Of a DNA stretch of 64,000 nucleotides, positions 1 to 64,000 are shown piece by piece (position 1 is the stretch's first letter; every line of letters starts with the position of its first letter). This DNA comes from a virus. A model generated the notes under the pieces. It saw only the letters and a program-made list of their open reading frames with translations, was not told where the DNA came from and searched no databases. The stretch spans positions 1-64,000 of IMG/VR virus record IMGVR_UViG_3300042261_000762. One strand, written 5' to 3'. Position numbers and translations under genes: made by a program.

Positions 1-273
1 TGATTTTGTATGTTCTTTATAAAAATCTCTAAGTTCTTCCGAAGAGAAGATGACATGATCTGATACTTTTATAGATGATATGTCATCTTCTCTAGATGAT
101 ACTCTTTTCAATTTAGGTAAATCTATATCTCTAATCTCTTCGAGAAATACATCATTTGTAAATAATATATCAGCTCTACTTTTTACAAATTTACAATCAA
201 ATTGTCTAGCGTATTCTTTAAGTCTTTCAATTATATCATCTTGTGTTGTGGAAATATCTAATATTCTAATCAT
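1..273 (-). CDS. hypothetical protein, runs off the window start
   Basis: Open frame MIRILDISTTQDDIIERLKEYARQFDCKF... read by hand; co-oriented with the neighbouring minus-strand genes. Confidence 0.55.
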   Translation of the reverse strand, partial: MIRILDISTTQDDIIERLKEYARQFDCKFVKSRADILFTNDVFLEEIRDIDLPKLKRVSSREDDISSIKVSDHVIFSSEELRDFYKEHTKS

Positions 274-320
274 ATCCTTATTTGTTTTTCTAAATATAGA
301 AAAGAAAATGTAATAAGTTT

Positions 321-656
321 TTATATATTTTCATCTAGCATTCTGTCTATTAAACTTGTTCTTTTCCATCCAGTAAAGACATTTTCTGGTAGTTTCTTAT
401 CTTCAACATGATAACTTTTTGGTTTATTTTCGTAAATAGTTGAAGGACCATTTTCATTGTGTTTCATTCCATCTTTATAATAATCTATTTGTTCACCAGA
501 TACTTTAGAAACAACTTTTAGATATTGATAATCTGATGTGCATTTTATTATTTCATTTATCACATTTGTTTTAGGAACATAATTAAATAAATCATTTGCG
601 TCATATTCTAGAACATGATATTCTATACCAAAACAATTTTCTTTATATTGTTTCAT
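321..656 (-). CDS. hypothetical phage protein (HNENGP motif, C-terminal KRTSLIDRML tag)
   Basis: ORF track; part of a run of overlapping minus-strand ORFs. Confidence 0.75.
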   Translation of the reverse strand: MKQYKENCFGIEYHVLEYDANDLFNYVPKTNVINEIIKCTSDYQYLKVVSKVSGEQIDYYKDGMKHNENGPSTIYENKPKSYHVEDKKLPENVFTGWKRTSLIDRMLDENI

Positions 657-964
657 AACATTCTGTCTATTAATTTTATTCTAGTAATATTTTTAGTTTC
701 ACCTGGACTATAAAAATGATCCTCAAATTTTTCATGAGACACATTAAATCCACTCATTCCTTGATTTTTAGGAAAAAATATTCCTTTATATTGTTCATTA
801 GAATTTTTGAAGAATATGTAAATATACAAACTACCATTTAAGGAACTATCATAGTACTCCCCTTCTTCAAAGGAGTGGGAGTTTGAATATTTTTTACCTT
901 CCCATGTTTTTTTACATAATACTTTTTCTATCTTTTCCATATATAGTCCATTTAGCTTCTCCAA
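653..964 (-). CDS. hypothetical protein with C-terminal RIKLIDRML tag (true start probably the later MEKIEK)
   Basis: ORF track; paralogous tail FYSPGETKNITR vs FYTPEETKNIKR in the next ORF. Confidence 0.7.
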   Translation of the reverse strand: MEKLNGLYMEKIEKVLCKKTWEGKKYSNSHSFEEGEYYDSSLNGSLYIYIFFKNSNEQYKGIFFPKNQGMSGFNVSHEKFEDHFYSPGETKNITRIKLIDRML

Positions 965-1235
965 GCATTTTATTCATCAGTCTATTTCTTTTTATATTCT
1001 TAGTTTCTTCTGGAGTATAAAAATAATTATGAAAATCTTCTTCACCTATATAGAAATCTTTTCCTATTGTTAGAATTATAGGATTAACATATTTTAAGTC
1101 CAAACTAGCCAATATATTAGATAAGTCAGATACATAAGATATTTTATATTCTTTCCATTTTTGAAATCTATGTCTTTTCCTATTAATTCTTCTATCTAAT
1201 TTCTTTTTACAAATTATTATATCACCTACTTCCAT
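912..1235 (-). CDS. hypothetical protein with KRNRLMNKML tag
   Basis: ORF track; similar to the adjacent ORF. Confidence 0.7.
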   Translation of the reverse strand: MEVGDIIICKKKLDRRINRKRHRFQKWKEYKISYVSDLSNILASLDLKYVNPIILTIGKDFYIGEEDFHNYFYTPEETKNIKRNRLMNKMLGEAKWTIYGKDRKSIM

Positions 1236-1683
1236 TTAACATTTTCTCCGCTGTTTCATCTAAAATTTTATCAACCAATGATGTTCTTTTATAATTTTTC
1301 CATTCATCCAATGTTAGTGTTACTTCCATATTAGTAAAATCCCACCTCTTTATATTCACTATCTCATCTTTATAATCGTGATTCTCTTCTGATAAGGGTT
1401 TTTCATTTCTTATTTCTAGAAATACTCTTAAATATGGATCTTTCTGTTTAACCGGTAGAGCTGTTATTGGAGAGAAAACACCATAATTTACATTATATCC
1501 ACCAATAATACTAAAATAAACATTCTCATTCTCCGTGAGAATATTTCTTTTTGTTAAATTTTCATTCACATTCTTAACATCATCTGAGCTTATTTTCTTT
1601 ATACATCCTATTATATCATTTATATTCACTACATCATCTATAGATTCGAATATTCTCCACCATTTTTCTTCTTTTACTTCCAT
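1222..1683 (-). CDS. hypothetical protein with KRTSLVDKIL tag
   Basis: ORF track; TATATA promoter-like element just upstream. Confidence 0.7.
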   Translation of the reverse strand: MEVKEEKWWRIFESIDDVVNINDIIGCIKKISSDDVKNVNENLTKRNILTENENVYFSIIGGYNVNYGVFSPITALPVKQKDPYLRVFLEIRNEKPLSEENHDYKDEIVNIKRWDFTNMEVTLTLDEWKNYKRTSLVDKILDETAEKMLNGSR

Positions 1684-1731
1684 AACATTCTTTTTATTCG
1701 TATATATAAAATGTTAAAAATGTCATTTTTA

Positions 1732-1996
1732 TCAAAAAAATTTAGTTATTGAATTATTTTCTTTTAACATTTGATCTATCCATGTAGTTCTCATGAAGTT
1801 TTTTCTTTCGCCTTCTTCAAGTCTTTGACCGAACTGGAAATAATCTTCTTCATAATGATCTTCAAATTCTCTAATTATAGCTGGGCCAAAGTCATTGTGT
1901 GCTTCACCGTATCTAAAATAATATGCTCAAGTATGGTTGACCATTTGAATTTAAAATATTTGTCAACGTCATAGCTAATTCTAACCTATTGTTCAT
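1732..1996 (-). pseudogene. frameshifted small protein of the HNxxGPA family
   Basis: MNNRLELAMTLTNILNSNGQPYL continues after a frame change near 1927 as AYYFRYGEAHNDFGPAIIREFEDHYEEDYFQFGQRLEEGERKNFMRTTWIDQML, carrying the same motifs as its neighbours. Confidence 0.5.
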
Positions 1997-2648
1997 TATA
2001 CCAAATAACTTCTTTTCTGTTATGTTTCTGTCCCTTCAAATCTACAAGTGGATCAAATGGCAACCAAGTGGATCCTTCGTTCTCACATACAATAGTTTGA
2101 CCATTTCTTTCTTTACACCACTTACCAAGAAATTCATAATCTATTTTATTGTTAACGTAATATTTTCCACCATTACCGGAATAAGGAGGATCTATAAACC
2201 AAGTTGCTTTTATATTGGGACAATTTTCATAACTTTCGTTTTTAATTTCCCAATGTCTAATTTTGTATAAATCTGATGCTAATAATTTCCTATGTTCTTC
2301 ATCCCAATCACAAAAATTTCCAGGCGATTTCTTAGGAACAGAAGATCCTGGATTTAAGTATAATCCTATGGTCCATTTTTCTGAATCACTTAAATTATTG
2401 AATTCATCATTATTAAGGCATTGTCCTTTTTTAAGAATTGGTAGAGATAAAATATCTTTTTCGGAAGCTTCTTGGAGATATTTCCAAACAGAGTATATTT
2501 TATTGTTGATTTCGTATAGAATTACTTTTTTTTCAAAATATTCCATAGCGTAAGCGGCTGAACCAGCAAATGGTTCTATTATTGTATCGTGTTTTGGCGA
2601 CGGGTAATATTTAACTATTCTTTTCTTTCTTCCATAGTAATAAAACAT
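1986..2648 (-). CDS. DNA adenine methyltransferase (Dam/D12-like)
   Basis: Motif I IEPFAGS and catalytic DPPY. Confidence 0.85.
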   Translation of the reverse strand: MFYYYGRKKRIVKYYPSPKHDTIIEPFAGSAAYAMEYFEKKVILYEINNKIYSVWKYLQEASEKDILSLPILKKGQCLNNDEFNNLSDSEKWTIGLYLNPGSSVPKKSPGNFCDWDEEHRKLLASDLYKIRHWEIKNESYENCPNIKATWFIDPPYSGNGGKYYVNNKIDYEFLGKWCKERNGQTIVCENEGSTWLPFDPLVDLKGQKHNRKEVIWYNEQ

Positions 2649-2734
2649 AATTTGACTTTTATTTTTATATATGGAGTTTTTACTTTTTAGTTTTTGAAAT
2701 TAATATATAAGAAAAAGTAAAATCTGCCCCAAAT

Positions 2735-3511
2735 ATGGATGACTTAACAAAAGAAATTGCGAAATGGCTTATCCAAAGCTATCCTCTTCTACTTACTATC
2801 GTTGGATTTGTAATTATCTTTCTTTATATAATAAAAGAAGTGAAAATAATATTTTTCATGAAAGGAACTGAAGATGAAACTTTTGGTAAGAAAATATTAA
2901 AATTTCTAATGTTCTGGAGAAATTGGAAAAAAGGAAACACTACAGAACCAAAGAATGTTCATTACACAGACGAAGAAAGAGAAAGAGTCGTGAATAAACT
3001 TTTGATTCATAATTTGTTTATAGCAATAAATAATATGAAAACACAAATTCCATCTATGGAATTCGGTTATCAACGTAAAAGTGAAGTTTTAAGAAGTATA
3101 ATAAAAACTTACATAGAAACAATAGAAAAGTATGCTAATCACGTATTAAAAAGTAATAAATTAGACGAATTAACTACTAATCAACTGAACGAGTTGTTGA
3201 TTGGTGAAATAGATAGAGCTCACTACGAGATTTATAGTAAAATGAAAACAAATCTTGGTGATGCTTTATATCAAAAGATAATAGAGGATCCAGTAAAAGG
3301 ATTTAAGGTTAGAAATAATATATTTAGAGAAGTTTTCGTTAATGGAATACTTTTAATATCTTCACAGGCTATGTCAGTTTATAATTATGATAATTATGAA
3401 AGAGCATCTGAGATATTAACATCTATGTATATTTCTTTACAAGTAATAGTAAGAAATTTCGAAAAAGTGTTTAAGGATTATAACGGTGAATTAGATAAAT
3501 ATTTATTATAA
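2735..3511 (+). CDS. hypothetical protein with N-terminal transmembrane helix
   Basis: Hydrophobic LLLTIVGFVIIFLYII segment. Confidence 0.75.
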   Translation: MDDLTKEIAKWLIQSYPLLLTIVGFVIIFLYIIKEVKIIFFMKGTEDETFGKKILKFLMFWRNWKKGNTTEPKNVHYTDEERERVVNKLLIHNLFIAINNMKTQIPSMEFGYQRKSEVLRSIIKTYIETIEKYANHVLKSNKLDELTTNQLNELLIGEIDRAHYEIYSKMKTNLGDALYQKIIEDPVKGFKVRNNIFREVFVNGILLISSQAMSVYNYDNYERASEILTSMYISLQVIVRNFEKVFKDYNGELDKYLL

Positions 3512-3563
3512 TAAATTTAAACTTTAAAAAAAACAATTCAAAATTATAAGTATAAATCAAATT

Positions 3564-3734
3564 ATGAAATTATACGATAAACTAAAAGAATGTGACGCGG
3601 TAGAAGATTACAAAGACTACGCCGAATTAATATGGATGAAAGCCATAAAAATTAATGGTGTACATGTTGATAATCCAAATCACGAAATCACAGAAAATGA
3701 TAAAGACATTACAGTAGGTATATTAAGCCTTTAA
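3564..3734 (+). CDS. small S4-like RNA-binding protein (56 aa, absent from ORF track)
   Basis: MKLYDKLKECDAVEDYKDYAELIWMKAIKINGVHVDNPNHEITENDKDITVGILSL; IKING..V..P fits the S4 fold pattern. Confidence 0.5.
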   Translation: MKLYDKLKECDAVEDYKDYAELIWMKAIKINGVHVDNPNHEITENDKDITVGILSL

Positions 3735-3781
3735 ACGTAATGTCTTTATTATTGAACCTTACTTATATAAGTAGCGGTATA

Positions 3782-4093
3782 TTATCCTATTTCATCAGCT
3801 GGTTTTTGAACACCAGCATTTTTTTTGACCTCTGCCACAGCTCCCTCACCATTAGAATTACCATTATTAACAGTTCCATTAGTAGTTGTAGTTGGAAATT
3901 CTAATTTCTTCTTTTCTAAAGCAGCGGATTGCCATGTTTTTAATCCCAATAGACCGGCAGCAATAGAACTAGAAAATATAAATATATTTGGGTCATTGTT
4001 TAGAAAAGCAAAAAGAGCACCTGTCATAAATATAATATAACCTAATAATTTTGAAGCTGTAAAATACAAAGCGAATGATATATATGATTTCAT
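3782..4093 (-). CDS. small membrane protein (two TM segments)
   Basis: Two hydrophobic stretches followed by a low-complexity tail. Confidence 0.65.
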   Translation of the reverse strand: MKSYISFALYFTASKLLGYIIFMTGALFAFLNNDPNIFIFSSSIAAGLLGLKTWQSAALEKKKLEFPTTTTNGTVNNGNSNGEGAVAEVKKNAGVQKPADEIG

Positions 4094-4110
4094 AGTTGTG
4101 TTATTATTTT

Positions 4111-4980
4111 TTAGATTTTATCATAATTCGGATTGTCCGACTTGAAATCTCTTCCACTGGTGGAAAAGTCTTCAATTTCTTTCGTTGTTCTTGGATCTGA
4201 TTGTTGATATAACGGATCATTTATATTTTCTGTTTGGACTCTATCTCTCAACTTTTGCATATCGTGAATATAAGATTGCCAATAAACACGTTTAATATTT
4301 TCAAACTCTTCATTATAACATTCCACATTATCTGTATCTACAGTCCAAACCGGGAGATATCCTCTAACAGTTAAAGCAAATTTTATGAATTTATTTTTAT
4401 CACTTTGAAAATCTCCTTCTGTTGGAATTTCAATATTTTTATCATCTGGTAAAAGTAAAATTAAATCTATTTTTATACCAAAATAATCCATATTGAAGAA
4501 ATAATAATTAAAGAATAAATACATTATTTTTTCAGAACATAACCACACATCTCTTACATTATCTAAAAATATTTCAATATCAAAATTCATTTGCATAGGA
4601 ATAGCTTTAACTTTAGTTATAACTCTTTTCCATTCCTCTTTTATTCTACAATCTTTTGGTATATAAATATTAGGATTTGCAAATTCATCGCTCACAGAAT
4701 TAAAAGAAGTTAGTGTAATTATTCCTCTTGGTCTTATATCAGTATTTAGCTCTACTCTATTATCAACTATATCATCAAGATAAGAATCAAGTAAAAAACG
4801 TTCTTGTCCAAACATCCTATAAGAAAATGGAACAGTAATACATCTTTTCTCATCTTTGAAATAATTTATCCATCTAATTGATTTATTCAGTGTTCTACCT
4901 AAGGCTACTGTAACCATTCTAAAATAGACATTATCGTAGTTGAATTGTTCACCGATATTTCTAATTGTTTCACCAGGCAT
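4111..4980 (-). CDS. T4 gp15-like tail completion/sheath stabiliser protein
   Basis: ITVPFSY and IPMQMNFDIEIF...CSEKIM..F resemble the gp15 VPY.L.FEL.I...QI.EQILP.F pattern. Confidence 0.55.
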   Translation of the reverse strand: MPGETIRNIGEQFNYDNVYFRMVTVALGRTLNKSIRWINYFKDEKRCITVPFSYRMFGQERFLLDSYLDDIVDNRVELNTDIRPRGIITLTSFNSVSDEFANPNIYIPKDCRIKEEWKRVITKVKAIPMQMNFDIEIFLDNVRDVWLCSEKIMYLFFNYYFFNMDYFGIKIDLILLLPDDKNIEIPTEGDFQSDKNKFIKFALTVRGYLPVWTVDTDNVECYNEEFENIKRVYWQSYIHDMQKLRDRVQTENINDPLYQQSDPRTTKEIEDFSTSGRDFKSDNPNYDKI

Positions 4981-5077
4981 GTGTTGTCTTTTTTATTTAT
5001 ATATTAATTTTGCTTTCATCAAAAAATAGCGTAATTTTGTATTTTAAACTTATAAGGTTAAATAAGATATATAAAAT

Positions 5078-5953
5078 ATGATGCGAAATTCAAGAATTTT
5101 ACATTATCTATTGAAAGATAAGAAAAACTACCATAGAGACAAAGAATTATCCCAACAGTGGGATGTGTATCTTTATCTATTACATCAAGTAAGACAGTTA
5201 AGTTGGCAACTCATTAGAAAAAAATTTATATACTTTATAAAATATAAAAAACTTTATCTAACAAGAGTTCTTTTGATTCTATCAATATTTTTTGGAAGTG
5301 CATATTTTTCAATAAAATGGTTAGTAGATCACAATCCATTTTTCGAAGTAAAAAGAATAGCGAAAATAGCAACAGTAGATACGCTATATTGTCCAGATAC
5401 AATTCCATTAAACACCTACATAATTAGAACCGCACATATTGCGGAAACAACTCCTGAAAAAATACAGAAGAAAGTATCCTTTATAGTGTTTTATACAGAA
5501 GATAGTACCAAAACAGTAAAGAAATTTCTTGAAAGATTAGGAGAAATAGAATCAAGAAATGATTATAAATCCAGAAGAGTTGGATCTCAATATCTTGGAA
5601 GATGGCAAATGGGAGATGCTGCGAGAAAAGTTGTGGGTTTTGGTAATATAAGTTACGATAAATTTTTAAATACACCCGAATTACAAGATGCTGCTGTTAT
5701 TCTTTTATTAAAGTATAACTATGCTTATATGAAACCATATTTGAATAGATATAATAATAGAATAATAAGAGGGTATCACTTAACTACAAGCGGTATGTTA
5801 GCGATGGCACATAATGTTGGTGCTGATGAAGTTATCAAATTTTTGAATAGTAATTGTTCTTATGTCCCAAGAGATGGAAATGGTCCAGCAGATAGGTTTT
5901 TAATTTTGGGTAATTATAATATGAAAAGTATAACAAATGAAGAAGAGAAATGA
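5078..5953 (+). CDS. membrane-anchored lysozyme-like/lytic transglycosylase
   Basis: TM helix, then catalytic-type IES..DY and YLGRWQMG, AHNVG motifs. Confidence 0.65.
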   Translation: MMRNSRILHYLLKDKKNYHRDKELSQQWDVYLYLLHQVRQLSWQLIRKKFIYFIKYKKLYLTRVLLILSIFFGSAYFSIKWLVDHNPFFEVKRIAKIATVDTLYCPDTIPLNTYIIRTAHIAETTPEKIQKKVSFIVFYTEDSTKTVKKFLERLGEIESRNDYKSRRVGSQYLGRWQMGDAARKVVGFGNISYDKFLNTPELQDAAVILLLKYNYAYMKPYLNRYNNRIIRGYHLTTSGMLAMAHNVGADEVIKFLNSNCSYVPRDGNGPADRFLILGNYNMKSITNEEEK

Positions 5954-6399
5954 AACTAGATAAATGGCACGTTAATGAAAGTAATTTTACACATGATTCT
6001 ATAATGGATAGATTCTATTTTCTTGATAATAGTATTCAAAAATATTTTGAAGATAATTCTGTGGAAAATTTACATAAAGTCAGAATATACCTTAGAAGAT
6101 TAAGATTTACTATGGAAGTTTTTAGTGTTTATTTTAAGGAAAACGAAAATTATAAAAACTTTTATAAAAAGGTCAGTAAACTGCAAGATACGACAGGAAA
6201 AGCAAGAGATTTAGATGTTATTCAAGAATATGCAGTACAAAAAGGAATTGATGATTCTATAGTTAAAGAAGATAAAGAAGTATTATACTCTGAAGTTAGG
6301 GGGAAAATTGAAAAGTTCTTTAATTCAAAATCTTACGAAAAATTTAAAAAGATTACTGATTATAAAGAATTTCAAATAGAAAAATTCTTAAATTACTAA
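5950..6399 (+). CDS. CHAD domain (polyphosphate-binding) protein
   Basis: LHKVRIYLRRLRF and LQDTTGKARDLDV signature. Confidence 0.8.
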   Translation: MKLDKWHVNESNFTHDSIMDRFYFLDNSIQKYFEDNSVENLHKVRIYLRRLRFTMEVFSVYFKENENYKNFYKKVSKLQDTTGKARDLDVIQEYAVQKGIDDSIVKEDKEVLYSEVRGKIEKFFNSKSYEKFKKITDYKEFQIEKFLNY

Positions 6400-6449
6400 A
6401 AAAAAAAGAGAACTGAAAAGTCCTCTTTTTTTTTGACCACTCATGCAAT

Positions 6450-6536
6450 TGGTAGCGTGTATTGGATTCGAACCAATGTCCCTAACGGTTATTAGTGTCC
6501 TTACCCATTGCTGGATGTCCCCTAGACGAACACGCC
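6450..6536 (-). ncRNA. tRNA-like RNA without a normal anticodon loop; encoded CCA
   Basis: Acceptor GGCGTGT/ACACGCT-ACCA, T arm GGTTCGAATCC, enlarged D loop, anticodon arm CTAAT-aacc-GTTAG with a 4-nt loop. Confidence 0.65.
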
Positions 6537-6660
6537 GGCGAAGTTTCCCAAAGTTTTGGCTATCTATATCGCCACGTTTGGTATCCTTCGGATTCAATGA
6601 ATTTGATATTATATTTCTTCTAAATTTATATAACTATTTCTAAATAATTCATCAAATCAG

Positions 6661-6732
6661 TAGCCCAAAAAGGATTCGAACCTCTGTTACCGGAGAACCT
6701 CCAGTGTCCTTGTTCCGCTAGACGATTGGGCC
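6661..6732 (-). ncRNA. tRNA-like RNA with a collapsed anticodon loop
   Basis: Acceptor GGCCCAA/TTGGGCT, Glu-type D arm, T arm GGTTCGAATCC, anticodon arm CTGGAG-gtt-CTCCGG. Confidence 0.65.
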
Positions 6733-6864
6733 TTGTGTAATCTTTAATTCAATATATAAAAGAACTTTTCTTTATCGATTTTTGTGATACAAAGATACGT
6801 CCTTTCGTCGAAAGAAAAAAATTTCGACAAAATTTTTAATTCCTAATTAGTAAGGGAATTGAAA

Positions 6865-7200
6865 TTATTTTTCAACTATCCCGCCAAGGTATAAGTCGAA
6901 AGTGTTATCTGTGTAATAATTGAGTTCAAATTCACCATCATATAACTTGTTTATATTATATGATTCTATGTCTAACCCAGATACATCATTTATGAGAAGA
7001 GGAAATTTCTCATCTATTAAATTTTCTAATAATTCTAAATTCTTTTTAGATAAACTTCTTTTGTAGATTTTATGAATCTGCAATCTATAACCACTATTAT
7101 CAACGACTTTAAATTTACAAGAAAAATTGAATGTTATATCTACATCTAACTCTTTAGGTTCAAATTCAAAATCAAATTCATCTTCTATAAACCTTGTCAT
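6865..7200 (-). CDS. hypothetical protein
   Basis: ORF track. Confidence 0.6.
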   Translation of the reverse strand: MTRFIEDEFDFEFEPKELDVDITFNFSCKFKVVDNSGYRLQIHKIYKRSLSKKNLELLENLIDEKFPLLINDVSGLDIESYNINKLYDGEFELNYYTDNTFDLYLGGIVEK

Positions 7201-7259
7201 AACTATCTACAATCTTTAATTTTATTATTATATAATAAAAAAAGAAAGTTGTTTTAAAA

Positions 7260-7493
7260 TTATGACAATAACAAACCTGGGGATTGCCAACGTTTATCAG
7301 AAAAAATCTCCTTTAACTGTTCTTCAGATAAATTATTCGGATCCCAACCTTTAGATCTAGCATATTGAATCTTGAATTTTTCTCTCAAATCACTCATCTC
7401 ACTTTCACTAAGTGCTGAATCTTTTAACATTGGAGTACCAGGTGCTACAATTCTACCCATACCATTTTGATTTTGTGTTACAAAAGCTGTCAT
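7260..7493 (-). CDS. hypothetical protein
   Basis: ORF track; TATATA element upstream. Confidence 0.65.
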   Translation of the reverse strand: MTAFVTQNQNGMGRIVAPGTPMLKDSALSESEMSDLREKFKIQYARSKGWDPNNLSEEQLKEIFSDKRWQSPGLLLS

Positions 7494-7543
7494 AATAATT
7501 TTTTTCTTTTTGTTTATATATTAATATAAAAATGTCATTTTTG

Positions 7544-8527
7544 TCAATTTTTAATTTCTTTTAATAATTTATCTTTATTTATAGGAACAACACCTACTTC
7601 CTCACAAACCATTCCCCCTGCCATATTAGATATTGTTGCTGTAGTGATTTTATCTACACCATTTATAGTTAATAATGTAGCTACTGATATAACAGTATCT
7701 CCTGCTCCTGACACGTCTGCTATATTTCTTTTATGCCCATGTATATGTTTATGAACGAAATAATCTTTTTCTCTATACGATAATAGAATTCCTCTATCTC
7801 CTAGTGTTGTATAGAAGGTATCTACATTTTGTTTTTTCATAAATTTATCTATGTGTGTTCTAACATCATAAAAATTATCTATTGGAATATCAATATTTAT
7901 GCCTTTCTTAAGTTCATTGAAATTTGGCTTAAATATTGATATGTTATTGTATGAGAAGAAGTTTTTTGTTTTTGGATCAACGAATATAGGGATATTTTTA
8001 CTTTTATTGAATTTATTAATATAATCAAGAATTTCTGGAGTTATAATTCCTTTATTATAATCTTGTATTATTATTCCATCTATATCAATTTCTTTTAAGG
8101 ATTTTGATATTAGATTTTTAAGACATTCTATTTCTTTGTCATTTGAATCTTCTTTGGTCTCTTTATCTATTCTAATGAGCTGAACATTGTTTCCAATGAC
8201 TCTTGTCTTATTAGTAGTTTTTCTAAATTCGGAAGGTGAAATATATTTAGTAGATATATTTTGATTTTCCATTAAATTATACAATATCATACCATCATCG
8301 TCTGAACCAATTAATGAGCAAATAATAGGTTCAGCTCCTAATTCTTTTATATTTAAGGCTACGTTAGTAGCGCCGCCTAATTTATTTATCTTTTCTTTTA
8401 TATCAACAACTGGAACTGGAGCCTCTGGCGATATACGATCAACGTTGCCAATTAGATAAGTGTCTAACATTATATCTCCTATTATTAATATCTTATTATT
8501 CTTGAAATTATCAAATATTTCTTTCAT
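7544..8527 (-). CDS. rfaE: D-glycero-D-manno-heptose-7-phosphate kinase (HldE/RfaE domain I, PfkB family)
   Basis: IGDIMLD..RISPEAPVPV, DYNKG, VDPK, DVSGAGDTV. Confidence 0.9.
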   Translation of the reverse strand: MKEIFDNFKNNKILIIGDIMLDTYLIGNVDRISPEAPVPVVDIKEKINKLGGATNVALNIKELGAEPIICSLIGSDDDGMILYNLMENQNISTKYISPSEFRKTTNKTRVIGNNVQLIRIDKETKEDSNDKEIECLKNLISKSLKEIDIDGIIIQDYNKGIITPEILDYINKFNKSKNIPIFVDPKTKNFFSYNNISIFKPNFNELKKGINIDIPIDNFYDVRTHIDKFMKKQNVDTFYTTLGDRGILLSYREKDYFVHKHIHGHKRNIADVSGAGDTVISVATLLTINGVDKITTATISNMAGGMVCEEVGVVPINKDKLLKEIKN

Positions 8528-8621
8528 ATTTTTTTAGAATATTTTTTCTTGTTATATTTGCAGATTGAATATTAGTTTTTGAATTTTAGATTTTAATATA
8601 TAATCTAAAAAATTATAATTC

Positions 8622-9620
8622 TTGAAAACTAGATCTGACATTGATCCTTATAACGAAGAAAAATGGGACGATAAAACTTTAGATGAAATACCATTATATC
8701 TTTCAGAGGATCAACCGAAAGTTTATGCTAATGGTTCTCCATTACAAAGACCTTGGACTGGAAAAAATCTAGTATTATTTAATAATAAAGATAAATATTA
8801 TGTTTTAGGAGAGATAAGATATACTCCTAGAGATTTTTTTATGTTTTATACTCATAGTGATAGTATAGAAAGAAAAAGACTTAATGAGTTTAGAGGCGAA
8901 ATTTTAAGAGAACTGAATAACAGAGAAAAAATACACGTTTTAGATATTTTATCAAAAGAAAGATTGTTTACTAGAAATCTTTTTGATAACGAAAATGGAA
9001 GAACTTACATTGATATAATAAATAATTTAATAAATGAAGACTTTCTAGTTAATATAGATGGAGCAAAACCAGTTCATAAAATCGCAAGATTTTCAGAATA
9101 TAGAAAAGGTTCATCTGAATACGGTCAACTTTTCCAGGATCTTATGATGATACTGAGAGCCAAGAAAGAAGAAGATAAAGGAAATGATGAAATAATTTTA
9201 AATAGGGAAGAATTCAAAGATTTCGATAAACTATTAAATTTAACTAATGACATCAAGAAAATGAGAAAATTAGGAATGACTTTCGACGTTGAAATACTGG
9301 ATAATGATAATATTAGATTCTCTAATTTAGGGAATAAACAATCCAGACCTTGGGAAAATTTAGATTCAGATCCATATGGAGAAGAAATATGGAACGAATT
9401 TGCTAATAAAAATGTTATTTATACTGGCAATAGATTCCCAGATAGACATAATCAACCTGTAGATGTAATAGAAGTAATTGAAGGAGAATATCCACAATTA
9501 TTCAATCATGTTAGAAATGAGTTAGTTACTGTAGGTCCAAAAGGGGAAGATATATATAGTATAAGATTCAAAGATGGCAAAGATCATAAATGCTTGAAGA
9601 AATTTCTAAAAATAATATAA
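8622..9620 (+). CDS. hypothetical protein with two DPY(G/N)EExW motifs
   Basis: ORF track; TTG start after a TATATA element. Confidence 0.75.
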   Translation: MKTRSDIDPYNEEKWDDKTLDEIPLYLSEDQPKVYANGSPLQRPWTGKNLVLFNNKDKYYVLGEIRYTPRDFFMFYTHSDSIERKRLNEFRGEILRELNNREKIHVLDILSKERLFTRNLFDNENGRTYIDIINNLINEDFLVNIDGAKPVHKIARFSEYRKGSSEYGQLFQDLMMILRAKKEEDKGNDEIILNREEFKDFDKLLNLTNDIKKMRKLGMTFDVEILDNDNIRFSNLGNKQSRPWENLDSDPYGEEIWNEFANKNVIYTGNRFPDRHNQPVDVIEVIEGEYPQLFNHVRNELVTVGPKGEDIYSIRFKDGKDHKCLKKFLKII

Positions 9621-9624
9621 AATA

Positions 9625-10035
9625 GTGAAAGACAATAATAACGTCATATTATTAAAGAAATTGATCAGTGATACTCAAAATAATACTATAGTTTGGGTAA
9701 AAGCTAATAAACCTGAAATTGGTTGGTATAGTTATCACGAAACATGGAAAGGGGATAAGAAAATAACTGATGATAAGAAACTATCATTTGTTTTGAATTT
9801 TTGTGTAAATGATTTAGCTTATGCTGAAGTTAGAGTATTTTTCATAAACGACCTAATAGAAACAAGAGAAAAAATAGCAGATGTAGAACCAAAGTTCTTT
9901 AGTTGGAAAACACAAAAATTTATAAAGATATTAATAGACGCTGTTAGACACCAAAAAGAATCAAGTGACGCTAATAGATTAAGACAAATAGTTGGTCCAA
10001 TGCCAAATAAAAATTTTGACGAAGTTGTTTACTAA
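9625..10035 (+). CDS. hypothetical protein (similar N-terminus to 16536..16937)
   Basis: LISDTQNNTIVW vs LIEDTFNNKVEW. Confidence 0.7.
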   Translation: MKDNNNVILLKKLISDTQNNTIVWVKANKPEIGWYSYHETWKGDKKITDDKKLSFVLNFCVNDLAYAEVRVFFINDLIETREKIADVEPKFFSWKTQKFIKILIDAVRHQKESSDANRLRQIVGPMPNKNFDEVVY

Positions 10036-10141
10036 AATTTTTTTATTCCAAAATAACATCGTATCTTTGTATCATAAATCAGGAAATGATAAAAATATTA
10101 ATAATAGGATTTATAATTTATTTCTTATTCTTTAGAAATAA

Positions 10142-10178
10142 AAATGGAAAAAATTGACTTTTTTTATAAAATATATAA
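10142..10178 (+). promoter_or_regulatory. conserved promoter block of tRNA array 1
   Basis: AAATGGAAAAAATTGAC-T-run-AATATATAA, repeated before all four leaders. Confidence 0.7.
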
Positions 10179-10226
10179 ACAAGTAACAAAAATTAGAGTA
10201 TAAACAATTACAAAAAAATAGAAATC

Positions 10227-10322
10227 ATGACTTACACCAGTAAACATAGTAAACATTCATCCTTTAGCTCAAAGTGGTTTACCACATTCGGGGTTGAAAC
10301 GGAATTGCTATGTGTAAGCTGA
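10227..10322 (+). CDS. attenuator leader peptide 1 MTYTSKHSKHSSFSSKWFTTFGVETELLCVS
   Basis: 31-codon ORF; codons 5-18 are only S/K/H/F/W; contains antiterminator strand TTCGGGGTT (10287-10295). Confidence 0.85.
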   Translation: MTYTSKHSKHSSFSSKWFTTFGVETELLCVS

Positions 10323-10341
10323 TAATAACATAGTATAACGG

Positions 10342-10379
10342 AAAACCCCGAACTCAAAAAGTTTGGGGTTTTTTATTTT
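10342..10379 (+). terminator. attenuator terminator of array 1
   Basis: AAAACCCCGAAC-tcaaaaa-GTTTGGGGTTTT plus U tract. Confidence 0.85.
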
Positions 10380-10400
10380 ATAGTTCTTTAATATATTCAT

Positions 10401-10483
10401 ACGGCAGCAGGCATTGGTGAGCCAAACAGTCTCCAAAACTGCGACCTGAAAGGGTCCTAAGCGTTCGATTCGTTTCTGCCGTG
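10401..10483 (+). tRNA. tRNA-Trp(CCA), atypical long variable arm
   Basis: Acceptor ACGGCAG/CTGCCGT, loop ct-CCA-aa, extra arm GACC-tgaaag-GGTC. Confidence 0.75.
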
Positions 10484-10566
10484 CTAAGTTCTTTGAAATA
10501 TTGTAGTGTTCAATTCTTCTAAAAATGATTCGAACAATTTAATATATAAATAAAAAAATATATTAT

Positions 10567-11115
10567 ATGAATCAAATTAAAGAAGATATTTTAAGATTGA
10601 GAAATGAAGGAAAATCTTATTCTGAAATCCAGAAAGATTTGAATTGTTCGAAAGGAACTATTTCTTACTATTGTGGCGAAGGTCAAAAAGAAAAGAATAG
10701 GGATAGAACAAGAAAATTGAGAGAAGAAAACATAATGATTAAAAAGATTGATAATTTCAAATCGTTGAGAAATTTTAAAAATATAAAAGAAAGTTTGAGA
10801 AAATTTCAAAAAAGAGATGGAAATGATTACAATAAGAATATAAAAGAAACTTTTAATTGGAGGGATGTTTTAGATAAATTTGGAGAAAATACTTTTTGTT
10901 ACTTATGTGGAGAAGAGGTTAACTTATTTGAAGATACTTATAGTTTCGATCACATAATACCTCAAAGTAGAGGAGGTGATAATAGTTTAGATAATTTGGG
11001 TATCACTATGAAGAAAATAAATGACATGAAAACTGATATGACTCCCGATGAACTAGTGGAAATGTGTATCAAAATCTTAAAATTTAACAATTACAGTGTA
11101 GAAAAACTATTATAG
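10567..11115 (+). CDS. HNH homing endonuclease with N-terminal HTH
   Basis: CYLC...DHIIPQSRGG.N.LDN...N; HTH shared with 28889..29458. Confidence 0.85.
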   Translation: MNQIKEDILRLRNEGKSYSEIQKDLNCSKGTISYYCGEGQKEKNRDRTRKLREENIMIKKIDNFKSLRNFKNIKESLRKFQKRDGNDYNKNIKETFNWRDVLDKFGENTFCYLCGEEVNLFEDTYSFDHIIPQSRGGDNSLDNLGITMKKINDMKTDMTPDELVEMCIKILKFNNYSVEKLL

Positions 11116-11148
11116 TTCATTGACATATTGAAAACCATAAAAGATTAA

Positions 11149-11489
11149 AAGATTAGTTAAGTACCCTATCACATCCCCAATGCTGGGATCTTATAGGCGA
11201 AAATTCAGACTGTAAAGAAAGGCAGTTACTACTGGGCGGGACATAACTACCCGTTTGCGTTATAGTACAGCTAAGGCTATAATGAACTACTCTGCCATCT
11301 TCGGATGCAGGAGGAAGTCTATATTAAGTGTGTAATAACGAACACATCGGTATAGAGAGTCAAAGAAGTTAGTAATCTATGTTTAGATTGATAAATGCGT
11401 TCTATGGTAGATTAGAAGGGTTCGAATCCCTTACGGATTTATTTGACTATACTTGGGACCTTGAAAAGAGGTAGACGTAGGCTAATCTT
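11149..11489 (+). ncRNA. unidentified structured RNA of about 340 nt with an internal T-arm module
   Basis: Ends pair (AAGATTAGTT/GGCTAATCTT); many hairpins (CTG-taaagaaagg-CAG, CATC-ttcg-GATG, AAGGG-ttcgaat-CCCTT); no ORF; follows a boxA. Confidence 0.6.
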
Positions 11490-11496
11490 AATTTAT

Positions 11497-11574
11497 TGTG
11501 GATAAATAGAGCTCAGATCCGATACGCAACGGACACGCCTAGACCTCGGACAGGTTCCGACTCATTTATCCACA
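11497..11574 (+). ncRNA. small structured RNA hairpin
   Basis: TGTGGATAAAT.GAG / CTCATTTATCCACA terminal stem enclosing GC-rich hairpins. Confidence 0.45.
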
Positions 11575-11584
11575 TTTTATACAT

Positions 11585-11660
11585 GGTGTTCGTAGCTTAA
11601 TTGGCATAGAGCACGTCGTTGTGACCGACGCCGGTGAGGGTTCAAATCCCTTCGAACACA
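11585..11660 (+). tRNA. tRNA-His(GTG)
   Basis: G-1, cloverleaf, CGTCG-ttGTGac-CGACG. Confidence 0.9.
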
Positions 11661-11665
11661 CATAT

Positions 11666-11753
11666 GGGAAAGACATCCCTTAGGATAGGGAGATAATCTG
11701 AAAGAGATTATAATCAGCAAAAAACCAATTTGGTTCGAATCCAATCTTTCCCG
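11666..11753 (+). tRNA. degenerate tRNA (Phe GAA-like)
   Basis: Acceptor GGGAAAG/CTTTCCC, T loop TTCGAAT, irregular ctGAAag loop and long variable region. Confidence 0.5.
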
Positions 11754-11759
11754 CTACAT

Positions 11760-11833
11760 GGTGCTATTAGCTCAATCGGTAGAGCGCATGCCTGTGGAGC
11801 ATGAGGCAGTGGGATCGAAACCCACATAGCACC
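11760..11833 (+). tRNA. tRNA-His(GTG)
   Basis: G-1:C73, CATGC-ctGTGga-GCATG. Confidence 0.9.
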
Positions 11834-11899
11834 CAAAAACCGAATGGACTGTTATACTTTCATAGAGTCGGGTAATCAGATGATCGTAGAAAGTAAAAT

Positions 11900-11972
11900 G
11901 GTGCGGTAGCTCAGTAGGTAGAGCAAAGGACTGAAAATCCTTGTGTCGGGGGTTCAATTCCCTCTCGCACCA
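11900..11972 (+). tRNA. tRNA-Phe(GAA)
   Basis: Canonical cloverleaf, AAGGA-ctGAAaa-TCCTT. Confidence 0.95.
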
Positions 11973-11978
11973 CAAAAT

Positions 11979-12051
11979 GACTTCGTAGCTCAGTTGGTAG
12001 AGCACCACACTTTTAATGTGGGAGTCCTGGGTTCGAGTCCCAGCGGGGTCA
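11979..12051 (+). tRNA. tRNA-Lys(TTT)
   Basis: CCACA-ctTTTaa-TGTGG. Confidence 0.95.
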
Positions 12052-12056
12052 CAAAA

Positions 12057-12129
12057 GGATTCTAAGCTAATCTGGTGAAAGCGTAAGTCTGAAGAACTTA
12101 AGAGATTGGTTCGAAACCAATAGAATCCA
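12057..12129 (+). tRNA. tRNA-Phe(GAA)
   Basis: TAAGT-ctGAAga-ACTTA; acceptor GGATTCT/AGAATCC. Confidence 0.85.
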
Positions 12130-12133
12130 CTAA

Positions 12134-12260
12134 AACGGGAGACGGGGGTTCGATTCCCCCCAATCACATATACTCGACGCGTTCTATGGACAGAGTAATG
12201 AGAGTTCGATTCTCTCACGGGCTGAGGTTGATTGTGGCGTAATGGTAGCGTTCCCGCGTT
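12134..12260 (+). ncRNA. circularly permuted tRNA mimic (YrlA-like topology) with a second tRNA-like module nested inside
   Basis: T arm first (GGGG-ttcgatt-CCCC), then CAATCA ... TGATTG acceptor pairing, then D arm GCGTAATGGTAGCG; ends pair AACGGGAG/TTCCCGCGTT. Confidence 0.55.
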
Positions 12261-12343
12261 GGAGACACCCAATGGGAGTGGTTAGGCGTCTCGAAAGCGT
12301 TGAAGTCTGAAAAGATGTGAAGGTTCGACTCCTTCTGTCTCCG
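12261..12343 (+). tRNA. tRNA-Ser(CGA)
   Basis: ctCGAaa loop, long variable arm, G73. Confidence 0.85.
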
Positions 12344-12349
12344 CAAAAT

Positions 12350-12439
12350 GGAAGATAAACCGAACAGGTTAGTCGGCACCGCCTGGAAAGCGAGTGGCTC
12401 TGGGTCAACTGGGGTGAGTTTCGAATACTCTGTCTTCCG
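12350..12439 (+). tRNA. tRNA-Ser(GGA)
   Basis: ctGGAaa loop, long variable arm. Confidence 0.85.
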
Positions 12440-12456
12440 CAATCTGTCTTCCGCAA
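12429..12456 (+). repeat. 14-bp tandem duplication of the tRNA-Ser 3' end
   Basis: TCTGTCTTCCGCAA twice, immediately before the nuclease start codon. Confidence 0.9.
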
Positions 12457-13012
12457 GTGGAAAATAATCATATTTGTCCGAAGTGTGGATTTTATATTAA
12501 TAATAGCATTGACAAACATATAAACTATTGTAAAGGAAAAGGTCCTAGGAGAAGAATTAAGAGAAGAGAAGGAGGTCAAAAGTGGTTACTTGGAAAATCC
12601 TACGATGAATTATATGGAACTGAAAAGTCTAAAGAAATAAGAGAAAAAATATCCAATAATCTAATAGGTAAACCAACAGGAATATGTTCAACTGAAGAAA
12701 GAGAATTAGAAAGAAGAAAAAAAATTAGCGAGAAAATAATAGAAAGATATAAAAACGGTTGGGAAGTTAAATGTGGAAGATGTAAAAAAATAGATTATTA
12801 TAGTGATATAGCAGGAGATATAAAAGTAGATGGAAATTGGGAGTTGGAAGTAGCTAAGTTTTTATGTAGAAGATTGGAATAAATTTATTGAAGTAAAGGG
12901 TTACAAAACTAAATTAGATTATATAAAATGGGAACAATTTAAAGAGAATCTTGAAATATGGGATTCTAATAAATTGAGAGAGTTAGGAATAAAAGCAAAA
13001 TGGCTTAAATAA
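12457..13012 (+). pseudogene. homing endonuclease (NUMOD3-like repeats plus PD-(D/E)xK domain) with internal deletion/frameshift
   Basis: ORF stops at 12882; another frame continues FYVEDWNKFIEVKGYKTKLD...WLK, and the usual YxPD segment is missing. Confidence 0.7.
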
Positions 13013-13014
13013 AT

Positions 13015-13103
13015 GGAGAGTAAACCTAAGCAGTTCTTAGGGCCTGTCTGCTAAACAGAGTGTTCGATTGATATCGAATGTGGGGCGGCACCACTGCTCT
13101 CCG
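13015..13103 (+). tRNA. tRNA-Ser(GCT)
   Basis: CTGT-ctGCTaa-ACAG, long variable arm; atypical T loop. Confidence 0.8.
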
Positions 13104-13113
13104 CAATAATAAT

Positions 13114-13205
13114 GGAAAGAAAACCGATCGGGGTGTCGGCACCGCCTGGAAAGCGAGTGGCTCTGGGTCAACTGGGGTGGGTTTCAATTACTCTTCTTTC
13201 CGCCA
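13114..13205 (+). tRNA. tRNA-Ser(GGA), encoded CCA
   Basis: Central part identical to 12350..12439. Confidence 0.85.
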
Positions 13206-13210
13206 CCAAC

Positions 13211-13296
13211 GGTAGATGATCTGGAGCTGCCTCCAGCCCTGTCTTGAAAACAGTGGGTACGTGAAAGCGTATAGGGATCGACACCTTCTTCTACCG
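13211..13296 (+). tRNA. tRNA-Ser(TGA)
   Basis: CTGT-ctTGAaa-ACAG, variable arm TACG-tgaaag-CGTA. Confidence 0.8.
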
Positions 13297-13375
13297 CTCG
13301 TGTCGCAGATATCGACAGAAACCCCGAAAGGGTGACTAAAAATTCCTATCCGTGCAACTGGGAGGTTGCAAAAAA

Positions 13376-13452
13376 GCGTTCGTAGCTCAGTTGGTAGATT
13401 AAGCACCACTCTTTTAAAGTGGGGGTCGTCGGTTCGAGCCCGACCGGACGCA
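13376..13452 (+). tRNA. tRNA-Lys(TTT)
   Basis: CCACT-ctTTTaa-AGTGG. Confidence 0.9.
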
Positions 13453-13457
13453 CAAAA

Positions 13458-13530
13458 GACCTCGTAGCTCAATTGGCAGAGCTCTTGTCTCTTAAACAAG
13501 AGGTTGTGGGTTCGATTCCCACCGGGGTCA
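13458..13530 (+). tRNA. tRNA-Lys(CTT)
   Basis: CTTGT-ctCTTaa-ACAAG. Confidence 0.95.
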
Positions 13531-13599
13531 CTCGAGGAGACTGTTTGTTATTTTCATAGGACCGCAGATAACACGGGAAGAGTAGAAAATTACATTTAA

Positions 13600-13672
13600 G
13601 GGTTCATAGGTCAATTGGTTAAACTAGTAGACTCTTAATCTACGGCTCTGGGTTCGAATCCCAGTGAACCCA
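13600..13672 (+). tRNA. tRNA-Lys(CTT)
   Basis: GTAGA-ctCTTaa-TCTAC. Confidence 0.9.
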
Positions 13673-13689
13673 CAAAAAATAATATAGAA

Positions 13690-14409
13690 ATGAAATATCT
13701 TATAGGCATACAACCAACAGGCAAACTCCATATAGGTAACTATCTTGGATGCTTAGCCAAGGGACTTAGACTTCAAAAATCTGGTCACGATGTTACTTTT
13801 TTAATAGCTAATTATCATTCAATGACTACAGGTTCATATACTGATATAACAGAAAAAGAATTAAAAAGATTAGGATGTAAAAATGTAAAACGCCAAACAC
13901 CAGAATATACTGAAAAGTTCTTTGAATTGTGTTGTAAAATGAATATAGGACAGCTTCTTAAAATGCCACAATATAAGGATAAAAAAGAAAAGGTTGAATA
14001 TGATTTAGGATTACTTTTATATCCAGTGCTTATGGCAGCAGATATTATAATAAATGATCCAGATGTTATTATAATAGGAGCAGATCAAGTTGCACACATT
14101 GAATTGACAAATGATATAGTAAAAAGAATAGGAATAGATAAACATTTTGAATATGAATATGGTGATGTAGACAAGATAATGTCTTTAATAGATCCAACCA
14201 TTAAAATGTCAAAATCATCTGGAGAAAAACACGTTCTTTATATATTCGATGAAGATTATGTAGCGAAACTTAAAAAAGCCAATTCCAACGAAGAAGGATT
14301 GAATAATCTAAGAAAAATCGGAGATTACTTCAATGTTGAAAGAAATGATAGTAATTTGAAATATAAATTGGATATAGCGAAAGTTTTAATTGATGAATTT
14401 AATCAATAG
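13690..14409 (+). CDS. trpS: tryptophanyl-tRNA synthetase, compact (239 aa)
   Basis: GIQPTGKLHIGNYLG, YPVLMAADI, GADQ..H.ELT, KIMSL.DP..KMSKS. Confidence 0.92.
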   Translation: MKYLIGIQPTGKLHIGNYLGCLAKGLRLQKSGHDVTFLIANYHSMTTGSYTDITEKELKRLGCKNVKRQTPEYTEKFFELCCKMNIGQLLKMPQYKDKKEKVEYDLGLLLYPVLMAADIIINDPDVIIIGADQVAHIELTNDIVKRIGIDKHFEYEYGDVDKIMSLIDPTIKMSKSSGEKHVLYIFDEDYVAKLKKANSNEEGLNNLRKIGDYFNVERNDSNLKYKLDIAKVLIDEFNQ

Positions 14410-14480
14410 GGATCATAGGTTAATTGGTAAACTAGTAGACTTTTAATCTACGGCTCCGGGTTCGACCCCCGGTGATCCCA
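14409..14480 (+). tRNA. tRNA-Lys(TTT)
   Basis: GTAGA-ctTTTaa-TCTAC; starts on the last base of the trpS stop codon. Confidence 0.9.
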
Positions 14481-14485
14481 CACAC

Positions 14486-14557
14486 ACGTCTATGGTATAA
14501 TGCGTAGCACAAATGCCTCCAAAACATTTAGTCAGGGTTCGAATCCTTGTAGGCGTA
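14486..14557 (+). tRNA. tRNA-Trp(CCA)
   Basis: ctCCAaa loop, acceptor ACGTCTA/TAGGCGT. Confidence 0.85.
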
Positions 14558-14580
14558 CAAAATATAAAACAATATAAAAA

Positions 14581-15201
14581 ATGGACATAGATAAACAAGT
14601 TAGAGGAACTAGAATTATTCTGGAAGAAGCAAAGGAAAGAAGAATAATTCTTAATAAACTCATAGATATTGCAAATGATTATGGTTTTCAAGAAATCACT
14701 TTACCTAGTTTAGAATTATCTGAAATTTACGTAGATAAAGCGGGTGAAGAAATTCTAAATCAAATGTACACATTTAAAGACAAAGGAGATAGAAATCTAT
14801 GTCTTAGACCAGAAGGAACAGCAACAATTCAATTATTGGCTAATAAATATTGGAAAACGCAAAAAGATATTAAACTTTGGTATTTTGAAAAATGTTGGAG
14901 ATATGAAAGACCACAATCGGGAAGATATAGAGAGTTTTATCAATTTGGTGTTGAATGGTTAAATCCAAGAGAAGATGTAACTCCTACATTGATTGAAATG
15001 GCTAAAAAGATGATAGAAACTAAAACAAATGAATATACTATTTCTGAATCTGTTAAAAGAGGATTATCATATTACACAGGAGGAGTTGGTTTTGAAATTT
15101 CTGTAGATAAATTAGGTGCTCAAAAACAAGTTTGCGGAGGAGGATCATATAAAGAAGGAATAGGATTTGCTTTGGGGTTCGATAGATTAATGTTATGTTA
15201 A
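14581..15201 (+). CDS. hisS: histidyl-tRNA synthetase, catalytic core only (206 aa)
   Basis: MYTFKDKGDRNLCLRPEGTA, RYERPQSGRYREFYQFG, RGLSYYTG, GFALGFDRL; no C-terminal anticodon-binding domain. Confidence 0.88.
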   Translation: MDIDKQVRGTRIILEEAKERRIILNKLIDIANDYGFQEITLPSLELSEIYVDKAGEEILNQMYTFKDKGDRNLCLRPEGTATIQLLANKYWKTQKDIKLWYFEKCWRYERPQSGRYREFYQFGVEWLNPREDVTPTLIEMAKKMIETKTNEYTISESVKRGLSYYTGGVGFEISVDKLGAQKQVCGGGSYKEGIGFALGFDRLMLC

Positions 15202-15206
15202 AGTGT

Positions 15207-15240
15207 AAAAATGCTAGATTATCATCTAGCATTTTTTTTA
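15207..15240 (+). terminator. intrinsic terminator closing array 1
   Basis: AAAATGCTAGAT-tatc-ATCTAGCATTTT plus T run. Confidence 0.8.
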
Positions 15241-15306
15241 TTTAGATTGAATGGTGTTTTTCTAAACAATTGAATATTTTATTCATATATCTAAAAAAAT
15301 GCACAA

Positions 15307-15768
15307 ATGGAACTTAAAGAAATAATTGAATTATCTAATAATTTAGCTACAGAAAAAGGGTTCTGGCAAGATTATGATAACCTTCTTAAGACTATGAAAG
15401 GTCTTCCAAAACATTTCAATCAAGAAAAAATTGATAGGATAAAATTAGCTTTTTATAATGAAAAAATATCTTTAGTATCTTCTGAACTAGGAGAAGCTAC
15501 AGAAGCCATGAGAACTAATAAATATTGCATATTAGATGATCAAGGCATACAAAACATGGTAGATTTGTTAAAGGAAGAAAAAGCTGAATTTAAGTATCAA
15601 GGAGCTTATATTACTCATATTAAAGATACTTTTCAAGATGAAATAGCAGATTCTTTTATAAGATTATGTGATCTATGTAGTAAAATGGACATAGATATTG
15701 AAAAGTTTATAATGTTAAAACTACAATATAATAAAAGTAGAGATTCCAAACATGGGAAACGCTTTTAA
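15307..15768 (+). CDS. MazG-like nucleotide pyrophosphohydrolase
   Basis: SELGEATEAMR...DEIADSFIRLCD...K..YN.SR..KHGK. Confidence 0.8.
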   Translation: MELKEIIELSNNLATEKGFWQDYDNLLKTMKGLPKHFNQEKIDRIKLAFYNEKISLVSSELGEATEAMRTNKYCILDDQGIQNMVDLLKEEKAEFKYQGAYITHIKDTFQDEIADSFIRLCDLCSKMDIDIEKFIMLKLQYNKSRDSKHGKRF

Positions 15769-15778
15769 AAAATAATAA

Positions 15779-16495
15779 TTGAATATGAATTTAATAGATA
15801 AAAATTTATGGAATTATGAATTTCCCTGGGGCACTACTGGTTCTCCATTTTTCTGCAGTTCTCAAAAGGAACTTGTAACATGGGATAATAACGGCAGTGT
15901 TATTTTCAATGTAGGATACGATTCTACCAACCTTTATAAAGGTTGGTATAAAGACAATAATTGGAACACTGTGTATGCTTATACTCAATACGCTAATAGC
16001 TTGTGCATTACTAAAGATCAATATGGTTTTGGGACATATGAAATGGTTTGTAGATTGCCAAATTTCAGAGGATCTTGGCCTGCTTTTTGGTTTATAGATA
16101 TATTGGACTCTAAAACACAAGGCGGAATGGGAATTCCACCCGAAATAGATGTTTTCGAACATTTTAGAAAAGATAGTTGTTTAACTAGATTTCATGTTAC
16201 AACTACATATCACGGAGGACCAACTTATGAAGATGATTGGATGAAACAGAAAGCAAAATATAGTTTATGTCCTGTTGATAAAAATGATATGAAATTTAAG
16301 TTAATATGGAATGAAAATAGTTTTTCTGTTTATGTTAATGATAGAAAAACTTTACAAATTGACAAAGATAGTAGTGTTGGATTTCCTTATAAACCAATGA
16401 ACGTGATAATGAATTCTGGAATTGGTAATTGGGAACCGGATGTTAGTAAATTTTCTCCATTTGTAGTTAAATCATTAACTTATGATCCAGCTTAA
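15779..16495 (+). CDS. glycoside hydrolase family 16
   Basis: GSWPAFW and EIDVFE catalytic motif. Confidence 0.85.
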   Translation: MNMNLIDKNLWNYEFPWGTTGSPFFCSSQKELVTWDNNGSVIFNVGYDSTNLYKGWYKDNNWNTVYAYTQYANSLCITKDQYGFGTYEMVCRLPNFRGSWPAFWFIDILDSKTQGGMGIPPEIDVFEHFRKDSCLTRFHVTTTYHGGPTYEDDWMKQKAKYSLCPVDKNDMKFKLIWNENSFSVYVNDRKTLQIDKDSSVGFPYKPMNVIMNSGIGNWEPDVSKFSPFVVKSLTYDPA

Positions 16496-16535
16496 AATAT
16501 TTTTTTATTAAATTAATATTTGTTAATTTTGTATA

Positions 16536-16937
16536 ATGGCATTTAAAGTATCCATATTAGAAACTCCCGAATTGATGTTAGAATCTCTTATTGAGGATAC
16601 ATTCAATAATAAAGTAGAATGGATAACTGATAAGATGGATCATGGCAATAAAAGCACCGCTATAATCACAATATCAGGCACCATTAAATTCTTAAAATTT
16701 ACTTTTTATGAAATGGGTACTGCATCTTTTATAAAAACAGAATTTTATAAAGGACCAAATATAGATTCAGTTGAATTCGAATCTATTAATGCTCAAAAAG
16801 AAAGAGAAAGATTAGTACGATTAGCTAGTGCTATCAGGAGACAAAATGATATTAGAAGCAGTAGTGAAGATTATAAATTAATGAGAAGAAATAAAACTAT
16901 AGCCGAAATAAGGCGAAAATTATTAATAAAAAATTAA
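16536..16937 (+). CDS. hypothetical protein
   Basis: ORF track; TAATTTTG only 4 nt before the ATG (possibly leaderless). Confidence 0.7.
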   Translation: MAFKVSILETPELMLESLIEDTFNNKVEWITDKMDHGNKSTAIITISGTIKFLKFTFYEMGTASFIKTEFYKGPNIDSVEFESINAQKERERLVRLASAIRRQNDIRSSSEDYKLMRRNKTIAEIRRKLLIKN

Positions 16938-17078
16938 AATATATCATGATTTTGCATGATTTTAAATTATGAGTTGAGGAACATTCACATAAAGAATATT
17001 ATGAAAATTATGAAGAAAAATGGAGAAATTTAATAATATCAACATCTTGGGTTAAACCATATTTAGTAGAAAATAAAA

Positions 17079-17525
17079 ATGAATAAGATAAACATAAAAA
17101 ATAAGAAAGCATTTTTCAATTATGAAGTAATTGAAAAAGAAACAGCTGGTATAGTATTAGTAGGAACTGAAGTTAAATCTATAATATCAGGAAATATTAG
17201 TTTTACTGATGCTTATTGTGATTTTGTCAACGACGAATTGTGGTTGAAAAATTTTCATATAAGCGAGTATGATAAAGCTCTTGATAATCATGAAACTAAG
17301 AGAGATCGTAAACTTTTGTTAACCAAAAATCAATTGAATAAATTTAGAAAAAAATTCGAAGAAAAAGGGTTAACAATAGTACCTCTTGTTATATTTACTA
17401 ATCCTAAAGGACTTATCAAAATGGACATAGCTCTTGTTAGAGGGAAAAAGCAATATGATAAAAGAAATTCTATAAAGGAGAAGGATATTGATAGAGAAGT
17501 TAATATGAAAATTAAAAATTATTGA
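17079..17525 (+). CDS. smpB: SsrA-binding protein SmpB
   Basis: NKKAFFNYE, AGIVLVGTEVKS, RDRKLLL, GKKQYDKR. Confidence 0.97.
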   Translation: MNKINIKNKKAFFNYEVIEKETAGIVLVGTEVKSIISGNISFTDAYCDFVNDELWLKNFHISEYDKALDNHETKRDRKLLLTKNQLNKFRKKFEEKGLTIVPLVIFTNPKGLIKMDIALVRGKKQYDKRNSIKEKDIDREVNMKIKNY

Positions 17526-17526
17526 T

Positions 17527-17754
17527 ATGAAAGGATTCGAATTTGAAAAACGCGATTGGGATAGTTTTCATGATATTATATTAGAGGCTACTTGGGAAAC
17601 TTCCAAATTAGATTTGAACGAAGATGAATTAAAAAAACTATTCGAAGAACTCCCAGAATATCTTAAAAAAGACGTATATCATTGGGGTATGAGTGACACA
17701 GTAGTTGGTGATAATATTTATGTTTGGTATAGAAAAGAAAAATTACAGAAATGA
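17527..17754 (+). CDS. hypothetical protein
   Basis: ORF track, coupled to smpB. Confidence 0.65.
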   Translation: MKGFEFEKRDWDSFHDIILEATWETSKLDLNEDELKKLFEELPEYLKKDVYHWGMSDTVVGDNIYVWYRKEKLQK

Positions 17755-17981
17755 TGGAATACTATTACCCAATTTTTAGTTTAATTTTTTTCTTTATTCT
17801 TTTTATAGCCTTGCTGTTATATCTTATAACAAGGGACAATAGAACATACAATCAAAGTTATAATCGTAATGTTTATAAACAAAAGAAACCAGTTAAAAAA
17901 TCCGTTGAAGTTCCTATAAAAGCTATAAGAGTTAAAAAGGAAGTAATCGAAATGGAAGAAGAAATAATCTTAAATAAATGA
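17751..17981 (+). CDS. small membrane protein
   Basis: N-terminal TM helix; overlapping start and stop codons. Confidence 0.65.
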   Translation: MMEYYYPIFSLIFFFILFIALLLYLITRDNRTYNQSYNRNVYKQKKPVKKSVEVPIKAIRVKKEVIEMEEEIILNK

Positions 17982-18901
17982 GCAGTAAAAAATATTTTAT
18001 AAAACTTATAGAGAAATCTGTAGAGATAGCAAAAACTTACGGATTTGAAATATCCATAGAAGAGGCATTAGAGAAATGGAGCGAACCTCATAGATATTGG
18101 CATGTTATAAACCATCTAATAGATATGATTGAAGGAATAGACGAACTATTCAAAGAAAATAAGATTTCCGAAAAAGAATATCATATTCTCATAATTGCTG
18201 CCATATTCCACGATATTGTATATGACCCAAAAAGAAATGACAACGAAGAAAAAAGTGTTGAATATATGTTATCAACATTTAAGGGAGACATGAACGGTGA
18301 CGTAGAAAAGATAATTGAAATCATACTTGATACAAAAACACATGATTCAAAAAATGGAATAACAAAGAAATTCAATAAATTAGACACATGTATTCTAGAC
18401 GCCCCTTTTATTGATATGTTAGATTGGGAAAACAAAATATACAACGAATACAAATGGGCTGGATGGAAACAATATAAAAAAGGAAGAATCAAGTTCTTAT
18501 TGTCTAGTATTCAATCACATCCTCATAACGTATTAAATATTAAAAATTTAATAGATTATGTAGAAAAAAAGGAGCCTAAAGTTGGTATTTGTTATTATGA
18601 AATAGATAAACTCCCACCTATTAATGAGTTCATTATAAATAACAATAGGATAAATAGTTTATTCGATATTATCACTGTTGTTATTGTTTATAATAAAGAC
18701 AACTATGATAAAAATAAGATAAAAGAATATGGAGTTTGTTCTGATTATGAATTTGTTGCTCTGAGTGAAGATTCTTTTATTGGGTTTTTCAATAAACAGA
18801 GTGGTAATGTTTTTGTTGTAAAAGATATGAAATTAGTTGGAGAATATAATAAAGATATAGATTCCCAGATAAAAGAAAAAAATAAATTTTTCTACGGATA
18901 A
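17978..18901 (+). CDS. HD-superfamily metal-dependent phosphohydrolase
   Basis: EPHRYWH...H, AAIFHDIVYDP..DNEEKS. Confidence 0.85.
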   Translation: MSSKKYFIKLIEKSVEIAKTYGFEISIEEALEKWSEPHRYWHVINHLIDMIEGIDELFKENKISEKEYHILIIAAIFHDIVYDPKRNDNEEKSVEYMLSTFKGDMNGDVEKIIEIILDTKTHDSKNGITKKFNKLDTCILDAPFIDMLDWENKIYNEYKWAGWKQYKKGRIKFLLSSIQSHPHNVLNIKNLIDYVEKKEPKVGICYYEIDKLPPINEFIINNNRINSLFDIITVVIVYNKDNYDKNKIKEYGVCSDYEFVALSEDSFIGFFNKQSGNVFVVKDMKLVGEYNKDIDSQIKEKNKFFYG

Positions 18902-18938
18902 AAAGTTTATTTTTTTATTTGAATAAATTATTTTATCT

Positions 18939-19130
18939 TTGTACTTGTATTCGATGAAAATGTTAAATATTAAAAATCTCGAAAATAAAATAAAATTGTA
19001 TCTCATAAAACGCAAGTTGAAGAATGAGATGCGTAAGTTATATTTACACGCTAATTTTAAAGAATATTATACTGTAAAAGGACAGAAATTTATTTTAGAA
19101 GATCCATTTGGTGAAGAAAACTGGGATTAA
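18939..19130 (+). CDS. small protein ending in DPFGEENWD
   Basis: ORF track; start probably 18953. Confidence 0.6.
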   Translation: MYLYSMKMLNIKNLENKIKLYLIKRKLKNEMRKLYLHANFKEYYTVKGQKFILEDPFGEENWD

Positions 19131-19399
19131 AATGCAATCGATTAGAAATATTTGGAATTCCATTAAAGAAAGAAAGAAGAAGTTAATACAACATAGTTTC
19201 ATCTATTGTTTATTATGATAATAAAATTATTTTTATATTAAATTTTATATACATTTTTTCTAGTGTATTTTTAAGTACAATGTTAATAAAAAAGGATTCT
19301 TTTTATATAACTTAAAAAAAATTAAAGGACAAATAATTTCACAAGTAGATCCTTACGGTGAAGAAAACTGGAATATTTAACAATTAAAATTTTATAGAT

Positions 19400-19942
19400 A
19401 TGGTATCAATGTTTATTCCTAACGAACTTGCTGTGAAAGAGTATGAAAAGGATACTCAAAGGCTTATTAACATTTTAAGGAATAGTGATAGTAAATTTAA
19501 GGATACTCCTGAAGACAAAATTCATTTTGCCTACAGTTTATCTTTTTTCAAAAACAAAGGGGAATACACTCCTGAGTATTATGAAAATCTTTATCAAATG
19601 AAATTTGATGAAAGATACGAAGAAGAAGTAAAGAAAGCCAGAGTTAGTCTGTCAATGACAGCTGGATATTTCTACATTTCAGATAGAGTTGATGGTGTTT
19701 CAGAGTCCGTGAAAAACGCTCTGAAAATGATTACTGCCCAGAAAATGATCAATGAGCAGGCGAGAATCACAGAAAAGACTGGTGAAGAAAACGAAGAAGT
19801 TTTGAAGTCTATTCCAATTCCAAAAGAAGAGCAGAAACCTATGACTTTACAGGAACAGCTTGAGAAAGCTATTCAGGAAGAGGATTATATGGAGGCGGCT
19901 AGAATTAGGGACGAAATGAAAAAGACACACGAAAACGCTTAA
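19400..19942 (+). CDS. protein with C-terminal UVR (UvrB/C) coiled-coil motif
   Basis: LEKAIQEEDYMEAARIRDEM. Confidence 0.75.
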   Translation: MVSMFIPNELAVKEYEKDTQRLINILRNSDSKFKDTPEDKIHFAYSLSFFKNKGEYTPEYYENLYQMKFDERYEEEVKKARVSLSMTAGYFYISDRVDGVSESVKNALKMITAQKMINEQARITEKTGEENEEVLKSIPIPKEEQKPMTLQEQLEKAIQEEDYMEAARIRDEMKKTHENA

Positions 19943-19946
19943 TCCA

Positions 19947-20186
19947 ATGATAAAGGACGATAAAGAATATATTTATTGGTTAAAGATATTAAGAAATAAT
20001 AAGATAAGCAAAGAAACTTGGTCTCAATTAAGTGAAGAAGAAGCTTCTACTTTCTTAAATAAAATCAGAGAATTAAGAGAATATTACTACGATAATAAAA
20101 GTAGATTCACCTTAGAAAAAAGATTGAAAAAATATAAACACCTATTATCAATAGATCCTTATGGTGAAGAAGATTGGGATAATTAA
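19947..20186 (+). CDS. small protein ending in DPYGEEDWD
   Basis: ORF track. Confidence 0.7.
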   Translation: MIKDDKEYIYWLKILRNNKISKETWSQLSEEEASTFLNKIRELREYYYDNKSRFTLEKRLKKYKHLLSIDPYGEEDWDN

Positions 20187-20198
20187 AAATATAAAGTT

Positions 20199-20630
20199 AT
20201 GAAAGTTGGAGATATAGTAAAACCCATTAGAAATACATGTAATCACGCCTATATTATTGGTAGAAAATATGAGATTACTGCTCAATATGTTAATGGTGGT
20301 GGTGGACCTATATACTGGTCTTTGAGAGATGTAGAAAATGGTACCGTTAACGGTACTTATATAGCAGAAGCAGATTTGGCTCTTTTCTCTCTCAATAGAA
20401 AAGAAATAGAGAATAAAATTAAAGAAATGGAAATAGAGATAGATAAAAATAAGAAAATGATTGAATATCTCGAAACCGAAAATAAAGATGAAGTTGATTC
20501 CAATGAGTTCTTCGCTTGGTACATAGTACGAATTATGGAATCTGAAGATCCTCGTAGAAAAGAAAGAGTATCAAAACTATTAAATTCTATCAGTAATAAT
20601 ATTAATTTTGATCAAATAATTTCAAGATAA
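20199..20630 (+). CDS. hypothetical protein, tandem paralogue A (SH3-like N-terminus plus coiled coil)
   Basis: Colinear and highly similar to 20643..21071. Confidence 0.8.
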   Translation: MKVGDIVKPIRNTCNHAYIIGRKYEITAQYVNGGGGPIYWSLRDVENGTVNGTYIAEADLALFSLNRKEIENKIKEMEIEIDKNKKMIEYLETENKDEVDSNEFFAWYIVRIMESEDPRRKERVSKLLNSISNNINFDQIISR

Positions 20631-20642
20631 AAAATTAAAACT

Positions 20643-21071
20643 ATGAAAATTGGAGATATTGTAAAACCAGTTGCTAATACTGTTGGACATAATTATATTA
20701 TAGGAAAAAAGTACGCGATAGCAAATCCATATAATAATGGAGGTGGAATAGCTTGTTGGTATCTTAGAGATCTGGAAACAGGAATTAACGGCACATCTTA
20801 TATTGCAGAAACTGATTTGGCGCTATTCTCTCTAAATAAGAAGGAATTAGATGATAGAATTAAAAAGATGGAATTCGAGATAGAAAGGGATAAGAAAATG
20901 ATGGAATATCTTGAATCAGAGAATAAGGATGAAGTTGATTCTACAGAATTCTTCGCTTGGTATATCGTTCAGATTATGGAATCTACTGATCCAAAAAAGA
21001 AAGAAAAAATTAGTAAACTTCTGAATTCGGTTAATAACAACGTTAATATTGATAATATTTTAACAAGATAA
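20643..21071 (+). CDS. hypothetical protein, tandem paralogue B
   Basis: MKIGDIVKP...DLALFSLN...EFFAWYIV shared with paralogue A. Confidence 0.8.
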   Translation: MKIGDIVKPVANTVGHNYIIGKKYAIANPYNNGGGIACWYLRDLETGINGTSYIAETDLALFSLNKKELDDRIKKMEFEIERDKKMMEYLESENKDEVDSTEFFAWYIVQIMESTDPKKKEKISKLLNSVNNNVNIDNILTR

Positions 21072-21075
21072 AAGA

Positions 21076-21801
21076 ATGAAATCATCTTTAATTTCCAAAG
21101 ACTTAAAAACTATTCTTGCTAACTTTGGCATCTTGACTATTATATCAGAAGATATGGATTATCTTGACGCCAAAGATGAATCTACTATCACTTACATGCC
21201 AATAGATAAAGTTAGTAGATCGTTAGAATCGGGGAAAGACCCGTGGACTGCTACTAGTAGAGTAGCTATGAAGGTTGGTAGATTTTTCAATAAAATTCTT
21301 TTCATTGAAGATTCTAAAATTGAAAACTTAGCCAATAGATTTAAGACTTTTTATAAAATATCGAAAGGTGATTTTAGTGAAATATTTACTATAGTTCACG
21401 GTGAAGATATTAGATTCTGGTACAACGTGGCTAATTATGTACCAGGTGGGGGTTCTTTGAACTCGTCTTGTATGAGGGGAGCAACAACTCAGTTAGATTT
21501 ATACGTGGAAAATCCTGATGTTGTTAAATTACTTATTATGACAGAAAATAACAAATTATCGGGTAGGGCTCTCATGTGGACAACAGATAGAGGAGTTTAT
21601 ATTGATCGCCCATATTGTAGATATGATACTGATCAGCATATGTATAAGAAATACGCAGAGCATTTTAAGTATCATAGTTTCTATACCAGAACTGGGGCAA
21701 TCCAGGCTAGGGCTAGGTTACGAAAAACGTATGATAGCGCGCATAAACCTTATCTGGATTCTATGCAACTTAATGGTAGAGACATTACAGTATTTTTATA
21801 A
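21076..21801 (+). CDS. hypothetical phage protein (SCMR...GRALMW...DRPY)
   Basis: ORF track. Confidence 0.75.
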   Translation: MKSSLISKDLKTILANFGILTIISEDMDYLDAKDESTITYMPIDKVSRSLESGKDPWTATSRVAMKVGRFFNKILFIEDSKIENLANRFKTFYKISKGDFSEIFTIVHGEDIRFWYNVANYVPGGGSLNSSCMRGATTQLDLYVENPDVVKLLIMTENNKLSGRALMWTTDRGVYIDRPYCRYDTDQHMYKKYAEHFKYHSFYTRTGAIQARARLRKTYDSAHKPYLDSMQLNGRDITVFL

Positions 21802-21834
21802 AAATCCTTTTTAATTTTTAATATATAGTCGAGT

Positions 21835-22365
21835 ATGATTAAAAAGTACTCGACTTATATTTTCGAAGCTGTGAAAACACCAATAGAAGATAACGTATTA
21901 TTGAATTATAATCAATGGTATCAGGACAACTACGATGCGTTTAAGACTGATATTATTGATGAACTCAAAAATAAATTAGTCGGTAAGACTATTTATATTG
22001 ACGGTAAGTATCAAAAACCCTACAGGAATTATAGACCTGGAGAAAAAAGGGAAGAAGATCCTTTAGATATTGAGATTATTTATAAAGGTAAAAATGTCAA
22101 ACGTCTTTATAAAATTAAAGTCAAAGATGTACAATATGATGGTAGTCATACAAGAGAAGTACAGTGTGTTGAATTAATTGATGAAGATGGAAATAGATTT
22201 AAGTTAAAAAGAATAGTTACTAAAGAACAATATGATAGATTCGCTAAAAAAGCGGAGGGGGCATTAAAAGAAATCGAAGAAAAGAAAAGAAAGAAAGAAG
22301 AATTACGATTGAAACATGTGCATCACGATCCATATGGAGAAGAATTATGGGAGGATGATGATTGA
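21835..22365 (+). CDS. putative virion-internal protein (CTS-like N-terminus, DPYGEELW)
   Basis: MIKKYSTYIFE; TATATA element upstream. Confidence 0.7.
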   Translation: MIKKYSTYIFEAVKTPIEDNVLLNYNQWYQDNYDAFKTDIIDELKNKLVGKTIYIDGKYQKPYRNYRPGEKREEDPLDIEIIYKGKNVKRLYKIKVKDVQYDGSHTREVQCVELIDEDGNRFKLKRIVTKEQYDRFAKKAEGALKEIEEKKRKKEELRLKHVHHDPYGEELWEDDD

Positions 22366-22386
22366 TGGTAAAAATAAAGAAAATTA

Positions 22387-22737
22387 ATGATAACTGAATT
22401 TGAAAATTTTTTAAATGAGAAAGTTCTAATTCCGGATGAAACTCGTATTCTTAAAGAACTAGATGGTGCTAAATTCCTAAATGTAGAATATATCAATAAC
22501 GATGAAGGATGGGGAATTACTTATAGTAAAAATGGTAAAACTGGATCTATTGGTGGTTTTAATTTTAATGAAGATGTACACGAATTTTTAATTTCTCACA
22601 ATATAGATTATAGTGGAAGATCAGGATATGAGTATATGAGAAAACACAGAGCCGATCAAAAAAAGATACCATTTGATAGATACCAAAAAGATTTAATGCT
22701 GAATGGCATACCTGATGATATGCTAGAAGACTTCTAA
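22387..22737 (+). CDS. putative virion-internal protein
   Basis: MITEFENFLNE N-terminus. Confidence 0.7.
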   Translation: MITEFENFLNEKVLIPDETRILKELDGAKFLNVEYINNDEGWGITYSKNGKTGSIGGFNFNEDVHEFLISHNIDYSGRSGYEYMRKHRADQKKIPFDRYQKDLMLNGIPDDMLEDF

Positions 22738-22754
22738 AAAAGAATAAAAATGAA

Positions 22755-23159
22755 ATGATTAAAAAATTATATGAATTTCGTCCAGCAGAGATAATGGAAC
22801 CAATTACTAAGAAAAAAAGAGTTCCTGAAGAAGATAGCGGTGATTATTTCTTAATTACATGGCACGAAGGTGGAGACGAAATACATTTTCTTATGATGGA
22901 TATGATTCATTATGAGACTGTTGATAAATCTATAAGTGAACTTCTAAGAAGAGATGACCCTAAAGTTAAAAAATGGTCGGAAATAATATCAGATAAACAA
23001 AATTTTGCAGAGAATTTTTTAAGATTTTGTTATAAAAGTCAAACTTACCCAAAAGGTAGAAATAAAGATTTTTGGTTACAATCATATTGTAGTGATAAAT
23101 GGATATATAATGACTATAATATAGAAAGAATAATTTATATTCCAGAATTTGGTCAATAA
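22755..23159 (+). CDS. hypothetical protein
   Basis: ORF track. Confidence 0.7.
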   Translation: MIKKLYEFRPAEIMEPITKKKRVPEEDSGDYFLITWHEGGDEIHFLMMDMIHYETVDKSISELLRRDDPKVKKWSEIISDKQNFAENFLRFCYKSQTYPKGRNKDFWLQSYCSDKWIYNDYNIERIIYIPEFGQ

Positions 23160-23368
23160 ATTTTTTTATTAACGGAAATATTATTACTTTTGTATTAGAT
23201 AAATGAGTGAAGTTCTTTTAAGATTTTATTGTCCTAGTGTAATAAGATACGATCCATTAAATTAGCACACCTTGAGCGGTTGATACCCTTAACGTTTGGA
23301 TATACAGGGCCAAACACTCGGTAGAGCGGTGGAGAATCGGGAGTCCGCAACAATAAAATCTATAATAT

Positions 23369-23537
23369 ATTATAAGACGTTCTTTGATAGAGATATGCAC
23401 GAAGTTGAGCCAGTCTAAGGTCTGGCGAGAAAACAAATATAAAAAGCGAAACGCGTGAGATTTGTTCACCAAAACCTAGTGTGTAATTAGTAAATCACAT
23501 GTATCAAAATCAAAGGAAATCTAGATCGTCTTATAAT
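23369..23537 (+). ncRNA. unidentified rod-like structured RNA (about 170 nt)
   Basis: ATTATAAGACG/CGTCTTATAAT, CTTTGAT/ATCAAAG and further internal stems; downstream of a TAnnTTTG promoter and boxA. Confidence 0.55.
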
Positions 23538-23588
23538 TAAAAATTAAAAATAAAAAATAATATATAGTATAAAATACTATATAAATAT

Positions 23589-24059
23589 ATGAGCAAGTTA
23601 TTTAGATTTTCTAATTTTAAGGTTAACGAAAACGTTGATGGTTTATATCAGACTATAAAAGATATAATAGAACATTATCAACAGAAAATAGGAGCAAAAG
23701 ATTGGTTTGATTTTGCAGGTAAAGGAAAGTGGTACCATCATTTTAAGAATGATTTATGGTTAAACTTTATAGAAAATAAAGACGAAGCAGCCAAGAATAT
23801 AATAGATACAGCTAGAAGAGCAGGAATTGACATAGATAGTAGAGCAGAAAACCACGAAAGAGGAGAAGATTTAGTAATTCATCAAATAAAAGTATTGTTA
23901 TATAAAAATAGACAAAAAGATATAGATACAACAGTACAAGAAATAGTAAAATTATTAAACAACGATATAAAAGTACAGTGGAGAAGTTCAGCTTTTAATA
24001 CATATAGAAATCAAGAAATGGGCGAAGATAGAGATATAAACCTTGAAGACGCCTATTAA
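23589..24059 (+). CDS. hypothetical protein (CTS-like N-terminus)
   Basis: MSKLFRFSNFKVNE. Confidence 0.7.
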   Translation: MSKLFRFSNFKVNENVDGLYQTIKDIIEHYQQKIGAKDWFDFAGKGKWYHHFKNDLWLNFIENKDEAAKNIIDTARRAGIDIDSRAENHERGEDLVIHQIKVLLYKNRQKDIDTTVQEIVKLLNNDIKVQWRSSAFNTYRNQEMGEDRDINLEDAY

Positions 24060-24126
24060 AATGGAAAAAATACAATATTTTTATAAAATATATAAACAAA
24101 ACAACAATTATACGATATATAAAATT

Positions 24127-24204
24127 ATGAATAACATTTTACATAACAACTTACTGAACCTATTACTCCTCTTGGGGATAATTGGATTGGGTGTGTTATG
24201 CTAA
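24127..24204 (+). CDS. attenuator leader peptide 2 MNNILHNNLLNLLLLLGIIGLGVLC
   Basis: 10 of 25 codons are Leu, using five different Leu codons; antiterminator GGATTGGGT at 24184-24192. Confidence 0.88.
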   Translation: MNNILHNNLLNLLLLLGIIGLGVLC

Positions 24205-24231
24205 ATGAAGAATTTATCGCAGTAAAGCACT

Positions 24232-24266
24232 AACCCAATCCTTAAAAGATTGGGTTTTTTGTTTTT
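24232..24266 (+). terminator. attenuator terminator of array 2
   Basis: AACCCAATC-cttaaaa-GATTGGGTT plus U tract. Confidence 0.88.
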
Positions 24267-24287
24267 AACGATAAAGGAGAAAATGTT

Positions 24288-24542
24288 ATGAAAAGAGAAG
24301 AATTTATAAAATGGTTAGAAAATAGTACCGGTTTTACAAGAGAATATAACGATTGTGACGATACATATTGGGAAGAAGAAGTTGATTATGCTAATATGGT
24401 AAGAGATTATTTGGAAGTTGAAAACGATGATGTAGTATTAAGCTGGGAAGAATGGTATTGGGGTGGAATAAATTATAGAAAAGATAGATACGAATTTGAA
24501 GAGTTCATTGAAAGGTATAAAAATTATACATTGAAATTTTAA
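24288..24542 (+). CDS. acidic, Trp/Tyr-rich hypothetical protein
   Basis: ORF track; first gene after the attenuator. Confidence 0.7.
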   Translation: MKREEFIKWLENSTGFTREYNDCDDTYWEEEVDYANMVRDYLEVENDDVVLSWEEWYWGGINYRKDRYEFEEFIERYKNYTLKF

Positions 24543-24679
24543 AGATTGCTTACAGCAAAATAAAATCGACCACCATTGGGTTGAGTAGTGTAAGTGGTTA
24601 ACACGCCAGGGAGTATCCAGAGAGAACGGGAAACCTGGAGAATGTTGGTTCGAGTCCAACCTTTATAAAAAGCAATCTG
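24543..24679 (+). ncRNA. TTACAGCAA-clamp RNA enclosing tRNA-like D and T arms
   Basis: AGATTGCTT-ACAGCAA ... AAGCAATCT stem; inside are a D arm, a CCAGG/CCTGG stem and T arm GTTGG-ttcgagt-CCAAC. Confidence 0.55.
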
Positions 24680-24685
24680 TTCAAT

Positions 24686-24769
24686 GCGGATATGGCGGAA
24701 TTGGTAGACGCGCCACTTTGAGGGGGTGGTGCCCGCAAGGGCGTAGGGGTTCGAGTCCCCTTATCCGCA
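24686..24769 (+). tRNA. tRNA-Leu(GAG)
   Basis: Canonical, long variable arm. Confidence 0.95.
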
Positions 24770-24776
24770 CAAAAAA

Positions 24777-24850
24777 GGCTCCATAGGAGAATTGGTATAT
24801 CCACTTGACTTAGGATCAAGATTTTGTGGGTTCGAGTCCCACTGGGGCCA
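24777..24850 (+). tRNA. tRNA-Leu(TAG), short variable loop
   Basis: CTTGA-ctTAGga-TCAAG. Confidence 0.9.
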
Positions 24851-24855
24851 CAAAC

Positions 24856-24929
24856 GCCGTTGTGATGGAACTGGCATACATATTGAGCTCAAACCTCAAG
24901 TTTTGTGGGTTCGAATCCCACCTTCGGTA
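24856..24929 (+). tRNA. tRNA-Leu(CAA), short variable loop
   Basis: TTGAG-ctCAAac-CTCAA. Confidence 0.85.
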
Positions 24930-24934
24930 CAAAT

Positions 24935-25007
24935 GACTCTGTAGCCTAACTGGTAGTGGCGTCTGGCTTAAAACCAGAATATCTCGGTTCGATCCCGAGC
25001 AGGGTTA
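24935..25007 (+). tRNA. tRNA-Leu(TAA), short variable loop
   Basis: TCTGG-ctTAAaa-CCAGA. Confidence 0.9.
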
Positions 25008-25013
25008 CTAAAT

Positions 25014-25087
25014 GGCTCTATGGCGTAATTGCGTAGTCGCGCAAGTCTTAGGAACTTGATGTCCCGGTTCGAGTCTGGGTAGGGCCA
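25014..25087 (+). tRNA. tRNA-Leu(TAG), short variable loop
   Basis: CAAGT-ctTAGga-ACTTG. Confidence 0.85.
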
Positions 25088-25098
25088 CTAAAAAATAT

Positions 25099-26658
25099 AT
25101 GAAAATGAAAAAGTTTGTAGTTCCGATGTTTCCTTATCCCAGTGGTAATATTCATATGGGTCATATGAGAAATTACACTATATCTGATGCTATAGCTAGA
25201 TATTGGAGAAATAAAGGATATGAGGTTTGTCACCCTATAGGGTGGGATTCTTTTGGTATGCCAGCGGAAAACGCTGCAATTAAGAATAACATTCATCCAA
25301 AAGAATGGACAGACGCCAATATTAATAATATGAGAGATCAAATGAAGAGAATGAATATGTCATTTGATTGGGATAAAGAAGTCTCTACTTGTGAAATGGA
25401 TTATTGGAAATGGGAACAGAAATTTTTCATAGATGCGTGGGAAAAGGGATTTATAGAGAAGAAAATTGGTATAGTAAATTGGGATCCAGTTGATAAAACT
25501 GTAATGGCTTCCAATCAAGTTATTGACGGAAAAGGTTGGAGATCTGGAGCTAAGATTGAGAAAAAAGAAATGGTTCAATATTATTTCAAAACGACTATGT
25601 TTGCTGATGAAATGTATGAATCAATAAAAGATATTGAAAAAGATTGGCCTGAAATTATCACTAAACAACAGAAACAATTTATTAAGAACGGTATAAGAGA
25701 AGGCGATGAAGTTAGACCTTTTACAGATTGGTGTATTTCACGTCAGAGATATTGGGGAACTCCTATCCCTATGATAAATTGTCATGTTTGCGGAACAATT
25801 CCAAATAAAGATATTCCTGTAGTTCCTCCTTATGACGTTAAATTTGATGGACATGGAAATCCAATGGATAACCATCCAACATGGAAACATATTAAGTGCC
25901 ATAAATGTGGTGGTGATGCTGAGAAAGAGACTGACACAATGGACACTTTTGTTCAGTCAAGTTGGTATTTTATAAGATACATTTCTGAATTTAACGGGGA
26001 TAAATTCAATTGGGAAGAAATAAAAAGATGGTTCCCAATAGACTATTATATTGGTGGAGCTGAACATTCTACTGGGCATATGATATATGCTAGGTTTTTC
26101 TGGAGAATATTTAAGAAGATGGGTTATATTCCTGAAGAAGTTTCAATTGAACCTTTTGGTAAGGTTATAACACAAGGTATGGTAAAGAAGGATGGTAAGA
26201 AGATGTCTAAAAATTTTGGTAATGGTGTGTCGCCTGATGAAATGGTAGATAAATATGGATCTGATGTTGTGAGAATGTATATAATGTTTGCTGGTCCTCC
26301 AGAGCAAGATTTTGAGTGGATAGATGATAACATATCAGGATGTAGTAGATTTATAAAGAAATTTAGACATGGGTTTGAAAGAACAAAAGATATGGTATAT
26401 GTAGAAAATAAAAAGAATGAAGATTGGGCTAGAAATAGAATTGATATTATTCGTAAAAGAACAAATGAAGTTTATGAAAAAAATTACAAATTCAATACTA
26501 TAGTATCTACAGCAATGGAAACTTTTAATGCCATATCTAAAACAACAGATATAAATATATGGAAAGAAGGGTATGAAGTCATAATGAATGCTATTAGTCC
26601 TATATCTCCTGATGTTTGTAGAGAAATAAGAGACGAATTCCAAAATGGAAATAATTGA
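25099..26658 (+). CDS. leuS: leucyl-tRNA synthetase, minimal (519 aa; no CP1 editing domain, no C-terminal domain)
   Basis: MFPYPSG.IHMGH, GWDSFGMPAENAA, DWCISRQRYWG, DTMDTF..SSWY, KMSK. Confidence 0.95.
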   Translation: MKMKKFVVPMFPYPSGNIHMGHMRNYTISDAIARYWRNKGYEVCHPIGWDSFGMPAENAAIKNNIHPKEWTDANINNMRDQMKRMNMSFDWDKEVSTCEMDYWKWEQKFFIDAWEKGFIEKKIGIVNWDPVDKTVMASNQVIDGKGWRSGAKIEKKEMVQYYFKTTMFADEMYESIKDIEKDWPEIITKQQKQFIKNGIREGDEVRPFTDWCISRQRYWGTPIPMINCHVCGTIPNKDIPVVPPYDVKFDGHGNPMDNHPTWKHIKCHKCGGDAEKETDTMDTFVQSSWYFIRYISEFNGDKFNWEEIKRWFPIDYYIGGAEHSTGHMIYARFFWRIFKKMGYIPEEVSIEPFGKVITQGMVKKDGKKMSKNFGNGVSPDEMVDKYGSDVVRMYIMFAGPPEQDFEWIDDNISGCSRFIKKFRHGFERTKDMVYVENKKNEDWARNRIDIIRKRTNEVYEKNYKFNTIVSTAMETFNAISKTTDINIWKEGYEVIMNAISPISPDVCREIRDEFQNGNN

Positions 26659-26733
26659 AACTTTTTCTTTGATATATAATATACGAAACTATGGAGTAAA
26701 ATCCATAAAAATAAAAATAATAGATTAAAGATT

Positions 26734-26922
26734 ATGAATGGAAAAGTAAAATTTTATGATGAAAAAAAGGGATTTGGGTTCATTTTAGAGAATGAAACCG
26801 GCAAAGAATATTTTGCCCACGCAACCGGTTTAATCGACAAGATTACAAAAGATGATGATGTCGAATTTGAGATAATTCAGGGGAAAAAGGGGATGAATGC
26901 TATAGACGTTAAACTAATATAA
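26734..26922 (+). CDS. csp: cold-shock domain protein
   Basis: GKVKFYDEKKGFGFI...FAH. Confidence 0.92.
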   Translation: MNGKVKFYDEKKGFGFILENETGKEYFAHATGLIDKITKDDDVEFEIIQGKKGMNAIDVKLI

Positions 26923-26942
26923 ATCCAGTGAAAAAAAATCCT

Positions 26943-26976
26943 AAAACCCCGACAAAAATCGGGGTTTTGTTTTTTT
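26943..26976 (+). terminator. intrinsic terminator
   Basis: AAAACCCCGA-caaaaa-TCGGGGTTTT plus T run. Confidence 0.85.
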
Positions 26977-27036
26977 AATTCGAATATTAGTCGTATATTT
27001 GTATAGTTAAAAAGTTCATTGAAAAAAAGGATCCAA

Positions 27037-27164
27037 TCCTTGATCGAAGGTCAGCACCGATGGACGCTCCTATCCAGAGCAGCGGTAAGCAGGACTGACA
27101 TGTAGATATAGTGACGTGAGGGCGAAAGAACCCGACTATTCCAACTGGAAAATTGGACAAGGAT
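27037..27164 (+). ncRNA. unidentified structured RNA (about 130 nt)
   Basis: ATCCTTG/CAAGGAT closure, GC-rich interior; lies between promoter+boxA and tRNA-Leu. Confidence 0.45.
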
Positions 27165-27170
27165 ATATAT

Positions 27171-27254
27171 GCCGAGGTGGCGGAACTGGTAGACGCGACG
27201 GACTTAAAATCCGTTGACCGTAAGGTCGTAGGGGTTCGATTCCCCTCCCCGGTA
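27171..27254 (+). tRNA. tRNA-Leu(TAA)
   Basis: Canonical with long variable arm. Confidence 0.95.
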
Positions 27255-27383
27255 CAAGTTAGTTCTTTATTTTATTGATTGTTTTATTCGTGTAGGTCGG
27301 ACTGGACTAGGAGTCGCTACCATAGGTCCACATTGGACATTAGAGAGCCAATGTTATGTCTAAAAACCTAACATGATAAAACT

Positions 27384-27671
27384 ATGAGCAAGAAAGCTAA
27401 ACTTAAGAACAGGGAAAAACGTTTACAGGAAAAACGTTCTCGTAAAGCCGCCAATAAAGCAAGATATGCTGAATTGAGAAGGCTGGGAATCAATAGTAAA
27501 TCTAAAAGATTCCAGAAAAAGAAGAGATCAGTTATTTTAGGGGATCACCCTTTTGGTAACTGTGGAAATATTGGATGTAAAAAGTGTTTTCCTGACCTTT
27601 ATCAAATAGGAGTTGAATATAAGGTGAAAATAAAACAAGTTATATCTCCCATCAAACGATGGGAGATATAA
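27384..27671 (+). CDS. basic protein with CGNIGCKKC zinc-binding motif
   Basis: ORF track. Confidence 0.7.
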   Translation: MSKKAKLKNREKRLQEKRSRKAANKARYAELRRLGINSKSKRFQKKKRSVILGDHPFGNCGNIGCKKCFPDLYQIGVEYKVKIKQVISPIKRWEI

Positions 27672-27803
27672 TTTTCAAAAAAAGTTTGAAATAATTTTTT
27701 TAATAAGCAAACTTTTAGTAATTTTGTCGTATAAATAATGAGAGTAAAATCTCAAAATGGAAAAAATTGACATTTTTGATTAAATATATAAGGAAGTAAG
27801 AAT

Positions 27804-27872
27804 ATGAAAAACATGGTTTATAATATTAATGATTGTATTTATAATGATAAGCGTAAAATGCTGATTGGATGA
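27804..27872 (+). CDS. attenuator leader peptide 3 MKNMVYNINDCIYNDKRKMLIG
   Basis: Codons 6-15 are only Y/N/I/D/C; antiterminator CTGATTGG at 27861-27868. Confidence 0.85.
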   Translation: MKNMVYNINDCIYNDKRKMLIG

Positions 27873-27894
27873 ACTATGTTTGAAGAAGACACGT

Positions 27895-27929
27895 AACCCC
27901 AATCAGAAAAGATTGGGGTTTTTTGTTTT
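27895..27929 (+). terminator. attenuator terminator of array 3
   Basis: AACCCCAATC-agaaaa-GATTGGGGTT plus U tract. Confidence 0.88.
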
Positions 27930-28081
27930 AATAAAGTTCTTTGAATTACTGAAATATTAATAAAGTTGGGTTACGAAATGTCGAAAGATAGTAGTTATTA
28001 AATTAACCGTAATTAGTGGTTCCGATGTAATGACGGAGGAAACGACAGCCACCATAGGTCTGCGCCACCCAGCAAAAATAA

Positions 28082-28462
28082 ATGAAATTAAAAATGGAAA
28101 ATATAAAAGATTTCGCCGAAAAATTAGCAAATCTTACCGTATTAGAATGTTATCAATTGGCGAAGATAATGAAGGAACAATATGGTATAGAACCACAAAC
28201 AAAAGTTCTGGGAGTAAATATTTCTCCTGTTCCTATAAAGGTTGAAAAAACAAATTTTGATGTGATATTAAAATCTGTTGGAACAAGTAATAAATTAACA
28301 CTTGTTAAAACTTTGAAAGAAATGATGGGAAATAGTTTAATGGAAGCAAAAACATTAGTTGATAACGCTCCAAGCAAACTTAAGGAAAATGTGGGTAAAG
28401 AAGAAGCAACCGCACTTGAAGCTTCTCTAAAAGAAATAGGTGCAGAAATAGAAGTTCTTTGA
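28082..28462 (+). CDS. rplL: ribosomal protein bL12 (L7/L12)
   Basis: LTVLE...L...MKEQYGI, EKTNFDVILK, LMEAKTLVDNAP..LKE.V.KEEA..L...L.E.GAEIE. Confidence 0.93.
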   Translation: MKLKMENIKDFAEKLANLTVLECYQLAKIMKEQYGIEPQTKVLGVNISPVPIKVEKTNFDVILKSVGTSNKLTLVKTLKEMMGNSLMEAKTLVDNAPSKLKENVGKEEATALEASLKEIGAEIEVL

Positions 28463-28512
28463 TAGAATGTAAATATTAACAATAAAAGCCACCTTATGGA
28501 GAGGTGGCAAAC

Positions 28513-28587
28513 GGGTGTGTAGCTCAGTTGGTTTAGAGCATCTGTCTGATACACAGAAGGTCGAAGATTCGAGTTCTTCCATACCCA
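28513..28587 (+). tRNA. tRNA-Ile(GAT)
   Basis: TCTGT-ctGATac-ACAGA; identical copy at 29449. Confidence 0.9.
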
Positions 28588-28641
28588 CTGCAGACTGTTA
28601 AAATTTCATAGGCAGCAAATGGAGCGTAGAAATTTACAAAT

Positions 28642-28708
28642 GCCGACGAGCGGGGACAAGCCAGGTCTGTAAAACCTTTGCTAGGGGGTTCGATACCCTC
28701 CGGCGGCA
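28642..28708 (+). tRNA. tRNA-Tyr(GTA), very short (67 nt; reduced D arm, no variable arm)
   Basis: AGGT-ctGTAaa-ACCT, T loop TTCGATA. Confidence 0.7.
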
Positions 28709-28741
28709 CAAAAAAAGAAGTTCTTTAAAATATTGAAAAAT

Positions 28742-28814
28742 GGTAGTGTGTCCGAGTGGCTTTAGGTATTTGTCTGCAAAACAAACTACGGGGGTTCGAA
28801 TCCCTCCACTACCT
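28742..28814 (+). tRNA. tRNA-Cys(GCA)
   Basis: TTTGT-ctGCAaa-ACAAA, U73. Confidence 0.92.
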
Positions 28815-28888
28815 CAAAAATGTTCTTTGAAATCGTGATTTTTTGACTATAAAACTTTTATATATATAATAAAAAAATATAAAATATT

Positions 28889-29458
28889 ATGGTTAAATAT
28901 AAAGATGATATATTAAGATTGCGTGAAAGTGGTCTTTCTTATAATGAAATATCTAAAGAAATAGGATGTTCAAAAGCTTTAATATCGTATCATTGTAAAA
29001 GATATTCTCTCAGTGATATAGGTTTAAGTAATACTAATATAAATGAAAAAGAAAATGAAATAAAAGAGTATTATAAAGATCATTCCAAAAAAGAAACAGC
29101 AGATTTTTTCAAAATATCTGAATCTTCAGTTATTAGGTACTCTGATAAAAAAAGAATAATATTGGATGATAATGAAAGAAAAAAAAGAAATTACATTAGA
29201 GTTTCTAACTTTAGGCAAAGATTAAAAGAAAGAGCAATAGAATATAAAGGCGGAAAATGTGAAATATGTGGATATGATAAATGTAAAAGATCATTAGATT
29301 TTCACCATAGAGATCCAAATGAAAAAGATTTTGGGATAGGGCATTCTAAAGTTCTTAATTGGGATAAAATCAAAAAAGAATTAGATAAATGCGATCTTGT
29401 ATGTAGAAATTGTCACGGTGAAATTCACGATGAATGGGATAAAAATAGGGGTGTGTAG
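28889..29458 (+). CDS. HNH homing endonuclease with N-terminal HTH
   Basis: CEICGY...LDFHHRDP...CDLVCRNCHGEIH; its stop codon lies inside the following tRNA-Ile. Confidence 0.88.
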   Translation: MVKYKDDILRLRESGLSYNEISKEIGCSKALISYHCKRYSLSDIGLSNTNINEKENEIKEYYKDHSKKETADFFKISESSVIRYSDKKRIILDDNERKKRNYIRVSNFRQRLKERAIEYKGGKCEICGYDKCKRSLDFHHRDPNEKDFGIGHSKVLNWDKIKKELDKCDLVCRNCHGEIHDEWDKNRGV

Positions 29459-29523
29459 CTCAGTTGGTTTAGAGCATCTGTCTGATACACAGAAGGTCGA
29501 AGATTCGAGTTCTTCCATACCCA
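29449..29523 (+). tRNA. tRNA-Ile(GAT), duplicate
   Basis: Identical to 28513..28587. Confidence 0.9.
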
Positions 29524-29555
29524 CAATAAAGTTCTTAAAAATAGTTTGACATAAT

Positions 29556-29632
29556 GGACTCAGGGTCTGCTTGGCGTGGACGTCTCCCTGTCACGGAGTA
29601 CAATCAGGAGGGTTCGATTCCCTTTGGGTCCG
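29556..29632 (+). tRNA. tRNA-Asp(GTC)
   Basis: CTCC-ctGTCac-GGAG, G73. Confidence 0.85.
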
Positions 29633-29638
29633 CAAAAT

Positions 29639-29712
29639 GTCTCAGTAGCTACAATGGTTAGAGCGTCTGCCTGTTAAGCAGAGGGTTATAGGTTCGAATC
29701 CTATCTGGGGCG
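29639..29712 (+). tRNA. tRNA-Asn(GTT)
   Basis: TCTGC-ctGTTaa-GCAGA. Confidence 0.92.
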
Positions 29713-29747
29713 CATAAATATTGTTCTTTGAAAGTTTGAAAAATATT

Positions 29748-30664
29748 GACTTTGTTTGGGAAGTTTCTCACCTTCGGGTGGGTAAAGAATAATACATCGC
29801 AAGGTGTAAAAGAGAGGGATGGTCACATACCTCTACCACAATCCTTCGGGAAAGTGGCTCAACCAAACAAGCATCGTCCTACCGTAGCCAACTACGGTCT
29901 TCGATCACCAGTCGGAGATAGGATGTAAGAACGGAACTGGTCCTTTGGAAAGGATAAGTGAGGTAAGCCCCCAGCCGCAAGGTTGGGTAAGGAGCCTCAC
30001 TAATTAGGGAGTGACGCCCCGCCGCCAGTTGGTCAACCGTTCGTTGTCGGAAGGGATAAGGTGTAGTTAATCTGTTCGAGCATACCAACGCAAGGGCTAA
30101 TTAACAGTTCAATAGGTGAAAGGTTTTGAAACTGTAAAAGGGGAATGAACCTGGAGTCTAGAAGAATCGCACAGTAAGGCTAGTAACCTGAAACGTATGT
30201 GTGTGTAGTGCATTTTGTACCTCAAAAGGGTATAGACCACATGAGTGGGCACCACGCGGTGACAAACAGCAAATTTGCTCAGCTGGTAGAGCAATTCTCT
30301 CTTAAAGAATAGGTCGTTGGTTCAAATCCAACATTTGTTTAAAGGAAAGTCCCACTCAACGGTAAGCTGAAAGACGTTTAATTCTTGGCACCGCAAGGTG
30401 AACCAAGAACTCGGAAGGTCCCAAGCTGGAAGAGTTTAGTTGAAAGATGCACCTAATGGTTTAGCGACCATGAACTGCTCGCAAGGCAGGGGGTAATCAG
30501 ATAGCTGAATAGGTTTATCGGTAAAAGTTGAGCCACCAACTCAAAAAGGGCAACGTTGTCGGTAAACAGTCTTGGTGACTGTGGACAAGTTGAGAACCTC
30601 AGAATGGGAATTTTGAGGATAATGCAACAAAGGTATCGACGTCAAGGATGTAGTCTCAGTCCTT
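29748..30664 (+). ncRNA. GOLLD-like giant non-coding RNA containing a tRNA
   Basis: About 900-nt GC-rich stretch with no credible ORF, many GCAA/TTCG-capped hairpins, terminal AAGGA-TGTAGTCTCAG-TCCTT, inside a tRNA array with an embedded tRNA as described for GOLLD. Confidence 0.7.
30268..30340 (+). tRNA. tRNA-Lys(CTT) embedded in the GOLLD-like RNA
   Basis: ATTCT-ctCTTaa-AGAAT; flanked by the GAGTGGG/CCCACTC stem. Confidence 0.8.
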
Positions 30665-30671
30665 TATATAT

Positions 30672-30748
30672 GGCTCCTTAGCTCAGTTGGTTAGAGCATC
30701 TGACTGTTAATCAGAGGGTCCCAGGTTCGAGCCCTGGAGGAGCCGCCA
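30672..30748 (+). tRNA. tRNA-Asn(GTT), encoded CCA
   Basis: Canonical cloverleaf. Confidence 0.95.
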
Positions 30749-30768
30749 AACTTAAAAAATGAAAGGAA

Positions 30769-30890
30769 TGACATAAAATCAATTTGGATAATGGAAACCC
30801 AGCCTGTCTCACTAGCAAGGAAATGAAAGTCCGAATCTTTCTCCGCCAGACTCAAGGAATGGTGTGTGGGTAAAAGCCAAATGATTGTCA
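30769..30890 (+). ncRNA. unidentified structured RNA (about 120 nt)
   Basis: TGACA..AATCA.TTTGG / CCAAA.TGATT.GTCA closure and ACCCA/TGGGT inner stem. Confidence 0.4.
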
Positions 30891-30916
30891 AAAGAGTGTA
30901 ACGAATAAAGAAATAA

Positions 30917-30977
30917 AGAATACTTACAGCAAATTAAAAAACGTGAACTGTAAATTCAACAAAAAGAAAGTATTCTG
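30917..30977 (+). ncRNA. TTACAGCAA-clamp RNA presenting an isolated Tyr(GTA) anticodon arm
   Basis: AGAATACTT-ACAGCAA ... TGAA-ctGTAaa-TTCA ... AAGTATTCT. Confidence 0.55.
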
Positions 30978-31067
30978 TTCTTTGAATTATTGAAGTGAAT
31001 TGAAAAGATGTTACCAACCAACGCCCTCACAGGTGAAACTACAGTGTACAATCGCGATTCACTAAAT

Positions 31068-31153
31068 GGAGATACGATCCGTATGGGAAACGGAGTGGGC
31101 CGTGTGAGGTTCATCAAATCAATGTTAGTATGGTTCAAATCCTACTATCTCCA
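31068..31153 (+). tRNA. degenerate tRNA-like element, anticodon unclear
   Basis: Acceptor GGAGATA/TATCTCC-A, T loop TTCAAAT. Confidence 0.45.
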
Positions 31154-31158
31154 CAAAA

Positions 31159-31238
31159 GGGAGTATTGCATAGTGGCAATTGCTGGGGACTGTAAATCCC
31201 TTCCTTCGGGTTCGGTGGTTCGAGTCCATCTACTCCCA
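31159..31238 (+). tRNA. tRNA-Tyr(GTA)
   Basis: GGGGA-ctGTAaa-TCCCT, variable arm CC-ttcg-GG. Confidence 0.95.
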
Positions 31239-31246
31239 CAAAAAAT

Positions 31247-31320
31247 GGTCTGGTCGTTCAGCTGGTTAGGATGCCGCCCTGTCACGGCGGAGGTCGCGGG
31301 TTCGAGTCCCGTCCAGACCG
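31247..31320 (+). tRNA. tRNA-Asp(GTC)
   Basis: Canonical cloverleaf. Confidence 0.96.
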
Positions 31321-31445
31321 CAAATAGTGTCTCCAACACATTCACGTAAACTATCGGTTGTGTGGGCGAAAAATACCGAACACTATTAATCTTATGTCAA
31401 AAGCATAAGTCACATTGTAATAAACGCGAATAAAATCAATGTGTT

Positions 31446-31518
31446 GGTGCTGAAGTACAATTGGACGTGCACCGCCAGAACGGGGCGGGGGCTGTAGGTT
31501 CGAATCCTGCCAGTGCCA
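31446..31518 (+). tRNA. tRNA-like gene with a non-canonical anticodon loop (agAACgg, no U33)
   Basis: Good acceptor, D and T arms; CCGCC/GGCGG stem. Confidence 0.55.
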
Positions 31519-31690
31519 CTAAAAATGAAATAAAAACAATGAAAGGAATAGTATCATGATGATCTACAACTACAACATAATATCCGCACGGGATGCAATA
31601 TATCTATTCCTTTTATAAAGGAAAGCATAATTATAGGTATAGACGATCCCACAAAGATCGTCTTTTTTTTATAAAAAAAAATATCAAGAT

Positions 31691-31888
31691 ATGGATAGAT
31701 GGAAATTAGAAAAAAGAATAGAGAAAATAATTGATAGTAACTGCAAAGAAATCCCGTGGGAAGGTGACGAAGTAGATAAAACTCAATTAAAATACGATTT
31801 ATTAAATTTAATCGATGAGATTCAAACCGATAAATTAAAAGAAGGAATAATTGAATTGATGAGAAATCGAAATGAAAATGAAGATTGA
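31691..31888 (+). CDS. small hypothetical protein, paralogue of 32071..32319
   Basis: WKLEKRIEKII..NC.E..WEG.EV.K shared. Confidence 0.7.
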   Translation: MDRWKLEKRIEKIIDSNCKEIPWEGDEVDKTQLKYDLLNLIDEIQTDKLKEGIIELMRNRNENED

Positions 31889-31891
31889 ACA

Positions 31892-32089
31892 ATGGAACTA
31901 ACATTAAAAACGAGATTTGGAACTTTAACTGGGATTTTCGAACAAGAAATAAATGGAAATTATTCTTCTTGGTTTAAAGAGAAACCATATATAGTTGCTC
32001 AAGGTAAGAATATAAACGAAGCAATAGATAATTTATATGAAGCTATTGATGTTTTTAAAGAAATTTACATATGGAAAAATGGAAAATAG
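31892..32089 (+). CDS. HicB-like antitoxin domain protein
   Basis: Y.SWF.E.P.IVAQGKNINEAIDNLYEAI matches the HicB N-terminal pattern. Confidence 0.65.
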   Translation: MELTLKTRFGTLTGIFEQEINGNYSSWFKEKPYIVAQGKNINEAIDNLYEAIDVFKEIYIWKNGK

Positions 32090-32319
32090 AAAATAGAATC
32101 GAAGATATAATTGAAAATAATTGTATAGAACACAGATGGGAAGGAACTGAAGTTTACAAACAAAATATTAAAGACGAAGTTATGTCATTAATAGATGAAG
32201 TCAAAAGGGAATTACTTAAAGATTTTGTTTTCGATCAATTTTTCTTCGGTGGTGATACAGATAGTTTCGTACAAAAATTTATTGATAAAAATGAAAAAGG
32301 AAGTAAGGAAAATATTTAA
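32071..32319 (+). CDS. small hypothetical protein
   Basis: Paralogue of 31691..31888. Confidence 0.7.
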   Translation: MEKWKIENRIEDIIENNCIEHRWEGTEVYKQNIKDEVMSLIDEVKRELLKDFVFDQFFFGGDTDSFVQKFIDKNEKGSKENI

Positions 32320-32584
32320 GGAAGAAGTTTTCAAAAGAGACGGATATAAATGTGTCTTTTGTGATAAAGAATCAGTAGACGCTCACCACATAACAGACAG
32401 GCACGAAATGCCGAACGGTGGATATGTAAAAGAGAATGGAATTTCTCTTTGCGGCGATCATCACAGGATTGCAGAAAAATATCACGAATCTTGCGGAAAA
32501 ACTTATATAGAAGGTTTTCATCCTGATCAATTATATAGAAAAATAGGCAGTTCAAAAGAAATAGCAAAACAAAAAAGTATATAA
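32291..32584 (+). CDS. small HNH nuclease
   Basis: VFKRDGYKCVFC...DAHHI...NGISLC..HH; start reassigned to MKKEVRK. Confidence 0.8.
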   Translation: MKKEVRKIFKEEVFKRDGYKCVFCDKESVDAHHITDRHEMPNGGYVKENGISLCGDHHRIAEKYHESCGKTYIEGFHPDQLYRKIGSSKEIAKQKSI

Positions 32585-32792
32585 AAATGAAAGAAAAAAG
32601 TATATTGGAGCCCATATACATAAAAGCGATAGAAGAGTACTATGAACAAGGAGTATCTCTTGCTGGGATAACATCCCTCCTGTATTACAAAGGAGTTACA
32701 GGAATTCAGTATATGGAGCTTCGAAAAAATTGTGTTTAAAGAAATTCAAAGAATAGAATCAAGAAAATCTAAAAGTAAAAAGGAGACATAAA

Positions 32793-33245
32793 ATGAACGA
32801 ATTTAATACAGTAGCATTAGCCTACACAAACGAAAATGGTGAAGTTGTCGCTTGGTCAGCAGACACTTTCGGATCACCGAGAAATTATCCGAAGACATAT
32901 CAAGATTCTGAACAAGTTAGAGATATGCTTTCAAAAAAGTTATCAGATAGAGAAGAATTTGCAAACGGCGCCATTAATGTGGTATCTAAGGCTAATTCTG
33001 GAGCAGGAGCATTAATGGGAGCATCTTTAAGATCAGATAAGAACAAGTTTGCAGAACTTGGTGTTACTGGTTGGGCTTTGGCAGAACTTGAATTACATAC
33101 AGATTACAAGAGAGATCTTGATCTTCCGAAGTGGAGTCAAGTTGTCGAATGTGTTGACAATAAAAAATATAAATTAGTAAACAATTCATGCACATGTGAT
33201 ACTATGTGGGAAAGGCGAAATTCCAATAGTAACCAATTTGTGTGA
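32793..33245 (+). CDS. hypothetical protein
   Basis: ORF track. Confidence 0.7.
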   Translation: MNEFNTVALAYTNENGEVVAWSADTFGSPRNYPKTYQDSEQVRDMLSKKLSDREEFANGAINVVSKANSGAGALMGASLRSDKNKFAELGVTGWALAELELHTDYKRDLDLPKWSQVVECVDNKKYKLVNNSCTCDTMWERRNSNSNQFV

Positions 33246-33272
33246 TTATTGTAAGAAAAGAATATAAACAAA

Positions 33273-35300
33273 ATGAATATAAAAAACAGAAATATAGGAA
33301 TAGTCGCTCATATAGATGCAGGTAAAACTACACTAACTGAGAGAATATTATATTATACTGGTCAAAATCATAAAATGGGCGAGGTACATGATGGTAATAC
33401 TGTCACTGATTTCCTTCCACAGGAACAAGAACGAGGTATTACTATCATGGCTGCTGCCGTTACTACATATTGGAATGACCATAAAATTAATATAATAGAT
33501 ACTCCAGGACACATAGATTTTACTGGCGAAGTAGAACGTTCCCTTAGAGTGTTAGATGGCGCTGTTGTTGTATTCTGTGGAGTTGGTGGTGTGCAACCAC
33601 AATCAGAAACAGTTTGGCGTCAAGCTAATAGATACAAGGTGCCGAGAATAGCGTTTGTTAATAAGATGGATAGAACTGGTGCTGATTTTTTCAATGTAGT
33701 GAATCAAATAGAAAATAGACTCAAATCAAAACCTGTTATAATTCAATTACCCGTTGGTAGTGAAGATAACTTTAAGGGTATTATTGATTTAGTAAATATG
33801 AAATACATTACTTGGAAATCAGAAACTTTAGGTGAGGAATATGAAATTTCCGAAATACCACAAGAATATCTAGATAAAGCTATTTATTATAATGAACAAA
33901 TACTAGAATCTATTTGTGAGCATAACGATGATTTTATGCACAAATACTTAGAATCAGTAGAATTAATAACAAAAGAAGAAATATTAAAAAATCTTAGAGA
34001 TTTAACAATAAATTTTAAGATAGTTCCAGTGTTGTGTGGAACAGCTAAGAAAAATAAAGGAGTACAAACTCTCCTTGATGCTATTGTAGATCTTTTGCCT
34101 TCTCCTAAAGATAGGAATTATATCAAAGCTAAAAAAGAAGGAGAAGATATAGAATTAAGAACAGAAGACGATGAGGTTTTATCTGCTATTGTTTTTAAGA
34201 TAATGACAGATAAAAATGCAGGCAAATTATCTATGATAAGATTATATTCTGGAACACTTAAAGCCGGACAAACAATTTACAATGCTAGAACAGGAAAAGC
34301 CGAAAGAGTATCTAGAATATTTACAATTCAAGCTAATAAAAAGACTGATGTTAAATCAGTTGACGCCGGTGATATTTGTGCAATAGTTGGAGTTAAAGAT
34401 ATATGGACTGGCGATACTTTATGTGAAGATAAGAAAACATTCGAATTAGAAAACATAACTAACGCCAAACCAGTTATATCCATAACTGTTGAGCCTTTGA
34501 CAAATAAAGATACAGATAAATTAAGTTTTGCTTTACAGAAACTATCAGAAGAAGATCCTACTTTCTCAATAAAAGTTGATGAAAATGGACAAACTGTAAT
34601 AAGTGGAATGGGCGAACTTTATCTTGATGTTATATTGAGCAGAATGATAACCGAATTTGGAGTTGAATGTAATACAGGACAACCAAAAGTTTCATATAGA
34701 GAGAATATAACAAAACCAGTTACTCACAGAGAAAGATTATCAAGACAAACAGGCGGTAAAGGTATGTTTGCCGAGATTGAGTATAAAATAGAACCTGTTT
34801 CAGATGAAACAAAAGGATTATCTTTCGAATGGGCAGTTAAAGGCGGCAATGTTCCAAGAGAATATATGTCAACCATAGAAAAATCTTTCAAAGATTGTAT
34901 GGTTAGTGGACCATTAGCTGGTAATGAAATAGAAAGTTTAAAAGTTACTATACTCGATGGAATGACGCACCCTGTAGATTCTAGTCCTTTGGCATTTGAG
35001 ACTTGTGTGAAAATATCATTTCCAAAAGCATACATGAAAGGTGAACCTACTTTATTTGAACCTATAATGGATGAAGAAGTATCAACTCCCGAGGAATATT
35101 TGAGTGATATAATAGGAGAAATGAATAGACGTAGATCACAAGTGATGTCTATAAACACTTTACCAGATTCTACAATATTACTTAGAGCCAAATCGCCATT
35201 GTCTGAAAAATTTGGATTTATAACTACACTTAGAACTTTATCTCAAGGTAGGGCGTCTAATAATTTAACATTTTCACATTATGAAAGGGTAGAAATATGA
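33273..35300 (+). CDS. fusA: elongation factor G
   Basis: [35 protein letters not shown]; full five-domain length. Confidence 0.97.
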
Positions 35301-35944
35301 AAGAATATCCTCATATAGAATATGGTTATGGAATATATGGCGAAAACGTTTATGCTTTCGATAAACTTGACGGTAGTAATATTCGTGTAGAATGGGATAG
35401 AAAGGCAGCAAAGAAAAGCGATTATACTGGAGGGTTTAATAAATTTGGAACAAGAACTCAAATTATAAGCAAAGAAGATCAAAACTTTGGAGATTCTGTA
35501 GATTTATTTCTTAATAAATATTGCGAGCCTTTGAACAAAATATTCAAGGATGAAAAATATTTTAGAAATATAGATAAGATAACTTTATTCGCAGAATATT
35601 ATGGTCCAAATTCTTTTGCTGGAAGACACGAACCTGATGATGTGAAAGATGTTGTCTTATTTGATGTTTGTCCTTATAAGAAAGGATTTGTTATACCAAA
35701 ATTATTCGTAGAATATTTCGGACATTTACATATTCCTGATGTAATATATATTGGCAATTATAACAAAGAACTAATTCATAATATAAGAAGAGACAATGAT
35801 CTCAAAGAAGGTGTGGTATGTAAAGGTGTAAGAAAAACAAAGGGGAATGACATAGTTTGGATGACCAAGATTAAGACAAACGCTTGGATGGATAGACTAA
35901 AAAATAAATATGGAGAGGAAGCTCTAAAAGAGGAAATGAAATGA
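35297..35944 (+). CDS. ATP-dependent RNA ligase-like nucleotidyltransferase
   Basis: Motif I KLDGSN, III AEYYG, IIIa LFDV, IV EGVV, V KIK. Confidence 0.7.
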
Positions 35945-36132
35945 ACAATATAAAAGTTTATATAGATAAAGACGACGATATTGGTGAAATAGTTCATATT
36001 CATAATGTTATAGATAACACATATTTATCTTATCTTAAAAATAATAGAAGGATAACGGTAGAATGTAAAAGTAGAGAAGAGGCATGTAAGGAAATTAAAA
36101 GAATAATGATTAGATTAAGAGAAGTAGATTAA
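35941..36132 (+). CDS. small hypothetical protein
   Basis: ORF track, overlapping start. Confidence 0.55.
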   Translation: MNNIKVYIDKDDDIGEIVHIHNVIDNTYLSYLKNNRRITVECKSREEACKEIKRIMIRLREVD

Positions 36133-36170
36133 TTTTTTTTATAAATTAATATTTCTTATATTTGTATTAA

Positions 36171-36413
36171 GTAATCGTCCGATCTTACGCTGGTGAGATT
36201 CAAATAATCATTAGAGGAAGTTCGCGACTGTACCGCTTAAAGTTGGAGACCTAAACAGTCGTTTGCACAACTGAGACAGCAAGCCAAACAGACCGAGGCG
36301 GTGAGCGGGCCTAAAGGTCGGGTTGGTGCGCCCTCGATATATGGAGAGGGAGGTTTTTCAAAACCTAGATAAATGTAAGATTAGAAACAGGATCGCGGCT
36401 ATGAGATGATTAC
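36171..36413 (+). ncRNA. rnpB: RNase P RNA, minimal (about 243 nt)
   Basis: P1 GTAATCGTC/GATGATTAC; CR-I GAGGAAGTTCGCG; CR-IV TAGATAAATG; CR-V AACAGGATCGCGGCTAT; TAnnTTTG promoter before and terminator after. Confidence 0.8.
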
Positions 36414-36424
36414 AAAAGCGCAGG

Positions 36425-36453
36425 AAAAAAGAGGGATAGTCTCCCTCTTTTTT
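36425..36453 (+). terminator. intrinsic terminator after rnpB
   Basis: AAAAAAGAGGGA-tagtc-TCCCTCTTTTTT. Confidence 0.85.
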
Positions 36454-36479
36454 CATTTTAAATATTAATATATAGGTTT

Positions 36480-37820
36480 ATGGTAATAAATTTCAAGAAT
36501 TATATATTTGAATCTGTCAATAAACCTAACGCTAGAATTGTAATGTCTTTCAAATGCAACAGAAAATGTAGAGGGTGTTGCAATCAAATAGCTGAATTTG
36601 ATCATATATTGGCTAAAATTGAAGAAATAAAAGATTACGAAAAAGTATTCATTACTGGTGGTGAGCCAATGTTATATCCAGATAGATTAATGGAAGTGAT
36701 TAATATTTTGAGAAATAATGGAAATAAGAAAATTTATTTATATACTGCTTGGCCTTATCCAAAAAAGAAATTTTTAGAAATATTAAAACATCTTGACGGT
36801 GTAAATCTTACATTACACGCAGCTTTAGATAGAATGTTGTTCTATGATAATGGATACGATAAGATGAAATTTCCAGGAAAAAGAATGGTTTTGAAAGTCT
36901 TTGGAGTTAAACATTTAAATATTGAAGGAGACTGGGATGCCAAGACAGCCAAATGGTTAAAGGATTGCCCAATGCCGCCAAGAGAAGATCTCTATGTTTT
37001 GACTGAAAATTGTAATAATAATTTATTAGAGAAAGTGGCAGAATCTCCAATAGTCGATATAAATAAGTATAATACCTCATTAAGTAAAACTATAGATGAA
37101 AAGTTATTTTTTTTAGATAAAATAAATACAGATTTAATTGTAGATTTTGGATGTGCCGATGGTAAAATATTACAAGCTATAAGACAAAGAAAACCAAAAA
37201 TTTCTTTAATAGGTTATGACGTGTCTGATGATATGTTAAATATAGCCAAAACGACATTACCTGGTGCAAACTTCACTAATGATTGGATAAGTGTGAGATC
37301 TGCGGCTTATAATCACGATAATCCTACCTTGTTATTATCAAGTGTTATACATGAAGTATATTCTTATTCTGATTCTAAAGAAGTTAAAAAATTCTGGGAG
37401 GAAAAAGTTTTTGGTGGCATGTTTAAGTATATTGTTATTAGAGATATGATACCATCAGTTGAATTACAAAGACAAGATTTTCTAAACTTCAGAGAAGATG
37501 CTAAAAAAATAAATAAAAGAGCTAATAAAAAATATTTAAATTCCTTTGAAAATGTTTGGGGTCTGATAGATAATGATTATAGAACGTTATTACAATGGCT
37601 ATTAAAGTATAGATATACTGATAATTGGGAGAGAGAACTTAAAGAAAATTATCTACCATTAACTCTAGAAACTCTCTATAAGAAAATCCCTTCCAATTAT
37701 AGAATATTGTTTAAAGATAATTATATTTTTGAACCCCTTCAAAAGCATGTAATGAATGATTTTGGTATAAAATTAAATCATACCACTCATACAAAAATGA
37801 TTATAGAAAGAGTTAGATAA
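36480..37820 (+). CDS. radical SAM domain fused to a class I SAM-dependent methyltransferase
   Basis: CNRKCRGC, TGGEP; second half has VDFGCADG and GYD; CTS-like N-terminus. Confidence 0.8.
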   Translation: MVINFKNYIFESVNKPNARIVMSFKCNRKCRGCCNQIAEFDHILAKIEEIKDYEKVFITGGEPMLYPDRLMEVINILRNNGNKKIYLYTAWPYPKKKFLEILKHLDGVNLTLHAALDRMLFYDNGYDKMKFPGKRMVLKVFGVKHLNIEGDWDAKTAKWLKDCPMPPREDLYVLTENCNNNLLEKVAESPIVDINKYNTSLSKTIDEKLFFLDKINTDLIVDFGCADGKILQAIRQRKPKISLIGYDVSDDMLNIAKTTLPGANFTNDWISVRSAAYNHDNPTLLLSSVIHEVYSYSDSKEVKKFWEEKVFGGMFKYIVIRDMIPSVELQRQDFLNFREDAKKINKRANKKYLNSFENVWGLIDNDYRTLLQWLLKYRYTDNWERELKENYLPLTLETLYKKIPSNYRILFKDNYIFEPLQKHVMNDFGIKLNHTTHTKMIIERVR

Positions 37821-38334
37821 AACTCTTTATACATTCATATATACTCATTCTAACAGGAGCCCTATTATTTCCACCAAAATAAGGATAACCTTTTTTCTGA
37901 ATCTTGTGATCCTTTGTGTTATTTTTCATTTCTATTGTAGAATCACCAACTGATATAATATATTTATTATCTTGTATAACTATTTTTGCGTCATAAGTTA
38001 TATCAGTATTCACATTACAAATGTATTGACTTATATGTGGATCATTTCTTGTCCCATCATATACATAACCATATACTTTTATGTTATTTTGAGTTTTAAA
38101 ATCTGGGACCCAAGCCAATCTAACACTATTTTTATGTATAGCAAAAACCCCAAAAGATATACCACATAATTTATTTAAGTCATAATCATCGCTATTTCTA
38201 GGTGAATCCCACCAACATTCAGGTGAAAATTTAAATTTAATATTAAATTCTGTCTTATTGTAGAACCACCCGAAAAGTCTTTCTATCAAGAAAAAAGCAT
38301 AATGCCAACCTCTTAAAATTGTATATTTTTTCAT
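37813..38334 (-). CDS. hypothetical protein (beta-rich, YPYFGGN)
   Basis: ORF track. Confidence 0.7.
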   Translation of the reverse strand: MKKYTILRGWHYAFFLIERLFGWFYNKTEFNIKFKFSPECWWDSPRNSDDYDLNKLCGISFGVFAIHKNSVRLAWVPDFKTQNNIKVYGYVYDGTRNDPHISQYICNVNTDITYDAKIVIQDNKYIISVGDSTIEMKNNTKDHKIQKKGYPYFGGNNRAPVRMSIYECIKSFI

Positions 38335-38535
38335 AACTTTTTTTATTTTATATATTAAATATTTTTTTCAACAACTTTCGTAATATATTGATGATCAAAT
38401 ATGTTTTTTTGTAAAAGGAAAAACTATGTCCTTTTTTCGTTATATATAATGACAGAATCATAATTTTAGATTTTGTTTATCTATGTAGCAGAATCGGTAA
38501 ATTTAAAAAAAAAACTTTATTAGGGGAGGTAAAAA

Positions 38536-39558
38536 ATGAGAGTGCTTTTTGTCTTGAAAGACAGATTTTACAACAAAACACATTCAAAGTCTTACGGTCT
38601 AATAAATTCATCAAAACAAGTAGCAGATTATTTGGAGACTATTGGATATACTTGTAAAGTTGTCCAGGTCATTGATGCGAATTATATAGATAGAGAGATA
38701 TTTGAGTTCAGACCAGATATAGTTATTATAGAAGCTTTATGGGTATCTGGAGCAAAAATGAAAGAGCTTATAGAAATAAAAAGGTATAAACATATTAAAT
38801 GGATAGTTAGAATTCATAGTAATATCGGATTTTTGAGTGCAGAAACATTAGCCTTAAAATATGTTAATGATTATATTGAACTTCAAAAAGAGAATTTATT
38901 TGTGTCTTGTAATAATCTAGAATTTAATAATAATTTATCTAAAGCAATGAATTATGAATTTGTATATCTACCAAATATTATTGATATTCATTTTCATGAA
39001 CCAGATAAGGAATATACAAATTATATTGATATAGGATGTTTTGGTTCTTTAAGAATTCTTAAAAATCAATGTTATCAAGCTATGTGTGCTATGGAGGCTG
39101 CAGATAGAATGAGAAAAAGACTTAGGTTTCATGTTACTGTAGATGTTGATATAGATCAAAAGAGTGTAGTAAATCCAGTGCTTAAGAATCTAGAAGAATT
39201 ATTTAAGAATAGTCAACACGAATTAGTTAAACACATGTGGTTAGAACAAGCAGAATTTCATCATCTCATTAAAGAAATGCATTTAGGATTACAAGATTCT
39301 TACACAGAAAGTTTTAATATAGTAACTTCAGATTTTGTCAATGAGGGTGTTCCAATAATAGTAAGTCCTTCTATAACATGGATGCCTTGGTTTTTTAAGA
39401 CATCTACTGTACATTTTCATAGAACAGTAAGAAAAATTATTTGGGTATATAGATTGAGAAAAAGTAGAATATTAAGATGGTGGAGTAGAAGAAATCTTTT
39501 AGCATATAACGGTTCCGCTAAAATGAAATGGAGATTTTTCTTACATAAATTCGATTAA
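38536..39558 (+). CDS. putative GT-B glycosyltransferase
   Basis: RPDIVI, RIHS, G.LRILKN, ESFNIV..D....GVPII. Confidence 0.6.
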   Translation: MRVLFVLKDRFYNKTHSKSYGLINSSKQVADYLETIGYTCKVVQVIDANYIDREIFEFRPDIVIIEALWVSGAKMKELIEIKRYKHIKWIVRIHSNIGFLSAETLALKYVNDYIELQKENLFVSCNNLEFNNNLSKAMNYEFVYLPNIIDIHFHEPDKEYTNYIDIGCFGSLRILKNQCYQAMCAMEAADRMRKRLRFHVTVDVDIDQKSVVNPVLKNLEELFKNSQHELVKHMWLEQAEFHHLIKEMHLGLQDSYTESFNIVTSDFVNEGVPIIVSPSITWMPWFFKTSTVHFHRTVRKIIWVYRLRKSRILRWWSRRNLLAYNGSAKMKWRFFLHKFD

Positions 39559-39623
39559 ATAAAAAAATCCCACAAAAATGTGGGATTTTTATTTTATATA
39601 TACAAAAAAATAACCATTCATCC

Positions 39624-39710
39624 ATGAATAATGTTCTAAAATTTAGTGACTATATAAAAGAGAACGCCGATAGGGCAAGAGATAAAGGAACGGACTCAAG
39701 ATTCTGGTAA
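39624..39710 (+). CDS. 28-aa micro-protein MNNVLKFSDYIKENADRARDKGTDSRFW
   Basis: Own TATATA element; CTS-like N-terminus LKFSDYIKE. Confidence 0.5.
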   Translation: MNNVLKFSDYIKENADRARDKGTDSRFW

Positions 39711-39761
39711 AAAATGGGGAAAAAATATTAATATATAAAAGAAAAAATAATACTAAAGAAT

Positions 39762-40235
39762 ATGGGAAAATTAGAAAATTTGTTAGGTTTCGATGATTTT
39801 GAAAAAAGTTGGAAACCAAGAGAGCAAAAGTCCACCAAAAGAACAGATGTTGGTTTAGATATATTAAACGAAAACTTATATATGAAAGTTATGGATCAAG
39901 ATGCTGCTGGATGGAAGGAGAATGTTACTAAGTTCATTCAAAGCATAATGAAAGCCGTAAACGAAAATCAGATTAAGGATATTAAGGTAACTGATTCAAC
40001 TGCTTCTTTTACAATTCGTGGACGTAAACATAGAATAAACAAGGACGCTGGTTCTATTACTCTATGGAGAATGAAAGCTACTGCTTTTAGACCAACCTAT
40101 CACGATGAAGCTGGTCGTCTAAAACATGAGAAGAAACGTAAGAAAACACGTGAAGAGATTGAAGTAACAATTCCTATCAACAAAAATGAAGGAACTGCTA
40201 TTTATAATGCTCTTAAAGAAAGAGCTGAGGATTAA
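39762..40235 (+). CDS. hypothetical protein
   Basis: ORF track; terminator at about 40282-40312. Confidence 0.75.
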   Translation: MGKLENLLGFDDFEKSWKPREQKSTKRTDVGLDILNENLYMKVMDQDAAGWKENVTKFIQSIMKAVNENQIKDIKVTDSTASFTIRGRKHRINKDAGSITLWRMKATAFRPTYHDEAGRLKHEKKRKKTREEIEVTIPINKNEGTAIYNALKERAED

Positions 40236-40345
40236 TATCATTAATGGTGGTGTCCCTCTAATGCGTCCCTTTCTTATTATTACCGAACTACGTTAATAGT
40301 TCGGTTTTTTTTTAAACTTACCTTTCATTAATTTGTATATAATAC

Positions 40346-40546
40346 ATGATAGATATAATTGAAAAAGAACAAACAACAATCAATCAATTTGGATGCGAAA
40401 TCAGTATTGATTGTAAATACGTTTCATCTGTGGAAGATGAAAGACGTAATAGAATAGCATATGTCTATGAAATAGATAAAAAGACTCTATATGTCTTGAA
40501 TAAGAATTTCAAAACTCTAAAAATAGAATACGTCCCGAATGAGTAA
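40346..40546 (+). CDS. small hypothetical protein
   Basis: ORF track. Confidence 0.6.
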   Translation: MIDIIEKEQTTINQFGCEISIDCKYVSSVEDERRNRIAYVYEIDKKTLYVLNKNFKTLKIEYVPNE

Positions 40547-41894
40547 TAATCATCCAAAAATAACTAATTCTATTGATGTGATGATTTCTGATGCCATGCT
40601 TGGTCTTCAGTATTATGGCGAATTTTGCCAGTATATAAATTTTAAAAATTATCACGCTATTGGAACTTGTGGAGTTAGAGTAGATTTAGCTGGTATGCGT
40701 TATTTCTATAACGAAGAATTTGTTGATGAAATGACACAAGGAGAAATGAATTTCATCATGTTACATGAAGTTCTTCACCTTTTATGGGATCATCAAGCAA
40801 GAACAAGAAGATGTGGTTATGATCATGAGCTTAGCAATATAGTTCAAGATATGATTATCAATGATGTTATTAAAACTGATATTATTGATAAGATGGAGTA
40901 TAGTAATAAAATAAATAAAAGAAATTGTCATTTTGCTGATATTCCAAGAAAAGAAGTAATGGTAAAACATGCCGATGGTAGTAAGACCGTTGGTAGAGAA
41001 GTTTGGGTTTTAGAAAAACCAGCAGAATATAAAGGGAAATTGTCATACGAAGAAATGTATGAATGGATATACGGCGAGAAACAAAAATATGATGAATGGA
41101 AAGATCATTGTGAGTGCGATAAAAGCTTGCCATGTAAATGTAATAGAAAAGACGGCGGAACAAAAGAAGGCAATCAGAAATGTAAATGTCAAGAATGTCC
41201 TGTAAGTAATTATTTGCGTGGCATTTTTGAGAAAATGGATATGGGTTTATTAGAATGGTTAGATAAACATTTACCTAGTGATATTCCAGAAGATTATAGA
41301 AAAAGCATAATAGAGAATGTAAAAAATAATCTTAGAGCAAGAGGATTAGAATCTGCTGATATTCTTGCAACTTTAGATAAGATAACAAAATCTAAAAAAG
41401 ATTATATTAAAAATATAAAAATAGGTATAAATGAACTTTTTGGGAATTATAAAAATAAATCAATAACTAAAAGAAATAGAAGATCTATAGAAGGAGTAAA
41501 AGGTAAAAGAAAAGAATCTTACGCTCTTAATGTTCTGCTGGATGTTTCTGGAAGTATGGAAGGATATTTTGAAAAAGCGTTATCTTATATTTTTCAAAAT
41601 GGTATAAAAATAAATCTTATACAATGTGATACTGTGGTAAAAGATTACATGGTTATAAAAGATAAAGCCCATTTTAGAAAAATAAAAATAAATGGATTGG
41701 GCGGGACAATTCTTCAACCAGGTATAGATTTCATATCATCAAACAAAGATTTGAGCGATTTGAATACTTTAATATTAACAGATGGAATGACTGATGAACT
41801 TGATGTAACAAAACTCAAAAAGACTATGATTATAAGTCATAATCAGAAATGTAAAGTAATAGGCGAGGCAAGACAAATTGTAATAAAAGAATGA
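40539..41894 (+). CDS. HExxH metallopeptidase-like domain plus VWA domain protein
   Basis: HEVLH; MIDAS DVSGS, GGT, LTDG. Confidence 0.85.
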   Translation: MSNNHPKITNSIDVMISDAMLGLQYYGEFCQYINFKNYHAIGTCGVRVDLAGMRYFYNEEFVDEMTQGEMNFIMLHEVLHLLWDHQARTRRCGYDHELSNIVQDMIINDVIKTDIIDKMEYSNKINKRNCHFADIPRKEVMVKHADGSKTVGREVWVLEKPAEYKGKLSYEEMYEWIYGEKQKYDEWKDHCECDKSLPCKCNRKDGGTKEGNQKCKCQECPVSNYLRGIFEKMDMGLLEWLDKHLPSDIPEDYRKSIIENVKNNLRARGLESADILATLDKITKSKKDYIKNIKIGINELFGNYKNKSITKRNRRSIEGVKGKRKESYALNVLLDVSGSMEGYFEKALSYIFQNGIKINLIQCDTVVKDYMVIKDKAHFRKIKINGLGGTILQPGIDFISSNKDLSDLNTLILTDGMTDELDVTKLKKTMIISHNQKCKVIGEARQIVIKE

Positions 41895-42334
41895 ATTGGA
41901 CTTATAAGGAAATAAATTATTTTGATTTTTTGTTGGAATTTCCAGAAGTAGTAGATACTTTTTATTTACCAGCTGGTATAGATCCTTTATTCTACATAGA
42001 ATATGTAAAAGAAATTCATAAAACTAATCCAACTAAAAAACCTTTGATAATATTAGATAATGTGAAGTTATCAGAAGTTGTACATAGATGCATTAAAACA
42101 AATGAAGAAAAATTCGATATATTTAGAGGATATTTAAGTGTAAAAGTGAACAATGATGAAATTTTTCATGTAAAACCAACAAAAAATCTTTTAAGTTACG
42201 AAAGAAATAATTTGAAAGAATTAGAAGGAGAATTTACTATAATATCATCATTTCCACCGGGTTATTATAATTTTGATGAAGTGGAAATGAAAAACTTAAA
42301 AAGAGACCTTTTAATAGGTAAAATGTTTAGATGA
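41891..42334 (+). CDS. hypothetical protein with C-terminal KRDLLIGKMF
   Basis: ORF track. Confidence 0.7.
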   Translation: MNWTYKEINYFDFLLEFPEVVDTFYLPAGIDPLFYIEYVKEIHKTNPTKKPLIILDNVKLSEVVHRCIKTNEEKFDIFRGYLSVKVNNDEIFHVKPTKNLLSYERNNLKELEGEFTIISSFPPGYYNFDEVEMKNLKRDLLIGKMFR

Positions 42335-42588
42335 AAACAATTAATATAAATGGTGACATATTTCATTTACAAAATGACGAACTTCATAGAGAAGATGGTC
42401 CAGCTATAGAATTTGCTAGTGGTATTCAATGGTGGATGCAAAGAGGTAAATTACATAGAGAGAATGGACCTGCGATAGTCGATAAAAGAGAATTTATTGA
42501 ATATTGGCTAAATGGAGAATCAGCCACAGAAGAAGAAATAATCAACATTAAAAGAAATAAATGGATAGATAAAAGTTATGAAAATTGA
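42331..42588 (+). CDS. LHRxDGPA-repeat phage protein
   Basis: LHREDGPA and LHRENGPA; ends KRNKWIDK. Confidence 0.75.
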   Translation: MKTININGDIFHLQNDELHREDGPAIEFASGIQWWMQRGKLHRENGPAIVDKREFIEYWLNGESATEEEIINIKRNKWIDKSYEN

Positions 42589-43807
42589 CGAGAAAAGATA
42601 CACTCTATTATCAGATAGAGAAAGATTTTATTTTGATGTATTAGCATCAGGAAATTCCCTCTATTTAAGAGGAAGACCAGGAACAGCAAAATCTGCAATT
42701 GGACTATCAATGTCCAGAAAACTCAAGATCAGATATGTGGATAGAAGATTGAGTCAGATCGATGAGACAGATATTGGATTATACCCAGTATTAGATGATG
42801 GATTTAAGAATTTAGAAAAACTTGGAAAATTAATGGAATTTGGTTATCTAACAAATGAAGAGTTTAATGAAATGAAAAAACCAATCCTCGATAACATCAT
42901 CAACGGGCAAGTTGATATTCTTCATTTTGCTGTTCCAGATTGGGCATTTTCAGCCAACGTTGAACCAACTATCGTTCATTTGGAAGAATTGAATAGGGCT
43001 AATCTTCATGTAAGAAACGCTGCTCTTCAATTATTAAATGAAAGACAAATAGGCGATTTGAAACTAAATGATAATGTATATATCATGTCTTCTGGAAATC
43101 TTGGTGAAGAAGATGGCACTGAAGTTGATGAAATGGATTTGGCTTTAAGTAATCGTTTAGTCATAGTAGATCATGATTTGCCTTATGAAGAATGGATTAA
43201 TGAATTTGCTCAATATCATGTGTGGCAAATAATTATAGATTATATAAGAGCAAATCCCGGTGAATACTATAAATTACCAAATGAAAAAGAATTAAGATAT
43301 GCCACACCTAGAAGTTGGACAAATTTATCAAAATTCATAACCCATAAATGGGGAAGAGAACCAGACTTAAAGGAAAATGTTATTCCTTTCTTATTACATA
43401 GCGGGAAATGTTTTCTGGGGTCGAGTATAACAAATTTCACAAGATATTGTCAAGATATTTCTAATATTAATATCAATGATATTTTAATACGTTGGGAAGA
43501 AGTTAGAGCTGAAGTGGCTGGATTTAATAGATCAAGAATGTCGGAATTAATATCTAATTTGAGATACATGGATCTTAGGACACTAGACGAACTTCAATTT
43601 AGAAATTTATTAAATTTCCTATCCTCATTAAAAGACGATGATGAATTGACAAGTTACATAATTCATATACTTGACAGCACAAACGAATCCAATTATGATG
43701 TGAATAGTAGAATCATAAAACATTTTGATAAGAAAGTAAGAGAGTTAAGAAGTTATACAAGTCAAAATTTAAAGAAAGCTGAAACGACTGCTACTCCTCA
43801 GGTATAA
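42578..43807 (+). CDS. MoxR-type AAA+ ATPase
   Basis: Walker A GRPGTAKS, Walker B HLEELNRA, ALSNR, TPRSW. Confidence 0.88.
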   Translation: MKIDEKRYTLLSDRERFYFDVLASGNSLYLRGRPGTAKSAIGLSMSRKLKIRYVDRRLSQIDETDIGLYPVLDDGFKNLEKLGKLMEFGYLTNEEFNEMKKPILDNIINGQVDILHFAVPDWAFSANVEPTIVHLEELNRANLHVRNAALQLLNERQIGDLKLNDNVYIMSSGNLGEEDGTEVDEMDLALSNRLVIVDHDLPYEEWINEFAQYHVWQIIIDYIRANPGEYYKLPNEKELRYATPRSWTNLSKFITHKWGREPDLKENVIPFLLHSGKCFLGSSITNFTRYCQDISNININDILIRWEEVRAEVAGFNRSRMSELISNLRYMDLRTLDELQFRNLLNFLSSLKDDDELTSYIIHILDSTNESNYDVNSRIIKHFDKKVRELRSYTSQNLKKAETTATPQV

Positions 43808-43823
43808 AAAATAATTATTATAT

Positions 43824-44036
43824 ATGACAGTAAACTATGAAGATAATATATTATATGTTGATTATGTTAATATGAAACACAGAATGATTCTCTATAACAA
43901 TAGATCTAAAAGAATAAGATTGATCTTAGGACAAATTATAGATGAACAAAATTTTGATATAACTGTAGATACTATAAAACATTTACCGGAAGATATTAAC
44001 CTTAAAGTTAAAGAATATATCAGAACTATATTTTAA
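43824..44036 (+). CDS. small hypothetical protein
   Basis: ORF track. Confidence 0.6.
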   Translation: MTVNYEDNILYVDYVNMKHRMILYNNRSKRIRLILGQIIDEQNFDITVDTIKHLPEDINLKVKEYIRTIF

Positions 44037-44047
44037 TATATAGATTC

Positions 44048-45082
44048 ATGATTAAATTATTTGATAATTTCATTAATGAACAATACGAATTAGATCCTTA
44101 CGGTGAAGAAAATTTGGATGATAATGTTAAAGTTAGAATTGCCAAATGTAAAAAAGATTTCAAAATAGGGCGTGATAAGGTAGTGCTGTTTCATAAAGGG
44201 GATGAATATGAAATAGTAGATGATCACGATTGGGACGGATTTATGATTCTCAAAACTCAAATACATGGAACTCCACATAATCACGCAATACCATTAAATA
44301 ACATGTATAAAGATTCTTTTTGGAAACATTTTATTATTAAAGAAAATATTAAATCTGATGTAGATCCTTATGGTGAAGAAAATTGGAATGATTTGGAGCC
44401 AGTTGATGATGTAGTTCTAAGATTTCGAAATTATTATAAATGTGTTGAATGTGGCAATGAATGGGAAGATGAATGGGATTCTACTTGCGATGATGAATGT
44501 CCAAATTGTGGCACTATAATGACGCCATATGAAAGCGAAGATATAAATGAATCTTTTACAGAGGATGATCCTTATGGTGAAGAAATATGGAATGACATTA
44601 AACCGGATCCAATAAATAGAGATACTGAAATAGAAATTGGTGATAAGATATATTATCATTACGATAGAAATAATATCGAACCAGCATTCATGGGTGAAGT
44701 TGAAAGAATAATTAATCACCCTAAGTTTGGATTTGTTGATTATTTAATATCTGGAAAATATTCTCGAGAAATCAGTAAAATGAATTTGATTGGATGTGGG
44801 GCTAGAATAATAAAAAGGACAAATGAGACAATAAATATTGATCCTTATAATGAAGAAAATTGGAAAGATGAAGAGGAATTTAATATTGGTGATGAATTAA
44901 TTTGTAAAGAAGATATAATGACATCTACTGGCAAATATTGGCTGTTTCATCAAGGAAAAACGTATAGTATAATTAGAGTTACACATGATTGGATATTCGT
45001 TCTCACGAAATCTTTAGGACACGAAGTTAATATTCCTTTCACAAGAAAGGGCATTTGGAAAAGTTTCGATAAAAAAAATTAA
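44048..45082 (+). CDS. modular protein: four small domains each opened by a DPYxEE motif
   Basis: CTS-like start; includes a CxxC...CPxC zinc ribbon and two related SH3-like modules. Confidence 0.8.
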   Translation: MIKLFDNFINEQYELDPYGEENLDDNVKVRIAKCKKDFKIGRDKVVLFHKGDEYEIVDDHDWDGFMILKTQIHGTPHNHAIPLNNMYKDSFWKHFIIKENIKSDVDPYGEENWNDLEPVDDVVLRFRNYYKCVECGNEWEDEWDSTCDDECPNCGTIMTPYESEDINESFTEDDPYGEEIWNDIKPDPINRDTEIEIGDKIYYHYDRNNIEPAFMGEVERIINHPKFGFVDYLISGKYSREISKMNLIGCGARIIKRTNETINIDPYNEENWKDEEEFNIGDELICKEDIMTSTGKYWLFHQGKTYSIIRVTHDWIFVLTKSLGHEVNIPFTRKGIWKSFDKKN

Positions 45083-45121
45083 AAAGTTTTTTATTTCACA
45101 GATATTTCATATCTTTGTAGT

Positions 45122-45355
45122 ATGAAAATTAAGTACTACGGATACGATTGTATTTTTCTTCCAACTGGACATATAGGGAAGATTATGAATGAATTGGATT
45201 CATTCAAATCTTTATGCTGGGACCCGAATAAGAAAGAATCTTATTACAAAGAATATCCTCCTCAATGGGGTATTTATTGGTATGGTGGAGATCAAATACG
45301 ACAAAAAGGAATGCCAAATTATTGGCAAGATAAAGATTTAATTCAGATATTATGA
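45122..45355 (+). CDS. hypothetical protein
   Basis: ORF track; TATCTTTG 4 nt before the ATG. Confidence 0.65.
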   Translation: MKIKYYGYDCIFLPTGHIGKIMNELDSFKSLCWDPNKKESYYKEYPPQWGIYWYGGDQIRQKGMPNYWQDKDLIQIL

Positions 45356-45671
45356 AATCAAATGCTCAGAGATTAGGTGTGTTTTTATCAATTTTAACAA
45401 TAATTGTATGTGGAATTATTGGTGGAATGTTATGGTGCAAGATTTTTAGATTTTTGTAAAGGACACCCATATTGGATTTCTTCATGGATTTTGATTCTTC
45501 TTATTTTTGTAAATCCAGAAACATCTTATGATTTTTATAAAAAAATCAGTTATTTTTTTAGAATAATTTTTTAATTAAGCAAACTTTTTGTAATTTTGTA
45601 GTACAAATTAAGAAATGGAAAAAATTGACATTTTTTGGTTAATATATAACAAAGTATAAAAATTAAATATT

Positions 45672-45752
45672 ATGAACTTTCGAATAGAGAATATGATACA
45701 AGAACAGATGCAACAGATGGATAATCTGATTGGATGGACTATATCGTATTGA
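45672..45752 (+). CDS. attenuator leader peptide 4 MNFRIENMIQEQMQQMDNLIGWTISY
   Basis: 11 of codons 5-16 are I(ATA)/E/M/Q; antiterminator TCTGATTGG at 45725-45733. Confidence 0.87.
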   Translation: MNFRIENMIQEQMQQMDNLIGWTISY

Positions 45753-45774
45753 CAAAGTTCTAGATGATATAAAC

Positions 45775-45813
45775 AAAACCCAATCAGAAAACTGATTGGG
45801 TTTTTTGTTTTTT
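45775..45813 (+). terminator. attenuator terminator of array 4
   Basis: AAAACCCAATCAG-aaaa-CTGATTGGGTTTT plus U tract. Confidence 0.9.
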
Positions 45814-45820
45814 GACATAT

Positions 45821-45891
45821 GCTCCTATCGTCTAAAGGAAGGATTCGACTTTTTCACAGTCGGGATGCGGTCTCGGGATCCGCTGGGAGTA
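45821..45891 (+). tRNA. tRNA-Glu(TTC), atypical T loop
   Basis: CGACT-ttTTCac-AGTCG. Confidence 0.75.
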
Positions 45892-45930
45892 CAAAAGATT
45901 AAGTTCTTTGACATATTGGGAATAAATTAT

Positions 45931-46055
45931 AGGGAGGTAGTGTAATGGCTAGCACGACGTAATTCAACAAAAGTATTTTGACAAAAATATTTACAGCAAA
46001 TCAAAAGAAGAGGCATCATAAGCCGTATGTGGATGTTCGAATCATCCCCTCCCAA
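45931..46055 (+). tRNA. tRNA-Met(CAT)-like gene interrupted by an insert of about 50 nt carrying the TTACAGCAA motif
   Basis: Acceptor GGGAGG/CCTCCC, D arm, insert, GGC-atCATaa-GCC, T arm GGATG-ttcgaat-CATCC. Confidence 0.6.
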
Positions 46056-46136
46056 CAAATTGAGAAATGGACTCATCATTCCGAATTTAAACGGTCACAA
46101 AAAATTCCATTGACAGTCTGGAAAGACAGACGACAT

Positions 46137-46218
46137 AGCAACGTGCCGGAGTGGTCTATCGGGGATGTCTCATAAGCATCTGGCTTTGCCTTCGTGGGTT
46201 CAAACCCCACCGTTGCTA
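46137..46218 (+). tRNA. tRNA-Met/Ile2(CAT) with an extra variable arm
   Basis: GATGT-ctCATaa-GCATC, GGC-ttt-GCC arm. Confidence 0.85.
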
Positions 46219-46223
46219 CACAT

Positions 46224-46306
46224 CGCGGGGTCGAGTAGATGGCCCAGCTATCTGGTCTCCAGGTCTCCCCAAAAGGGAGTCGTAGGTTCGAATCCTACCC
46301 CCGCTA
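46224..46306 (+). tRNA. initiator-type tRNA body with a remodelled D/anticodon region (pseudo-tRNA)
   Basis: CGCGGGG/CCCCGCT acceptor and T arm intact; no CAT loop. Confidence 0.5.
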
Positions 46307-46320
46307 CTAAAAACAAACAT

Positions 46321-46396
46321 GGCCTCCTAGTGTAATGGTTGAGCATTTCTCCCTTTGAAGGAGCGGGTATTGGTTCGAATCCAGTGGGGGCTGCCA
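46321..46396 (+). tRNA. tRNA-Gln(TTG), encoded CCA
   Basis: CTCC-ctTTGaa-GGAG. Confidence 0.88.
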
Positions 46397-46399
46397 AAT

Positions 46400-46470
46400 T
46401 GTTCTTTGGTGTAACGGGAGCATAAGTGACTCTGAATCACTCAGTCCTGGTTCGAATCCAGGAAGAACAA
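46400..46470 (+). tRNA. tRNA-Gln(CTG)
   Basis: AGTGA-ctCTGaa-TCACT. Confidence 0.9.
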
Positions 46471-46493
46471 CAACAAAAATAGGAGATAAAAAT

Positions 46494-46751
46494 ATGAAAG
46501 GTATTACATTTAAAATCAACGGAGAACTTTCAGAAGAAGGTAAAAAGAAACTTCTGAAACACATTGAGGAAGGTAGAAAAAAAATGGAAGCCAGAATTGA
46601 AAAGTATAGAAAATACTTCGATCTTTTAGAAAAAATGAATAAAGATAATAGACACGAAGACTTCATTTATTTAGAGAATGGTAAACATTATATAGTATCT
46701 TGGGACAGTGGGAAATGGTCAGATCCGAGAGAAATTACATTTTTGGAATAA
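46494..46751 (+). CDS. hypothetical protein
   Basis: ORF track. Confidence 0.7.
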   Translation: MKGITFKINGELSEEGKKKLLKHIEEGRKKMEARIEKYRKYFDLLEKMNKDNRHEDFIYLENGKHYIVSWDSGKWSDPREITFLE

Positions 46752-47020
46752 ACTTAAAAAACGAACCTCGAACTTTTTATACATTAGAAACACATTGTAG
46801 AGGAAATCTAATAATTGAAAGAATAGAAGAAAAAATAAAACAAAAACAAAAGAACTTCATACATGGTTTTATGTTAAGAAGGAAAGTAGAGAGACCAACT
46901 TATGAAAAACTAATTGACGAGATAGAAAATCTTGGACTAGAGGGAGTTGGTAGAAAATATGGAGTAACTGGTAAAGCGATTAAAAAATGGGTTATTACAT
47001 ATCAAAAATATAATATATAA
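46700..47020 (+). CDS. HTH-tail fragment typical of homing endonucleases (start uncertain)
   Basis: RRKVERPTYEKL...VGRKYGVTGKAIKKW. Confidence 0.45.
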   Translation: MGQWEMVRSERNYIFGINLKNEPRTFYTLETHCRGNLIIERIEEKIKQKQKNFIHGFMLRRKVERPTYEKLIDEIENLGLEGVGRKYGVTGKAIKKWVITYQKYNI

Positions 47021-47025
47021 TGTAT

Positions 47026-47101
47026 TGATCATTAGCGCAATTGGTAGAGCGTTGGGTTTTGGTCCCAAAGGTTGGAGGTTCGAACCCTCCATGATCAACC
47101 A
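47026..47101 (+). tRNA. tRNA-Gln(TTG), encoded CCA
   Basis: TTGGG-ttTTGgt-CCCAA, U1-A72. Confidence 0.9.
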
Positions 47102-47113
47102 AAGTTTTTTATT

Positions 47114-47635
47114 ATGAAGAAATTATTTACTATATTATTCATTATTATATCATTCTGTCTAAACGCCCAAACAAAGGGAACTTTCACAGATAATCGTGAC
47201 AATAAAACCTACAGATGGATAAAAATAGGCGAACAAGTTTGGATGAGGGATAATCTAAAATATAAAGATACAATATTTTATGATTATAAATCTGAAAAAA
47301 AGAATGATACATTAAAACTAGTTGCTTCTTGTCCAGATGGATGGCATCTACCAACACTAATAGAATGGAATCAATTGTTTACTACTCTTGGAAGAGTAAA
47401 TGCTGCTAATAGATTGCAAGAAGAAAATAGTTTTGATTGTTTATTGAATGGTAGATATAATGCTGATATAAAATCAGTTGAAAATAGAGGAACACATGCA
47501 TATTACTGGACTTCGACTGTTAGAGATGAAAATACAATGTGGACAATATTTATATTTTATGGTTCTGGAATGACAAGTAAAATAGATGGTGATAAGAGAT
47601 ATGGTTATTCTATAAGATGTATAAAAGATAAATAA
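47114..47635 (+). CDS. secreted Fibrobacter succinogenes major paralogous (FISUMP) domain protein
   Basis: Signal peptide, FTDNRDNKTY..IKIGEQVWM..NL, CPDGWHLPT..EW, GYSIRCIKD; start reassigned. Confidence 0.85.
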   Translation: MKKLFTILFIIISFCLNAQTKGTFTDNRDNKTYRWIKIGEQVWMRDNLKYKDTIFYDYKSEKKNDTLKLVASCPDGWHLPTLIEWNQLFTTLGRVNAANRLQEENSFDCLLNGRYNADIKSVENRGTHAYYWTSTVRDENTMWTIFIFYGSGMTSKIDGDKRYGYSIRCIKDK

Positions 47636-47717
47636 TTTTCCTGAAATTTTTTTAATTCGTAAATAAGTCGTATTTTTGTATTGTTAAATCAGTTCATTGA
47701 ATTATTGAAAAATATAT

Positions 47718-47791
47718 GGCGGGGTAGAGCAGAAGAAGCTCGTCGGGCTCATAATCCGAAGGTCGTGGTTGAGCATTTCCCACCCCCGCAA
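47718..47791 (+). tRNA. tRNA-Met(CAT), aberrant T loop
   Basis: TCGGG-ctCATaa-TCCGA. Confidence 0.75.
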
Positions 47792-47796
47792 CACAT

Positions 47797-47871
47797 CGCG
47801 GGATGGAGCAGAGGTAGCTCGCAAGGCTCATAACCTTGAGGCCGAGGGTTCGATCCCCTCTCCCGCAACCA
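47797..47871 (+). tRNA. tRNA-fMet(CAT), encoded CCA
   Basis: C1xA72 mismatch, CAAGG-ctCATaa-CCTTG. Confidence 0.92.
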
Positions 47872-47874
47872 AAT

Positions 47875-47947
47875 GGTCTCGTAGCTCAGGGGTGAGAGCA
47901 GGAAGCTTATACCTTCAAGGTCGGTGGTTCAATTCCATCCGGGACTA
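47875..47947 (+). tRNA. tRNA-Ile(TAT)
   Basis: GAAG-ctTATac-CTTC. Confidence 0.88.
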
Positions 47948-47957
47948 CAAATAAAAC

Positions 47958-48031
47958 TGGAGTGTAACTCAGTTGGTTAGAGTTCGAAGCTTATACCTTC
48001 GCGGTCGGGGGTTCAAGTCCCTCCACTCCAA
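47958..48031 (+). tRNA. tRNA-Ile(TAT)
   Basis: CGAAG-ctTATac-CTTCG. Confidence 0.88.
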
Positions 48032-48035
48032 CAAT

Positions 48036-48155
48036 AGATAGTAAACCAGCTTCCCTATTCGCGACGGTGCCTATCCTACAAGGCCGGAACCATTAGCACC
48101 CGAGGGAACAATTAAGGTGGGAAGGGCGAGTCTCCCAATCTAACTGGAACTATCT
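48036..48155 (+). ncRNA. unidentified structured RNA (about 120 nt)
   Basis: AGATAGT..CCAG / CTGG.ACTATCT closure; TTCCCT/AGGGAA, GGTGC/GCACC and TGGGA/TCCCA stems. Confidence 0.5.
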
Positions 48156-48191
48156 TAAATTTTAATAAATAAATCAAAAAAACAACTAAAT

Positions 48192-48416
48192 ATGAAGATT
48201 CTCAGAAAAGGTGACGATTTCGTCAAAATGAATGACGCTACTGTTCAGGACATTGCGAAAATTGAAGATAAGATTAAAGATGGTTGGAAGTATTCTCCAA
48301 AGAAAGATTACAAGGATTTTTATAAAGCCGAAAAGACAGCGACAGAAGTAAAGACCGAAGAGAAGAAAGAGAAGAAGGCAAAGGAAAAGAAAGAAAAAAA
48401 TAAGAATAAAAAATAA
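48192..48416 (+). CDS. small Lys/Glu-rich protein
   Basis: ORF track. Confidence 0.7.
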   Translation: MKILRKGDDFVKMNDATVQDIAKIEDKIKDGWKYSPKKDYKDFYKAEKTATEVKTEEKKEKKAKEKKEKNKNKK

Positions 48417-48437
48417 TATATATCCATAAAAATTATT

Positions 48438-48983
48438 ATGTATAAGATAATTGTAAAAGGACCAGCTGGCGAATCAAATGTTTCTGATAGAAAAAAATTA
48501 GACGGCATTGATTGTCAGGACGAATTCTCTGAATATTTTCATGAAGCTTGGAATATAGGGGGAAAAGAAGATAGAAATCAGCAGAATTTGATTGATAAAG
48601 GAGTATCCGGTGGTTATATGAGGTTCGAATATGAACACAATAAACTATACGTAATAGTTGAGTATAATTCCGATGAAAAATTAAACGATGATGAAATCGA
48701 AGAGTTGAAAGACTACACCCAAGGTCAACTTTCCGACGGTATTGGTGAGGGATTTGAACAACAACCAGTCATGTATGAGAACGATAAAGAAATTTTTATA
48801 TCTCCCTGGTTTAGAGGACAAAAACTAAAAGTTGAACAAATTGAAGATGATACAATTGAACCAAAAAAGAAAGTCGCTGAAGATGATAATACATATTGGG
48901 AAGACCAATGTAAAAAAGATATAGAAAAAATGAACGCTTTAATGGACGAATTAAAAAAACTCCTCGATAAAGATAAAAAATAA
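48438..48983 (+). CDS. hypothetical protein (GQLSDGIGEGFEQ motif)
   Basis: ORF track. Confidence 0.75.
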   Translation: MYKIIVKGPAGESNVSDRKKLDGIDCQDEFSEYFHEAWNIGGKEDRNQQNLIDKGVSGGYMRFEYEHNKLYVIVEYNSDEKLNDDEIEELKDYTQGQLSDGIGEGFEQQPVMYENDKEIFISPWFRGQKLKVEQIEDDTIEPKKKVAEDDNTYWEDQCKKDIEKMNALMDELKKLLDKDKK

Positions 48984-48989
48984 CTAAAC

Positions 48990-49064
48990 GCTCCTGTCGT
49001 CTAATCGGTTAGGACATCGCCCTTTCACGGCGAAGATTTGCGGGTTCGAGTCCCGTCGGGAGTA
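48990..49064 (+). tRNA. tRNA-Glu(TTC)
   Basis: TCGCC-ctTTCac-GGCGA. Confidence 0.95.
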
Positions 49065-49076
49065 CAAAAAATTTAC

Positions 49077-49149
49077 CGCCCTATCGACTAACAGGCTAGG
49101 TCACCGCTCTCTCACAGCGGAAATTCGGAATCGTACTCCGATAGGGTGA
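49077..49149 (+). tRNA. tRNA-Glu(CTC)
   Basis: CCGCT-ctCTCac-AGCGG. Confidence 0.85.
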
Positions 49150-49362
49150 CTCCTTTCAATATTAAAGATATAGTAGATTTTGCACATTTAAGTTTTCTTG
49201 CAATATCTATTTTTTTAGACCCATCTTTGTATCTATTTTATCCCACACTTTTTTATCCATAGTTCGTTTTCTTTTGAGTAGATAAAAAAATTGAACTATT
49301 TCTATTTTATAAACAAGTACAATAATGTATAATATATACTATGTAAAAAGAATCAAGTTTTT

Positions 49363-49605
49363 ATGAGAATAATAGCACAATCTTTACTGTTTATACTCAA
49401 CAAGTGGAATTTATCAATGGATGAATTCAATCCTATTGGTAAATTTTTATGGTATATACCAAATTTTCTAAATAACGTTTTAACACAGATTTTTTATTTC
49501 TGTTTATTCCCGTTTGTCTGTTTGTATTTTTATCTACACGAGAAGTCACAACTATACATTTTAATGTATAAGTTATTTTTAATACTTTTGAAAATTAATC
49601 AATAA
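49363..49605 (+). CDS. small hydrophobic protein
   Basis: ORF track. Confidence 0.5.
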   Translation: MRIIAQSLLFILNKWNLSMDEFNPIGKFLWYIPNFLNNVLTQIFYFCLFPFVCLYFYLHEKSQLYILMYKLFLILLKINQ

Positions 49606-50428
49606 CTCTAATTGGAGCCTGTTTAATGTGGTCTAATTCTGAGAACGGTGGTTTATAAACATGCCATCTTCCTTTTGGATCTAGTAATACTATTTCCTTC
49701 TTACGATCTCCTGGTTCTTTCATTATAACATCAGATACAAGGAATCTATCCTTGAATTTATATCCTCTTCTCATTTCATTTCCAATCCCTTCAGGAGTCA
49801 TTATTATAGTTTTATTTAGAAGTTGATCTTTTACTAATTTTATTATTTGATTATCAGTCATTCTTCCGAAATCCTGTAGAGAAAACGAAACAGTATTATC
49901 TTCTCCTTGTTCTTCCCATTCTTCTTCACCATACGGATCTTCTTCATCGTGATTAGCTTCTTCTTTGCCATCCTCATTTTCTAAGACTCTTAAAAATCTT
50001 CTACATCTAGCCAATCCCTCTTGTTTTTTATGATTTCTAGCTAATTTATCTGGGTTCCTCATTATATTCTCTATAACTACTTTAATATCTTCCGCTAAAT
50101 CCGCGTAGTTATTTTCGGCATACTCTTGAGCCATGTGATCAACTAGGGTTTTAAGATCTTCGTCAGACATTTTATCCATAGCTTTGTTTGTCAAATCATG
50201 CATATTATAAAGAAGACCTAATTTTTTGGATCTTGCTATAAATATATCTAATTCTCTAAAGACTCCTCTCATCGGTTTCGACCAGAAAAATAATGCTTTT
50301 AATACTCCTAATAAAGCATGTGCTTTAGCAAAACTATATTCGAGTTTGACTCTTCTACCAAATCTTTTAACATCTTTCCAATTTAATTCTTCATTTACAA
50401 ACTCATCGTATCCTTTAATATTGTTCAT
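49595..50428 (-). CDS. putative virion-internal protein (CTS-like start, DPYGEEEW)
   Basis: MNNIKGYDEFVNE. Confidence 0.75.
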   Translation of the reverse strand: MNNIKGYDEFVNEELNWKDVKRFGRRVKLEYSFAKAHALLGVLKALFFWSKPMRGVFRELDIFIARSKKLGLLYNMHDLTNKAMDKMSDEDLKTLVDHMAQEYAENNYADLAEDIKVVIENIMRNPDKLARNHKKQEGLARCRRFLRVLENEDGKEEANHDEEDPYGEEEWEEQGEDNTVSFSLQDFGRMTDNQIIKLVKDQLLNKTIIMTPEGIGNEMRRGYKFKDRFLVSDVIMKEPGDRKKEIVLLDPKGRWHVYKPPFSELDHIKQAPIRVID

Positions 50429-50438
50429 GTTCTCTTAA

Positions 50439-50729
50439 TTATTTATATGTTGGAAGATTTTCCCAATATTTTTTTTGGAATATACTTAAAGGTTTTTCTT
50501 TCTTCAAAACATTTCCAAAATTAATAGGTTTTACTTTATTTCCATATTTGGCTAGAACTCTCCACTTATAAGGTTTCTTACCTATATATCTTTTTGGAAC
50601 ATTAAATCCTGGGAAGTCCTCACCGTTGTATCGTACGAAATTTGGAAAAATTTGAACATTTTCAAGTTTTCCTTCGTTTATGTTATTATAAGTATTAAAA
50701 TTTTGTACTCCCATATTTTTATATTTCAT
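50439..50729 (-). CDS. hypothetical protein
   Basis: ORF track. Confidence 0.7.
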   Translation of the reverse strand: MKYKNMGVQNFNTYNNINEGKLENVQIFPNFVRYNGEDFPGFNVPKRYIGKKPYKWRVLAKYGNKVKPINFGNVLKKEKPLSIFQKKYWENLPTYK

Positions 50730-50735
50730 TTTATA

Positions 50736-51404
50736 TCAATCCATTGGAATAGATCCTAATGGATCCATTAAAAAATATCCATCATTCCAGTTTTTAGTAA
50801 AATCGTTCCATTCCTTGTTAGGATCATTTACACGATGACGATATGATCTGACATGATGCATCTTATTTTTAGATAAACCTGTTCCTTTACAAAATCTACA
50901 TTTTCCTTTTCCTTCTGGATCTCTTCCAGTCCCATCGCAATATTCACACACTCCATTTAAGCTACCCTGTACTCTCTTTTTACCTTCACTTGTCATAACA
51001 GAATCTTGTTCTACATTATTTACATTATCTTTAGTTCCAAAATTAATTTTAACATATTTATAATATTTATTAACAATATCCTGAGCTGTTCTTTTAGAAT
51101 CTTTAGAATTATCTACCATTCTCTTAACTTCTGAAGCTTTCTCTGCTCCTAAATTAAAGAAAGAATTACAAACCTTATCTATATCTTGATCATTGGCATT
51201 AGGATTCTTTTTCAAAAGCATAGGTTTAAGAATAATTTTCATATGTTCTTGTATTTGTTGAAACTTATTTTCACTTCTTATATAGTCTGGATTATTAGAC
51301 ATATCATCTGATGTTACGCCCACTTCTTGTCTATTCATGGGCCATTCATTAGAATATGTTTGTTCTAGAACAAATTTGTCGAATTTTTTTATAAGTTGGC
51401 TCAT
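50736..51404 (-). CDS. hypothetical protein with a DnaJ-type CxxCxGxG zinc finger
   Basis: CEYCDGTG...CRFCKGTG; CTS-like start. Confidence 0.75.
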   Translation of the reverse strand: MSQLIKKFDKFVLEQTYSNEWPMNRQEVGVTSDDMSNNPDYIRSENKFQQIQEHMKIILKPMLLKKNPNANDQDIDKVCNSFFNLGAEKASEVKRMVDNSKDSKRTAQDIVNKYYKYVKINFGTKDNVNNVEQDSVMTSEGKKRVQGSLNGVCEYCDGTGRDPEGKGKCRFCKGTGLSKNKMHHVRSYRHRVNDPNKEWNDFTKNWNDGYFLMDPLGSIPMD

Positions 51405-51461
51405 TTAATTGTTCATATTTTATGATATATATAAAAAACTGAAAATCGTTTTTTAATATAT

Positions 51462-52478
51462 ATGTGCATGATAAGAAAATTTGAGTTATTCGAGTCCAAA
51501 GAACCATTTAATCCAAATATACATGAAGGAGATAGAATAATAATAACCAATGGAAAACATAAAAATCAAACTGGAGTGGTAATATTTGTGGAATCTCCAG
51601 AAGATTGTGGATTTATCGTAAACGATGTTGAAGTTAGAATGGATTATACTGAAAAGGAAATAGGGTTTAAATTTTCAGATATCGAAAAATTAGATCCAAT
51701 CGTTAATGTTACATCGGAAGACCCATACGGTGAAGAAGATTATAGAAACGATCCATGGGAAACATTTAGATATATAGAATACATAAGAGAAAACGAACTT
51801 AGGCTTGATGGTAAGCATGGATTCTTTATGTTCTTAAAACTCATAGACGATATGAAGATGCATTTTATTAAGACAAATCATTTTCTTAACGTTGGTAAAT
51901 ATCAATATTTCTTTACAACAGAAGCAATAAGAAGAAAAGATGAATTTATGGCATATTTCAAAGATTCTTTGTCTCTTAAAGTTACTTGTAGTACTGCTTT
52001 AAGAATAAAAGATGAAAGATTATCTTTTTATTTCGGTGTTAAAGGAAATAAATTGGAATATGGATTCCACGACGACATGAAAAGAGATATTTATAAGACT
52101 GGAATATTTGATATAAATACAAGATATTTAAGAAGTTTAAAATCTTATAAATGTTTAGTTCTTATCGAGAATATATTAAAATATTCTAACATATCTAATT
52201 TGAATCTTCTACAAGAAATTAAATCGCATTTTAAAGGGTGGTATGAAGGAAAAGGTAATGTATTAATATTGAATGAAAACATGATTAGAAAAACTCTTAA
52301 AAGAGAAGATATACATGATGATGCTAAAGAATCTGTAGCTTTATTACAAAAGTATGAAAAATGGTGTGAGAAATTTAAGTGGTGTAATAAAGTATATTAT
52401 TATATAGATAATGAGGAAGAGAATGAAGTAGATTTTTATATTAAAATAAAACCTAAAAAGAATGTTGAAGAAGTTTGA
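51462..52478 (+). CDS. KOW-motif protein with DPYGEE
   Basis: GDRIIITNGKHKNQTGVV. Confidence 0.75.
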   Translation: MCMIRKFELFESKEPFNPNIHEGDRIIITNGKHKNQTGVVIFVESPEDCGFIVNDVEVRMDYTEKEIGFKFSDIEKLDPIVNVTSEDPYGEEDYRNDPWETFRYIEYIRENELRLDGKHGFFMFLKLIDDMKMHFIKTNHFLNVGKYQYFFTTEAIRRKDEFMAYFKDSLSLKVTCSTALRIKDERLSFYFGVKGNKLEYGFHDDMKRDIYKTGIFDINTRYLRSLKSYKCLVLIENILKYSNISNLNLLQEIKSHFKGWYEGKGNVLILNENMIRKTLKREDIHDDAKESVALLQKYEKWCEKFKWCNKVYYYIDNEEENEVDFYIKIKPKKNVEEV

Positions 52479-52797
52479 ACAGTTTAATGATCCTTATGGT
52501 GAAGAAAACGATGATGTAATGTTAGAGCCACCTGAAGATTATTCTGGAGAAAATAGAAATCTGGAAGAAATTCTATCTGTTCTTGATAAAAAAGGATTTA
52601 TAGAGGGCGATGATTTATTCGATGAAGAGTATGATATTATTGATAATAATTTAGTTGATATAATATATAGAGGAGTAAATTTATCAGATAATTGTAATCT
52701 TTTTCAACTCGGAGAACTTATTGTTAGTCTTGATAAAGGAGATGAATATGGCCAAGGTTATTATCTGGCCAAAATAGATAGAATGGAAGAAGAATGA
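52462..52797 (+). CDS. acidic protein with N-terminal DPYGEE
   Basis: ORF track. Confidence 0.7.
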   Translation: MLKKFEQFNDPYGEENDDVMLEPPEDYSGENRNLEEILSVLDKKGFIEGDDLFDEEYDIIDNNLVDIIYRGVNLSDNCNLFQLGELIVSLDKGDEYGQGYYLAKIDRMEEE

Positions 52798-53114
52798 TAA
52801 AAAGATATAAAATATTTGAACAAATTGACGATCCTTATGGTGAAGAAGTTGATGAATTCACAGACGGAAAAGACGAATTTGATGTAGAAGATCTTGAATT
52901 TTTAAATGGAAACGCTGAAACAAAATTCACATTAAATTATAAATTGTTTAATGATTGCATTACGTTTGAAGTATTTTACGATGATATGGGATATAATTAT
53001 TATGAAATATATAATAAAAATGAACTCCCTGAGAATATAATAAATTTATTAGAAGAATACAATGATGAAATTAGAATAAAATTACAAGAAGATATAAGAA
53101 ATGGGAGATTTTAA
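52794..53114 (+). CDS. acidic protein with N-terminal DPYGEE
   Basis: ORF track. Confidence 0.7.
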   Translation: MIKRYKIFEQIDDPYGEEVDEFTDGKDEFDVEDLEFLNGNAETKFTLNYKLFNDCITFEVFYDDMGYNYYEIYNKNELPENIINLLEEYNDEIRIKLQEDIRNGRF

Positions 53115-53445
53115 GAAATATAACGAATTTTTATTAACTGAAAGAAAAAAGGATCTTTTTAGTATGGTTCTCAACGATATTAATATAAACGTTGATGAAG
53201 TAGTAAAATTGTTATCAGAAAAATATAATTTTGGATGTTGGTTCTTATACAATAATGAAAACAATATAGCAATTGGATATTATCAAACATCAGACGATAG
53301 TAAAGAAAACGTAAATAAAATAAAAGAATTTTTATTTGAAAATCTTCCATACGTACAAAAAGTCGATGTTTATCCCGATGATAATAGAATGATGCTAAGA
53401 TTTATAGAAATTGGTGATCCTGTGAAGTTTAAATTTTATTTTTGA
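53101..53445 (+). CDS. hypothetical protein (CTS-like start)
   Basis: FKKYNEFLLTE. Confidence 0.7.
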   Translation: MGDFKKYNEFLLTERKKDLFSMVLNDININVDEVVKLLSEKYNFGCWFLYNNENNIAIGYYQTSDDSKENVNKIKEFLFENLPYVQKVDVYPDDNRMMLRFIEIGDPVKFKFYF

Positions 53446-53484
53446 TATTATTTTAATTTTTTTTAATAAAAAAAATTATTAAAT

Positions 53485-53793
53485 TTGTTGAATGAAGAGT
53501 TAAAAATAGAAAAAATGAAAGTCTTATCAGAGAAAGAATTTGGGGTCATCTTTCACAAAAAGGAATCTTTGAAATTTAACAATCTGTATCTTACTTTTAA
53601 GTATCTTTGTATATGGTCGCCTTTTCTAGCGTTTATATGGTATATTGTGCCAAATCTTTGGTTATTTCCAACAATACTTCTTATTACAGTAGCTTCTTGG
53701 TTGTGTAGTGTTAAAATGAAATCTTTGAGAGATATAAATTACTTGGCAAGTAAATTCTTAAAAAATGAATATTTAGAAGAATACTTTAGATAA
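53485..53793 (+). CDS. small membrane protein
   Basis: Two hydrophobic segments. Confidence 0.6.
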   Translation: MLNEELKIEKMKVLSEKEFGVIFHKKESLKFNNLYLTFKYLCIWSPFLAFIWYIVPNLWLFPTILLITVASWLCSVKMKSLRDINYLASKFLKNEYLEEYFR

Positions 53794-53872
53794 AACAAAA
53801 AAAACCTTGCCCGGGCACCAATGCAGGAGACCAGGACTTAAAGTCGGTTTTTCTATTTAATATCGAAAGATA

Positions 53873-54214
53873 TTAAGATCTCACTCTTCTAGAACCTTCT
53901 CCCCAGTTTCTAATACCTGTTTCCGACCATTTTCCTCCTTCATAATTAAAATACATAGCATCAGGATGCTCGGCTATGAATGTTATAAACTTCTGAGCGG
54001 CTTCTGAATCTTTTTGTAACCATTTATCATATACCACTTTATATTTAGGATTTCTGGCTATCATTTGTTTACCTTTTTGTACTAATTCTTCGGGTGTCAA
54101 GAATCCAGCTCCTTTTCTGACAGCATTACCAACACCTTTCCAGTCTTCTCCTTTAAATGGATTGAATTCTTCGTTTGTATATGTTTCAAATGTTTTTAAA
54201 TGATTAAGTTTCAT
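53873..54214 (-). CDS. hypothetical protein (CTS-like start)
   Basis: LKTFETYTNE. Confidence 0.7.
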   Translation of the reverse strand: MKLNHLKTFETYTNEEFNPFKGEDWKGVGNAVRKGAGFLTPEELVQKGKQMIARNPKYKVVYDKWLQKDSEAAQKFITFIAEHPDAMYFNYEGGKWSETGIRNWGEGSRRVRS

Positions 54215-54231
54215 ATCTAGTTTTTTATTTT

Positions 54232-54867
54232 TTATTCATCGTCATCAAAATCGAAGTCTATATCTTCTATTTCAGATTTATTCTCGTCCCATTCGTCATC
54301 TTCACCGTAGACTTCTTGTTTGGCTTGATTCAATAATCTTTTTCTCGTGCCTTCACCAGGGTCGAGATTTCCTTTTTTCTTGGATTGATTTCTTCTCCAT
54401 TCTTTTAATAGTCTTTGATAAACTGCGTCTACTTCACTATCACCAATTTCGTCTTCTATTAAATCATCATCGTCTTCATCTAAATCATCTTCGTCATCAT
54501 ATGGACCATCTACAACCATATCGAAGTTTACTATGTATTTGACTTCATAAGTTTCAGATGCTCTTTCAAGATAATCTAGTGTTACTTCATACATTCTTTT
54601 CTTTTTTGCTCCTTCGGTAACTTCTAAAGTTAATTGTTCGTTAGGATCGATATATTGGAAATCTTGTTCAGTAACGTAAAATGACATAACAAGTCCTTCA
54701 TCAGGAACAAATTCAAATTTAGGTTTTTTAACTCTATCAAATATATCTCCAGCTATTTTCTTAGCTGTTTCTATGACTTCATTTGGAACATCATCCAACG
54801 ATCTAGCTTCCTTATCAGAATCAACGGCCTCATTAACAAAGTGTCTATATTTTCTGAGTATGTCCAT
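54232..54867 (-). CDS. acidic hypothetical protein (CTS-like start)
   Basis: LRKYRHFVNE; D/E-rich tail. Confidence 0.75.
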   Translation of the reverse strand: MDILRKYRHFVNEAVDSDKEARSLDDVPNEVIETAKKIAGDIFDRVKKPKFEFVPDEGLVMSFYVTEQDFQYIDPNEQLTLEVTEGAKKKRMYEVTLDYLERASETYEVKYIVNFDMVVDGPYDDEDDLDEDDDDLIEDEIGDSEVDAVYQRLLKEWRRNQSKKKGNLDPGEGTRKRLLNQAKQEVYGEDDEWDENKSEIEDIDFDFDDDE

Positions 54868-54947
54868 CTTTAATAATTCTTTTGTTTTGCTTTATATATT
54901 AATATAAAAAATTCATTTTTTTATTTTCTTGATAATTTTCTTTTTCT

Positions 54948-56006
54948 TTACTTAAGAAAGTCTGGATCCTTATTTTCGAAATAATCATATAGTAATGTAT
55001 AGATTTTATCTAATTTCCTATCCATTTTTTTACCAACTTTATTGAAATATCTTGTATATCTATCCAATGTGGCGTCTAATTCAACCTCTGTTATTTTTTT
55101 ATCTATGTCTATTTTGATTGGAATGTTTTTGAAAAAATCTTCTACACTATCAAATTCAGATATTCTTTTACCTAATTGTTTCATTACAGTAAAGAAAATT
55201 AATTTCTGGTCTGTTGTTGTTACGGGCGTTGTTTTGCCATCCTTTGTTCTGGCTTTTACATTAAACATTTTCTTCACATCAACATTTGATAAATCTCTAG
55301 CTAATCTAAATTCATAATTTTTTCTTTTAGTGAAATAATCTCTTAATTCTTGAACGTTCTTAATTTTTCTATATTTTAATTTGCCGTATAATTCTGCCAC
55401 AAAAGATCCTTGTTCTATATTTATCGATAGATAAACAAGACTAAGAAAATCTCTATATGGGAAAACATCAAAACTCTCTTTCAAAATATTATTTCTTAAA
55501 TATTTTGGATTGAATTTCATTTTAGTCTTACCCATTTTAACAAATTGTATAGCGTGATTTACTTCGTGATAAATATAATGTTTCCATATTTTATCTCTAA
55601 GTTTTCTATGAGTAAATGAAAAATGGAAAATATATCCGTCTTTTGTTAATTTGGAATGTAGCGGATCAAAAGAACCTTCAGATTTAGGATCAAATTTTTC
55701 TGTTTTACCACTGGAGTTTATTACATTTACAGAACTCCTATAATTTATTATTATTTTATATAAATTAATATCCAATTCGGGAAGTTCATCTATATTTATT
55801 ACATCTCTTTGTCTATGTCTCCCCAAGAGTCTTTGTAATAAAGGTAAATTTTTCTTATTTTCTTTATTTTCCTTTTGAAAAACGTAAGTCTTGTCCGGTT
55901 CAGCCTTGTTTAATTTATTAATAATAAAGTCAGATAAAACTTCAACATCTTTATTAACTCCAAGCCTTTCATTCACGAAACTATAATATTTATGAATAGA
56001 CATCAT
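54948..56006 (-). CDS. HExxH-motif protein (CTS-like start)
   Basis: IYHEVNHAIQ. Confidence 0.7.
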   Translation of the reverse strand: MMSIHKYYSFVNERLGVNKDVEVLSDFIINKLNKAEPDKTYVFQKENKENKKNLPLLQRLLGRHRQRDVINIDELPELDINLYKIIINYRSSVNVINSSGKTEKFDPKSEGSFDPLHSKLTKDGYIFHFSFTHRKLRDKIWKHYIYHEVNHAIQFVKMGKTKMKFNPKYLRNNILKESFDVFPYRDFLSLVYLSINIEQGSFVAELYGKLKYRKIKNVQELRDYFTKRKNYEFRLARDLSNVDVKKMFNVKARTKDGKTTPVTTTDQKLIFFTVMKQLGKRISEFDSVEDFFKNIPIKIDIDKKITEVELDATLDRYTRYFNKVGKKMDRKLDKIYTLLYDYFENKDPDFLK

Positions 56007-56025
56007 ATGTCTATATATAAAAATA

Positions 56026-57036
56026 TTATTTTAGAAAATCGTAATCTATAATGATATTAATTTTTATTAGAAGATCGCCTCTCTGATGGGGATTCATCAA
56101 TAACCCTTTTCCAGCTATACGTAAAAGTTCCCCGTCTTTTGTTTTTGGTGGAATTTTCAGAGCATATTTTTTACCATCGAGATGCTCATATTCAAAATCA
56201 TATCCATCAACTGCATATTGATAATGTAAATCTAAATGATAAATAAGAGTAGCTCCTTCTCTCGTGTAATGTGGATCATGATTATATTCCGCGTCAATAA
56301 TTAAAGTGCCAACTTTATTGGCATAATGTTTCGATTGATGTCCCATTCCTTTAATATATTTGACAAAACTTTTATCTACTGTAAAAACATTACCAAAAGC
56401 AAATTCCTCTTCTTTTGGAATTACTTTACTGCCATTACATTTTGTACAAGTTCCCGTATGAATTTTTCCAGTTCCATTACAATATTTACATTTGGTGAAT
56501 CCGTCGCCGCCCTTACCATCACAAGCATCGCATTCAAACTCATCTCCTTTTGGATCAAACCCCGTGAAATTGCAGTTATTACATTTTACATTGTGTGTAA
56601 ATTTAACTGGTATATTGCTATTATTATAAACATCTTTTAGTGTAACTTTAGTTGGAAAATGAATATCTAAATCTTCTGGAAATTCTTCTTTTCTATTAAA
56701 AATATCTCTAAAGAAAGGATCATTAAATGGACTTCCAAAATTACCAAAAGCTTCAAAAGGATTAAATCCACCACTACCACCAAATGTGAATCTAAATCCA
56801 CCAAAATTATTCGGGTTGTAATTTTTCCCATGCGGACTTTGAATATCATATCTACTACGCATTCCTTCGTCGCCTAACGTTTCATAAGCTTCTGAAAGAT
56901 CTTTAAATTTATTTTCATCACCTCCTTTATCTGGATGATGTTCTTTTGCTAATTTTCTATAAGATGAAATAATTTCCTTACTAGTTGCATCTTTATTTAA
57001 TCCTAATATTGAGTAATAATTTTTTTCACAATTCAT
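56026..57036 (-). CDS. dnaJ: DnaJ chaperone
   Basis: J domain with HPD, G/F-rich region, CxxCxGxG repeats, C-terminal domain. Confidence 0.95.
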   Translation of the reverse strand: MNCEKNYYSILGLNKDATSKEIISSYRKLAKEHHPDKGGDENKFKDLSEAYETLGDEGMRSRYDIQSPHGKNYNPNNFGGFRFTFGGSGGFNPFEAFGNFGSPFNDPFFRDIFNRKEEFPEDLDIHFPTKVTLKDVYNNSNIPVKFTHNVKCNNCNFTGFDPKGDEFECDACDGKGGDGFTKCKYCNGTGKIHTGTCTKCNGSKVIPKEEEFAFGNVFTVDKSFVKYIKGMGHQSKHYANKVGTLIIDAEYNHDPHYTREGATLIYHLDLHYQYAVDGYDFEYEHLDGKKYALKIPPKTKDGELLRIAGKGLLMNPHQRGDLLIKINIIIDYDFLK

Positions 57037-57943
57037 ATTTATACCATTTTCTTTTTAATATAGGAATATCTATATTTCTGATAATAGAAATCAATTTGTC
57101 AGCTTTACTACCGGTTATTTGTATAATAAAGGAATTGTGGGTTGGATATATCTTATTTTTTTTTATTTCTATAATTTCCCCTAAAGTTTCTTTTACCCAT
57201 TTTATAATATGGAAGCTACCTATTAATTGAATTCTCATATTGTTTTTATTTTTGTATATGCAACCATCACCGTCTATTAGACCAGCCATATAAGATAATT
57301 TATTTTCAAAATTATCTATATTTGGCGGTTTTAATGTCAAAGATTTTGCTGGGGTTATTTGAAAATTATTAAATAGATCGTTGATAATATCTCTAGAGTA
57401 CAATTCTATTATGGAATATTCTAAAATATTACCAGTAGCAGTCTTGTTAGTTTTATTTCTAATAGGGGCATCAGTCATTAAAGTTTTTTTAAAGAGTTCT
57501 AGATGATCTACATCTTTTTTTGATAATTTTATTCCTACCCCGTATGTTCCCTTTCTGATATATCCATCGGCGGCAATAAACCCAGCCCAATATGAGTTTA
57601 AATTGTTAATGTTATTAAAGAAATCATGAAGAACTCTATATTTATAATTTATATAGATCCTATTACTTTTTAATTTTAATAATGTTGCTCTGTTTAATAT
57701 AGAACTATAAGTTCTATTTCTTAATAAACTTTTATAATCTTCAAATGGCATTTTCCCATATTTATCAGATAAAATCTCATCTTCATCTTTACTCCATGTT
57801 TTTTTAAGATTTAAGGAATTCATTTTTGAACTAATTGATATTTCAGATCTGCCAAGTTCCACAGATAAATTCTTTATAGTTTTATAAATATAATTTTCTT
57901 TTAAAAATATTTCTTCGTCTAATGTCCATTTTCTTTTGTTCAT
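57026..57943 (-). CDS. LAGLIDADG homing endonuclease with N-terminal Myb-like repeats
   Basis: WAGFIAADG and MAGLIDGDG. Confidence 0.9.
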   Translation of the reverse strand: MNKRKWTLDEEIFLKENYIYKTIKNLSVELGRSEISISSKMNSLNLKKTWSKDEDEILSDKYGKMPFEDYKSLLRNRTYSSILNRATLLKLKSNRIYINYKYRVLHDFFNNINNLNSYWAGFIAADGYIRKGTYGVGIKLSKKDVDHLELFKKTLMTDAPIRNKTNKTATGNILEYSIIELYSRDIINDLFNNFQITPAKSLTLKPPNIDNFENKLSYMAGLIDGDGCIYKNKNNMRIQLIGSFHIIKWVKETLGEIIEIKKNKIYPTHNSFIIQITGSKADKLISIIRNIDIPILKRKWYKYEL

Positions 57944-58007
57944 GCCTCATTAAATTCTTTAAAAGTATATATTATTTTTATAAAATGGTTTTTTATATAT
58001 AGAATGC

Positions 58008-59009
58008 GTGATAACTAAGTTTAAATTATTTGAAGCCAATAAGTACACAGACTATGATCCTGATGGTAACTTTAACGTCGGTGATAGAGTCATTGTTAAT
58101 GGTCATTATGTTAATATAACTTTCAAGGGGGAATCAGGAACAATAATTAATTTTTATGAAGCCGGAGATAATAGTAAAAAAAGGGAGATTTTAATTAGAT
58201 TTGACAGTAGATTTAATACAGATTTAATGTCGGGTGATAACAATGAAGATCCAAGTGGGACTTCATATTATGTCACTAGTGATTTGGTAGAATTGGAAGA
58301 TAAAACTCCTGGGAAAATTAAATGGTATAGTAAGGGTCTTTGGGAGAAATATAATGAAATAGATCCATATAATGAAGAAGACTGGGATGACAAGAATCAA
58401 ATATTTGTAATGTATAAAGGTTTTATGGCGGGCGAAGGACAAAGCTATCATTTACATGTAGTTGTTAATAAACATTATGGTGGAAACACAAACGGTCAAT
58501 ATCTTTGGGATGTAGATAAAAGAGGAATGCCTGATGTTGTTAAATGCGTTTCAGTATATGATCCACGTAGACATAAATTTGCTAGTAGTGAAGAAATAGA
58601 GAAATATTTAGATTTAGAAAAATTAGAGTCGGTATTTAATTATAGAAATGGTGAAGTTAGAGAAAGTGTTAAATGGTATAAAAATGGAAATTTTGAAAAT
58701 GAGCCAGAATGTAAACATGGTAAACATGAATATGTATTAACTCAGAAAGCAACATTTGATAAAAACACATTAAAACCATATTATAAAAATGAAATAAAAT
58801 GTAAAAGATGTGGTAGTGTTAAAAAATATTGTAAGCACGCTTGGTCATATTATGATCTAGTTACACAAGATAGGAATGGAAATAATAAAGTAAAACATTT
58901 GTTAAGATGTACCAAATGTGGAGAGTATGAAACAGATTTATCAAAAATGCCAAAAGAAAAGGGTGATAGTTTTTCGACAAAAATTAAAAAAATAATCAAA
59001 AAGAAATAA
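58008..59009 (+). CDS. modular protein (SH3-like, DPYNEEDW, zinc ribbons)
   Basis: MITKFKLFE start; CKH...CxxCG repeats. Confidence 0.75.
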   Translation: MITKFKLFEANKYTDYDPDGNFNVGDRVIVNGHYVNITFKGESGTIINFYEAGDNSKKREILIRFDSRFNTDLMSGDNNEDPSGTSYYVTSDLVELEDKTPGKIKWYSKGLWEKYNEIDPYNEEDWDDKNQIFVMYKGFMAGEGQSYHLHVVVNKHYGGNTNGQYLWDVDKRGMPDVVKCVSVYDPRRHKFASSEEIEKYLDLEKLESVFNYRNGEVRESVKWYKNGNFENEPECKHGKHEYVLTQKATFDKNTLKPYYKNEIKCKRCGSVKKYCKHAWSYYDLVTQDRNGNNKVKHLLRCTKCGEYETDLSKMPKEKGDSFSTKIKKIIKKK

Positions 59010-59426
59010 TTGATAACGAAATTCAAAATATTTGAAAATAACACATTTAGTTTTAAGTTGGATGATATTCTATCACGAAATAGAATGCAAACAAATAGTG
59101 AAGCTGATCCTTACGGTGAAGAAGATTGGAATAATATTAATGAGGATTCTATAAAAAAAGAATTGATGGGAATAGTTTTAAATAGACACGTCGAGTTTAG
59201 AACTTTATCATCAGAAGGACCTTTATATAATAAAAAAGTTATCAAGGGTGTTGTTAAAGATGTTATTGTCAAATGGATACCCCATCATCTTGAATATTGG
59301 ATACTTTTTTTAATTAATGGTAAAAATCATTATGTTTATCCTAATTTAGATATAAAAGTTAAAGAAAATTTAATGGAACACATAGATATAGATCCTTATG
59401 GAGAAGAAAAATGGGATGAAGAATGA
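59010..59426 (+). CDS. small protein with two DPYGEExW motifs
   Basis: MITKFKIFE start. Confidence 0.75.
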   Translation: MITKFKIFENNTFSFKLDDILSRNRMQTNSEADPYGEEDWNNINEDSIKKELMGIVLNRHVEFRTLSSEGPLYNKKVIKGVVKDVIVKWIPHHLEYWILFLINGKNHYVYPNLDIKVKENLMEHIDIDPYGEEKWDEE

Positions 59427-62400
59427 TAAAGAAATTTAAAATATTTAAGATAAATGAAGGAATGTCATTAAATGACATAATATCCAAAGCTGAGAACAAA
59501 GGATACGGTGGAGATATTAGATATATCAAAAAAGATCTAGAGAATAATTTTCTTAATAAAAGAGTCAGAATATATAAAAAAGGCAAACCTTATGTAGAAA
59601 TAGATGTGGGAGCAATAGTTCGCGAAGGATTCACTTTTTATTTTGAGGCGTTGGAAGTTTTAGATATGGGAAATCGCGGCATGTATTGGAATTCTTATTC
59701 AGAAGCTGAGAAAAATACAATGATTGGTTTAGTAAAAGGACAAGATACTATTTTTATAAGAATAGACAGCGACGATGATATAGATATTATTGGTGAAGCG
59801 GATATTAAAAAGATAACAAGAAAGAAAGAACAGAGAAAATTAAGAGAATTAAAAAAAGACGTAGATCCTTATGGTGAAGAAGATTGGGGAGAAGACACTA
59901 ATAAAGTAATATCTAAATATGATATAAATAGCCCAGATGGACAAGAAAATTTATACAAAAAAGGCGAGGAATATGAAATCGAAACAAACGCAATACACGG
60001 TGATCTTATTGGAGTAAAAACAGAATTGTCATTTGGACAAAAATATGTTCATTATTTTAGAAGAGAAGACTTCAATGATTATTTTGATAGAATAACAGAA
60101 TCAATTGAAAATTTAGATCCTTATGGCGAAGAAAATTGGAATGATGATGAATCTCAGCTTTTTTTGGATTCAATTACTCGATACTTAGATATAAATGCAA
60201 AAATACATAATATTAAAGATAAATGGTATATTTATTTTGAAAAAGATGATGAATTTTATAAAATATGCAACAATGACGCTGGAAAAATACTTTTATATAA
60301 TCGCACAAATCATCATTCAATTGAATTAGTTGATAATGATATAGGTACAAAATTCGATTGGCTAAATATTAGATTAGCTATGCAAAAATTAGAACATAAA
60401 AAATCCTATGCAAAATTTCAAAATGAAAAAAGAGATTATAAAGACGTTGATCCTTATGGTGAAGAAATTTGGGCTGAAGAAGATGAATATAATTGGATTT
60501 ATATTAATGATCCATATGCTGAAGATGCTAATCCAACATTGAATTTATTAGAGCAACAAATAGGTAAATTTATTGTATTTAAGATTGATTGGACAAATGA
60601 ATATAAAGAAGGAGTTTTACAATCTGTTATGATTAATGTGCTTGGAGAAATAGAATTGGAGGTTGATAATCATTTTTATCTATTAGACGAAAGAGAAAGA
60701 ATAGGAGTAGCAAAGGAAAATATAATAACGGAACAGTATGATGAACAAGATCCATATGGTGAGGAAATTTGGAATGAAGATCCAAAATTTCAAATAGGAG
60801 ATAGAGTAGAATTTGCAAAAGATCCACCCAATAGATCATATTATTATCTGATTGAAGAATTTTTCCCGGATGATCGATCGTATAGATTGAGCATACACGA
60901 TAAAAATACCAATGAAAGATTTCCTGGTCATGTTTTGATAGATGAATTTAATTTAAAATTAGAAAATATAAAGGAAGAATTCAAGTGGAGAAATAAAAAC
61001 TATATTTATTATACTCAAACATTTATGGATAATAATAAAGTCAATAGAATAATGGAAAAAATTAGTCCTGAATGGATTACTAATAATCCTGTGGCTTTTG
61101 AAACATACAATAATAAATTATACTTAACTGAGGGACATCATAGATTTGAGGCTTGTTTAAGAAAGAATGATAAAAATTTATTAGAAACTTTATTTAAAAC
61201 TGCTTTATATTATCCAGTGAAAAGAGAACCTAGAAAATTTAAGAAAAAATATATTCCTGAAGATATTAAAATGATAAAAGAAAATAAAGAAATAACAGAC
61301 GAAAAGATAAAAGCAACCATTGATTTTATTTCTAAAACAATAAAAGGCACTGAATGGGAAGGTAAAGTTTATATGGCTGGCGGCGGCGTTAGAGACGAAC
61401 TCATGGGCAGAACTTCAAAAGATATAGATTTACTTATTAATGTACCAGACGGCGGAATAAACTTTGCTATATGGTTTACAAAGAAATTGAAAATATACAG
61501 AGAAGATAAAAATCCTGTTATCTATCCAAGATTTGGAACCGCTAAATTTACTCTAAGAAAACAAAAACATAACGGATTAGATTTATCAGGAATTGATATT
61601 GAATGTGTTATGCCAAGAAAAGAAACTTATACTGAAGGAAGTAGAGATCCAGAGGTAAGTCAAGGCACACTTAAAGATGATGTCGATAGGAGAGATTTTA
61701 CAGTTAATAGTTTGTTGAAAGATTTATCTACTGGGGAAATTCTAGACTTAACAGGAATGGGTAAAGAAGATATTAAAAGGGGAATAGTGAGAACTTCACT
61801 TAATCCTGATGTTATTTTTACTGAAGATCCTTTAAGAATGTTAAGAGCTATAAGATTCACAGTTAAATGTGATTGGGATTTACCTTTATTTATGATTAGA
61901 GCCTTAAAGAAGAACGCAAAACAACTTCAAATAATATCTTCAGAGAGAGTTCAAGATGAATTGAACAAAATGTTATTAACAGGTCATCCTGATAAGGCTA
62001 TAAGATTACTTCAGATAACGGGGTTGAGTAAATATATTTTCCCTGAACTTGATAAACTTATAAAAATGAAACAAAACAAGCATCATAAATATGATGCTAT
62101 GCGTCATTCTTTAGAAGTATTAAAGAATACTCCTCCAGATCTTGTAACAAGATTGTCTGCTTTATTACACGATATAGGTAAAAGTAAAACAAGAGAAATA
62201 ATTGATAATGAAGTTCATTTTTATGAGCATGAAAGGATTGGCGCATTTATGGTAAGGGATATATTAAAAAGGTTGAGATATCCAAAAGAAATAATAAATG
62301 CTGTTGTTATTGCAGTTGAAAATCACATGAAAACAAAACAGTCTGGAGATAAGGGAGATTTAAGTGATAGATCTTTAAGAAAATTGAAACAAGATTTGGG

Positions 62401-62737
62401 TCCACATCTTCAACAAACATTAGATTTAATTCACGCTGATAATATATCACATTCAGAAGAATCTAACATGCCAAATCAAGTAACTAATATCTTAAAAAGA
62501 TTTGCTGATTTGGAAGAAAGAGATAAACAAAAACAAAAACCAAATCCTTTAACTGGCAGCGAAGTAATGAAAATACTTGATATTAAAGAAGGACCAAAGG
62601 GTCCAGAAGATTCTAAAATGCGTCCTATTGTAGGAAAAATATTAAGATTATTGGGCGATATGTATTTAGATGACCCACATATGAGTAAAGAAGAATTAAC
62701 TGAAATAGTCAAAAAATCATACGAAGAATATAAATGA
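59423..62737 (+). CDS. cca: CCA-adding enzyme (class II nucleotidyltransferase plus HD) with an N-terminal string of DPYGEE modules (about 620 aa)
   Basis: GGGVRD..G..SKDIDL, FGTA, DVDRRDFTVN, EDPLRMLRAIRF, ERVQDEL.K, LLHDIGK; ParB-like EGHHRF..C upstream. Confidence 0.92.
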   Translation: MIKKFKIFKINEGMSLNDIISKAENKGYGGDIRYIKKDLENNFLNKRVRIYKKGKPYVEIDVGAIVREGFTFYFEALEVLDMGNRGMYWNSYSEAEKNTMIGLVKGQDTIFIRIDSDDDIDIIGEADIKKITRKKEQRKLRELKKDVDPYGEEDWGEDTNKVISKYDINSPDGQENLYKKGEEYEIETNAIHGDLIGVKTELSFGQKYVHYFRREDFNDYFDRITESIENLDPYGEENWNDDESQLFLDSITRYLDINAKIHNIKDKWYIYFEKDDEFYKICNNDAGKILLYNRTNHHSIELVDNDIGTKFDWLNIRLAMQKLEHKKSYAKFQNEKRDYKDVDPYGEEIWAEEDEYNWIYINDPYAEDANPTLNLLEQQIGKFIVFKIDWTNEYKEGVLQSVMINVLGEIELEVDNHFYLLDERERIGVAKENIITEQYDEQDPYGEEIWNEDPKFQIGDRVEFAKDPPNRSYYYLIEEFFPDDRSYRLSIHDKNTNERFPGHVLIDEFNLKLENIKEEFKWRNKNYIYYTQTFMDNNKVNRIMEKISPEWITNNPVAFETYNNKLYLTEGHHRFEACLRKNDKNLLETLFKTALYYPVKREPRKFKKKYIPEDIKMIKENKEITDEKIKATIDFISKTIKGTEWEGKVYMAGGGVRDELMGRTSKDIDLLINVPDGGINFAIWFTKKLKIYREDKNPVIYPRFGTAKFTLRKQKHNGLDLSGIDIECVMPRKETYTEGSRDPEVSQGTLKDDVDRRDFTVNSLLKDLSTGEILDLTGMGKEDIKRGIVRTSLNPDVIFTEDPLRMLRAIRFTVKCDWDLPLFMIRALKKNAKQLQIISSERVQDELNKMLLTGHPDKAIRLLQITGLSKYIFPELDKLIKMKQNKHHKYDAMRHSLEVLKNTPPDLVTRLSALLHDIGKSKTREIIDNEVHFYEHERIGAFMVRDILKRLRYPKEIINAVVIAVENHMKTKQSGDKGDLSDRSLRKLKQDLGPHLQQTLDLIHADNISHSEESNMPNQVTNILKRFADLEERDKQKQKPNPLTGSEVMKILDIKEGPKGPEDSKMRPIVGKILRLLGDMYLDDPHMSKEELTEIVKKSYEEYK

Positions 62738-63636
62738 AAGAATCTCTAATTACATATAAAGATTATAAAAGAAAAAGAAATTTCGCTATATGTGTTCATG
62801 ATGTGGTCGAATACGATTATTTAATGGATTTTTTAGAAGACAATAATTTTATATGGGGTGGATCAAGAACTCCCGTTAGGGATTTAAATCTCGCTAGATA
62901 TATTGGAGTTGAAGGAATATATATTTATATATCTTCATATAAAACTATTTCTTGGTCTGGATCATATCCCAAATCTGAAAAAGTTGTACAATTTAATGAT
63001 TTTTTTGTTAGAAGCAATATGAAAAAAATAGAAAGACCTGATCAAGATCCTTATAATGAAGAAGATTGGGGATATGAAACAAATGAACAATCTGACGCGG
63101 AACAATATGCAAAATTTCAAGATTATTATGGTAGATTAAAGGCTAAAAAAGAAGATGACGATTTATTTCCAATATTTAAAGTTGGAGATGAAGTAACTCC
63201 TGAAGATCCATATGGTGAAGAAGATTGGTCTGATAATTTTTATGAAAAAATGACAATTAAATTTTCAAGATTTTCTAAAATACAAGAAAATTCAAAGGAT
63301 GAAGAAATAATTTATATGAAAAATTTGTATGAAGAATATGATTATGTGTCTGATATTATAGAATATCTTAAACCGAAAATAATTGGTCATGAAATTAAAA
63401 TTCAAAAAAGAGATGAGAAAGGAGGGTGGAAAGATTTTATATTTGGATTAAATATTAATTATTATATTGAAAATATTTCAGGACATTATAATGATGATTT
63501 GAAAATAACATTATTAGTTAAACCAAAAGAAATTGGATGGGTTATGATTGATGAAAATTGTATATTAATAATAAAACCAATAGTTCGGGTTTTTTCTAAA
63601 AGCGATCCTTATGGTGAAGAAGTTTGGGAAATGTAA
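62734..63636 (+). CDS. modular protein with three DPYxEExW motifs
   Basis: ORF track. Confidence 0.75.
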   Translation: MKESLITYKDYKRKRNFAICVHDVVEYDYLMDFLEDNNFIWGGSRTPVRDLNLARYIGVEGIYIYISSYKTISWSGSYPKSEKVVQFNDFFVRSNMKKIERPDQDPYNEEDWGYETNEQSDAEQYAKFQDYYGRLKAKKEDDDLFPIFKVGDEVTPEDPYGEEDWSDNFYEKMTIKFSRFSKIQENSKDEEIIYMKNLYEEYDYVSDIIEYLKPKIIGHEIKIQKRDEKGGWKDFIFGLNINYYIENISGHYNDDLKITLLVKPKEIGWVMIDENCILIIKPIVRVFSKSDPYGEEVWEM

Positions 63637-63771
63637 AAAAGAATAGAAATAATGAGAGATTGGTTTTTTCTTTTATATTTTGGAATAATAGGATTTATAG
63701 CAATAATATTCATGTTCCTATCTTATATGGGAATTTTATTATATTATCCAATATATTTATTAATAAAAAAA

Positions 63772-64000
63772 TTATAATATAGGATATACTATTTCTGGAA
63801 ATACTTGAAGTATTTCTTCCTTCTTGTTTTCATAAGGAATCTGATTTAGTATATATCTCATAGCATTCAATTTAGCAAACCTCTTATCGTTGGAATCTAC
63901 AATAATCCAAGGCGATTTCTCTGTCGAAGTCTTTCTAAACATTTCTTCTTTATAAGCAGAGAAAGCATCCCATTTTTCCATAGCCTTAGCATCATTTGGA
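63772..64000 (-). CDS. ppk2: polyphosphate kinase 2, C-terminal part (gene starts beyond the window)
   Basis: KW..Y...KEEMF..T....PW..V.SNDK..A.LN.MR.IL..IPY. Confidence 0.85.
   Translation of the reverse strand, partial: PNDAKAMEKWDAFSAYKEEMFRKTSTEKSPWIIVDSNDKRFAKLNAMRYILNQIPYENKKEEILQVFPEIVYPIL

Follow-up and report, generated by a model that had tools for sequence, protein, structure and literature searches.

A predicted leader-peptide attenuator before a tRNA array of a huge phage, with isoleucine codons that tend to match the encoded isoacceptor

Leader 4 lies directly upstream of tRNA array 4 in the analyzed stretch of virus record IMGVR_UViG_3300042261_000762 (64,000 nt, positions 1 to 64,000; hereafter, the window). 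We consider it somewhat probable that this leader is a ribosome-mediated (leader-peptide) transcription attenuator gating array 4 of a Mahaphage-type huge phage, with Ile codons chosen to match the isoacceptor encoded in the array. Leaders 3 and 4 both look like real ribosome-mediated attenuators, each having a promoter box, a short ORF, an antiterminator and a terminator. The evidence consists of this anatomy, of antiterminators and terminators that covary, of leader compositions that follow array content, and of a trend in Ile codon choice. Leader 4 comprises the following elements.

45591..45598, + strand: putative Bacteroidota-type -7 promoter element TAATTTTG, read from the sequence, immediately 5' of the conserved box
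45613..45648, + strand: conserved 36-nt box AAATGGAAAAAATTGAC-N11-AATATATA, common to leaders 1, 3 and 4
45672-45752, + strand: leader ORF of 26 codons plus TGA, peptide MNFRIENMIQEQMQQMDNLIGWTISY
45684..45719, + strand: control codons 5-16 (I E N M I Q E Q M Q Q M)
45725..45733, + strand: region 2, the antiterminator strand TCTGATTGG, which holds the codon 20 ATT; its complement CCAATCAGA lies in the 5' arm of the terminator
45775..45813, + strand: intrinsic terminator with a 13-bp stem (45775-45787 with 45792-45804), an AAAA loop and a T-run; -17.8 kcal/mol

The promoter role of TAATTTTG is presumed from the known TAnnTTTG consensus, and the conserved box is probably a phage promoter, judging by its sequence and position. 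The box and the ORF start are separated by 24 nt, and the ORF end and the terminator stem by 22 nt. The first gene of array 4 starts 8 nt past the terminator T-run, giving the order box, ORF, region 2, terminator and then directly the first tRNA. Among codons 5-16, 11 of the 12 are decoded by array-4 tRNAs. The Ile codons are ATA at codon 5 (45684-45686) and codon 9 (45696-45698), the Gln codons are CAA, CAG, CAA and CAG, and the Glu codons are GAG and GAA. Two further Ile codons follow this segment: codon 20 (45729-45731), an ATT lying within the antiterminator strand, and, 3' of that strand, codon 24 (45741-45743), an ATA. The coding sequence was kept in the homologues L164, L177, L071, L124, L129 and L171.

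Array 4 (45821-49150) contains the following genes.

45821..45892, + strand: tRNA-Glu(TTC), first gene of the array (ARAGORN)
45931..46055, + strand: CAT-anticodon tRNA with an insertion of ~55 nt (Rfam tRNA model, 36.6 bits; anticodon read by eye)
46137..46219, + strand: CAT-anticodon tRNA with a long variable arm (ARAGORN; Rfam, 51.6 bits)
46225-46304: tRNA-like element (Rfam)
46321..46471, + strand: tRNA-Gln(TTG) followed by tRNA-Gln(CTG) (ARAGORN and Rfam)
47026..47101, + strand: tRNA-Gln(TTG) (ARAGORN and Rfam)
47718..47871, + strand: two CAT tRNAs, 47718-47791 (aberrant T-loop; added by Rfam) and 47797-47871 (ARAGORN and Rfam)
47875..48032, + strand: two tRNA-Ile(TAT), readers of ATA, 47875-47948 and 47958-48032 (ARAGORN; Rfam, 59.8 and 64.5 bits)
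48990..49150, + strand: tRNA-Glu(TTC) and tRNA-Glu(CTC), end of the array (ARAGORN)

ARAGORN reported Glu(TTC), CAT, Gln(TTG), Gln(CTG), Gln(TTG), CAT, two Ile(TAT), Glu(TTC) and Glu(CTC), and Rfam added two CAT tRNAs (45931-46055 and 47718-47791), for a total of four, and one tRNA-like element. Overall, the array holds 14 tRNA or tRNA-like genes and small ORFs, none with a biosynthetic function. The preliminary description of this DNA, made from the letters alone, had placed two tRNA-Ile(TAT) and CAT tRNAs here, and both programs confirmed them. It had also noted that both Gln and both Glu codons occur in leader 4, and all four matching tRNAs (TTG/CTG and TTC/CTC) were indeed found in the array.

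The tRNA-Ile(TAT) genes had ten distinct homologues at related loci. No match to the TilS family was found in this contig or in LR756501, a 735-kb relative, a result consistent with ATA decoding by a UAU anticodon. The tRNA-Ile(UAU) is a candidate TilS-independent AUA reader; its predicted charging with Ile and decoding of AUA but not AUG would hinge on recognition by IleRS and on modification of U34. A point against the codon match is that the CAT tRNAs may contain an Ile tRNA of the lysidine type, which would likewise decode ATA.

That the leader is translated, that ribosomes stall and read-through follows, and that tRNA supply is the variable under control are all predictions. Transcription would proceed from the conserved box, and the 26-codon ORF would be translated close behind the polymerase. 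With fast decoding, the ribosome would cover region 2, or the leader would refold as a 1:2 hairpin; in either state the terminator would form and the tRNA genes of array 4 would stay untranscribed. A stall at codons 5-15 (ATA, GAG, ATG, ATA, CAA, GAA, CAG and so on) would leave region 2 exposed; its pairing with CCAATCAGA, part of the terminator 5' arm, would let transcription continue into the genes of those very tRNAs. Leader 4 would sense Ile by ATA because its array supplies tRNA-Ile(UAU), and the paralogous leader 3 would use ATT because its array supplies tRNA-Ile(GAU). Such matching would be a tendency rather than an absolute rule, with at least one cognate codon for each tRNA species of the array and avoidance of the other Ile codon class.

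In constrained co-transcriptional folds with a ribosome at codons 5-12 and the 3' arm unmade, region 2-region 3 pairing was predicted at -18 kcal/mol, and the antiterminator of leader 4 appeared in co-transcriptional folds only with the ribosome on these codons. Equilibrium folds of the full leader favored the terminator every time, and the informative state is the co-transcriptional snapshot only. Structure clearly fixes the codon 20 ATT through antiterminator pairing. It is very unlikely, however, that folding of the leader RNA, through the 1:2 hairpin or through pause structures, sets the Ile third positions in general instead of the decoding tRNA. The surroundings of codon 9 do pair with the ORF tail in the free-RNA fold of leader 4, and the ATA-CAA-GAA nucleotides are identical across all seven homologues, but the 1:2 helix, rich in A/U, is weak, leaders 1-3 do not share it, and the same codon-class trend recurs in leader families that are unrelated and differ in sequence and terminator (L080, L224, L286 and L280).

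The conserved box had 7 matches versus 2.3 expected, and the same box occurred in 58 virus and 115 metagenome stretches. LR756501 had 14 copies of it, versus 0 in the reversed control. Related leaders (n = ~60) were found before tRNA arrays in huge-phage contigs, and a codon-agnostic pattern retrieved leader-4 homologues in 3 virus contigs only. Although the terminators differ, each of the four window leaders repeats 8-9 nt of its own terminator 3' arm near the ORF end. Additionally, a perfect antiterminator complement of at least 7 nt was present in 45 of 55 (82%) box-anchored leaders from public contigs versus 4.3% of shuffles. Composition also followed array content across the ~60 leaders: T/A/V/G/P/R leaders precede Thr/Ala/Val/Gly/Pro/Arg arrays, Q-run leaders head Gln arrays and L-run leaders head Leu arrays. 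In the window, the leader-by-array cross matrix was diagonal, with leader 4 scoring 0.69 for its own array versus 0-0.19 for the others. Among leader-1 homologues, Ser codons alternated between AGY and TCN while the residue remained Ser, indicating selection on the peptide reading frame.

These results make it extremely improbable that there is no switch at all, which would require an untranslated short ORF, a hairpin serving the upstream gene as an ordinary terminator or insulator, and a coincidental codon match. The ATG without a preceding Shine-Dalgarno sequence would fit that account, but such sequences are largely absent from Bacteroidota. A dedicated promoter box lies between the upstream gene and the ORF, the Ser codon switches argue for a selected frame, and in the ~60 leaders changes in array and terminator are accompanied by changes in the ORF, in its composition and in the antiterminator. 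A T-box riboswitch, defined by a specifier loop and the conserved T-box sequence, was rejected as a candidate: Rfam gave no T-box (RF00230) match at the gathering score or at E <= 1 within 45500-49300.

Leader 3 and the Ile tRNA genes of its array are located as follows.

27719-27726, 5' of leader 3: -7 promoter element, in the same arrangement with the box as in leader 4
27755..27924, + strand: leader 3 cassette, with the box at 27755-27790, the ORF at 27804-27872 and the terminator at 27895-27920 plus its T-run
28513..29524, + strand: two identical tRNA-Ile(GAT) genes of array 3, 28513-28588 and 29449-29524 (ARAGORN)

The leader 3 ORF (27804-27872) encodes MKNMVYNINDCIYNDKRKMLIG, with CTGATTGG as region 2 (27861-27868), and its Ile codons are ATT at codons 8 (27825-27827), 12 (27837-27839) and 21. 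Array 3 extends to 31519, and tRNA-Ile(TAT) is absent from it. A search for loci related to the L7/L12-like protein 3' of leader 3 gave no relatives. The contrast drawn earlier between ATA control codons in leader 4 and ATT in leader 3 was thus exact (codons 5 and 9 versus 8 and 12), as was the assignment of Ile(GAT), with two genes, to the array of leader 3.

Within the window, the pattern (leader 4 with two ATA, leader 3 with two ATY) had a chance probability of p = 0.061. This was not significant because ATA is the commonest Ile codon of the phage (long-ORF usage: ATA 0.55, ATT 0.38, ATC 0.07). The presence of ATA in leader 4 therefore says little, and the informative signal is the avoidance of ATA in GAT-only leaders. 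The preliminary description had named failure of homologous leaders to keep ATA as one outcome that would refute it, and this was not borne out: the isoleucine of M-I-Q was ATA in 7 of 7 distinct leader-4 homologues. At the same M-I-Q position, both homologous leaders of Gln-only arrays had ATT, and those leaders used ATT/ATC only. Meanwhile, the isoleucine of the Cys-Ile pair was ATT in all five leader-3 homologues retaining the pair, and the sixth, L232, had ATT after Tyr. The partition was also kept in synteny in LR756501, with GAT tRNAs in array 3 only and TAT in array 4 only, leader 3 with ATT, and leader 4 with ATA at its codons 5 and 9. Where an array combined Ile(TAT) with Ile(GAT), both codons occurred in its leader (L127/L236, L157, L163, L286 and L290).

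Counted before region 2, ATA:ATY was 8:4 (67%) for TAT-only arrays, 9:18 (33%) for arrays with both and 5:25 (17%) for GAT-only arrays. The association of ATA share with array class gave Fisher p = 0.003 and trend p = 0.002 as raw values; the leaders share descent and such associations are phylogenetically non-independent, and at one leader per family p was 0.01-0.04. Families were set by hand, automatic peptide clustering having lumped nearly everything. One artefact, WIN+24061, was dropped from the Ile table; it reads leader 2 with an N-terminal extension, and the stretch taken as its array continued into array 3. GAT-only leaders, with 5 ATA among 30 Ile codons, differed from the 0.48 background (p = 0.0004), whereas coverage of TAT by ATA (8/8) was close to the 7.1 expected by chance. 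Exceptions were found on both sides: the LR756501 and L129 leader-4 homologues had ATT at codon 6, within the control region (the LR756501 array yielded no GAT tRNA), and L232, L103 and L280 had ATA with GAT alone found in their arrays. Array assignments are to be read with the fact that many arrays end at contig ends or contain odd tRNAs undetected by ARAGORN.

These exceptions, the window p value and the high ATA usage would fit an attenuator that is real but matched at the amino-acid level only, the ATA/ATT difference being noise in codon usage that descent has fixed in two paralogous lineages; the leader-4 homologues are closely related, and 7/7 may equal one or two events. We regard this as unlikely, though less so than the structural and no-switch readings. 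It does not account readily for the graded ATA share, for the avoidance of the commonest Ile codon by GAT-only leaders, or for the ATT of the Gln-only-array homologues, and other synonymous sites in the same alignments varied (GAG/GAA and CAG/CAA).

The general codon statistics bear on both readings. In the window, 21 of 22 anticodons had a cognate codon in their own leader versus 17.3 expected by synonymous resampling (p = 0.012), and across 14 non-redundant leaders coverage was 85/96 versus 76.8 (p = 0.002). For C34 and TAT anticodons, coverage reached 13/18 versus 7.3 (p = 0.003), with rare G-ending codons used where C34 tRNAs are encoded, which also speaks against noise. All of these counts leave out the Ser(GCT), Ser(TGA), Phe-like and Tyr(GTA) tRNA-like genes seen by eye in arrays 1 and 3, which Rfam did not confirm. 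In favor of noise, decodability of leader codons by their own array under strict wobble showed no excess (174 versus 174.2, z = -0.03); a relaxed rule gave z = 3.15, mainly from Ile. Two-by-two tests for individual amino acids (AAG-CTT, GAG-CTC, CAG-CTG, AGY-GCT and so on) were not significant for Lys, Glu, Gln, Ser, Thr and Val, and Arg CGN was the sole significant association (p = 0.04). Exclusive codon-anticodon matching was therefore not supported by the two-by-two tests, and coverage was supported: tRNA species tend to have a cognate codon in the leader, and unserved codons are present too.

The proposed isoacceptor-level match consequently stands in part, carried by the ATA/ATT partition among homologues and the graded ATA share, and weakened by the window p value, the exceptions and the flat strict decodability. 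The further suggestion that tRNA availability rather than amino acid level is sensed is a reasonable inference from operon content; the two are inseparable by sequence, because a stalled ribosome reads the supply of aminoacyl-tRNA. On the favored reading of codon-matched attenuation, the phage probably gauges individual tRNA species and not amino acids alone.

Multivalent leader-peptide attenuators are known from enterobacteria, such as ilvGMEDA (Ile/Leu/Val) and thr (Thr/Ile), along with his, leu, trp and pheA. Leader 4 resembles them in its short ORF enriched in regulatory codons, in an antiterminator that shares sequence with the ORF end and is the competing alternative to an intrinsic terminator, and in the predicted selection of read-through by a stalled ribosome. 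Unlike them, it is a viral element found four times per genome, every copy tuned to a tRNA set of its own, and the regulated genes are tRNAs (plus aaRS genes in arrays 1 and 2) rather than biosynthetic enzymes, which would make it a feedback on tRNA supply. To our knowledge, the described leader-peptide attenuators all regulate amino-acid biosynthesis or aaRS genes; array 4, with tRNA or tRNA-like genes and small ORFs, falls outside that set. Carter, Bartkus and Calvo reportedly found in 1986 that the Salmonella leu leader depends on rare codons (CUA versus CUG), a precedent for synonymous codon choice setting the isoacceptor sensed and the sensitivity. There, the codon tunes sensitivity to one amino acid, whereas here it would route the signal to the operon of the matching isoacceptor. 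The pheST attenuator, a Phe-rich leader before phenylalanyl-tRNA synthetase, likewise acts on a translation-apparatus gene, and window leader 2 precedes LeuRS; the pheST product is a protein, whereas array 4 encodes the tRNAs themselves. Like T-box riboswitches, leader 4 is proposed to sense specific tRNAs through codon-anticodon reading and a terminator/antiterminator choice, but its many codons lie in a frame opened by a start codon, and it would be read by a ribosome without direct tRNA binding. Another accessory tRNA array, the trn operon of Anabaena sp. PCC 7120, is induced upon impaired translation (PMC8421152) under the repressor TrcR (PMC10272220); control there is by this protein repressor, and the abstracts of these two sources describe neither a leader peptide nor codon matching.

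Codon compensation and evasion of tRNA-cleaving defences are among the proposed roles of phage tRNA genes (PMC10264068, PMC11555353), and the reasons for these genes and their control are a long-standing question. Our literature search found no published description of such leader-peptide attenuators before phage tRNA arrays, and the words 'leader' and 'attenuat' are absent from the text of the paper describing the 735-kb relative. Attenuator codons mirroring the downstream tRNAs would constitute a direct, self-tuning demand sensor of tRNA supply, and would bring the decoding machinery, besides amino-acid metabolism, under classical attenuation; if the match reaches synonymous codons, the sensor would report individual tRNA species. 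More tentatively, and at somewhat less than even confidence, the four leaders may form an isoacceptor-resolved sensor bank, in which each array is induced by shortage of exactly the tRNAs it encodes, including the TilS-independent tRNA-Ile(UAU), and codons of isoacceptors encoded elsewhere are avoided, preventing cross-talk. If this is true, a huge phage could detect a codon-usage mismatch with its host, or an attack of the host's anticodon nucleases on particular tRNAs, and replace only the affected tRNAs.

The window spans positions 1 to 64,000 of a 104-kb virus contig (G+C 30%), whose completeness was estimated by CheckV at ~32%. Its closest named relative is LR756501.1, a 735-kb uncultured phage that the paper describing it assigns to the Mahaphage clade, its predicted host being a member of the Bacteroidetes (PMC7162821). 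ARAGORN detected 40 tRNA genes in the window, grouped into four main arrays, and Rfam added several non-canonical tRNAs and one GOLLD RNA.

The four leaders share a common order: a conserved box (AAATGGAAAAAATTGAC-N11-AATATATA, diverged in leader 2) that is probably a phage promoter, an ORF of 22-31 codons, an intrinsic terminator and the first tRNA. Each ORF carries, close to its 3' end, 8-9 nt that repeat the 3' arm of the same leader's terminator (TTCGGGGTT for leader 1, GGATTGGGT for leader 2 and CTGATTGG for leaders 3 and 4) and for which the terminator 5' arm is a possible pairing partner. Co-transcriptional folds were computed for transcripts ending short of the terminator 3' arm. In leader 4 without a ribosome, region 2 (45725-45733), the antiterminator strand, was sequestered in a 1:2 hairpin; with a ribosome on codons 5-12, it was paired with the 5' arm of the terminator (-18 kcal/mol). 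A ribosome at the stop codon of leader 2 or 3 covered region 2. These three modelled states are those of classical attenuation logic, in which translation, stalling and read-through are inferred steps here. The element preceding the tRNA arrays is very likely an attenuator.

Additionally, a Bacteroidota-type -7 element (TAATTTTG) was found ~15 nt upstream of the box in leader 4 (45591-45598) and leader 3 (27719-27726), which suggests tandem host-type and phage-type promoters. The 36-nt box also occurs ahead of non-tRNA regions in many related contigs (L073-L075, L082, L091, L097, L098, L101, L110, L111 and others) and therefore represents a general phage promoter class rather than one specific to tRNA arrays.

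Features of leaders 3 and 4
27755-27935, + strand, leader 3 element
27804-27872, + strand, leader 3 ORF, product MKNMVYNINDCIYNDKRKMLIG
28513-28588, + strand, one of the two tRNA-Ile(GAT) genes of array 3
45613-45820, + strand, leader 4 element from box to terminator
45672-45752, + strand, leader 4 ORF, product MNFRIENMIQEQMQQMDNLIGWTISY
45821-49150, + strand, array 4 (ARAGORN and Rfam): Glu(TTC) x2, Glu(CTC), Gln(TTG) x2, Gln(CTG), Ile(TAT) x2, four CAT tRNAs

The preliminary description held that leader 4 specifies Ile by ATA and leader 3 by ATT, matching the isoacceptors encoded behind each, and this observation was confirmed. ATA occupies codons 5 and 9 of leader 4, followed by array 4 with its two Ile(TAT) and four CAT tRNAs; ATT occupies codons 8 and 12 of leader 3, whose array lacks TAT and carries a pair of identical Ile(GAT) genes. 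Leader 4 uses each of the two Gln and the two Glu codons, and its array has the corresponding Gln(TTG)/(CTG) and Glu(TTC)/(CTC) genes, together with one tRNA-like element of ambiguous type. Leader 4 also has ATT at codon 20, within the antiterminator segment, and ATA at codon 24, beyond it.

Several CAT tRNAs of array 4 are unusual: one of 83 nt (46137-46219) has a class II shape with a long variable arm, comparable to long CAT tRNAs in related arrays (L071 5620-5709, L103 7449-7535), another (45931-46055) is interrupted by a ~55-nt insertion carrying TTTACAGCAAA, and a third (47718-47791) has an aberrant T-loop. The TTTACAGCAAA motif was seen again beside other odd tRNAs at 24545, 28610 and 30925. 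Non-canonical tRNA-like genes are numerous in the window (45931-46055, 46225-46304, 47718-47791, 12350-12440, 13114-13205 and 11665-11753); they include Ser(GGA)-like genes detected solely under relaxed ARAGORN settings.

Ile codons in the long ORFs of the phage are 55% ATA, 38% ATT and 7% ATC, and the probability that leader 4 would have two ATA and leader 3 two ATY (ATT or ATC) was 0.061. Ile is the sole amino acid in the window with isoacceptors divided between arrays so that leaders can be distinguished; the window therefore provides one weak test, with its outcome in the predicted direction.

The four arrays are syntenic in LR756501, where GAT is confined to array 3 and TAT to array 4. 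The leader-3 homologue of LR756501 uses ATT; in its leader-4 homologue, codons 5 and 9 are still ATA, but codons 6 and 16 are ATT. The expected preservation of ATA held among relatives: the Ile of M-I-Q-E-Q is ATA in 7/7 distinct leader-4 homologues, while nearby synonymous sites vary (GAG/GAA, CAG/CAA). Codon 16 of these homologues, two codons ahead of region 2, varies among ATG, ATT and ATC, and is an unlikely sensing position because a ribosome stalled there would cover the antiterminator. In two related leaders of Gln-only arrays (L281 and L291), which have the same CTGATTGG/CCAATCAG switch, 5/5 Ile codons are ATT or ATC, including the M-I-Q position. The Ile following Cys is ATT in five leader-3 homologues; a sixth (L232), which lacks the Cys-Ile pair, likewise has ATT for the equivalent Ile, which follows Tyr. 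Where an array encodes Ile(TAT) as well as Ile(GAT), its leader uses both codons (L127/L236, L157, L163 and L286/L290, the last pair from genomes of 640 kb and 676 kb).

Ile codons before region 2, by array class
TAT-only arrays: ATA 8, ATY 4, ATA share 67%
Arrays with both TAT and GAT: ATA 9, ATY 18, ATA share 33%
GAT-only arrays: ATA 5, ATY 25, ATA share 17%

Codon choice was associated with array class (Fisher p = 0.003, trend p = 0.002; p = 0.01-0.04 with one leader per hand-defined family) in a sample in which many arrays end at contig ends and leaders share descent. The informative signal is that GAT-only leaders avoid the commonest Ile codon, ATA (p = 0.0004 against a background share of 0.48), whereas ATA presence in TAT leaders is uninformative (8/8 vs 7.1 expected). 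Exceptions are the leader-4 homologues of LR756501 and L129, with ATT inside the effective control region, and leaders L232, L103 and L280, which contain ATA and whose arrays show GAT only; an Rfam re-scan of L103 revealed extra GAT-like genes and no TAT genes. A lysidine-type AUA reader could be present among the CAT tRNAs. No TilS-family gene was found in the 104-kb contig or LR756501, which is consistent with ATA being decoded through a UAU anticodon. The isoacceptor-level matching proposed for Ile is partly supported and is best described as probable but leaky.

Beyond Ile, we asked for each array anticodon whether a cognate codon was present in the control region of its own leader, compared with synonymous resampling. 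In the window, 21/22 anticodons were covered (17.3 expected, p = 0.012), and across 14 non-redundant leaders 85/96 (76.8 expected, p = 0.002). Coverage of C34 anticodons plus TAT reached 13/18 (7.3 expected, p = 0.003), with AAG with CTT and CAG with CTG as chief contributors. Under strict wobble rules there was no excess of leader codons decodable by the leader's own array, and most two-by-two codon-anticodon associations were not significant. With coverage above expectation and decodability flat, the principle supported is therefore that each encoded tRNA species is represented, not that served codons are used exclusively.

A box scan of public virus and metagenome contigs, plus a box-independent detector, yielded ~60 distinct leaders ahead of tRNA arrays. 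Of 55 box-anchored leaders, 45 contain 7 nt or more that are perfectly complementary to the 5' arm of their own terminator (4.3% of shuffled controls), although their terminator sequences are highly diverse. Leader composition mirrors array content: T/A/V/G/P/R-rich leaders precede Thr/Ala/Val/Gly/Pro/Arg arrays, Q-run leaders head Gln-only arrays, and S/K/H/F/W leaders head matching arrays. In leader-1 homologues, Ser positions toggle between AGY and TCN codons while the residue stays Ser, an indication that the translated frame is under selection. Serial pairs of leader-terminator cassettes were found in L103 (oriented; 1016 and 2389), L163 (2077 and 2710), L157 (1492 and 2776) and L280 (1749 and 2324), with CAT tRNAs between them in L103, L163 and L280. 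Such serial cassettes would mean two-stage gating of one array.

Other elements lie in and around the arrays. A GOLLD RNA (Rfam RF02032, 163 bits) within array 3 (30199-30662) has a tRNA-Lys(CTT) nested inside it (30268-30340); a related phage contig carries a homologue of this RNA in the equivalent place (L070 10127-10585, minus strand). Group I introns (Rfam RF00028, 94-99 bits) occur inside tRNA arrays of related phages (L197 5432-5671; L070 9718-9963, minus strand). The motif GTTCTTTGA(A/C)(A/T)TAT has 9 copies in the window (0.43 expected), all on the + strand (10488, 11115, 13917, 27936, 28720, 30977, 45807, 45903 and 47692), always within or heading tRNA arrays and frequently right ahead of a tRNA, and could serve as an internal promoter or processing signal. 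Between leader 3 and the first array-3 tRNA lies a gene for a homologue of ribosomal protein L7/L12 (Pfam PF00542, PF16320; 28082-28462), in the same place as in LR756501 (L274 about 4290-4670); it would therefore share the leader 3 attenuator. In the 501-kb virus contig G002, ARAGORN detected a lone tRNA with the amber-reading anticodon CTA (L284 1585-1656, minus strand), which could be a suppressor tRNA hinting at stop-codon recoding in this relative.

Among known systems, the phage element would work like the enterobacterial multivalent attenuators (ilvGMEDA, thr) and pheST. A T-box reading of the leader, which had no Rfam match, was rejected. Described leader-peptide attenuators share non-tRNA regulated genes, whereas the genes regulated here are tRNAs; no published description of leader-peptide control of tRNA arrays was found in the literature. 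The nearest published case is the inducible tRNA array of Anabaena, which is controlled by a protein repressor (PMC8421152, PMC10272220).

The preliminary description had favoured tRNA availability over amino acid level as the sensed variable. A ribosome at the leader A-site codon would gauge the supply of the aminoacyl-tRNA reading that codon, so the two are not separable by sequence alone. By their N-terminal motifs, judged by eye, a TrpRS-like gene in array 1 (13690-14410) lies downstream of a Trp-containing leader and a LeuRS-like gene in array 2 (25100 onward) downstream of a Leu-rich one. Because the operon products are tRNAs, with aminoacyl-tRNA synthetase genes in arrays 1 and 2, read-through could repair a shortage of tRNA or charged tRNA, a reading with which the codon-level tendency agrees.
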